A stretch of 32,000 bases of DNA from Copranaerobaculum intestinale (GTDB lineage: Bacteria > Bacillota_I > Bacilli_A > Erysipelotrichales > Erysipelotrichaceae): positions 30,001-62,000 of the forward strand of contig NZ_WUUQ01000007.1 in NCBI RefSeq assembly GCF_009831105.1, given 5' to 3'. The notes beneath the pieces were generated by a model. That model saw only the letters and a list, made by a program, of their open reading frames with translations, made no database searches and had not been told where the DNA came from. The position numbers and the translations under genes are program-made. Positions 1-32,000 of this stretch are shown piece by piece. How positions within the stretch are numbered: position 1 is the stretch's first letter; each line of letters begins with the position of its first letter.

Positions 1-527
1 TGCCGGCGCTTGAGAAAGCAAATGCGGCAAAAAGCGAAGCAATTCAAGCTCAGAGCAATTTGACTTCTTTGAAAATGAATCAAAGCGGTCTGGAGGATTT
101 GCAGGTGCAGTCCGATAATTTGATCGTGGAACTGAACGGTTTGATTTCAAAGTATGCTGTTCCTAAAGCCAATGAAGAAATCGACAAACAGCTGACGACG
201 CTGGCACAGAAATATTATCTGCTCCCAGCCGACTTGGAGATTTCGCAGCGTACACGAGTTGCGATTGTTTCATTGGATGAACGATTGAAGCTGAAAGAAG
301 AAAAAAAGGAGCTGCCGGCAACAAAAGATGGGAAGCCGAAAGGAACTCAATGTGATGTTGTTTATGTGACGATGAAAGTTTATGGTTCGCAAAGCAGCGC
401 TGCCGCATTGGCACAGGAAGTATCTACGTATACGACCATGCGGTTGAACAGTATGAGCGTGGATAATATTGAAAATACAATTACCTTTAAATTCGCAATG
501 TATTTGATTCCTACTGAGGATGCGTAA
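1..527 (+). CDS. Type IV pilus assembly protein, PilO-like (3' part; the ORF is open to the left edge of the window)
   Basis: The frame of the listed 60..527 ORF has no stop back to nt 3 (PALEKANAAKSEAIQAQSNL...), so the TTG at 60 is not the true start. It has a coiled-coil-like N-part followed by a mixed alpha/beta C-part. It sits directly upstream of the pilin genes, with its stop TAA abutting the next ATG at 528. The PilO assignment rests on position and architecture only. Confidence 0.4.
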   Translation, partial: PALEKANAAKSEAIQAQSNLTSLKMNQSGLEDLQVQSDNLIVELNGLISKYAVPKANEEIDKQLTTLAQKYYLLPADLEISQRTRVAIVSLDERLKLKEEKKELPATKDGKPKGTQCDVVYVTMKVYGSQSSAAALAQEVSTYTTMRLNSMSVDNIENTITFKFAMYLIPTEDA

Positions 528-998
528 ATGAAGCAGAATCAGAAAGGGTCAACGTTAGTATGGGCCATTACAATCATTATGGTCATGATGGTGCTGATTA
601 CCGCGATGCTGACGATTTCTCATCAGTATTATGCACGTACCCAGCAAAATTTTAAAATCAGACAGGCGAAGGTAACTGCCCAGGCGGCAGGAGATTCGTT
701 ATCTGAACTGATTCATTCCAACCGAAGCGGAATGATGCTGACCCTAGTTCCGGAAAAATATGATGGAAGTGCAAATGCGGTCATCCATGTAGAAAAGCTG
801 AAGCTGGGTGATAAAATGGGGACTGCTCAGGCTACGATCACGCGCACCAAGGAAGATCGGCTGACAATCAAAATCAAAGCAGAATATGCGGAGATAGAGG
901 CAGAATTAACTGTAACGATGCAGCTGAAGGATTCCGATAAGGGTGGCCAGGCTTGGGTTCGTGTAGATTACAATAACGGATCGGAGGCAAACTCATGA
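528..998 (+). CDS. Putative minor pilin / pseudopilin-like protein (PilX/ComGG-type N-terminus)
   Basis: The N-terminus MKQNQKG|STLVWAITIIMVMMVLITAML has Gly followed by a roughly 20-aa hydrophobic helix but no Glu at +5, as in ComGG/PilX-type proteins. The gene is translationally coupled on both sides (TAAATG at 525-530, ATGA at 995-998). Confidence 0.45.
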   Translation: MKQNQKGSTLVWAITIIMVMMVLITAMLTISHQYYARTQQNFKIRQAKVTAQAAGDSLSELIHSNRSGMMLTLVPEKYDGSANAVIHVEKLKLGDKMGTAQATITRTKEDRLTIKIKAEYAEIEAELTVTMQLKDSDKGGQAWVRVDYNNGSEANS

Positions 999-1885
999 GA
1001 CGATTGGATAAGCGAGGAATGACGATACTGGAGATCATTGTAACGATCATGGTGTTAGCGATCGCATTAACCATTCTTACCTCCGGTATTTTTGCGGCAA
1101 ATAATTTGATGAAAGAGGGACGTCACGCTCAGCAGGCTCTGGATAATCAAACATCAGCCTTGAATGGTACCATTGCGAATACTACCAAATTGGATAAAGA
1201 AAAGCAGTCCATGTCTTTTATGGTAAATGGTTCAACCTATCGCTTCAGCGGAACTGCATTGACTGGACGAGACACGCTCTATGATGATATCCATCTGCAG
1301 GGCTTTACCTTGAAGGAATCATTGGATTATTCTGTGGAATATCAAGCGTATTTATACATGAAGGGAATGCCTGATGTATTCCGTGACCTATTAAGAATGG
1401 GTTCTGAAGAAAAACAACAGGTTATCAATGTGTTCCAAAGCTTGGGAAGCACGGTTACTTCCTTGTATTTAAACAATGATGAATTTATCATGTACATGTT
1501 CCATTATTATTACGGCAGGAACTGGCCGGATTTCAATAAAGAGCTGCAGAAACAGCTTCCTGAATCGCTTCAAAATAAGGCTTATGTAATCCGTACTTTT
1601 ATGAGCTCACCGATCAATGATTCCAGTACGATCATCGTATATGCGACGGAATATACAAGTGCAATCAAAGGCAGTTGGGGAACGTCACTGATTTATGATT
1701 ACGGCGATGGAGAAGATCCGAATACGGCTGCTGGCTGGTACTATATGCATAATACAGGTGCAACATGTCTGGGCAGAAAAGGAAGCTGTATGCTGACCGA
1801 CTTTAATAATAATGCGCATACATGGAGCGAGCTTCAAAGAGAATTAAGAAATACCAATGTATGGACGCCGCTTGGAGAATCTTGA
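995..1885 (+). CDS. Large type IV pilin-like protein (prepilin-type N-terminal cleavage/methylation domain) with an uncharacterised C-terminal module
   Basis: MRRLDKRG|MTILEIIVTIMVLAIALTILTSG is a canonical class III signal (Gly-1, Glu+5, hydrophobic alpha1-N). At 296 aa it is about twice the size of an ordinary pilin. Confidence 0.75.
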   Translation: MRRLDKRGMTILEIIVTIMVLAIALTILTSGIFAANNLMKEGRHAQQALDNQTSALNGTIANTTKLDKEKQSMSFMVNGSTYRFSGTALTGRDTLYDDIHLQGFTLKESLDYSVEYQAYLYMKGMPDVFRDLLRMGSEEKQQVINVFQSLGSTVTSLYLNNDEFIMYMFHYYYGRNWPDFNKELQKQLPESLQNKAYVIRTFMSSPINDSSTIIVYATEYTSAIKGSWGTSLIYDYGDGEDPNTAAGWYYMHNTGATCLGRKGSCMLTDFNNNAHTWSELQRELRNTNVWTPLGES

Positions 1886-1898
1886 AAGGAGCATCATC

Positions 1899-2900
1899 AT
1901 GAAATATCTTCGCAATCATAAGGGCATGACATTGATCGAAATCATAATTACCCTTTTCATTGCGTCGATCATCCTGGTTATGTCCAGCTCGATTCTATTG
2001 TCCTCCATGGGCTTTTTCGATCAGCATGCGATCAGTGATTATGATAAATCAACATTAGACAGTGCGTTCAGCCAAGTGAGCGATCAATTGGAATATGCTT
2101 CTGTCATTACGATTTCCGCTACTCCTTTATCAGATAAATCCTATGAAAATTGGTCATATTATCGTATTAAAAACGGTCGTCTATATTATCGTGCAACAGC
2201 TGATAGTGATGAACGTGATTTATATACTGATGCGTTTTATCATAAGCGGCAGATGATGATGCAGGTTCAGATGAAGGACAAGGATAAACTGTATTTGTAT
2301 ATGGGTCTGAAAGAGGACGATCGGATTGTCTATGATCGGCAGAATACTTTATCACTGTCAGTTGTTACCGTTCGCATTGAAAACAATGAATCTGAAGGAA
2401 TAACGGCGCCGGATAAAAAAGTACATACAGATGTATATGTGTATTTTCAGCGTCAGCATGAAGAAGAATCCGGAAATATCCCGGAGGATGGTGTTCCGGG
2501 TACGGTAGCGGATGAAAAGTACTGTCTTGAAAATAATCAAGATGCCTATAAGGGTGATTTTAAAATTCCAGCTGATTATGATAAGGGTGATTTTGTTACG
2601 TATAATGGGGTTCTTTATCGGGCTCAGAAAAACATCAATGCAAACAATCCCGCTTTTACTCCGGATGTTATGAATACCGGATGGAAGCGGATTGACGAAA
2701 ATTGGAATCAATCTAGTGAATATCAAAAGGGTGATATTATTATATTTGGGGCGGATGTGCACGGAAACCATGTATATTATCAAAGCTTGACAAATCATAA
2801 TGTGGCATGGCAGCCCGATATGACGATCGGCCACTCATGGGTGAAGCTGGATCCAAGTGAGGTTCCCAAGGAGCATGCATGTCGGGTAACATGGGATTAG
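1899..2900 (+). CDS. Modular type IV pilin with two C-terminal CBM5/12-like carbohydrate-binding modules
   Basis: The start was refined to the ATG at 1899, with an AAAGGAG RBS at 1886-1892; the listed ORF starts at 1857, inside the previous gene. The N-terminus is MKYLRNHKG|MTLIEIIITLFIASIIL. Nt 2544-2693 and 2700-2849 encode two roughly 50-aa repeats (Y.KGDFVTYNGVLYRAQ...NPAFTPDV...GWKRI and Y.KGDIII...HVYYQSL..HNVAWQPDM...SWVKL) that fit the CBM5/12 pattern. Confidence 0.7.
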   Translation: MKYLRNHKGMTLIEIIITLFIASIILVMSSSILLSSMGFFDQHAISDYDKSTLDSAFSQVSDQLEYASVITISATPLSDKSYENWSYYRIKNGRLYYRATADSDERDLYTDAFYHKRQMMMQVQMKDKDKLYLYMGLKEDDRIVYDRQNTLSLSVVTVRIENNESEGITAPDKKVHTDVYVYFQRQHEEESGNIPEDGVPGTVADEKYCLENNQDAYKGDFKIPADYDKGDFVTYNGVLYRAQKNINANNPAFTPDVMNTGWKRIDENWNQSSEYQKGDIIIFGADVHGNHVYYQSLTNHNVAWQPDMTIGHSWVKLDPSEVPKEHACRVTWD

Positions 2901-2922
2901 AACAGGAAAGGCAGGCGGTAAG

Positions 2923-4596
2923 ATGAGAAACATACCAATTGGAGAGGTACTGAAGGAATACGGATATATCAGTGAGGAACAGCTCCAGCAGGCGCTGATC
3001 CTGCAGAAGCAGGATCGTTCAAAGCGGTTAGGAACGATCATGATTGAAAAGGGCTTTATCACAGAGAAGCAGATGCTGTCTGCATTAGCTGAGCGTCTGA
3101 ATCAGCCGCTGATCGACTTGTCTACTTATCAGGTAGACAGTGAGGCGGTGGAACTGGTTCCTCAGCAGATTGCGCAAAAGTACTCGTTGATTGCAATTAA
3201 GAAAGAGGCGGGCAGTCTCATTGTTGCGACCAGTGATCCTTTAAACTTCTATGCAATCGAAGATGTGAGACAGATTGTCGGTATGCCTTTAATTGTCAAT
3301 TTGGCGCTGCAAAAGGATGTTTATCATGCAATCGGCTACTATTATGCCGAATTTGAAGCAAAAAAAGCCGCAACTGAAGCAAATAAGAGTGTCATTGATG
3401 ACGAAATGTCTTTGACTTCTATATTCAATGCGGAAGAGGATGAAACCCCGGTTGTTAAGGTTTTGAATTCGCTGCTGGTACGCGGGTATAATACGAATGC
3501 CAGTGATATACATATTGAACCGACAAAATCAAAGACAATGGTTCGGATGCGAATTGACGGAACGATGGTTGATTATGTGCAGTTGGACCGTTCTTTGCAC
3601 AACTCTTTAATTGCCCGCACCAAAATTTTGGCTAATCTGGATATTGCGGAGAAACGTGCACCGCAGGACGGTCACTTTGTTTTAAAAATAGAAAATTATG
3701 AAATGAATCTAAGAGTGTCGCTGATTCCTACGATTTACGGAGAAAAGGCGGTTCTTCGATACTTAAATACCAACACACCTATTTCAAATGCCAGGTATTT
3801 TGGCATGAGTGAAAAGCATTATGAAGAACTGGTGGATATGCTGCGAGCACCGCATGGTATTATTTATATAACCGGTCCGACCGGCAGCGGGAAAACGACA
3901 ACTTTATATATGGCCTTGGAAATGCTGGCACAGCGGGCCGTGAATATTTCAACGATTGAGGATCCGGTAGAGCGCAATATTGACCGCATCAATCAGATGC
4001 AGGTAAATCCGTTGGCTGGACTGACCTTTGAATCAGGGCTGCGGGCCCTGCTGCGGCAGGATCCGGATATTATCATGGTCGGTGAAACCCGTGATGCGCA
4101 GACTGCAGAGATTTCCGTACGTGCAGCGATCACCGGGCACTTGGTTCTATCAACCCTGCATACCAATGATGCCGCTTCAGTCATCGTACGTTTGCAGGAT
4201 ATGGGAGTGGAACCTTATCTGATCGCCAATTCTTTGAATGGGGTTGTAGCACAGCGGCTGATGCGTCAGGTTTGTCCGCACTGCCGTGAAGCGGTGGAAG
4301 CCGATGCACTTACTCAGCAACGGCTGGGACGTCCGGTAAAACAGCTTTATCAGGCAAAGGGATGTCATCTGTGCAATTTCACCGGCTATCATAACCGAAT
4401 CGCCATTCATGAAATTATTCATATTGATGCGGAAATTCGGCGTATGATCGTTGAACAAAGACCGCTGGATGATATCAAAAAGTACTTGATCGAAAGCGGA
4501 CAAAGTGAAACGTTAAAGGACAGTGCAGCGGAAATGGTGGCCAGCGGCATCACGACGATGGAAGAATTTGATCGTATTACGTATTTCACAGACTGA
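2923..4596 (+). CDS. pilB: Type IV pilus assembly (extension) ATPase PilB, GspE family, with an MshEN/T2SSE_N-type N-terminal domain
   Basis: Walker A GPTGSGKTT, Walker B/Asp box DPDIIMVGETRD, His box GHLVLSTLHTND, and a tetracysteine CPHC...CHLC zinc motif. The N-terminus carries two RLGxx..G.I....L...L..Q-like repeats. Confidence 0.9.
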   Translation: MRNIPIGEVLKEYGYISEEQLQQALILQKQDRSKRLGTIMIEKGFITEKQMLSALAERLNQPLIDLSTYQVDSEAVELVPQQIAQKYSLIAIKKEAGSLIVATSDPLNFYAIEDVRQIVGMPLIVNLALQKDVYHAIGYYYAEFEAKKAATEANKSVIDDEMSLTSIFNAEEDETPVVKVLNSLLVRGYNTNASDIHIEPTKSKTMVRMRIDGTMVDYVQLDRSLHNSLIARTKILANLDIAEKRAPQDGHFVLKIENYEMNLRVSLIPTIYGEKAVLRYLNTNTPISNARYFGMSEKHYEELVDMLRAPHGIIYITGPTGSGKTTTLYMALEMLAQRAVNISTIEDPVERNIDRINQMQVNPLAGLTFESGLRALLRQDPDIIMVGETRDAQTAEISVRAAITGHLVLSTLHTNDAASVIVRLQDMGVEPYLIANSLNGVVAQRLMRQVCPHCREAVEADALTQQRLGRPVKQLYQAKGCHLCNFTGYHNRIAIHEIIHIDAEIRRMIVEQRPLDDIKKYLIESGQSETLKDSAAEMVASGITTMEEFDRITYFTD

Positions 4597-4608
4597 TGAG
4601 GTGAAGCT

Positions 4609-5658
4609 ATGAAAGATTTAGAAGGACTGCTTCAATATGCACGAATGACGAATTGCTCAGATCTGCATATCAGCGAAAATCATAATCCGGTGTTTCGGCG
4701 CAACGGACGTTTAGAATTTGAAACGGAATCATATGAGAAAAATGATAATCGAACCATGATTTTGAGAATGATGAACGAAAATCAAAAAGCGGGCTTGAAA
4801 GCAGGCGATGATCAGGATTTTGTTTATATTGATAAAGAAAATAACCGCTATCGTGTTAATGTCTATAATCAGCAGAATCAGTATGCCGCAGCTATTCGTG
4901 TCATTTATGAGGAAATTGCTTCTTTGGATCGTTTAGGTTTGCCTAATGTTTTAAAGACGCTCTGTGACCAGCCACGCGGTCTCGTGTTGTTGAGCGGACC
5001 AACCGGCAGCGGGAAATCGACGACATTAGCTGCGATGATCGACTATATCAACGAGCATTTTGACCGGCATATCATCACCATTGAGGATCCGGTAGAATAT
5101 GTTTATCATCAGAAATTATCGATGATCCATCAGCGCGAAGTCGGCAGTGATGTGAAATCCTTCAGCACTGCTCTGCGCTCGGCAATGCGGGAGGATCCGG
5201 ATGTTATTTTGGTGGGAGAGATGCGTGATTATGAAACAATTCAGGCTGCTATTACCGCGGCAGAAACCGGTCATTTGGTCTTTTCTACCTTGCATACCGT
5301 CGGTGCAGCGAAAACGATCGATCGTATCATTGATGTCTTTCCAGAGCATAAACAATCGCAGATTCGAACCCAGCTGTCTACGGTATTGCGGGCAGCGATC
5401 ACGCAGCAGCTGATACCTACCATAGATGGAATGGGGCGGGTTGCAGCATGTGAAATTCTGCTTGGCACCGACGCTGTCAGCAGTCTGATCCGCGACAATA
5501 AAGCCCACCAGCTTGGTTCTATCATGCAGACGAATGCAAAGGAAGGTATGATCACTTTGAATGCTGCATTGGCACAACTGGTAAGAGCAGGAAAAATCAG
5601 CGCCGTATCGGCAGCACAATTCAGCAGCGATCCAATTGAGCTGCGTCAATATCTTTAA
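4609..5658 (+). CDS. pilT: Twitching-motility (retraction) ATPase PilT
   Basis: SDLHI...NPVFRRNGRL N-domain, Walker A GPTGSGKST, DPDVILVGEMRD, GHLVFSTLHT, and the PilT-specific AxxxLIR(D/E)xK motif (AVSSLIRDNKAHQL). It is about 350 aa with no N-terminal extension. RBS GAGGTGA. Confidence 0.9.
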   Translation: MKDLEGLLQYARMTNCSDLHISENHNPVFRRNGRLEFETESYEKNDNRTMILRMMNENQKAGLKAGDDQDFVYIDKENNRYRVNVYNQQNQYAAAIRVIYEEIASLDRLGLPNVLKTLCDQPRGLVLLSGPTGSGKSTTLAAMIDYINEHFDRHIITIEDPVEYVYHQKLSMIHQREVGSDVKSFSTALRSAMREDPDVILVGEMRDYETIQAAITAAETGHLVFSTLHTVGAAKTIDRIIDVFPEHKQSQIRTQLSTVLRAAITQQLIPTIDGMGRVAACEILLGTDAVSSLIRDNKAHQLGSIMQTNAKEGMITLNAALAQLVRAGKISAVSAAQFSSDPIELRQYL

Positions 5659-5669
5659 GGAGATATCTT

Positions 5670-6179
5670 ATGCAAATACGAAAAATAGATGATGGTCAAA
5701 TACGTATGCAAATCAGTGAAAAAATTTTGCGGCAGCTGCCTGATTATTTTGGTATTGAGGAAAGTACGCTGGACTATATCCATCAAAGTGAATATCAAAC
5801 AATGTTTGCCGCTTATGAGGATGAACAACCCATTGGCTTTTTGACCCTGCAGCCGCATGGTGATGCATGCATGGAAGTATACGCGATGGGGGTCTTAGAA
5901 AGAGGCCATCGCAAGGGAATTGGCCGCAGCTTGATGGAATATGCTTTCGCTTATGCCAAACAGCAGGGATGTACGTATGTCAGTGTGAAAACACTTGGCA
6001 GCAGTCATCCGGATGAGGGCTACCGTAAAACCCGTCAATTCTATTATGCGATGGGTTTCCAACCGCTTGAAGAGTCCACTCAGCTATGGGGAATGGACTG
6101 TCCATGCCTATTCATGGTAAAGCATTTGTATATGGATGCTCCCATTAAAAATTATGATTTGGAAAAACCGCAGGGATAA
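5670..6179 (+). CDS. GNAT family N-acetyltransferase
   Basis: Acetyl-CoA-binding motif (HRKGIGRSLMEYAFAYAKQQG) followed by the YYAMGF beta-strand. RBS AAGGAG lies 8 nt upstream. Confidence 0.8.
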   Translation: MQIRKIDDGQIRMQISEKILRQLPDYFGIEESTLDYIHQSEYQTMFAAYEDEQPIGFLTLQPHGDACMEVYAMGVLERGHRKGIGRSLMEYAFAYAKQQGCTYVSVKTLGSSHPDEGYRKTRQFYYAMGFQPLEESTQLWGMDCPCLFMVKHLYMDAPIKNYDLEKPQG

Positions 6180-6192
6180 ATGCGGTTTTTTA
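6163..6192 (+). terminator. Intrinsic terminator after the pilus/GNAT transcription unit
   Basis: AAAACCGCA (6164-6172) / TGCGGTTTT (6181-6189) stem followed by a T-run. The stop codon lies in the loop. Confidence 0.6.
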
Positions 6193-6451
6193 TATATCAT
6201 CGGGAAAGATTAATTAATCCTTACTTATATACATTAAAAAGATTTAGGAATATGGAATCTTGCTGCGTATAAGGAATTGGAGGCAGATGGATATGATGGG
6301 AAGGGGGCCTGTTATGTTTCATCTAGCTTGGTATATCGGGTGGGCAGTTACTGCATCATGCATTATCTGGCGTATTCTGAGAAAACGATAATTTGAGATT
6401 TCTATGAAACGGGAGCGATAGGAATCTCACCCAGCGGTTTGCCTCCGCCGC

Positions 6452-6481
6452 AAAAAAAGTACAGAGCCATCTGTACTTTTT
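6452..6481 (-). terminator. Intrinsic terminator of bcp (A-run/T-run flanked, potentially bidirectional)
   Basis: GTACAGA (6459-6465) / TCTGTAC (6470-6476) stem, with an A7 run on one side and a T5 run on the other. Confidence 0.6.
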
Positions 6482-6941
6482 ATATGCTTTTCAAGTCTTC
6501 TAAAATGGTTTGGGCATGAGTGGTCGGATCAACCTTTTCATAAGCACGCTGGATGATACCTTCCTCATCAATCAAATAAGTACTGCGCGTGATTCCCATA
6601 TAAGTGCGTCCATATAGCTTTTTCTCTTTCCATACATCATAAGCCTGAATTGCTTCCAGCTTTGGGTCTGCCAAAATCAGAAACGGCAGCTGGAATTTGT
6701 CGGCGAATTTCTGATGGGATCGGACACTGTCTTTACTGATGCCGATCACAACAACGTTCTGTTCTTTGAAACCATCATAAGCGGCTGCAAAGGCGCAGGC
6801 TTCCTTGGTACAGCCAGGGGTGTTATCCTTCGGATAAAAATAAAGTACAACTTTCTGGCCTTTAAAATCAGAAAGCTTTACGGTGTTGCCGTCTTGATCT
6901 GGCAGGGTAAATACCGGTGCCGGAATATGAATATCTAACAT
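6480..6941 (-). CDS. bcp: Thioredoxin-dependent thiol peroxidase (peroxiredoxin Bcp)
   Basis: YFYPKDNTPGCTKEACAF active-site motif (CxxxxC, atypical 2-Cys Bcp type) in a 153-aa protein. AGGAGG RBS. Confidence 0.9.
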   Translation of the reverse strand: MLDIHIPAPVFTLPDQDGNTVKLSDFKGQKVVLYFYPKDNTPGCTKEACAFAAAYDGFKEQNVVVIGISKDSVRSHQKFADKFQLPFLILADPKLEAIQAYDVWKEKKLYGRTYMGITRSTYLIDEEGIIQRAYEKVDPTTHAQTILEDLKSI

Positions 6942-7036
6942 ATGAATTCCTCCTGTTACGTATCTGTTATTATTATACGCAATCGGTTATAAAATGTATT
7001 GTTTGATGCTTTCAGCAAGGAACTGTTATTTTCATG

Positions 7037-7066
7037 TTCCATATATTCCGGAAAGTATGATACAAT
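7037..7066 (+). promoter_or_regulatory. Putative sigma-A promoter with extended -10 (TGaTACAAT) for the ROK kinase gene
   Basis: TG at 7058-7059 and TACAAT at 7061-7066, with a weak -35 TTCCAT 18 nt upstream. It lies inside the listed ORF 6999..7976, which supports the downstream ATG at 7083 as the real start. Confidence 0.4.
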
Positions 7067-7082
7067 GGCGCAGGTGATAAAG

Positions 7083-7976
7083 ATGAAATTTGCGGCAGTC
7101 GATATTGGCGGAACCTTTATTAAATATGCATTGCTGGATGAACAGATGCAGATATTGGATCAAAAACAGGTGGTTACCATGGCCTTGATGGATGCGGAGG
7201 CCTTTTACGATTATTTATGTGAAGAAATGTTAATAGATGGGGCTGATCTGATTGGGATATGCGCTCCCGGTATATTTGATGATCAAGGGATCATGGTGAC
7301 AGCGAGCAGCGGTAATGCTTCGATTATGTATCAGACAGATGTAGTGCAGGAAGTGAAAAATCGTACTGGACTTACGACCTATGTTATCAATGACGCTCGA
7401 GCGGCGGGCTTATGTGAGTGGAAAATGGGAAACTGCCGGGGTTTTGATCGAAGTGCTTGTTATCTGATCGGAACCGGCATCGGCGGCTGTCTGATGGATG
7501 AGCACGGACTGATCCGTGGTTCTCATCACTTTAGCGGTGAATTCAGTTATATGCCGGTGTGGGGCAGGGACGGTAAAGTGGAGCAGCTGGGCAACCATGC
7601 CAGTATGAGCTCTTTGATACGTGCCTATCATGCTCTGCATCCGTATGAGACCATTGACGGCGAAACCATATGTGAACGATATTTGAAGCATGAGCCGGAT
7701 GCGGTCACCTGTGTCAGTCATTGGCTGCAGGCGATTACCATGCAGTTGATTACGATAACTGCGGTCTATGATCCCGGTGTTATCTGTATTGGCGGCGGTA
7801 TTTCCAGAGCTGATTGGTTTTTAAAGGAGCTTGCTGCCCGTTACCAAGCCGGATGCGCTTCCTTTATCTCACCGATGCTGAGCTTCCATACCGAAATTCG
7901 ATCCTGTGCCTTTTATAATGAAGCGAATTTGATCGGTGCGGCAATTCATGCCCGGCGTGAGTTTTATCATATGTGA
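7083..7976 (+). CDS. ROK family sugar kinase (non-zinc subtype)
   Basis: MKFAAVDIGGTFIKYALLD phosphate-1 motif, INDARAA, and GTGIGGC...GEFSY. The canonical ROK His/CxCGxxGC zinc site is absent (GEFSYMPVWGRDGKVEQLGN). Confidence 0.8.
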   Translation: MKFAAVDIGGTFIKYALLDEQMQILDQKQVVTMALMDAEAFYDYLCEEMLIDGADLIGICAPGIFDDQGIMVTASSGNASIMYQTDVVQEVKNRTGLTTYVINDARAAGLCEWKMGNCRGFDRSACYLIGTGIGGCLMDEHGLIRGSHHFSGEFSYMPVWGRDGKVEQLGNHASMSSLIRAYHALHPYETIDGETICERYLKHEPDAVTCVSHWLQAITMQLITITAVYDPGVICIGGGISRADWFLKELAARYQAGCASFISPMLSFHTEIRSCAFYNEANLIGAAIHARREFYHM

Positions 7977-7992
7977 TAAAATATGTTATAAT
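7964..7992 (+). promoter_or_regulatory. Putative promoter for the HAD hydrolase gene (extended -10 TGtTATAAT)
   Basis: TTATCA at 7964-7969, a 17-nt spacer, and TGTTATAAT at 7984-7992. Confidence 0.4.
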
Positions 7993-8015
7993 ACATAACA
8001 AAAGAGGGAGAGCAT

Positions 8016-8891
8016 ATGATAAAAATGATAGCATGTGATATGGATGGAACCCTGCTGAATTCGGAAAACCAGCTTTCAGAGGCAAACCGCATGGCTGTTT
8101 TAGCAGCCCAGCGAAGCGGTATCCGCTTCGTCGTAGCGACCGGACGGGGCCGCCAAAATGTCATTGATCTGCTTCAGAAAAAAGATATACAGTGTGGGAG
8201 CATTCTTTTGAACGGTGCTGTTTATATGGATGAACAACAGCAGCAGCTGTTCAGTCTCCCGCTTTCTAAACCCGCTGCAAATAAAGCTTATCAGGTTTTT
8301 CATAAGTATGAATTATTCAGCCGAATTTTCTGTGAGGATGGGTTTTATTCAGAAGCAAAAAAAGTCAGGCTGATGCATGACATGCTGGCTAGGCTGGGTC
8401 TTGATCATGAATTCAGTGAGGAAGAATTATATACGATGGCAGAAGAGGATGACTTCATCGGTATTACCAAGCCGTTGATTGCCTGGGAAGAAACGCTCAA
8501 CCAGCAGCATATCTACAAACTGGAAGCATTCCGCTACGGCAGTCCGAATTTAGAGATGGTATGCAAGGAGCTGGCGCAGATCGACGATATTGCGGTAACC
8601 TCTTCGTTTGCGAATAATATTGAAGTAACCAATATTCTGGCTCAGAAAGGGCAGATGCTGGAAAAGGTTGCCGCCCACTATGGCTTGATGCACAGTGAAG
8701 TGATGGTGATCGGCGATTCAATGAATGATTTATCGATGTTTCGAAGTTTTTCCAATTCAGTAGCGGTGGCGAATGCTGACATCGAAGTGCGCAAGGCCGC
8801 GTCACAGATAACTGATTCAAACGATCAGATGGGAGTTGCGAAAATCCTATTTCGTACGATTGAAAGCAACCGCCGTCTTCAGGAATTTTAA
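8016..8891 (+). CDS. Cof-type HAD-IIB family hydrolase (sugar-phosphate phosphatase type)
   Basis: Motif I IACDMDGTLL, motif II VVATGR, motif IV GDSMNDLSM, and a cap domain of Cof size. RBS AGAGGGAG. Confidence 0.85.
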   Translation: MIKMIACDMDGTLLNSENQLSEANRMAVLAAQRSGIRFVVATGRGRQNVIDLLQKKDIQCGSILLNGAVYMDEQQQQLFSLPLSKPAANKAYQVFHKYELFSRIFCEDGFYSEAKKVRLMHDMLARLGLDHEFSEEELYTMAEEDDFIGITKPLIAWEETLNQQHIYKLEAFRYGSPNLEMVCKELAQIDDIAVTSSFANNIEVTNILAQKGQMLEKVAAHYGLMHSEVMVIGDSMNDLSMFRSFSNSVAVANADIEVRKAASQITDSNDQMGVAKILFRTIESNRRLQEF

Positions 8892-8902
8892 GGGAGGTCA
8901 TT

Positions 8903-9925
8903 ATGATACCGGTATTATCCTTGCCGACCTGGGACAAGCTGATGAAAGCCTTCCGAGGCTTCAGACGCAGCCGTCCATGGTCGCTGATTGAAGCACAGCA
9001 TATATTTGGGTTTCGTGATCCCCAAAGCGGGCGCCGATATTTTTGCAGTGTTTTGGGAAGCGCCGGCATGGTGACCGGTTTTTATGTGTTTCCGCAGGAG
9101 GAAGCATTGTTTCAATACTTCGATCAAACCCTATCACCAACTGTCGATGTCTCGCTCAGACAGAATATGATTGCCTTTACAATGGGTTCTATGGATGAGC
9201 TGTTCGATGAGGAATATGATATATATGAATCACAAGGGTATCATTTTGCGAAAGGGAAGTGCTTCCTGTTTCATGTTTATGAAATTGGATATGCTCCCTT
9301 TGTGCTGAATGAAGAACAGGCGGAAATACTGTTATGCGGATATGAAGTGCTTAAGCAGATTATTAGCTTGTTGAAGGAAGATACGAATTTTCAGAATGTA
9401 CTGTTTCAGGACGGAAATGATATGAAGATTCCTTTTTTTACCAAAGATCGGAAAGCGTGGAATTACCAGGTGGAAACGCTGGACAGCTATCTGCGGAAAC
9501 AACGCATCTATTCCATGGATGCCATACAGTTTGATAAGCGGGATAAACCGGTTCACGGCACTTGGGAAATCGGAACGCTGTATATGCCGGCAGCGATTCC
9601 AAGTGTTCATCCTAATCGTTACTTTTATCCTAAGGTGCTGATTGTAGCCGATCGTGAAGATAATCGCATCATTGCGATTCTGACCAAAGAGGAACGGCAT
9701 GACAGTGAGGTTTTCATACCGTCGTTTTTTGCTTTACTTCAAAATTATGAATATCTTCCGGCATGTATTATGACGCGGGGTCAAGAAGCTGCTGAGCTAT
9801 TCAAGGAGCTTGATACCGTGCTCGATGTGAAGGTGTTGGAAAATTCAGCGCCGGTTAGTATCATTGATCAGATATGGGCAGGATTCTTGGATTTTGCCCA
9901 TAAAAATCGTTCTATTCAAAGCTGA
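8903..9925 (+). CDS. Conserved hypothetical cytoplasmic protein (340 aa), function unknown
   Basis: A long clean ORF that starts 12 nt after the HAD stop, with a GGGAGG RBS at 8892-8897. It has no transmembrane segments and no catalytic motif I recognise. The N-terminal pattern PW..I....IFGF.DP.SG...YCSVLG..G...G..VF resembles uncharacterised DUF families, from memory only. Confidence 0.6.
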   Translation: MIPVLSLPTWDKLMKAFRGFRRSRPWSLIEAQHIFGFRDPQSGRRYFCSVLGSAGMVTGFYVFPQEEALFQYFDQTLSPTVDVSLRQNMIAFTMGSMDELFDEEYDIYESQGYHFAKGKCFLFHVYEIGYAPFVLNEEQAEILLCGYEVLKQIISLLKEDTNFQNVLFQDGNDMKIPFFTKDRKAWNYQVETLDSYLRKQRIYSMDAIQFDKRDKPVHGTWEIGTLYMPAAIPSVHPNRYFYPKVLIVADREDNRIIAILTKEERHDSEVFIPSFFALLQNYEYLPACIMTRGQEAAELFKELDTVLDVKVLENSAPVSIIDQIWAGFLDFAHKNRSIQS

Positions 9926-9973
9926 ATGGACAAAACCAGGAGGTTAAGATTGTATAAAAACGATTTTTTTCGG

Positions 9974-10002
9974 TTGACTTGTGTTCTTTGACGGTCTATA
10001 AT
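9974..10002 (+). promoter_or_regulatory. Consensus sigma-A promoter driving the lysine riboswitch leader
   Basis: TTGACT (9974-9979), a 17-nt spacer, and TATAAT (9997-10002). Confidence 0.65.
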
Positions 10003-10027
10003 GCCCCTATAGAAAGAGTTGAATAAA

Positions 10028-10236
10028 AAAAGATAGAGGAAGCGATGCATCATAGTATACTGGGGAGCTGGCAAGCGCAGAAACAGTAGAAAGGTAATCA
10101 TCGCCGAAGGATAATTGCTCGGCAGAGAATTGTCCTGGGGTTACAGGGAATACCTGTAGCACTCCTTCCGATAGGAAGAGGCGCTATTGGCACGGACAAA
10201 TCTTTAACGTCGTGTTCATAGCACGACGTTTTTTTA
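10028..10236 (+). promoter_or_regulatory. Lysine riboswitch (L-box / LYS element) with an intrinsic-terminator expression platform
   Basis: GATAGAGGAAGCGA...ATAGTATA...GAAAGG..ATCGCCGAAGG...CCTGGGGTTACAGGGAATACCTGTAGCAC...GGAAGAGGCGC matches the conserved cores of the B. subtilis lysC and T. maritima lysine riboswitches (AGAGGxGC, AGTA, GCCGAAGG, CCUGGGG-stem-GGGAAUACC-stem-CAC). The terminator is AACGTCGTG (10206-10214) / CACGACGTT (10222-10230) plus a T7 run. Confidence 0.8.
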
Positions 10237-10320
10237 TTCGCATCGTGAAATGAGGGATGCTAATGAATCATGGCCGAGTTTCTTATGATTAAATCTTCAT
10301 AAACAATTGGAGGAACTTAC

Positions 10321-11868
10321 ATGAAGAAAAAGCTTATGGTTATTGCGGTGGCACTCATGTGCATGCTGCCAATTACCCAGGTGCATGCCAAGGATACCGA
10401 AAAAAAGACATTTACCGTGGGAATGGAGTGCAACTATGCACCGTTCAACTGGTCACAGGTCGATCCGAGTGATTCAGCTGTGCAGCTGCAGGACGGCGGG
10501 TATTGTGACGGATACGATGTAGCAATTGCTCAGAAAATTGCCGATAAATTGAATCGTGAATTAATTATTAAAAAAATGAGCTGGGATGGTTTGGAACCTG
10601 CGCTGCAGGGAAATATCATCGACGCGGTGATTGCCGGTATGACCGATACGGCTGAGCGGCGGGAGCGGGTAGCATTTACGAAGCCCTATTATAAATCCGA
10701 TATGGTTATGATCGTCCGTAAGGACAGCCCATTAAGCAAGGCGCATACCTTGAAAGACTTTACCGGGAAGACGGTTATGGGACAGCTGAATACGCTGTAT
10801 GATACCGTGATCGATCAGGTGCCGGAGGTGAAGCACGCTAAGGCACTTGAGGATTATCCGGCTATGGTCATGCAGCTGAATAAGGGATTGGTTGATGCAA
10901 TCACTGCGGAACTGCCAGTAGCGGCTGGGATTGTTTCAACGAATAAGGAGCTGACGTATACTGAGTTTGAGAAAGGCAAGGGATTCAATGTTGATCTGAC
11001 TGATACTTCAGTATCGATAGCGGTAAACAAGGATAATGAGAAGTTAAAAAATGATATTCAGAAAGTATTGAATGGTATTTCGGAGAAGGAACGCAAAAAA
11101 ATGATGGATGCCGCAATCACAAGGATTCCCAGCGGCAATTTAGAATTAAGTGATAATTTGCTGGTATCCGCCGGTCAGATATTGCAGAAATACGGACCTT
11201 TGTTTATCAATGGTATCAAATCAACATTGATCCTTGCCTTTAGCGGTACGCTGCTGGGTCTGTTGATCGGCTTACAGGTCGGTGCCATCAAGGCGATCAA
11301 AGTAGATAAGCGTGACCCGCTGCTGCTGAAAATCGGAAAACGGATTTTAAGCTTTATCTTGTCGGTATATATTGAAGTATTCCGTGGAACGCCGATGATG
11401 GTACAGGGTGCCTTTATCTTCTATCTGGTACGTGATTGGGTGGCATGGAGTCCGTTTACTGCCGGTATTGTCGTTATTACGATTAACACCGGTGCATATA
11501 TGGCCGAGATTGTACGAAGCGGTATTCAGTCAGTCGATATAGGGCAGACTGAAGCGGCACGCTCACTGGGCATGACGAATCTGCAAACGATGCGGCATAT
11601 TATCATTCCGCAGGCGATCCGCAATTCCTTCCCATCGATTTGTAATGAATTTGTGGTCAATATCAAGGATTCTTCAGTATTGAATGTGATTGCTGTAACC
11701 GAATTATTCTATCAGGCGAAGAGTGTTGCCGGTTCTCTATATGCCTTTGTACCAACTTACTTCGTCGTAGCGTTGATTTATCTCTGTCTGACATTCCCGA
11801 CCACCCGTATTCTGGGGCTGATCGAGAAGCGGATGAATAAGACTTCCGGCTACAAGGAGGGTCAATAA
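10321..11868 (+). CDS. Amino-acid ABC transporter, fused substrate-binding protein and permease (polar amino acid PAAT family); probably a lysine importer
   Basis: An N-terminal signal peptide ([23 protein letters not shown]) and an SBP_bac_3-like domain, followed by a His/Glu/Gln/Arg-type permease with the EAA loop ([22 protein letters not shown]). It lies directly downstream of the L-box. Confidence 0.85.
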
Positions 11869-11869
11869 T

Positions 11870-12604
11870 ATGAGTATTCTGAGTGTTCGCCATCTGCAAA
11901 AGCATTTTGGTGATTTGAAAGTACTGAATGATATTGATTTCGAAGTGCAGGAAGGGGAAACCGTCTGCATCATCGGTTCCAGCGGCAGCGGTAAGTCGAC
12001 GCTGCTTCGCTGCCTGAATTTATTAGAGATGCCAGACGGCGGAGAAATTTGCTATCACGATAAAAATATTATGGAAGGACATATCGATCTGAATATGCAT
12101 CGTGCAAAAATCGGAATGGTATTCCAGTCTTTCTATCTCTTTAATAATATGAATGTGCTGGAAAATTGCGTTTTGGGGCAGCGTAAGGTATTGAAGCGGG
12201 ATCGCAAAGCATGTGAAGCAAAAGCGCTGGAGCTTCTGACTAAAGTCGGAATGGAAAAGTTTGTGAAAGCAATGCCGTCAACCTTATCCGGAGGGCAAAA
12301 GCAGCGTGTGGCAATCGCTCGTGCACTGTGCATGGATCCGGAAGTGCTGCTGTTTGATGAGCCTACCTCAGCTTTGGACCCGGAAATGGTCAATGATGTG
12401 CTGAATGTTATGAAGGGACTGAGCGGCAGCGGCTTAACAATGGTTGTAGTAACCCATGAAATGAGTTTTGCCCACGATGTCGCTGATCGAGTTATTTTCA
12501 TGGATAAAGGCGTGATCGAAGAAGAGGGAACTCCTGAACAATTGTTTGACAATCCGCAAAAAGAACGTACTAAAGCGTTCCTAAGTCATGAAAAAATCAA
12601 TTAA
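11870..12604 (+). CDS. Amino-acid ABC transporter ATP-binding protein (GlnQ/HisP type)
   Basis: Walker [10 protein letters not shown], signature [15 protein letters not shown], Walker [12 protein letters not shown], and H-loop VVTHEM. It starts 2 nt after the permease stop. Confidence 0.9.
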
Positions 12605-12617
12605 GAAATAAGAAAAA

Positions 12618-12649
12618 GAACTGCGCTATATGGTTAGCGCGGTTCTTTT
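12618..12649 (+). terminator. Intrinsic terminator of the amino-acid ABC operon
   Basis: AGAACTGCGCTA / TAGCGCGGTTCT stem with one G-U pair, followed by TTTT. Confidence 0.6.
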
Positions 12650-12828
12650 AGGTAAAGAATATTTTTTATCTTCCTGCAGTTCATGATTGTGATGCTTTGC
12701 ATCTATGGTAAAATAAAAGAAATGAATTGAAAATCAACCGATATATGATCGGATATCCATCTATTACAGGTCAATTTCAATGGGATGCATTTCAAAAGAC
12801 TATTCATATGATAGCGGAGGATAAAACA

Positions 12829-13578
12829 ATGGACGAAGAATTTATCAATCTTACTTTAGAAAATTTGGATCAGGAGCATGTATGCTGTATCATTCGCACT
12901 CGTACCCTGCATCCCGGTGTCGAGGCAAAGCGGGCATGGCTGCGGGAACGCTTAAAGGAAGGTCATGTGTTTCGCAAGCTTCATGAAAAGGCGACTGTAT
13001 TTATTGAATATGCCCCACTTGAGTCAGCTTGGGTTCCGATCGTCGGTGACAACTATTTTTATATGTACTGTCTATGGGTAGATGGCAGTATGAAAGGTCA
13101 TGGCTATGGAAAATCATTAATGGAGTATTGCATTGCCGATGCGAAGGCGCAAGGTAAATCGGGTGTATGTATGCTAGGTTCCAAGAAACAGAAAGCATGG
13201 CTGTCGGATCAGGCATTTGCGAAGCGATACGGATTCAAAACAGTAGATGCTACTGATAACGGTTATGAACTGCTTGCACTTTCTTTTGATGGCACTGTGC
13301 CTAGCTTTTGCGAAGCTGCCAAGCAGATGACAATCGAGGAAGCATCGCTGACAATTTATTATGATGCGCAGTGTCCTTTTATCTTACAGACGATCAAGAT
13401 GATTAAAAACTACTGTGAGGATAATTCTATCTCGGCATGCTTCCTTGAGGTTGACAGTCTTATGACTGCCAAAAATTTACCTTGTGTTTTCAATAACTGG
13501 GCGGTTTTTTATAAAGGAAAGTTTGAAACGGTCAATCTTTTAAATCCGGATTCGCTTAAGCGTATTCTTAAGAAATAA
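12829..13578 (+). CDS. GNAT N-acetyltransferase with a C-terminal YoaP-like domain
   Basis: The start was refined to the ATG at 12829 (GGAGGA RBS at about 12815); the listed ORF 12727 starts upstream of a likely promoter. The N-terminus MDEEF...EHVCCI...GVEAKRAWLRERLKEGH and the GNAT core (KGHGYGKSLMEYCIADAK) are followed by a thioredoxin-like YoaP-type C-domain (IYYDAQCPF...NLPCVFNNWAVFYKGKF). Confidence 0.75.
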   Translation: MDEEFINLTLENLDQEHVCCIIRTRTLHPGVEAKRAWLRERLKEGHVFRKLHEKATVFIEYAPLESAWVPIVGDNYFYMYCLWVDGSMKGHGYGKSLMEYCIADAKAQGKSGVCMLGSKKQKAWLSDQAFAKRYGFKTVDATDNGYELLALSFDGTVPSFCEAAKQMTIEEASLTIYYDAQCPFILQTIKMIKNYCEDNSISACFLEVDSLMTAKNLPCVFNNWAVFYKGKFETVNLLNPDSLKRILKK

Positions 13579-13707
13579 GCGATTCATATATTGTTTGTCC
13601 AATGAATGGAGTGCACTTCACAAAAGTATGTACTCCTTTTTTATCGTCAATGATTTCTGCTTCTTTCATATCATTTCAATTTTTTTGTAGATTCTTGAAA
13701 AAGGGTA

Positions 13708-13736
13708 TTGACAGAAATTCAAAATCTATGTATTAT
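13708..13736 (+). promoter_or_regulatory. Putative sigma-A promoter of the ytr-like ABC operon
   Basis: TTGACA (13708-13713), a 17-nt spacer, and TATTAT (13731-13736). It is immediately followed by GTA(C/T)-containing repeats (13737-13764) that are candidate operator half-sites. Confidence 0.5.
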
Positions 13737-13772
13737 TGTATTAAGCAATTAGTACAGTGGTACAAAGGGGTG

Positions 13773-14030
13773 ATGGTGATGACAAAAAAGAAGCAGGATC
13801 AGATGGTATTGGGAATCCTGTTGTTTCTATCTATTTTTGTAAATCTACTGATCATGGTTGGTATTCTCAATACCTATTGCTGGTTTTGGAACTTGTTATT
13901 TCTGTTCATGGGACTGCTTCTGTTAGTGGATGATTCCTCGCCTTATAAACAGCAGGTGAGCTATCCGATGTGCAGCTTGTATCTGGGCTGGGGATGCAGC
14001 GTGTTGTTCGCCCTGTCTGCAGGTATCTGA
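13773..14030 (+). CDS. Small integral membrane protein (about 85 aa, 3 predicted transmembrane segments), first gene of the ytr-like operon
   Basis: The start is ATG 13773 or 13779, downstream of AAGGGG (13765-13770). The upstream part of the listed ORF 13602.. contains the promoter. The sequence is hydrophobic (LGILLFLSIFVNLLIMVGIL, WNLLFLFMGLLLLV, LYLGWGCSVLFALSAGI). Confidence 0.5.
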   Translation: MVMTKKKQDQMVLGILLFLSIFVNLLIMVGILNTYCWFWNLLFLFMGLLLLVDDSSPYKQQVSYPMCSLYLGWGCSVLFALSAGI

Positions 14031-14043
14031 AAGGAGAAAACAT

Positions 14044-14751
14044 ATGGAAAATAATGAGATGTTATTGGAAATTACCGGGCTTAGTAAGGCTTATGGTAAA
14101 AAAATTGCACTGCATAATGTGAATTTGAATATTCACAGCGGTCAGATCGTAGGATTGCTTGGGCCAAACGGAAGCGGGAAGACAACTCTGATCAAGGTGT
14201 TGAACGGACTGTTAAAGGATTACGACGGTGATGTGAAGATTAACGGTAATCCGATTGGTCCAAAGACGAAATCAATCGTATCCTACCTGCCCGATGAACC
14301 TTATTTTGCCGACTGGATGCATGCTAAGGATGCGCTGTCGCTGTTCTGCGATTTATATGAGGATTTTGATTATAGCCGTGCGCTGGAGTTGATGAAGCGT
14401 TTTCAGCTGACTGAGGATATGAAGATCAAGTCGATGTCCAAGGGTATGAAGGAAAAATTTCAGCTGGCGCTTGTCATGTCACGAAAAGCGCGCTTAATCG
14501 TATTGGACGAACCGATCGGCGGTGTCGATCCGGCGGCTCGGGAAGTAATATTGGATACAATTCTAAGCAATTACCGGGAAGATCAAACAATTCTGATTGC
14601 CACACACTTGATTGCGGATATTGAACGAATTTTTGATTCTGTTGTATTTATTAAGGAAGGTAATGTTGTATTGGATAAAGATGTGGAAGCAATTCGTCAG
14701 GAAAGCGGTAAATCAATTGATGAATTGTTCCGGGAGGAATTCAGATGCTAA
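14044..14751 (+). CDS. ABC transporter ATP-binding protein (YtrB-like)
   Basis: Walker A GPNGSGKTT, a degenerate signature MSKGMKEKF, Walker B LIVLDEPIGGVD, and H-loop ATHL. RBS AAAGGAG. Confidence 0.85.
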   Translation: MENNEMLLEITGLSKAYGKKIALHNVNLNIHSGQIVGLLGPNGSGKTTLIKVLNGLLKDYDGDVKINGNPIGPKTKSIVSYLPDEPYFADWMHAKDALSLFCDLYEDFDYSRALELMKRFQLTEDMKIKSMSKGMKEKFQLALVMSRKARLIVLDEPIGGVDPAAREVILDTILSNYREDQTILIATHLIADIERIFDSVVFIKEGNVVLDKDVEAIRQESGKSIDELFREEFRC

Positions 14752-15521
14752 ACCATTTGTTAAAGTTAATGAAATATGAACTGAAGTGCACCTACCGCAG
14801 CTTTGGTCTTGTATATGTCGTAATTTTAGCGGCTTCCTTCTTTTTAACTCCGAATTCAGATGGAAGCCAAGCAGCGATGATCCTGGCGATGATTTACGGT
14901 ATTGCGATCGGCACGCTGGTCGTTATGATCTTTGTAACAGTAATTCGCAACTATTATACGTCAATGTTTCAAAAGCAGGGCTATCTGACACAGACTCTGC
15001 CAGTGAAATCCTATGAACTGATTTCATCGAAACTGCTGATTGCGTATTTCTGGATTGTTGTTTCAGTTTTGATTATAATTATCTCAACGTTTATAATCGC
15101 TTTTAAAGCGAATAATGCTAGTTTTAATGATATATTAGAAGTCATCAGACAGCTTTTACAAGCGACAATGGATAGAGATTTCTGGCTTATTCTCGGATAT
15201 TTTATCATTACCCCATTGGAAGCGATTCTATTATTCTATCTGACAATGACAGCTGTTCATACAAAGTATGTCAGAAAACATCGAGTGCTGATCGGCATCG
15301 CGCTGTACTTTGTTATCAGTTATGCGGTATCTTATGTAACGGATGTCATTCTGTCACTATCCAGCGGCGCATTTGATACTGCCTTTTACCAGTCGGTATC
15401 GGTGGTTCAGTTCCGCAGTGAGGCACAAACATGGATGATGCTTGGATTCAGTGCTGTTTTGGCGGTCGTATATTTTATCGGCACCTGTTATATCCTGGAT
15501 CATAAATTGGAAATTGAGTAA
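14745..15521 (+). CDS. ABC transporter membrane component (multi-pass, family unassigned)
   Basis: It overlaps the ATPase gene by 7 nt (ATGCTAA) and has about 6 hydrophobic segments. Confidence 0.6.
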   Translation: MLNHLLKLMKYELKCTYRSFGLVYVVILAASFFLTPNSDGSQAAMILAMIYGIAIGTLVVMIFVTVIRNYYTSMFQKQGYLTQTLPVKSYELISSKLLIAYFWIVVSVLIIIISTFIIAFKANNASFNDILEVIRQLLQATMDRDFWLILGYFIITPLEAILLFYLTMTAVHTKYVRKHRVLIGIALYFVISYAVSYVTDVILSLSSGAFDTAFYQSVSVVQFRSEAQTWMMLGFSAVLAVVYFIGTCYILDHKLEIE

Positions 15522-15733
15522 TGAAAAATTGTCGCAGTACCATTGTAGCGACCATGATGGTATTTGTCTGTAGTCTGCTTGCTATTTGTTATCGCTACCG
15601 CGATATTTTAATAAAGGATAAGGTATCACTGCTCCTTATCACGACAACCTTTGCAGTGATACTTTATTACTTCAAACGAACACTTGCTTATTCAAAAGTG
15701 AGTTTCCGATATAAAAGGAGGTTTCACCTATGA
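15521..15733 (+). CDS. Small membrane protein (70 aa, 2 transmembrane segments)
   Basis: It is translationally coupled on both sides (TAATG at 15519-15523, ATGA at 15730-15733) and has two hydrophobic helices. Confidence 0.45.
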   Translation: MKNCRSTIVATMMVFVCSLLAICYRYRDILIKDKVSLLLITTTFAVILYYFKRTLAYSKVSFRYKRRFHL

Positions 15734-16083
15734 AATTTGATCCTAATATTCCGATCTATTTACAGATCATGGATGATTTCAAAAAGGGGATTATTTCCGG
15801 CCTGTATCCACCGGCATCAAAAGTAGCTTCGGTGCGTGAACTGGCTGTCACATATGGGGTGAATCCCAATACGGTTCAACGCGCATTAGCGGAACTGGAG
15901 CGTACGGGAATGGTACGAAGTGAACGTACCAGCGGTCGTTTTATAACCAACGATGAAGAGCTTATCAAAACGCTGAGACAGGAAGTTGCCTTGGCACAGG
16001 TGAAACATTTCTTACAGGAATGTGAAGCAATGGGGCTTGGTCAGCAGGAAATTAAAGATATTTTAGCGACTCAATGGGACTGA
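15730..16083 (+). CDS. GntR family transcriptional regulator, YtrA subfamily
   Basis: A winged HTH (SVRELAVTYGVNPNTVQRALAELERTGMVRSERTSGRFIT) with the short (about 50 aa) two-helix C-terminal domain typical of YtrA-type regulators. Confidence 0.85.
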   Translation: MKFDPNIPIYLQIMDDFKKGIISGLYPPASKVASVRELAVTYGVNPNTVQRALAELERTGMVRSERTSGRFITNDEELIKTLRQEVALAQVKHFLQECEAMGLGQQEIKDILATQWD

Positions 16084-16100
16084 TATACAGTCCCTTTTTT
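16076..16100 (+). terminator. Weak intrinsic terminator after the GntR gene
   Basis: GGGAC / GTCCC 5-bp stem followed by T6. Confidence 0.4.
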
Positions 16101-16118
16101 ATGGATAGTTGTTAACTG

Positions 16119-16700
16119 TCAATAATCGATCAAGCTGCTGACCTTCATCAGTTTTATCAGATATTGATGATATAAAGGCATAAAAGTGGTAAACATCACT
16201 TCGGAAAGAGATGTGACACTGGCAAGCATGAGAATTGGCAGGGCACAGCCGATACAGATAAAGCAATAGCTCTGAAAGGCTTTCTGAAACAGCAGAATAT
16301 CTGTCCTCATCGTTTTCAAGAGCAGCCCAAGAAAGAGCAGAATGTAACCTGCCGTTCCGCCGATTGCCATTACCAAATGGATATTGGATAATAGCGGATA
16401 ACGCTTTGGAAGGTAGGGAACGATGGTGGACAGCGGCATCATAATACAGCTGATCAGGATGCCCAACTGTAAGCCTCGATCACTGATATGCAGGCGTTTT
16501 AGAAAATAATGGAAGGAAAGGTAAAAATAGCTGCCGCTCAGTACGCCCCATCCGATGAAGCCAAAGCGTTTGTGTAGTGAATTTCCGATATAGGAAAGAT
16601 TAAAATGAGTCAGCGGCATAGAAGCGGCCAGCAGAATAGACCAGATCGGCAAAATCCATGCTAGGGCAATCATCATTGTCCGCAGCTTTTTTTCAGTCAT
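16119..16700 (-). CDS. Integral membrane protein, function unknown
   Basis: The start was refined to the ATG at 16700 (AAGGAAGGA RBS); the listed ORF extends to 16724. It has about 6 transmembrane segments. Confidence 0.6.
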   Translation of the reverse strand: MTEKKLRTMMIALAWILPIWSILLAASMPLTHFNLSYIGNSLHKRFGFIGWGVLSGSYFYLSFHYFLKRLHISDRGLQLGILISCIMMPLSTIVPYLPKRYPLLSNIHLVMAIGGTAGYILLFLGLLLKTMRTDILLFQKAFQSYCFICIGCALPILMLASVTSLSEVMFTTFMPLYHQYLIKLMKVSSLIDY

Positions 16701-16769
16701 AAAATCCTTCCTTTCAACATGCAACAGTATAGTATATTTTCATAAAAATTGCCAGTTTATGTGAATGAA

Positions 16770-16799
16770 TTGACAAGTGTATGCATAGCATGCTATAGT
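16770..16799 (+). promoter_or_regulatory. Promoter of the FMN riboswitch-ribU unit
   Basis: TTGACA (16770-16775), an 18-nt spacer, and TGcTATAGT (16791-16799), an extended -10. Confidence 0.55.
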
Positions 16800-16804
16800 A
16801 CCGA

Positions 16805-16967
16805 TGACAAAACTTCAGGGTCGGGTGAAATTCCCAATCGGCGGTATACCCCGCAAGCCAAGGATGGCAGGAACCGGTGAAACTCCGGTGGCGACAGTAA
16901 AGTCTGGATGGAAGAAGTTGTTTTCTTTTTGATACCCCCAAAGGTTTTGTTGAAAAACCTTTTTTTG
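16805..16967 (+). promoter_or_regulatory. FMN riboswitch (RFN element) with a terminator expression platform
   Basis: CTTCAGGGTCGGGTGAAATTCCCAATCGGCGGTA...CCGGTGAAACTCCGG..GCGACAGTAAAGTCTGGATGGAAGAAG is a near-verbatim match to the RFN consensus. The terminator is AAAGGTTTT / AAAACCTTT plus a T-run at 16940-16967. Confidence 0.9.
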
Positions 16968-17007
16968 TTTTCTGACAGAAAAAGGCTGACAAAGAGGAGG
17001 AGCATAT

Positions 17008-17628
17008 ATGTCAGAAAATCTTTCAACAAAAACAAAAAAGTCGATCTCCACTGCGATGATCGCCAAAATCGCCATGCTGGGCGCACTGGCTGCGGTTGTG
17101 ATGTTCTTTGAAGTACCGATTCCCTTTGTACCCCCGTTTTATAAACTGGGATTTGATGAGGTTATTGTGATGATCGGCGGTTTTGCCTTTGGCCCGCTGC
17201 CGGCTATGGCGATCGAAGCAATCAAAATTCTGTTAAACTTTCTGATGAATGGCACCGATACCGGAGGGATCGGAGAACTCTCGAATTTCTTGATCGGCTG
17301 TTCCTATGTTATTCCGGCAGCTTTGATTTATCGCCGTGCGAAAGATAAGCGTCATGCGTATCTCGGCTTGATCGCCGGCAGTATTTCCTTAGTGATTTTG
17401 GGAGCGCTGATTAATTATTATGTCATGCTTCCGGTTTATTCCAAGGTATTGGAACTGCCGATGGAGGTCATCATTCAAGCTGGTTCAAAGCTGAATGGCT
17501 CGGTTGTCAATCTTGGCAGCTTCGTTTTGCTGATGACGACACCGTTCAATCTTTTGAAAGCAGTTCTTTGCTCATTGATCGTGCTTATTTCCTACAAGAA
17601 AGTATCTCCGCTGCTGCACCGTTCATAA
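17008..17628 (+). CDS. ribU: Riboflavin transporter, ECF-type S component RibU
   Basis: A 6-TM protein with RibU-like N-terminal sequence (AMLGALAAVVMFFEVPIPF...LGFDEVIVMIGGFAFGP), located directly downstream of an FMN riboswitch. Confidence 0.8.
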   Translation: MSENLSTKTKKSISTAMIAKIAMLGALAAVVMFFEVPIPFVPPFYKLGFDEVIVMIGGFAFGPLPAMAIEAIKILLNFLMNGTDTGGIGELSNFLIGCSYVIPAALIYRRAKDKRHAYLGLIAGSISLVILGALINYYVMLPVYSKVLELPMEVIIQAGSKLNGSVVNLGSFVLLMTTPFNLLKAVLCSLIVLISYKKVSPLLHRS

Positions 17629-17656
17629 AAAAACCGATCAATTATCGGTTTTTTTA
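17627..17656. terminator. Bidirectional intrinsic terminator between ribU and the methyltransferase gene
   Basis: A6-ACCGAT-caatt-ATCGGT-T6. Confidence 0.65.
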
Positions 17657-18424
17657 TCGTTTTATGATAATGGGTGACAACAAGCGGCAGCCACATTTTG
17701 CCTGCTTGACCGCTTCGATCAGAACACAGCGTGCATCTTCCTTTTGTTCATCGTAAACCGGCTGCACCTGTTTTACTTCCATATGAATTGCATGAAACCT
17801 TTCAATGATTTCACTTAATCGATCTGCGCGATGAACCAGATAACAATGGCCGCCGTCTTTCAACAGCCGATTGATCTGATCAATCAGCGTTTTTAAATTT
17901 AGAGTTATTTCATGCCGGGCCATTTGCTTGGGTGTTGTTTGAATGCTTTGCTCGCTAAGGGGGAAATAGGGCGGATTGGAAATGATGACATCTACCGGCG
18001 TAATATCTACATCTTGAATATTCTGATGAAGAATCGAACATTGATCTTCCAGCTTATGAAGTCGGATGTTCTTTTTGGCGAGCAGACAGGCTTCGCCTTG
18101 CAGCTCGACCCCGATTATCTTCTGATCACTGTACTGCGCAGCCGCCAGCACCAATACACCATTGTTCGTGCCGATATCCAATACAGTATCATGCTTATGA
18201 ATCCGCATGAAGCCAGCCAGCAGTACCGTGTCGGTATTGAAGCGAAACATCGTGCGGTGCTGATAGAGCTCTATACGAGGTTTCGGTAAATAATCATAGG
18301 TGAGGTTCAACGCTTCACATGCTGCTTTCCATTCGGCATACTGATTCAACCGCAATTCTGGCTGTTTGATAGGATCAAACAGCAGTTCCTTCTGTATGAT
18401 TTCTTCAATCTTTTTTATATTCAT
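17654..18424 (-). CDS. Class I SAM-dependent N6-adenine methyltransferase, tRNA1(Val) m6A37 (TrmN6/YfiC)-like
   Basis: The start was refined to the ATG at 18424 (GAGG RBS); the listed ORF extends to 18601 across the promoter region. It carries SAM motif I VLDIGTNNGVL and the catalytic NPPYF motif. Confidence 0.75.
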   Translation of the reverse strand: MNIKKIEEIIQKELLFDPIKQPELRLNQYAEWKAACEALNLTYDYLPKPRIELYQHRTMFRFNTDTVLLAGFMRIHKHDTVLDIGTNNGVLVLAAAQYSDQKIIGVELQGEACLLAKKNIRLHKLEDQCSILHQNIQDVDITPVDVIISNPPYFPLSEQSIQTTPKQMARHEITLNLKTLIDQINRLLKDGGHCYLVHRADRLSEIIERFHAIHMEVKQVQPVYDEQKEDARCVLIEAVKQAKCGCRLLSPIIIKR

Positions 18425-18560
18425 ATTTAACCTCGTTTCTCTTCCTATTTTATCATAACTGGCATGAAACAGAAATCCCTTCGAAAAGGCAGAAAAAAGT
18501 GTATATGAACCGCTTGGAAACATGCTATAATGGGAACGTATGAATTGGGAGGTTAAAGGC

Positions 18561-18815
18561 ATGAATGAGAAAGAAAGAAGACGGGTAATCTTCTCGATCA
18601 TCGCAGCGGCTGTATTTGTGATGACTTTGGTAGGAAGATTTGAGTTGAATATCGGTATGACATTTGGTTTCTTTATTCTTGGTATCAGTTTCCTGATGCA
18701 GGCAAATTATGCCCGCGAAGATGGATTGGATAAAGAGATGAAATCTAATACGATCGTCGGTTTGGTTGTACTGGCAATCGGTGTATATTTCTTTGCATCC
18801 TGGCTGGCTGGATAA
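18561..18815 (+). CDS. Small membrane protein (84 aa, 3 transmembrane segments)
   Basis: The ATG at 18561 is preceded by GGAGG (18548-18552). The protein is hydrophobic and is followed by a terminator. Confidence 0.5.
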   Translation: MNEKERRRVIFSIIAAAVFVMTLVGRFELNIGMTFGFFILGISFLMQANYAREDGLDKEMKSNTIVGLVVLAIGVYFFASWLAG

Positions 18816-18840
18816 CACGGATTATTCCGTGTTTTTTTTG
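18814..18840 (+). terminator. Intrinsic terminator
   Basis: ACACGG / CCGTGT stem followed by T8. Confidence 0.6.
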
Positions 18841-18997
18841 GTTTTGCTTGACATTATAGTTACTATATCGTTTATGATGAAATAAAGGATGTGAAACTAT
18901 GGCTGCCCAAACCGGCAGGCGATTACACAGTAATAAAGTAAGAGAGTACGGCTAGCGTGTTTCTTTCTGTTTTTGATGAAGAAAAGGAGAGAAAAAC

Positions 18998-19438
18998 ATG
19001 CAAGTCAGAACATTTAAACAAGACGATCAAACTGAATACTACCAAATGGCAGAAGCTTTTTATCACAGTGATGCGGCGGTAACCAATATTACAAAGGGAC
19101 AACTGAGGCGGACTTTCCAGGAGATCATGAAGAATTCTCCGTATGTGAAAGGAATGATGCTTTGTGAGGCCTCTCAAATTGTCGGCTATGCGCTCCTCAC
19201 ATTTTCCTGGAGCTGTGAGATGGACGGCATCATTGTTACTGTTGATGAACTGTTTATCAAGCCAAAGTACCGGAGTCATCGATATGGCTCACAATTTTTC
19301 AAATGGTTGGAAACCGCATATGATATTGATGATTATTCGTATTTTCTGGAAGTAAATCCGGAAAATCCCCGGGCTCGCAAGCTTTATGAACGCTTGGGAT
19401 ATCGAACCTGTCCCTATATTGCTATGCTGAAAAGCTAA
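18998..19438 (+). CDS. GNAT family N-acetyltransferase
   Basis: ELFIKPKYRSHRYGSQFFKWLE (motif A) and LYERLGY. RBS AAAGGAGAG. Confidence 0.8.
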   Translation: MQVRTFKQDDQTEYYQMAEAFYHSDAAVTNITKGQLRRTFQEIMKNSPYVKGMMLCEASQIVGYALLTFSWSCEMDGIIVTVDELFIKPKYRSHRYGSQFFKWLETAYDIDDYSYFLEVNPENPRARKLYERLGYRTCPYIAMLKS

Positions 19439-19444
19439 ATTAAG

Positions 19445-19470
19445 AAAACTGCAGAATTCTGCAGTTTTTT
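19445..19470. terminator. Bidirectional intrinsic terminator
   Basis: AAAA-CTGCAG-AATT-CTGCAG-TTTTTT perfect palindrome between convergent genes. Confidence 0.65.
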
Positions 19471-20287
19471 AGCGGCTTTTGAGATATGCCTGATACTTAT
19501 TGATGGCAATGGTTCGGTAAATGGCTTCCTGACGGCTTTCATACATCATCATTGCCCAACTGCACCAAAGCAAGTTGTGAAAGGTTTCCCAGACTGCCAG
19601 TTTCTCGTAGGGTATCGTTTGCTCAGCGAAATAGCGATGATAGAATTGTTCACGCTGGGCTGTGTCCGTAATATCGTTTTCAGTGAGAAAGCTCATAACG
19701 TCAAACAGGGGGTCATTATCAGCGGCATATTCGTAGTCGATCAAATACGTCTTAGCACCGCTGAAGAGAATATTGCCGCTGACCCAATCATTGTGACAAA
19801 GTGTAGATGGTCTGTAGATATCCTGTGCCGCAGAAATGATTGTCTTGGGATCCGGCAATATCAGAAAGGGATTCTTCGTATAAGACTGATATTGCTTCAG
19901 CCGGGCAAATGGATCAAAACAGGAACCGATCGTTTGTTTCAACTGGTGAAGCCGGCGCATCAGATCGGCGGTTCGCTCCAACTTATGATCATCAGTACAT
20001 TCCTGATATTCCAGGGCATCGGGCACAAAGTGCGTAATCCGGATGCCGGCAGCCGGATCAAAGTAATATTCAGAAACATCCAGGCCTTTGTCCTGAATGA
20101 TTTTTAGGGCTTTCTGCTCATCTTCAGCATGAATGATCTGTTCACTGTCTGAGCGTCTTATCCGAACCATAAAGGTTTCCTGTTCAACCGTCAGCAAATA
20201 GTTGTCATTGGTTAAGCCCTTGTTTGTTTTGATAAGATTCAGCTGCTTACCTGGAAAGAGCAGTTGGAGCTGTTTTTCTAATTTCAT
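19469..20287 (-). CDS. Choline/ethanolamine kinase-family phosphotransferase (APH fold)
   Basis: The start was refined to the ATG at 20287 (MKLEKQLQLLFPG...); the listed ORF extends to 20419. It has Brenner motif LCHNDWVSGNILF and DYEYAADNDPLFD. The substrate is not assignable. Confidence 0.7.
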   Translation of the reverse strand: MKLEKQLQLLFPGKQLNLIKTNKGLTNDNYLLTVEQETFMVRIRRSDSEQIIHAEDEQKALKIIQDKGLDVSEYYFDPAAGIRITHFVPDALEYQECTDDHKLERTADLMRRLHQLKQTIGSCFDPFARLKQYQSYTKNPFLILPDPKTIISAAQDIYRPSTLCHNDWVSGNILFSGAKTYLIDYEYAADNDPLFDVMSFLTENDITDTAQREQFYHRYFAEQTIPYEKLAVWETFHNLLWCSWAMMMYESRQEAIYRTIAINKYQAYLKSR

Positions 20288-20360
20288 AGTATCACCGCTG
20301 TTATCATAGCATATTAACGTGAATTTTGGTAAAATAGGAGAAGTAAAAAGGAGTGGTTTG

Positions 20361-20948
20361 ATGAAAGAAATCATGATTGCGACAAGCAATGCGCATAAAG
20401 TAAAAGAATTTAAAACCATGTTGGAACCGCTTGGCTATCAGGTAAAGAGTCTTTTGAATCTGGATGAATCGATTGATATCGAGGAAAATGGAACGACCTT
20501 TGCCGAGAATGCGATGATCAAAGCAAAGACCATATACGATCTGCTGCATATAGAAGTACTGGCGGATGATTCCGGGCTATGTGTAGATGCGATGGACGGA
20601 GCACCGGGAATTTACAGCGCCCGTTTCATGGGGCATGATACTTCCTATGCAATTAAGAATCGCTATATCATTGAACAGTGCGAGGGAAAAGATCGCGGCT
20701 GCGCGTTTGTCTGTGCTATTGCCTATGTGGATAAAGAAGGAAACGGTCATGTGTTTGAAGGGGAGGTCCGCGGTACTGTGGCGCATGAGATCATCGGGGC
20801 AAAAGGTTTTGGTTACGATCCGATTTTTTATTACGAACCCTTTCATACAACCCTGGCAAATGTCAGTGAGGAACAAAAAAATGAGGTTTCTCATCGATCC
20901 AGAGCACTGGCAAAATTCTTATCGTATTTAAAGGAGGAAAATGTATGA
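20361..20948 (+). CDS. rdgB: Non-canonical purine NTP pyrophosphatase (RdgB/HAM1 family)
   Basis: The start was refined to the ATG at 20361 (AAAGGAG RBS). Motifs are IMIATSNAHKVKEF, ENG.TF.ENA..KA, DDSGL.VDA..G.PG.YSARF, and GFGYDPIF. Confidence 0.9.
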   Translation: MKEIMIATSNAHKVKEFKTMLEPLGYQVKSLLNLDESIDIEENGTTFAENAMIKAKTIYDLLHIEVLADDSGLCVDAMDGAPGIYSARFMGHDTSYAIKNRYIIEQCEGKDRGCAFVCAIAYVDKEGNGHVFEGEVRGTVAHEIIGAKGFGYDPIFYYEPFHTTLANVSEEQKNEVSHRSRALAKFLSYLKEENV

Positions 20949-21454
20949 TTCATGTTGTATTATATGAACCGGAAATTCCTCAAAATACCGGTAATATCAT
21001 GCGTACCTGCATGGCTGCCAATTTGAAGCTGCATCTCATCGAACCGCTTGGCTTTTATCTCGATGAAAAGCATGTTCGCCGCGCCGGCATGGACTATATC
21101 AAGGATTTGGATTACCGTGTTTATCCCAACTGGGAAGAATTTCTAAAGCTTCATCAAGACGGTGAATTTTATTATATGACACGATATGGTAAGAAAGCAC
21201 CCTCGCAGTTTGACTTCACCCAGGCGAAACGTGATATTTATCTGGTTCTCGGCAAAGAAAGCACCGGGATTCCAAAAGAAATTCTGTCTCAGCATCTGGA
21301 CCGCTGTATGCGTCTGCCGATGGTACCGAACGCGCGTTCCTTAAATCTTTCCAATTGTGCCGCGATCATTGTGTATGAGGTGCTGCGGCAGCTGGATTAT
21401 CCGGGATTATGTACCCATGAAACACTGAAGGGTGAGGACTGGCTTACTCAATGA
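20945..21454 (+). CDS. trmL: tRNA (cytidine/uridine(34)-2'-O)-methyltransferase TrmL (SpoU/TrmH family)
   Basis: VVLYEPEIPQNTGNIMRTC, LVLGKESTGIP, and RSLNLSNCAAIIVYE (SPOUT knot motifs) in a 169-aa protein. ATGA overlap with rdgB. Confidence 0.9.
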   Translation: MIHVVLYEPEIPQNTGNIMRTCMAANLKLHLIEPLGFYLDEKHVRRAGMDYIKDLDYRVYPNWEEFLKLHQDGEFYYMTRYGKKAPSQFDFTQAKRDIYLVLGKESTGIPKEILSQHLDRCMRLPMVPNARSLNLSNCAAIIVYEVLRQLDYPGLCTHETLKGEDWLTQ

Positions 21455-22032
21455 CCATGGATCGCTTCGTGGATACCCCATCAAAGCGGCGCTGCGCGTG
21501 GGTAGTATTAACTGCCTGTTTGCTTTTTGCGGGGGCAGTTCAAAACGGAAAGCTGGGACTGTCGATCCTACCGGTCGAACGTTATGATGAACTGTTTGAG
21601 TTGCTGTCATCAAGAACCCTTTCCGGCAGTTATCTATCACGTACGATTTATACCGTGATCTCTCAGGCTTCGATTACGCCCTGGATCATTGCAAAAGCCG
21701 TGTTTGCCTCGCTGCAATTTTTTGAGATTTCGTTGATTGTGATCACGGGCGGTTTTCTCTTTATGAAGGGAAAGGACAGTAAGAGTCGGCGATGGCTGTA
21801 TGTTGGTTTAAGCAGCTTTGTCATATTGCTTTTATTATGTATTTGGTGTGTCTGTCAGGGGTTATCTGCTGTATCCTTGAACATGGTAATCGATCAGCTC
21901 CATATCATTGGATTGCTTCTGATAGTTCAAAGCGGTTTTCAGATGCTTACATGTCTTGGCGCGATTTACTGTTGTATCATGTATGACTATCTGCCGGCAA
22001 TGAGAGTTACGGTAGAATATATCGAAGAATAA
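21451..22032 (+). CDS. Integral membrane protein, function unknown
   Basis: ATGA overlap with trmL. It has about 5 hydrophobic segments and no recognised motif. Confidence 0.5.
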   Translation: MTMDRFVDTPSKRRCAWVVLTACLLFAGAVQNGKLGLSILPVERYDELFELLSSRTLSGSYLSRTIYTVISQASITPWIIAKAVFASLQFFEISLIVITGGFLFMKGKDSKSRRWLYVGLSSFVILLLLCIWCVCQGLSAVSLNMVIDQLHIIGLLLIVQSGFQMLTCLGAIYCCIMYDYLPAMRVTVEYIEE

Positions 22033-22068
22033 AAAAACAAGACGCTGATTGGTTCAGCGCCTTGTTTT
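22031..22068. terminator. Bidirectional intrinsic terminator
   Basis: A7-CAAGACGCTGA-ttggt-TCAGCGCCTTG-TTTT between convergent genes. Confidence 0.65.
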
Positions 22069-22071
22069 ATA

Positions 22072-22314
22072 TTAGAACTCTTTCAGGTTCTTTAAGTTTG
22101 TGCTTTCGTCTCCGTCGTTCATACCGCGGATGTGACGTGCGCCGTCACGGCCGGTGAAAGGCAGAGCGTTTTCAATCAGGCCCTGTTCAACTGCTTCTAA
22201 AGCCTGTTCGTAGTCATACACTTTGCCAGTGCTGGATTTGAATTCTTTCAAAGTTCCATCAGAATTACGGCGTGCAGCTACGAAGCGTTCTTTTTTCTTG
22301 CTGTCTTTTTTCAT
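22072..22314 (-). CDS. Small basic/acidic cytoplasmic protein (80 aa), possibly DUF3892-like
   Basis: A clean ORF with a GGAGG RBS (22325-22329 on the reverse strand). The pattern RRNSDGTL..F.SSTGKVYDYEQALEAVEQGLI......GRDG..HIRG..DG....NLKNL resembles the DUF3892 family as I remember it. Confidence 0.45.
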   Translation of the reverse strand: MKKDSKKKERFVAARRNSDGTLKEFKSSTGKVYDYEQALEAVEQGLIENALPFTGRDGARHIRGMNDGDESTNLKNLKEF

Positions 22315-22377
22315 TTTTCTTTACCTCCTGACATTATTGTGAACAGCACCTGCATATTTATACACTGGAGGGATACT

Positions 22378-23067
22378 GTGAATTTTTGGAAATATCATGT
22401 GAACGGAAATGACTTTCTTTTGGTCCATCAAAAATCAAATATCAGTGAGAAACAAGGAATCCTGCTGTGTGATCGGCATAAAGGAATCGGAGCAGACGGC
22501 ATTCTAATTGTGCGAGTTCACAAATTTGAAGTTTACTATCGCCATGTGAATGCGGACGGCAGTCATGCGGCGATGTGCGGCAATGGTATACGGTGTGTAG
22601 GGCACTGGTTTATGAGTCGCCATAAGTTGGATCGCTGTACGGTTCATATTGATGAAAGAGCGTATTCGCTTAGAATGAGCGGCGGGAATTTTGTAACACT
22701 GATCAGTGATATACCTGAGATATTGGGACGAAACCGCTACAACAGTGGGGTTGTGCATCTGATATCCTCCCGTTATCAGGCTCGAACGGATGCCAATGTG
22801 GATGTAGTTGAATATAGGGATCCACTGCATTTCCATATCCGTACGATAGAGCTGGGAGTAGGTCCGACTTTATCCTGCGGCACCGGTACCATGGCTGCAT
22901 TTTATCACGGATACCGACATGGATATCTGCATCGTATCGCTATTGGAGCCAGTCCGGGCGGGGATAATCTGCTGCGTTGGGGAAACAACCAAATCTATAT
23001 GTCGGCAATCGTTCATCCGGTTTTTCATGGTACCTGGATGGAAACCGAAAACGATAGCTTCCGATAA
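22378..23067 (+). CDS. Diaminopimelate epimerase-like protein (DapF/PhzF fold), short and divergent
   Basis: The probable start is GTG 22378, 5 nt after GGAGGG (22367-22372). It has GNDFLLV, NADGSHAAMCGNGIRC (first catalytic Cys) and LSCGTGTMA (second catalytic Cys). It is about 229 aa against about 275-285 aa for typical DapF. Confidence 0.65.
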   Translation: MNFWKYHVNGNDFLLVHQKSNISEKQGILLCDRHKGIGADGILIVRVHKFEVYYRHVNADGSHAAMCGNGIRCVGHWFMSRHKLDRCTVHIDERAYSLRMSGGNFVTLISDIPEILGRNRYNSGVVHLISSRYQARTDANVDVVEYRDPLHFHIRTIELGVGPTLSCGTGTMAAFYHGYRHGYLHRIAIGASPGGDNLLRWGNNQIYMSAIVHPVFHGTWMETENDSFR

Positions 23068-23096
23068 TTGAAATATAAAGGTACTTCATGTATAAT
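23068..23096 (+). promoter_or_regulatory. Putative sigma-A promoter
   Basis: TTGAAA (23068-23073), a 17-nt spacer, and TATAAT (23091-23096). Confidence 0.5.
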
Positions 23097-23114
23097 GTAC
23101 CCGAGGTGAAAAAC

Positions 23115-23261
23115 ATGATTGAATGTATGGGCGATGTAATGTCTTTGCTCTGTCTGGTAAGCTTTCCAGTATTGATGATAATCATGTTTTTTGTGTCACT
23201 GCTGAAAAAGCGCAGGACAAAGCTCATTGCGAATCGCGAACAGTATTACAGGGAGTGGTAA
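23115..23261 (+). CDS. Unlisted small membrane protein (48 aa)
   Basis: ATG 23115 is preceded by GAGGTGA. The product is MIECMGDVMSLLCLVSFPVLMIIMFFVSLLKKRRTKLIANREQYYREW, with one transmembrane helix and a basic tail. It ends 3 nt before the TTG start of the CNNM gene. It is below the 60-aa cutoff of the ORF track. Confidence 0.35.
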   Translation: MIECMGDVMSLLCLVSFPVLMIIMFFVSLLKKRRTKLIANREQYYREW

Positions 23262-23264
23262 AAA

Positions 23265-24551
23265 TTGGATGACTCGCATATAGGACTCATTGTCATTGTA
23301 TTAGTATTGTTAATTGTTTTATCCGCCTTATTTTCTTCATCAGAAACGGCATATTCTTCTTTGAATCAGATCAGGCTGAAGCAAATGGCCAAGAACGGTG
23401 ACCGCAAAGCAAAAATAGCCTACAATAATACGAAACGGTTTACGTCGTTGATAACAACCATCCTGATTGGTAACAATTTGGTGAACATCCTGGCTACCTC
23501 TATGGCAACCAGTTTGCTGACCTCGTTGTTTGGCGGGGCCGGTATCGCATTGGCTACTTTTTTCATGACGGTCCTGATTTTGATATTCGGTGAAGTCATG
23601 CCTAAAATTATTGCGAAATCAAAAGCGGAAGCGACAGCTCTGCATATGGCGGTACCGCTGCACTATCTTCTGATCGTACTGCGTCCGCTGACATGGATTG
23701 TCGAATCTGCACAGACTCACTGGGAGAAAAAGCAAAATATTGAAAATGTTACCGCTACTGAGGATGAGCTGTTAGAGATTGTCTCAACGATCGAGCAGGA
23801 AGGCGTACTGGAACAGGATGAACGGGAGCTGATTGAGAGCGTTATCGAATTTGATGACAAGAATGTCCGTGACATCATGATTCCTAAAGAAGACGTAGTT
23901 TTTTTATATGACAATGCTACTTATGATCAGCTGAAAAATGTACTGAATACGTATAAGCTATCCCGAATACCGATCATATCTTATGAAAAACTGCAGGTAG
24001 TCGGTGTGCTGCGAGTACGTGATGTATTAGACGCGCTGGTCAATGAACAGCCGATCGTGATTGCTGAACTGATGCAGCCGCCGGTATTTGTATCGCAGCG
24101 CAAAAAGCTGCCGCAGGTACTGGAGGATATTCAGAAATCACGGGAACATATGGCTATCGTTATGGAGAGTCAGACATCTCATGTTTTTGTGGGTATCATT
24201 ACTCTGGAAGATGTTTTAGAGGAACTGGTCGGTGAGATCTATGATGAATATGATCCGCTGCCGAATCATGTAGTAGAATTTGGGCATCATACTTTTGAAA
24301 TCGAGGGAAAAGTTTCTTTGATCGATTTCTTTGATCAGTATGCGGAAGATCAGGAACCGCCGAAAACCAAAGCCCGCAATTTTACCGCGTGGGTATATGA
24401 ATTGAATAACCATCGGAAAGTTCGCCGAAATCGTGAACTCATTTATGAAAACTATGAAATCAGGGTTTTGGATACACAGGATGGCATGGCATCCAAAGTG
24501 GAACTGACCGTTAAATCATCAAATGATGAAGATGAATTGGAATTAGATTAA
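23265..24551 (+). CDS. CNNM (DUF21)-CBS pair-CorC/HlyC family transporter (hemolysin-family / Mg2+-Co2+ efflux-type protein)
   Basis: An N-terminal DUF21 membrane domain (LSALFSSSETAYSSLNQIRLKQMAKNGD), a CBS pair, and a C-terminal CorC_HlyC domain. The start is TTG with a GGGAGTGG RBS. Confidence 0.85.
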   Translation: MDDSHIGLIVIVLVLLIVLSALFSSSETAYSSLNQIRLKQMAKNGDRKAKIAYNNTKRFTSLITTILIGNNLVNILATSMATSLLTSLFGGAGIALATFFMTVLILIFGEVMPKIIAKSKAEATALHMAVPLHYLLIVLRPLTWIVESAQTHWEKKQNIENVTATEDELLEIVSTIEQEGVLEQDERELIESVIEFDDKNVRDIMIPKEDVVFLYDNATYDQLKNVLNTYKLSRIPIISYEKLQVVGVLRVRDVLDALVNEQPIVIAELMQPPVFVSQRKKLPQVLEDIQKSREHMAIVMESQTSHVFVGIITLEDVLEELVGEIYDEYDPLPNHVVEFGHHTFEIEGKVSLIDFFDQYAEDQEPPKTKARNFTAWVYELNNHRKVRRNRELIYENYEIRVLDTQDGMASKVELTVKSSNDEDELELD

Positions 24552-24571
24552 TACAAACAGGAGGAAACATT

Positions 24572-25042
24572 ATGTTTTTAAATGCAATCAAACCAGAAAA
24601 AGCACCAAAGGCATTAGGCCCGTACTCTCCGGCAGTTAAGCTTGGAGACTTCGTATACTTATCCGGACAGATCCCATTGGATCCGGAAACCAATGAAATT
24701 GCCGGTTCAACGATCGAAGAACAGGCTCATCAGGTTATGAAAAATATCGGTGTGGTACTTGCGGAAATGGGTCTGGAATACCGTCATATTGTCAAGACGA
24801 CAATTTTTATGAAGGACTTGAATGATTTCAATACCTTGAATGAGATCTATGGTTCTTACTTGTCTGAACCATATCCGGCACGCTCTTGTGTTCAGGTAGC
24901 GAAGCTGCCTAAGGATGTCTTGGTCGAGATCGAATGCATTGTCATCGATACCTTGATCTATGAGCAGCAGCTGGCTGCTCAGCAGGGCGGCTGTGAAGGA
25001 TGCAGCGGCGGATGCTCCGAGGGCGGCTGCGGCGAATGCTAA
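24572..25042 (+). CDS. ridA: RidA (YjgF/YER057c/UK114) family reactive-intermediate deaminase with a Cys/Gly-rich C-terminal extension
   Basis: APKALGPYSPAVKLGDFVYLSGQIPLDP...ARSCVQVAKLP.DVLVEIECI is canonical RidA. An extra roughly 32-aa tail ends GGCEGCSGGCSEGGCGEC. Confidence 0.85.
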   Translation: MFLNAIKPEKAPKALGPYSPAVKLGDFVYLSGQIPLDPETNEIAGSTIEEQAHQVMKNIGVVLAEMGLEYRHIVKTTIFMKDLNDFNTLNEIYGSYLSEPYPARSCVQVAKLPKDVLVEIECIVIDTLIYEQQLAAQQGGCEGCSGGCSEGGCGEC

Positions 25043-25045
25043 TTT

Positions 25046-25075
25046 AAAAAGCCAGAGTTGATCTGGCTTTTTTTA
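25046..25075 (+). terminator. Intrinsic terminator after ridA
   Basis: AAAAA-GCCAGA-gttga-TCTGGC-T7. Confidence 0.65.
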
Positions 25076-25121
25076 TGTTAGGAAAGCTGCTGAATCCTTC
25101 GTATATCACTTGGGGTGAAGT

Positions 25122-25553
25122 ATGATTTTATATATCAAGGAGCTGGATGCAGAGCGATGCTTAATTGTTCTGGACAATCAGAATCGTTATGAATATTATG
25201 AGAATAAAATGGAAGTGCTGCTGGAACGGTTGTGTTTATCCTATGGATTTACGCTGCAGGGTGGAAAAAGAGCTGTCGCTGCGTATTTAAGAATTAAGCG
25301 AATGGTTCCTATCTGTTTAAGCGCTGAACAATCCTACATGTTATTTCCAATTATCGATCATGCTGCTCATCAGCGAATCTGGTTCAATTACGCTTGGATC
25401 GAGACACATATTCATGTTGATCACTGCTGTACCGTTCGGTTTCGAAATGGCGAAGAATTGCAGTGCTCGGTTTCTAAACGAGTGTTTCAAAAGCAGCTGG
25501 ACCGCTGTTATTTTTATTTGTATCTGCGTTATTGTTTGCTTAATCGGCGATAA
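25122..25553 (+). CDS. ComK-family competence transcription factor-like protein (short form, 143 aa)
   Basis: It aligns by eye with the B. subtilis ComK core: C..YG....G.K.......I....PI (RMVPICLS), LFP (MLFPIID), the W-containing strand (RIWFNYAWIE), V.F.NG (TVRFRNGEEL), and S...F..Q (SVSKRVFQKQ). Confidence 0.55.
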   Translation: MILYIKELDAERCLIVLDNQNRYEYYENKMEVLLERLCLSYGFTLQGGKRAVAAYLRIKRMVPICLSAEQSYMLFPIIDHAAHQRIWFNYAWIETHIHVDHCCTVRFRNGEELQCSVSKRVFQKQLDRCYFYLYLRYCLLNRR

Positions 25554-25581
25554 AAAAACTTTCCGATTTTAATCGGAAAGT
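25552..25581 (-). terminator. Intrinsic terminator of the minus-strand ABC-2 operon (the hairpin is also positioned after the ComK-like gene)
   Basis: CTTTCCGAT (25559-25567) / ATCGGAAAG (25572-25580). The T-run is on the minus strand (A7 at 25552-25558 on the plus strand). Confidence 0.6.
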
Positions 25582-26777
25582 CAGGTAATGTTGTGTACCC
25601 GCTGTTTTGTACGTGAGATGACGATACCTAACAGGAAGAATACGATCACAAACAGCCACTGGATGCCATAACCCTGTAAAAGAGAATGCCAATTAGCGAT
25701 GCTTGCGGAGTGAAAGTGGGGAAGCAGGTCATTGATCTTCACATACCAGTAATTCGGCAGAAACGCTGCGACATCCAGAACCTGTTTGGATAATACGGAC
25801 TGCGGTACAAAGTTACCGCAAATAAAGCAGCTTCCTAATGCAAAAACATTCGTAATGCCATTGATCGCTTCCATATTATTGCGGACTCCCCTCAGCAGAT
25901 TGGCAGCCATAAATGCAAAGCTGAGAGCTACCATTGTCATAGTAAAGGAATTGCCGGCATATAACAGCCCCTGCATAGTCAGCATTTCCTTGGTGTTCAG
26001 CAGAATGCTCAAAAGAGTAAACATCAACCAGATTCCTGTACCAAACACAATATTTGCTAAAAACAGCTGCAGATTGAAGGAAGTGTTGGAGATCGGCGAA
26101 GCAAGTGTACGAATATGCACTTCACTCTTGAAGATGCTCATCATGATACTGGCGCCTATTAAGATCATAAGGGATAAAAGGATATAACCCAGAGTATTGA
26201 AATACATAACATTCATTTCCTGCTTGAAGCTTAAATCCTTTTGGTCGACCATGGAGATGACTGCATGCTGCTGATAGACTTTTTTGATCTTTTTATCAAT
26301 TGCTTGATAGCTTAAGCTCGGAGCTGCTTTTTTGTAGCTGGAAACGGAGCTGAGATAAGACTCCACCTTCTGCTCCGCTAAAAAAGCTTCAGTCGCATTT
26401 GCTTTCTTCTGAGTAATCAGCTTGAAATTACTGTTTTGTTCGAGAAAATGTTTCTCAAAGCCTTTGGGAATCATTACGATATAATTGACTTCATTGGCAA
26501 ATAAGGCATCTTTTAGTGCTTCCTCATTGGAATCAATAGTTTTTACCTTCATCGTATGTTTCAGATAATTGGTAAAGGATCTGCTTAAATCGGAGTGATC
26601 TTGGTCGATATAGGCGATGCTGATCACGGTATTGCGAAACGGCGTATTGGCTTTATTAACATCTTTGGTATTGATTGTAGACAAGCCAATCCAGATAATT
26701 GAAAAAATCAACAGATAGGTAAATAAGGTAGATCGCTTCTTATTCAGGATCTTCATATACAGTTTAAAGACTTGCAT
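25581..26777 (-). CDS. ABC-2 type transporter permease
   Basis: An N-terminal transmembrane helix, a roughly 170-aa extracytoplasmic domain, then a C-terminal 5-TM bundle. It overlaps the upstream permease gene by 14 nt. Confidence 0.7.
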   Translation of the reverse strand: MQVFKLYMKILNKKRSTLFTYLLIFSIIWIGLSTINTKDVNKANTPFRNTVISIAYIDQDHSDLSRSFTNYLKHTMKVKTIDSNEEALKDALFANEVNYIVMIPKGFEKHFLEQNSNFKLITQKKANATEAFLAEQKVESYLSSVSSYKKAAPSLSYQAIDKKIKKVYQQHAVISMVDQKDLSFKQEMNVMYFNTLGYILLSLMILIGASIMMSIFKSEVHIRTLASPISNTSFNLQLFLANIVFGTGIWLMFTLLSILLNTKEMLTMQGLLYAGNSFTMTMVALSFAFMAANLLRGVRNNMEAINGITNVFALGSCFICGNFVPQSVLSKQVLDVAAFLPNYWYVKINDLLPHFHSASIANWHSLLQGYGIQWLFVIVFFLLGIVISRTKQRVHNIT

Positions 26778-27885
26778 ATTTTTTCCTCCTTAAGCGGAAG
26801 TAAGCGCATAGGAAACATATTGCTGTAAAGATCAGCAGTGAGATAAAATCATTCCAGAACCGAGGCCCTCCGCCGTAATAATAAACCGAATACAGTGCAT
26901 CTGTGATCATATTGACCGGATTGATCTTAGCCAGCCAGGGAATCGTAGTTTCCACAAAATATTTAACATTTACAGACATCATGCCTGACAGGAAGGAACA
27001 CAGCAGGGTAAAGGCAGTTAATATCATGTTATTTACACCATAATTTTTGGTGGCATAACAGCTGGTAAACATGCCGAGACTGATTCCGGCGCCTGATCCG
27101 GCAAAACTGATCAGCAGGATCATCCATAACTTATCGCCATAGCTGACGCCCAGCACGAATGAGGTATACGCAATTAATATCATAATAATGGTAAAGTGAA
27201 TGATGATATCAATCAGGATATCCACCATCATCGACCGCAGATGATGGGTGGGAGCTACACTGACCCGTGTGCCTTGAGGAGATTGATCGGCTCGCAGATC
27301 ATAAATGCTGCGTTGTCCCCAATAGCCGCCCATTAAAGAGACCATACCAATAATGGTATAAAAGCTGACGGCAAACAGCTGTGCGCTTTCTTCCTCGCTC
27401 TTTTGGATAAATGAAGTATCCTGCATCAGAGCCTTTTCAATCGCTTCCTGCGAAGCGCCCTGCTTAATTAAATCCATTATCATGGCTTCCTTTTGAATAT
27501 AACTGTCCATGAATGTTTTTAATACGGATTCATTCATTCCGCTTCCCTCAACGAGCAATTTTTTCTTATTGACGATGACACCGTCAACTTTATCATCCTT
27601 TAAGAGCTTTTCCGCCTCACTCTTTGATCCGGTCAGGGTAATGTTGAGGATTGCGTCCTCACCCGTGCTTACTTGCTTCAGCACGGCTTGAAAAGCTGTG
27701 TCGTTTTGATAGTCGGTATTGTTTACGACTGCCACATGTATAGCTTTAAAGGTATGATCGGTCAAAGCTGGCTTTAATGCTAAAGAGAAAAAGGTTGCCA
27801 GCATGAGCGGAAAGCATAGAGACCAGAAGATCAAGGTTTTATCAAGCAGCAGACATTTGAATCGATACATCCAAGAATATCGCAT
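26764..27885 (-). CDS. ABC-2 type transporter permease
   Basis: It has the same architecture as its neighbour (TM1, extracytoplasmic domain, 5 TM) and follows the ATPase gene by 10 nt. Confidence 0.7.
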   Translation of the reverse strand: MRYSWMYRFKCLLLDKTLIFWSLCFPLMLATFFSLALKPALTDHTFKAIHVAVVNNTDYQNDTAFQAVLKQVSTGEDAILNITLTGSKSEAEKLLKDDKVDGVIVNKKKLLVEGSGMNESVLKTFMDSYIQKEAMIMDLIKQGASQEAIEKALMQDTSFIQKSEEESAQLFAVSFYTIIGMVSLMGGYWGQRSIYDLRADQSPQGTRVSVAPTHHLRSMMVDILIDIIIHFTIIMILIAYTSFVLGVSYGDKLWMILLISFAGSGAGISLGMFTSCYATKNYGVNNMILTAFTLLCSFLSGMMSVNVKYFVETTIPWLAKINPVNMITDALYSVYYYGGGPRFWNDFISLLIFTAICFLCAYFRLRRKKYASL

Positions 27886-27895
27886 AAATTCCCTC

Positions 27896-28828
27896 CTAAT
27901 CTCTTAACTCTTTCCCGGTGATTTCCAGGAATACATCATTCAGGGTCGGTTTTTCAGAATAAACTTTACCAAATGCGACAGCTTCCCTTTGAAGTGTTTC
28001 CATTAAATGAAGCAAATTGTGATTACCGCCGGTGAATTTCGCTTCCAGTGTTTCTCCCTGGTAATTGCATTCATAAAGATTTTCCAGCTGCTTCAGCTGA
28101 GCAATTTGCGGTGCGGTGATATGAATTTGCTCAACTGTAATTTTTTCTTTCAGGGCAATCATGTTTTTTAACTGTTCCTTAGTACCCTTCGCAATTTGTT
28201 TACCCTTATCCAAAACAATAATACGAGTGCATATTTGTTCTACTTCCTCCATGTAATGAGACGTATAAATAATTGTAGTTCCAAGTGCGTTCAGTTTTTT
28301 GATTCCCTCCAAAATGGCATTACGGCTTTGCGGATCTACTGCAACGGTTGGTTCGTCCATGATTAATAAATCCGGCTTATGGGCAATTCCACAGGCGATG
28401 TTTAAGCGCCGAAGCAAACCGCCGCTTAGCTTGGACGGCCGATATTTTGAAAATTCCTGCAATTCAACAAAACGCAAAGCTTCTTCAACCAGTTGTTTCC
28501 GTTTTGCTGATTCTTTGACATATAAGGAACAGAAATAATCGATATTTTCATAAACCGTCAGTTCTTCAAAAACAGCAACGTTTTGAAGAACCACCCCGAT
28601 CCTGCGTTTAAGATCATAGGCATCCGGCGCCATTGGCTGATCAAACAGGGAAATGTTTCCCTTGTCATATTGCAGCAGTGCCAGAATACAGTTGATTGCG
28701 GTAGTCTTACCGCTTCCGTTGGGTCCGAGCAAGCCTAAGATTTCTCCTTTTTCCACATCCATATTCAAGTGATCAAGCGCGAGCAGATCACCATATCGCT
28801 TTACTAAATTATCTACATGTACAATCAT
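27896..28828 (-). CDS. ABC transporter ATP-binding protein (DrrA/ABC-2 exporter type, with a C-terminal accessory domain)
   Basis: Walker A GPNGSGKTT, signature LSGGLLRRLNIACGI, Walker B LLIMDEPTVAVD, and H-loop TSHYMEE. RBS AGGAGG. Confidence 0.9.
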   Translation of the reverse strand: MIVHVDNLVKRYGDLLALDHLNMDVEKGEILGLLGPNGSGKTTAINCILALLQYDKGNISLFDQPMAPDAYDLKRRIGVVLQNVAVFEELTVYENIDYFCSLYVKESAKRKQLVEEALRFVELQEFSKYRPSKLSGGLLRRLNIACGIAHKPDLLIMDEPTVAVDPQSRNAILEGIKKLNALGTTIIYTSHYMEEVEQICTRIIVLDKGKQIAKGTKEQLKNMIALKEKITVEQIHITAPQIAQLKQLENLYECNYQGETLEAKFTGGNHNLLHLMETLQREAVAFGKVYSEKPTLNDVFLEITGKELRD

Positions 28829-28987
28829 ATGGTATCCTCCTTAATGGTTATATCATAAAGGATCAGCAATTTTGATAACAGTGATATTTCTCGTGAATTT
28901 ATATGACATTTGTCACAAAAACTGAGTTCCTGTGATTGTGCAGGATGCTTTGCCATGGTAAACTGATTGCATATAGAGGATGAAGAA

Positions 28988-30064
28988 ATGACACATTTGA
29001 TCAACCGCATGGTTTTGTTTTCAGTTTGTACGCTCCTATTAGTAACGGGAAATTTCGATCGGCTGCAGATTATCCCGATTTTGTTTTGTCTGATTGTAGA
29101 ACTGTATGAGCTTTACCGTCCGGATCGTAAGCTGTTTATGATAAACTATGTCGGATTCTGTATGCTGATGATTCCGTTTCCGCAGCTGGCCTTTTTTCTG
29201 CCGCTGCGTATATATTCGCTGATTTCCTGGGATTTTCGAATTGGCTTATTAGGTTTTCTGGAGCTGCTTGTCATATATCCGCATGTCAATATTTTGCAGA
29301 TACTCATTTTATCACTGATCAGCAGCCTGCTTGGTTTCTATGCGACAAAGCAGTTGGATATGCGGCAGCGGTTTCTGCAGTTTCGCGATACGCAAAGTGA
29401 GCAGGAGGCGGTTCTGAAACGTCATAATAAAGAATTGTTGGAAAAACAGGACTATGAAATCTATGCGGCCACTCTGCATGAGCGAAATCGCATAGCCCGT
29501 GAAATACACGATCATGTAGGGCATCAGCTTTCCAGCAGTATCCTGCAAGTAGCAGCACTTTCGACGATCGAACAGGATGAGCAGATGAAAGCGCATCTTA
29601 ACACACTGAAACATACTTTGGATCAGGCGATGAATGATATTCGAAGCTCGGTACATGATCTGTATGATGAATCCTTCGATTTACGATCCAGTATTGAAAG
29701 ACTGCTAATCCAGTTCTCATTTTGTGAATGGGATCTTGATTATGATGTACATAGCAGCTTGGAACGAAAATTGAAGTTCAGCTTTATTGCCATTATCAAG
29801 GAAGCGCTGTCCAATGTCAGCCGGCATTCAGATGCAACGATGGTGCATATCCGTGTCATTGAGCATCCGGCGCTGATTCAGCTGCAGATCGATGATAACG
29901 GAAGCGGCATTCAACCGATACAGGAAGAAGGAATTGGACTGCTGAATATGCGGGATCGGGTAGCCAAGCTAAATGGACGCATTCAGATTAGCCAGCATGA
30001 AGGCTTTCATATATTTGTCAGTGTAGACAAGGAGGAGAAAGAGAATGAGAATTATCATCATTGA
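28988..30064 (+). CDS. Sensor histidine kinase, HisKA_3 (NarL/LiaS-type) family, intramembrane-sensing architecture
   Basis: The start was refined to the ATG at 28988 (AGAGGA RBS). It has about 5 N-terminal transmembrane segments without a large extracellular loop, H-box ERNRIAREIHDHVGHQLS, N-box EALSNVSRHS, and G-boxes DDNGSGI and GIGLLNMRDR. Confidence 0.85.
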   Translation: MTHLINRMVLFSVCTLLLVTGNFDRLQIIPILFCLIVELYELYRPDRKLFMINYVGFCMLMIPFPQLAFFLPLRIYSLISWDFRIGLLGFLELLVIYPHVNILQILILSLISSLLGFYATKQLDMRQRFLQFRDTQSEQEAVLKRHNKELLEKQDYEIYAATLHERNRIAREIHDHVGHQLSSSILQVAALSTIEQDEQMKAHLNTLKHTLDQAMNDIRSSVHDLYDESFDLRSSIERLLIQFSFCEWDLDYDVHSSLERKLKFSFIAIIKEALSNVSRHSDATMVHIRVIEHPALIQLQIDDNGSGIQPIQEEGIGLLNMRDRVAKLNGRIQISQHEGFHIFVSVDKEEKENENYHH

Positions 30065-30674
30065 TGATGACCATCTGGTATTAAATTCTTTGAAAATGAT
30101 TCTGGAAGCACAAAGCGATATAGAAGTAGTCGCGATCGGTGATGATGGAGAACAGGCGATTTCCCTGTATCAGCAATATCATCCGGATGTATTGCTGATG
30201 GATATCCGTATGCAAAAAGTCAATGGTTTAGAGGCAAGCATGGCAATATTAAAGGCAGACAGCCAGGCTAGAATCCTGTTATTAACAACATTTAATGATG
30301 ATGAGTACATTGTTCAGGCATTGCGGCTTGGGGTCAAGGGATATATCCTGAAACAGAATTATGATGTGATCTATCCGGCTTTGAAAGCTGTCTGTCAGAA
30401 TCAGCGCGTCTTTAATGATGAGATCATGATGAAGCTCCCAGACCTGATGAAACGAAGTGATCATCCGGATTATGAGAAATGGCAGTTGAGTGATAAAGAA
30501 CAGGAGTTGATTATCCAGGTAGCAAATGGTGCCAGCAATCGGGAGATCGCGAATAATCTTTGTCTCAGCGAAGGTACAGTGAGAAACTATTTGAGTGTCA
30601 TAATGGAAAAAGTACAGGTACGTGACCGTACCCAGTTGGCGATATTTTATTATCAGCATATGTGGAAGCAGTAA
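30045..30674 (+). CDS. Response regulator, NarL/LuxR family
   Basis: A receiver domain (IIIIDDD..., LLMDIRM phospho-Asp, LLLTTF, KGYILK) plus a LuxR HTH (LSDKEQELIIQVANGASNREIANNLCLSEGTVRNYLSVIMEKV). It overlaps the kinase gene by 20 nt. Confidence 0.9.
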   Translation: MRIIIIDDDHLVLNSLKMILEAQSDIEVVAIGDDGEQAISLYQQYHPDVLLMDIRMQKVNGLEASMAILKADSQARILLLTTFNDDEYIVQALRLGVKGYILKQNYDVIYPALKAVCQNQRVFNDEIMMKLPDLMKRSDHPDYEKWQLSDKEQELIIQVANGASNREIANNLCLSEGTVRNYLSVIMEKVQVRDRTQLAIFYYQHMWKQ

Positions 30675-31028
30675 GAAATTTCAATAACGGCTTATTTACT
30701 GAGAATGATGTTTTTATCGCTATATACAGGCAGATGGAAATCTCAATATGGTATTGAATATGTGACCCGCTTTTATTCGATGTTACAAGATACGAAGGCT
30801 TCTGTGATTTTACAAATCAAACTTACATGTCAAGACGCTTATGATATGATGAGCGGTTTCATGCAGGGATGAAAGTATCGTGTTGTATTTTAACGCGATT
30901 ATGATACTGCATTCATGGTTAATAGATAAAAAGAATAACGGTGTTTAAACAATAAAGTTATTTATCAAAAAGCATGGATTAAGATTCAGTTATTCTGATT
31001 TTAAAGTACGAGCTCTATATTCAAACGT

Positions 31029-31059
31029 AAAAGATGCAGATTAAATTTCTGCATCTTTT
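31029..31059 (-). terminator. Intrinsic terminator of the VanZ-RDD gene (stop codon in the loop)
   Basis: AGATGCAGA (31032-31040) / TCTGCATCT (31048-31056). A T-run follows on the minus strand. Confidence 0.6.
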
Positions 31060-32000
31060 GCTTGTTCCTCATTGATGTCGACAGTATTATTTGATGGATT
31101 CTTATCGCTTGATTCTTGCTTTATACGATCTTTCGTTTTTACGATCACTTCATTTGAATCGGTATGATTGGTTTGAGATGAATGATGATCTTCTTGTTCG
31201 CTCGTATGGTTCACAACTGTACTGATCGTATGCAGCTTGGATAAACGGCTGTAATACGGAACATATCGAGAATCTATTAAGGAGATTACGATCTGACCAA
31301 TCGAAAAAAGGAAAAATCCACTGGTGGCCAACGCGCTGATTAAGTAAAAAATTCGCTGTGTCGAAGTGATGAGCAAAAATTGTGCGACCAGGTAATAGAT
31401 CAGAAATGGCATTGGCAGGATCAACCCGTAAAGAATTCCATAATGTAGCAAATACTGATACCACTTTGCGGTATTCCCGTTAGTTTGGATGATCCGGATC
31501 CGTACAAAAAACTTACCGATTGTTTTACCTTTGGTTATAATCGGAATCAAAATATACAGTATCCATATCAGAATCAGATAGCCGACAATCATTATTTCAT
31601 AATCGGTCGTTTGGTGAAGCATGATATCATATGTTACGATCAGCATCATTCCCATACTCAGAAATGCCAGATCGATCAGGAAAGCAAAGCCTTTACGAAT
31701 AATAGAAATCTGCATACCTTTGCGATAAGCGCTTTGATCAAGCTCATCGCGGGTCGGCAGTATTTTAGCGGCCAAAGGAGCAACCAGATAACCCAGCATG
31801 CCTCCAAGGGTGTTCGTGATCAGATCATCGATATCAAACATGCGATAGGGACGGAGATATATGCCGAATAGGGCACTGCGCTGAATACATTCAAAAGAAA
31901 GAGACAAAAGGAAGGTCAACAGTAAAGTTTTCTTCCAGCTGTACTGAAAGTAATAACGCATATAAATACCAAACGGCATCAGCAGAAGGAGGTTGAACAG
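31041..32000 (-). CDS. VanZ-like / RDD domain fusion membrane protein (5' end lies beyond the right edge of the window)
   Basis: The frame stays open upstream of the listed ATG at 31979 (LFNLLLLMPFG, which is the VanZ N(L/I)LLF.PFG motif), so the gene is partial. The VanZ C-part (DIDDLITNTLGGMLGY) is followed by an RDD-type domain (FAFLIDLAFL...GKTIGKFFVRIRII), then an S/T/H/N/D/E-rich low-complexity tail. Confidence 0.7.
   Translation of the reverse strand: MFNLLLLMPFGIYMRYYFQYSWKKTLLLTFLLSLSFECIQRSALFGIYLRPYRMFDIDDLITNTLGGMLGYLVAPLAAKILPTRDELDQSAYRKGMQISIIRKGFAFLIDLAFLSMGMMLIVTYDIMLHQTTDYEIMIVGYLILIWILYILIPIITKGKTIGKFFVRIRIIQTNGNTAKWYQYLLHYGILYGLILPMPFLIYYLVAQFLLITSTQRIFYLISALATSGFFLFSIGQIVISLIDSRYVPYYSRLSKLHTISTVVNHTSEQEDHHSSQTNHTDSNEVIVKTKDRIKQESSDKNPSNNTVDINEEQAKDAEI

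Follow-up and report, generated by a model that had tools for sequence, protein, structure and literature searches.

The gene on the forward strand at positions 1899 to 2900 of the window, the window being the whole 32,000-nucleotide stretch of Copranaerobaculum intestinale DNA that was analysed, encodes a modular minor pilin in which a type IV pilin domain is joined through a linker to a tandem CBM5/12-type module. The reading of this protein as a pilin fused to two CBM5/12-type modules, which a preliminary description of the same DNA had put forward, is supported by the present analysis, and the corresponding pilus probably bears its own sugar-polymer adhesin. The features on which this assignment is based are collected in Table 1.

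Table 1 Features of the modular pilin gene and of its neighbours in the window (positions in nt; a slash marks the predicted cleavage site)
Feature	Positions	Strand	Description and basis
3' part of the 204-aa gene g204, at the PilO position	1..527	+	truncated at the window start; the TTG at 60 listed as a start codon is artefactual
Minor pilin g156	528..998	+	prepilin-like N-terminus without Glu5 (KG/STLVW), compare GspK/ComGG/PilX-type cap pilins
Minor pilin g296	995..1885	+	prepilin signal RG/MTILE plus PilJ_C domain
Shine-Dalgarno AAAGGAG	1885..1891	+	read from the sequence; spacing of 7 nt to the ATG at 1899
Modular minor pilin (g333)	1899..2900	+	333 aa plus stop: prepilin signal, pilin domain, linker, tandem CBM5/12-type module
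Leader peptide MKYLRNHKG	1899..1925	+	N_methyl and TIGR02532 matches
Pilin domain, aa 10-185	1926..2453	+	long alpha1 helix with Glu5, then beta-sheet head
Acidic Pro/Gly linker, about aa 186-201	2454..2498	+	HEEESGNIPEDGVPGT; predicted flexible
GTVADEKYC helix opening the module	2499..2543	+	contains Cys209; conserved; helix 203-212 in the model
Repeat 1, aa 216-265, CBM5/12-type	2544..2693	+	PF02839 alone above cut-off; aligns with CBM12-1
Repeat 2, aa 268-317, divergent CBM5/12-type	2700..2849	+	insertion GADVHG; homology to repeat 1; superposition
C-terminal tail with Cys328 (...EHACRVTWD)	2850..2897	+	C328 at least 90% conserved
PilB-type assembly ATPase	2923..4596	+	T2SSE 414 bits, MshEN 58 bits
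Putative PilT-type retraction ATPase	4609..5658	+	T2SSE 171 bits; 349 aa, without N-terminal MshEN

The open reading frame was recovered with a translation identical to that quoted previously. The mechanically derived frame opens at 1857, but the ATG at 1899 represents the better start and is preferred because of the AAAGGAG motif upstream, the resulting leader of 9 amino acids and the independent choice of this start in the gene calling of three related contigs. A start at 1857, on the other hand, has no Shine-Dalgarno sequence, would overlap the upstream gene and would extend the leader to 23 amino acids. An antisense frame (positions 2358-2834, minus strand, 158 aa) was dismissed as mechanical, since conserved homologues, domain matches and a confidently modelled fold belong to the plus-strand product, and a match to DUF3189 (E=0.004-0.027), which falls under the cut-off of that family, was regarded as noise. 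A protein with 98% identity from an Erysipelotrichaceae MAG (P0001) is annotated merely as a prepilin-type protein.

The N-terminus of the protein (MKYLRNHKG followed by MTLIEIIITLFIASIILVMSSS) comprises a short, basic leader with Gly as its last residue and a hydrophobic segment of approximately 20 residues with Glu5. The canonical prepilin signal KG/MTLIE with Glu5 that had been recognised earlier is borne out by profile matches to PF07963 N_methyl (27.2 bits against a cut-off of 21.2) and to TIGR02532 (23.0 bits against 16.3). For the remainder of the pilin domain an AF2 model predicts a lollipop fold, composed of helices at residues 12-36 and 39-65 followed by strands between residues 67 and 185, with a pLDDT of mostly 80-94 across residues 50-185, and residues K50, D54, Y66, W85, Y114, Y145 and N155 are conserved among 102 homologues. 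When 21 N-terminal domains were used as a profile against PDB sequences, the only matches concerned the alpha1N segment (for example of geopilin, MshA and PilE1). The acidic, Pro/Gly-containing linker that had been noted after the pilin part is present and coincides with the sole internal stretch of low confidence in the model (residues 188-196, pLDDT <50); its sequence and its length differ between homologues.

Downstream of the linker, two repeats of about 50 amino acids are found precisely where they had been placed before, and a mutual BLASTP comparison aligned them with E=3e-5 and 29% identity. The proposal that both represent CBM5/12 modules stands in part by direct profile search. In an hmmscan against CBM_5_12 (PF02839, cut-off 26.2 bits) the full-length protein scored 28.2 bits and repeat 1 on its own 27.5 bits, whereas repeat 2 by itself stayed below the Pfam cut-off (13.4 bits, E=0.079) and is tentatively assigned to the same type because it is homologous to repeat 1 and superposes on CBM12-2. 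A phmmer search against PDB sequences gave significant matches only to Vibrio deacetylases, over their CBM12-1/CBM12-2 region (best E=1.8e-4), this being also the value at which repeat 1 aligns with CBM12-1, an alignment that is reproduced at the structural level. The tandem module is bracketed by a nearly invariant pair of cysteines, C209 and C328, which may form a disulfide. In the alignment of homologues no variation is seen at G201, T202 and D205, C209 is conserved to at least 90%, and in homologues with four repeats each tandem pair has a Cys bracket of its own.

The structural model of the C-terminal module (pLDDT 86.7, pTM 0.81) is in agreement with this assignment. A Foldseek search against the PDB, which had been suggested as a check, ranked the two tandem CBM12 domains of Vibrio chitin-oligosaccharide deacetylases first (E=3e-6), with superpositions covering both repeats over approximately 103 columns at a TM-score of 0.49-0.53 and an rmsd of 3.2-3.6 Å; the identity of the CBM12-1 and CBM12-2 domains in this pair is confirmed in the literature (PMC12506485). 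Single chitin-binding domains of chitinases (2rts, 4tx8, 2d49 and 1e15) also match with a probability of 0.8-0.99, and that of 4tx8 superposes with an rmsd of 1.5 Å over 47 columns. Of the expectation that the repeats fold as independent CBM-like modules, the CBM-like fold is retained, but the repeats do not appear to be independent, the model showing one compact tandem unit that is preceded by a helix and bracketed by cysteines.

The genomic context is that of a complete pilus operon, which comprises genes for a major pilin, PilD (A24), PilC (T2SSF), PilM, g235, g204, three minor pilins, PilB and PilT, with pilB and pilT closing the operon. The three minor pilin genes (g156, g296 and g333) are contiguous, the modular pilin being the last of them. 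The full g204 gene is seen on a related contig (L001, 8015-8629), flanked by pilM/g235 and by the minor pilins, and is conserved on two others (L004 and L005); its position points to a possible PilO role, while size and position suggest the PilT role of the gene downstream of pilB. Domain searches with g156 returned weak matches only (ComGG, GspK, TadE-like), and g296 matched PF18223 PilJ_C with 31.7 bits (cut-off 26.7) and TIGR02532 with 19.5 bits (cut-off 16.3). A cluster of minor pilins that includes one Glu5-less subunit is a feature of the GspH-K / PilH-K type of tip complex, and such a cluster is found here. The position of the modular pilin directly upstream of pilB is shared by an Erysipelotrichaceae MAG and Ca. 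Stoquefichus massiliensis, a trio with a Glu5-less pilin also occurs in Sharpea porci, and in both Stoquefichus and Sharpea the Glu5-less pilins adjoin the CBM-carrying pilin.

An exhaustive profile search retrieved at least 102 related pilins (as clusters at 50% identity), each with 2-4 repeats. In these 102 homologues the repeat recurs 332 times, with the consensus aromatic-x5-Y-x2-G-D-[IVF]-V-x-[YF]-N-G-x-[YW]-[YW]...P...W. CBM_5_12 is independently matched by 55 of the 102 members (E<=0.01, best 7.8e-17) and its detection is missed in the other 47; homologues from cultured species score under the Pfam CBM_5_12 threshold. A profile scan of genome contigs was swamped by the generic pilin motif and gave at least six loci, and for ten diverse family members the names of cluster members carried a taxonomy no finer than 'Clostridiales', or otherwise read 'prepilin-type'. 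The earlier remark that no described pilin with CBM5/12 modules was known to its author holds insofar as no description of one was found in the literature searched, yet the architecture had been recorded once in a census of 2021, where Dataset S1 lists a single protein with IPR012902-IPR003610 (Raynaud et al. 2021, PMC8179133).

By joining a pilin to CBM5/12 modules, the protein adds another case to the known 'modular pilin' principle, for which the precedent invoked earlier in Streptococcus sanguinis is sound: PilB of this species carries a vWA module and PilC a concanavalin-A-like lectin module (PMC8179133; PMC9934059), both are modelled together with PilA in an adhesive tip complex, and PilC binds glycans (Shahin et al. 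2023, PMC9934059; PMC8179133). Common to these proteins and to the present one are a monoderm T4aP system, a pilin module with a class III signal peptide, a short linker, a C-terminal ligand-binding module and a gene located among those of minor pilins. In contrast, the graft here is a tandem CBM5/12 module, present in 2-4 copies across the family, rather than a vWA or lectin/glucanase fold, the present system is described from sequence and models, and no similarity to S. sanguinis PilB or PilC was detectable between the pilin domain sequences. The Vibrio deacetylases (PDB 3WX7, 4NY2, 8YFP; PMC12506485) provide the best match in both sequence and structure (20-25% identity, with superposing tandem pairs), but their CBM12 pair is joined to a CE4 enzyme instead of a pilin, and the pilin version has an additional N-terminal helix, the Cys bracket and the insertion in repeat 2. 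In Ruminococcus albus, R. flavefaciens and Fibrobacter, too, type IV pili have been implicated in attachment to cellulose (PMC3672088); these are likewise anaerobic gut bacteria with type IV pili or pilins and an insoluble polysaccharide as target, but the pilin implicated there is an ordinary one of about 14 kDa without a fused carbohydrate-binding module.

Considering this architecture and context, a mechanism of six steps is proposed, in which a modular minor type IV pilin displays a tandem CBM5/12 adhesin on a retractable pilus and which, as a whole, we regard as moderately probable. The leader would be cut after Gly9 by the PilD peptidase (A24 prepilin peptidase) of the same operon, after which the hydrophobic alpha1 helix and Glu5 would dock the subunit into a pilus made by PilB, PilC and PilM. 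The flexible acidic linker would hold out a compact unit of two CBM5/12-fold modules, apparently stapled by its N-terminal helix and the conserved Cys pair. The subunit would most likely be located at the tip of the pilus and form a complex there with the neighbouring minor pilins, namely the cap-like Glu5-less g156 and the PilJ_C-bearing g296. There the tandem module may serve as adhesin for an insoluble GlcNAc-type polysaccharide, and retraction driven by PilT would then draw the cell onto the substrate.

For this ligand, chitin is taken as the default candidate. In repeat 1, the residue aligned with the 'DWAP' Trp in CBM12-1 of the chitin-oligosaccharide deacetylases (COD) is F252, and W303 of repeat 2 sits in the same motif (AWQP). 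Across the family the position of this chitin-contact Trp is poorly conserved, and the ligand may differ or vary because an aromatic residue is kept there in just 94 of 267 repeats. No chitinase or chitin-utilisation genes were found within the 32-kb window.

The repeat also occurs in phages. Giant tail-fibre proteins of PHROG 9851 (phrog_9851) carry it with E-values down to 1e-81, in 6-23 copies that are often paired and that, as is proposed for the pilin, lie on an extended filament reaching for a surface; these fibres, however, are virion components without a prepilin signal, and the GTVADE..C helix is mostly absent from them. The modular pilin itself matches phrog_9851 with E=2e-6, only over residues 217-288, and Foldseek matched its module to phage fibre proteins (Agrobacterium phage 7-7-1, Milano; E=1.6e-4) as well as to 48 viral proteins in BFVD. 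An assignment of the modular pilin as a PHROG 9851 tail fibre was rejected in view of its prepilin N-terminus and pilus operon context, the module alone being common to both. A specifically phage-derived module is not supported, the per-domain scores against phage repeats (14-34 bits) being similar to those against the enzyme CBM12 pair (26-27 bits). The abundance of CBM5/12-type modules in phage tail fibres, where the targets are unlikely to be chitin, is an observation that counts against the chitin reading.

These similarities bear on the alternative that the module, with architecture and display unchanged, binds a bacterial surface glycan (the peptidoglycan backbone, a wall polysaccharide or a capsule) instead of chitin, and so works as the repeats of phage receptor-binding fibres presumably do, in cell-to-cell contact such as aggregation, the formation of biofilms or contact with specific neighbours. 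The multicopy repeats of the fibres, the phrog_9851 match, the structural matches to phage and viral proteins, the equal per-domain similarity to phage and enzyme repeats, the poorly kept chitin-contact aromatic and the lack of chitin genes in the window all argue for it; the phage repeats, however, may be structural shaft modules, the nearest solved structures are chitin-directed CBM12 domains and the aromatic-x-Pro motif is retained in both repeats of the modular pilin, and this alternative is held to be fairly unlikely. The narrower statement that the module is a phage-fibre-like receptor-binding unit on a retractable pilus, and not a chitin binder, appears unlikely.

Distinctly unlikely is a mainly structural or assembly role, in which the CBM-like repeats would be no external adhesin but a spacer, a stabiliser of the priming complex or a contact to the cell's own peptidoglycan during passage through the wall. 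Such a role would suit the variable repeat number (2, 3 or 4), the strong sequence divergence that leaves 47 of 102 members below CBM_5_12 detection, the compact, stapled appearance of the unit with its conserved Cys pair, and the chitin-like GlcNAc backbone of peptidoglycan, but it fits poorly with a flexible acidic linker and a C-terminal position, features commonly seen where modular pilins display an effector module, with the conservation of core CBM signature residues over 332 repeats, and with the operon's PilT, a sign that the pilus is retractable and would need an adhesive tip for pulling. A DNA-uptake (competence) pilus, on which the modular pilin would tether cells where DNA is captured or would join in the capture, is very improbable: PilM, PilT and PilB with MshEN mark the machinery as T4aP and not as a comG operon, and we know of no DNA binding by CBM5/12 modules. 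A ComK homologue (PF06338, E=1e-19) does lie in the window, but some 20 kb downstream and not adjacent to the pilus operon, and the minor pilins do give ComGF-, ComGD- and ComGG-type matches, but weak ones that remain far under the cut-offs. Chitin colonisation is linked to competence pili in Vibrio cholerae, which would accord with such a role.

To our knowledge, the type IV pili of Gram-positive gut commensals have barely been studied and their binding targets are mostly unknown. A minor pilin with CBM5/12-type modules of its own is a concrete candidate adhesin in such bacteria, for which fungal or dietary-arthropod chitin, or chitin-like bacterial glycans, are candidate ligands. The concept of the modular pilin is left unchanged by this finding, such fusions having already been anticipated by it. 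The protein belongs to a family of recurrent occurrence and conserved synteny, with at least 100 sequence clusters, that is typical of Erysipelotrichaceae-like gut bacteria and has cultured carriers in Ca. Stoquefichus massiliensis and Sharpea porci, and the functional half of its members is masked by public annotation. The module is, in addition, common to pili and phage tail fibres. If the phage-fibre-like reading were true, the pili of gut Erysipelotrichales would seize specific surface glycans of other bacteria, in aggregation, antagonism or DNA acquisition, and their variable arrays of 2-4 repeats would evolve in the manner of phage host-range determinants.

The open reading frame of the modular pilin with carbohydrate-binding modules (CBM-pilin; window 1899-2900, + strand) comprises 333 codons and a stop, its translation being exactly that quoted in the preliminary description. 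A mechanical ORF list places the start at 1857; however, ATG 1899 is preferred since it is located 7 nt downstream of a Shine-Dalgarno sequence (AAAGGAG, 1885-1891), specifies a 9-residue leader as is typical for prepilins, and is also the start called on three independent contigs from metagenomes. The N-terminus, MKYLRNHKG/MTLIEIIITLFIASIILV, represents a class III signal peptide with Glu5 present, and the prepilin signal that had been claimed was recovered with both Pfam N_methyl (27.2 bits versus a cut-off of 21.2) and TIGR02532 (23.0 bits versus 16.3). In the full-length AlphaFold2 model (mean pLDDT 80.4), the acidic Pro/Gly linker (aa 186-201), which had likewise been proposed, coincides with the sole internal low-confidence stretch.

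The two C-terminal repeats are located where the preliminary description placed them (see the table), and are mutually related beyond chance (BLASTP E=3e-5, 29% identity). Their proposed CBM5/12 character was checked with Pfam CBM_5_12 (PF02839; curated cut-off 26.2 bits), for which the whole protein scores 28.2 bits; the proposal holds for repeat 1 by itself (27.5 bits), but not for repeat 2 by itself (only 13.4 bits, E=0.079). When residues 201-333 are compared by sequence with all PDB chains, the significant matches are Vibrio chitin-oligosaccharide deacetylases only (3WX7, E=1.8e-4; 4NZ1/4NY2, E=2.8e-4), the alignment falling on deacetylase residues ~301-378; in these enzymes, a CE4 catalytic domain precedes two CBM12 domains, CBM12-1 and CBM12-2 (PMC12506485). 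A model of residues 197-333 alone (pLDDT 86.7, pTM 0.81) was in turn compared with the PDB using Foldseek, the top matches being fifteen chains of Vibrio deacetylases (E=3e-6 to 5e-5; query-normalised TM 0.49-0.53), fourteen of which share 20-25% identity with the module over 101-104 columns (rmsd 3.2-3.6 Å), and both repeats superpose as one unit on the solved tandem CBM12 pair. A second group, with E-values between 1.6e-4 and 8e-4, contains tail-fibre/receptor-binding proteins from the Agrobacterium phages Milano and 7-7-1, and a third is formed by single chitin-binding domains, i.e. 2RTS (chitinase 'chitin binding domain 1'), 4TX8 (Chromobacterium GH18, rmsd 1.5 Å over 47 columns), Streptomyces griseus ChiC (2D49/1WVU), Moritella Chi60 and Serratia ChiB. 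Based on the PF02839, PDB sequence and Foldseek matches, the predicted CBM5/12 fold of the C-terminal half is considered robust.

In addition to what the preliminary description noted, the module starts with a conserved helix (GTVADEKYC, with G201, T202 and D205 invariant) and is flanked by the nearly invariant C209 and C328, while four-repeat homologues possess this helix and Cys bracket ('GTVADE..C ... C') separately for every tandem pair. The helix, the bracket and the high pTM suggest that the tandem module is a compact, possibly disulfide-stapled unit rather than a pair of independent beads. The bracket suggests a C209-C328 disulfide that would staple this extracellular Firmicute protein.

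Coordinates of the pilin genes and of features of the tandem module (L005 and L006, compared loci)
Feature	Position	Strand	Remarks
g156 minor pilin	window 528-998	+	156 aa; mature N-terminus without Glu5 (KG/STLVW)
g296 pilin	window 995-1885	+	PilJ_C domain, 31.7 bits (cut-off 26.7)
Repeat 1	window 2544-2693	+	~50 aa
Repeat 2	window 2700-2849	+	~50 aa
Cys209	window 2523-2525	+	N-terminal side of module bracket
Cys328	window 2880-2882	+	C-terminal side of module bracket
E5-less pilin, Ca. Stoquefichus massiliensis	L005 8534-8983		adjoins CBM-pilin
CBM-pilin homologue, Ca. Stoquefichus massiliensis	L005 9974-11518		514 aa; cultured species
E5-less pilin, Sharpea porci	L006 3760-4230		adjoins CBM-pilin
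CBM-pilin homologue, Sharpea porci	L006 1712-3763		683 aa; cultured species

CBM-pilin is preceded by two minor pilin genes, g156, whose lack of Glu5 is the hallmark of GspK/ComGG/PilX-type cap subunits, and g296, and is followed by two ATPase genes, one of PilB type (414 bits for T2SSE, with an MshEN match as well) and one of PilT type. A 98% identical homologue (P0001) from an Erysipelotrichaceae MAG is encoded on contigs as long as 203 kb which span the whole pilus operon, flanked 5' by groES-groEL, in the order major pilin (142 aa), PilD, PilC, PilM, g235, g204, g156, g296, CBM-pilin, PilB, PilT. The flanking genes, pilD to g204 on one side and CBM-pilin-pilB-pilT on the other, keep their order in one further Erysipelotrichaceae MAG as well as in Ca. 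Stoquefichus massiliensis AP9; in the latter, the g156 and g296 positions are filled by a 149-aa E5-less and a 327-aa pilin ORF. In Sharpea porci, an E5-less pilin and a large pilin again form a trio with the CBM-repeat pilin, but in a changed order. In locus L002 of a metagenomic strain (11025-12698, Logan SRR29449333) pilB was called in two pieces (476 aa and 50 aa, versus 557 aa), suggesting a frameshift or premature stop in this strain, or an assembly error.

Downstream of pilT, on the same strand, are genes for a GNAT acetyltransferase (directly adjacent, window 5670-6179), a ROK-family sugar kinase- or regulator-type protein (6999-7976) and a Cof-type HAD phosphatase (8016-8891), for which a tie to amino-sugar metabolism is speculative. 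Further plus-strand genes encode a 340-aa protein with DUF7309 (E=6.5e-26) and DUF6930 (E=6.7e-14) (8903-9925), a 515-aa protein in which a family-3 solute-binding domain is fused to an ABC permease domain (10321-11868) with its ATPase encoded by the next gene (11870-12604), and, ~20 kb downstream of the operon, a homologue of ComK-family competence regulators (PF06338, E=1e-19; 25122-25553).

A word-indexed search retrieved only 10 relatives of CBM-pilin, and an exhaustive HMM search of the family profile against 1.84 billion cluster representatives yielded 4222 matches at E<=1e-3 (161 at E<=1e-30). When the 150 top-scoring of these matches are taken together with the close homologues from the word-indexed search, 106 proteins are pilin-sized and carry a prepilin motif. 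N_methyl was matched in all 102 pilin-type homologues scanned, and CBM_5_12 (E<=0.01) in 55 of them (best 7.8e-17). With a family-specific repeat HMM, 332 repeats were detected in these 102 proteins (four in 51, three in 26 and two in 25), the two-repeat protein of the window therefore being a short form; the consensus, aromatic-x5-Y-x2-G-D-[IVF]-V-x-[YF]-N-G-x-[YW]-[YW]...P...W, is the CBM5/12 signature. The homologues of the two cultured species each contain two strong and two weak repeats by this profile without reaching Pfam CBM_5_12 at E<=0.01, so that standard annotation misses the module in about half of the family, whose members are publicly named, if at all, just 'prepilin-type N-terminal cleavage/methylation domain-containing protein'.

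The strong matches to the family profile that remain range from 900 to 5600 aa, contain 6-23 repeat copies and lack a prepilin signal; all seven tested proved to be tail-fibre proteins of phages (phrog_9851, E=2e-28 to 1.6e-81), a PHROG family which CBM-pilin itself matches at E=2e-6. Giant repeat proteins include P0011 (4341 aa), P0083 (5585 aa), P0098, P0124 and ~35 others, and an N-terminus of the type 'LxLxxIQPTDxFxDxTFNxxIxDID' is common to many giant tail-fibre repeat proteins. The module furthermore matches 48 viral predicted structures at E<1e-3, many annotated as ChiA1-BD, chitin-binding type-3 or CBM5/12. Considering that its per-domain scores are 14-34 bits with phage repeats versus 26-27 bits with the Vibrio CBM12 pair, the module is no closer to the former, and a phage origin is therefore not claimed.

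The best-supported reading of CBM-pilin is that of a modular minor pilin. Its pilin domain would enter the filament, the linker would hold out the tandem unit for binding to an insoluble glycan, and PilT retraction would then draw the cell onto the substrate. A location at the tip together with its two neighbouring minor pilins is suggested by the conservation of the gene trio, by the lack of Glu5 in one partner and by the precedent of Streptococcus sanguinis, where the modular pilins PilB (vWA) and PilC (lectin) are modelled with PilA as a tip complex (PMC8179133, PMC9934059). Chitin is the putative ligand by default, given that chitin is described as the target of characterised CBM5/12 modules (PMC3267712) and that the nearest solved relatives are CBM12 domains of chitin systems. 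No chitinase or chitin-utilisation gene was found within the 32-kb window. F252 in repeat 1 and W303 in repeat 2 align with the 'DWAP' Trp of the deacetylases, which we take to be equivalent to the chitin-contacting Trp687 of Bacillus circulans ChiA1; however, just 94 of 267 family repeats have an aromatic residue at this site, a caveat on chitin as the ligand. The heavy use of CBM5/12-type modules in phage fibres makes other ligands plausible.

The category of modular pilins is already established, an InterPro census of 2021 having counted >1200 proteins in 264 architectures, carbohydrate-binding modules among them (PMC8179133). The earlier remark that no described pilin with CBM5/12 modules was known to its author stands in that our literature searches found no paper describing or testing one, but not in full, as Dataset S1 of the census lists the architecture (IPR012902-IPR003610) for a single protein (PMC8179133); CBM-pilin is therefore an uncharacterised member of an established category. 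Functional precedents are available from Ruminococcus and Fibrobacter, anaerobic gut bacteria in which pili mediate attachment to insoluble polysaccharide; the pilins involved are ordinary ones without a CBM (PMC3672088). The initial observation is thus confirmed, and its interpretation as a modular pilin with CBM5/12 modules is supported with the qualifications made. New in the current work are a large syntenic CBM-pilin family centred on Erysipelotrichaceae-like gut bacteria, a module that appears to be a stapled tandem unit in one or two copies per protein, and a repeat common to this family and phage tail fibres. For pilus specialists this is no surprise; it is a useful, testable lead.
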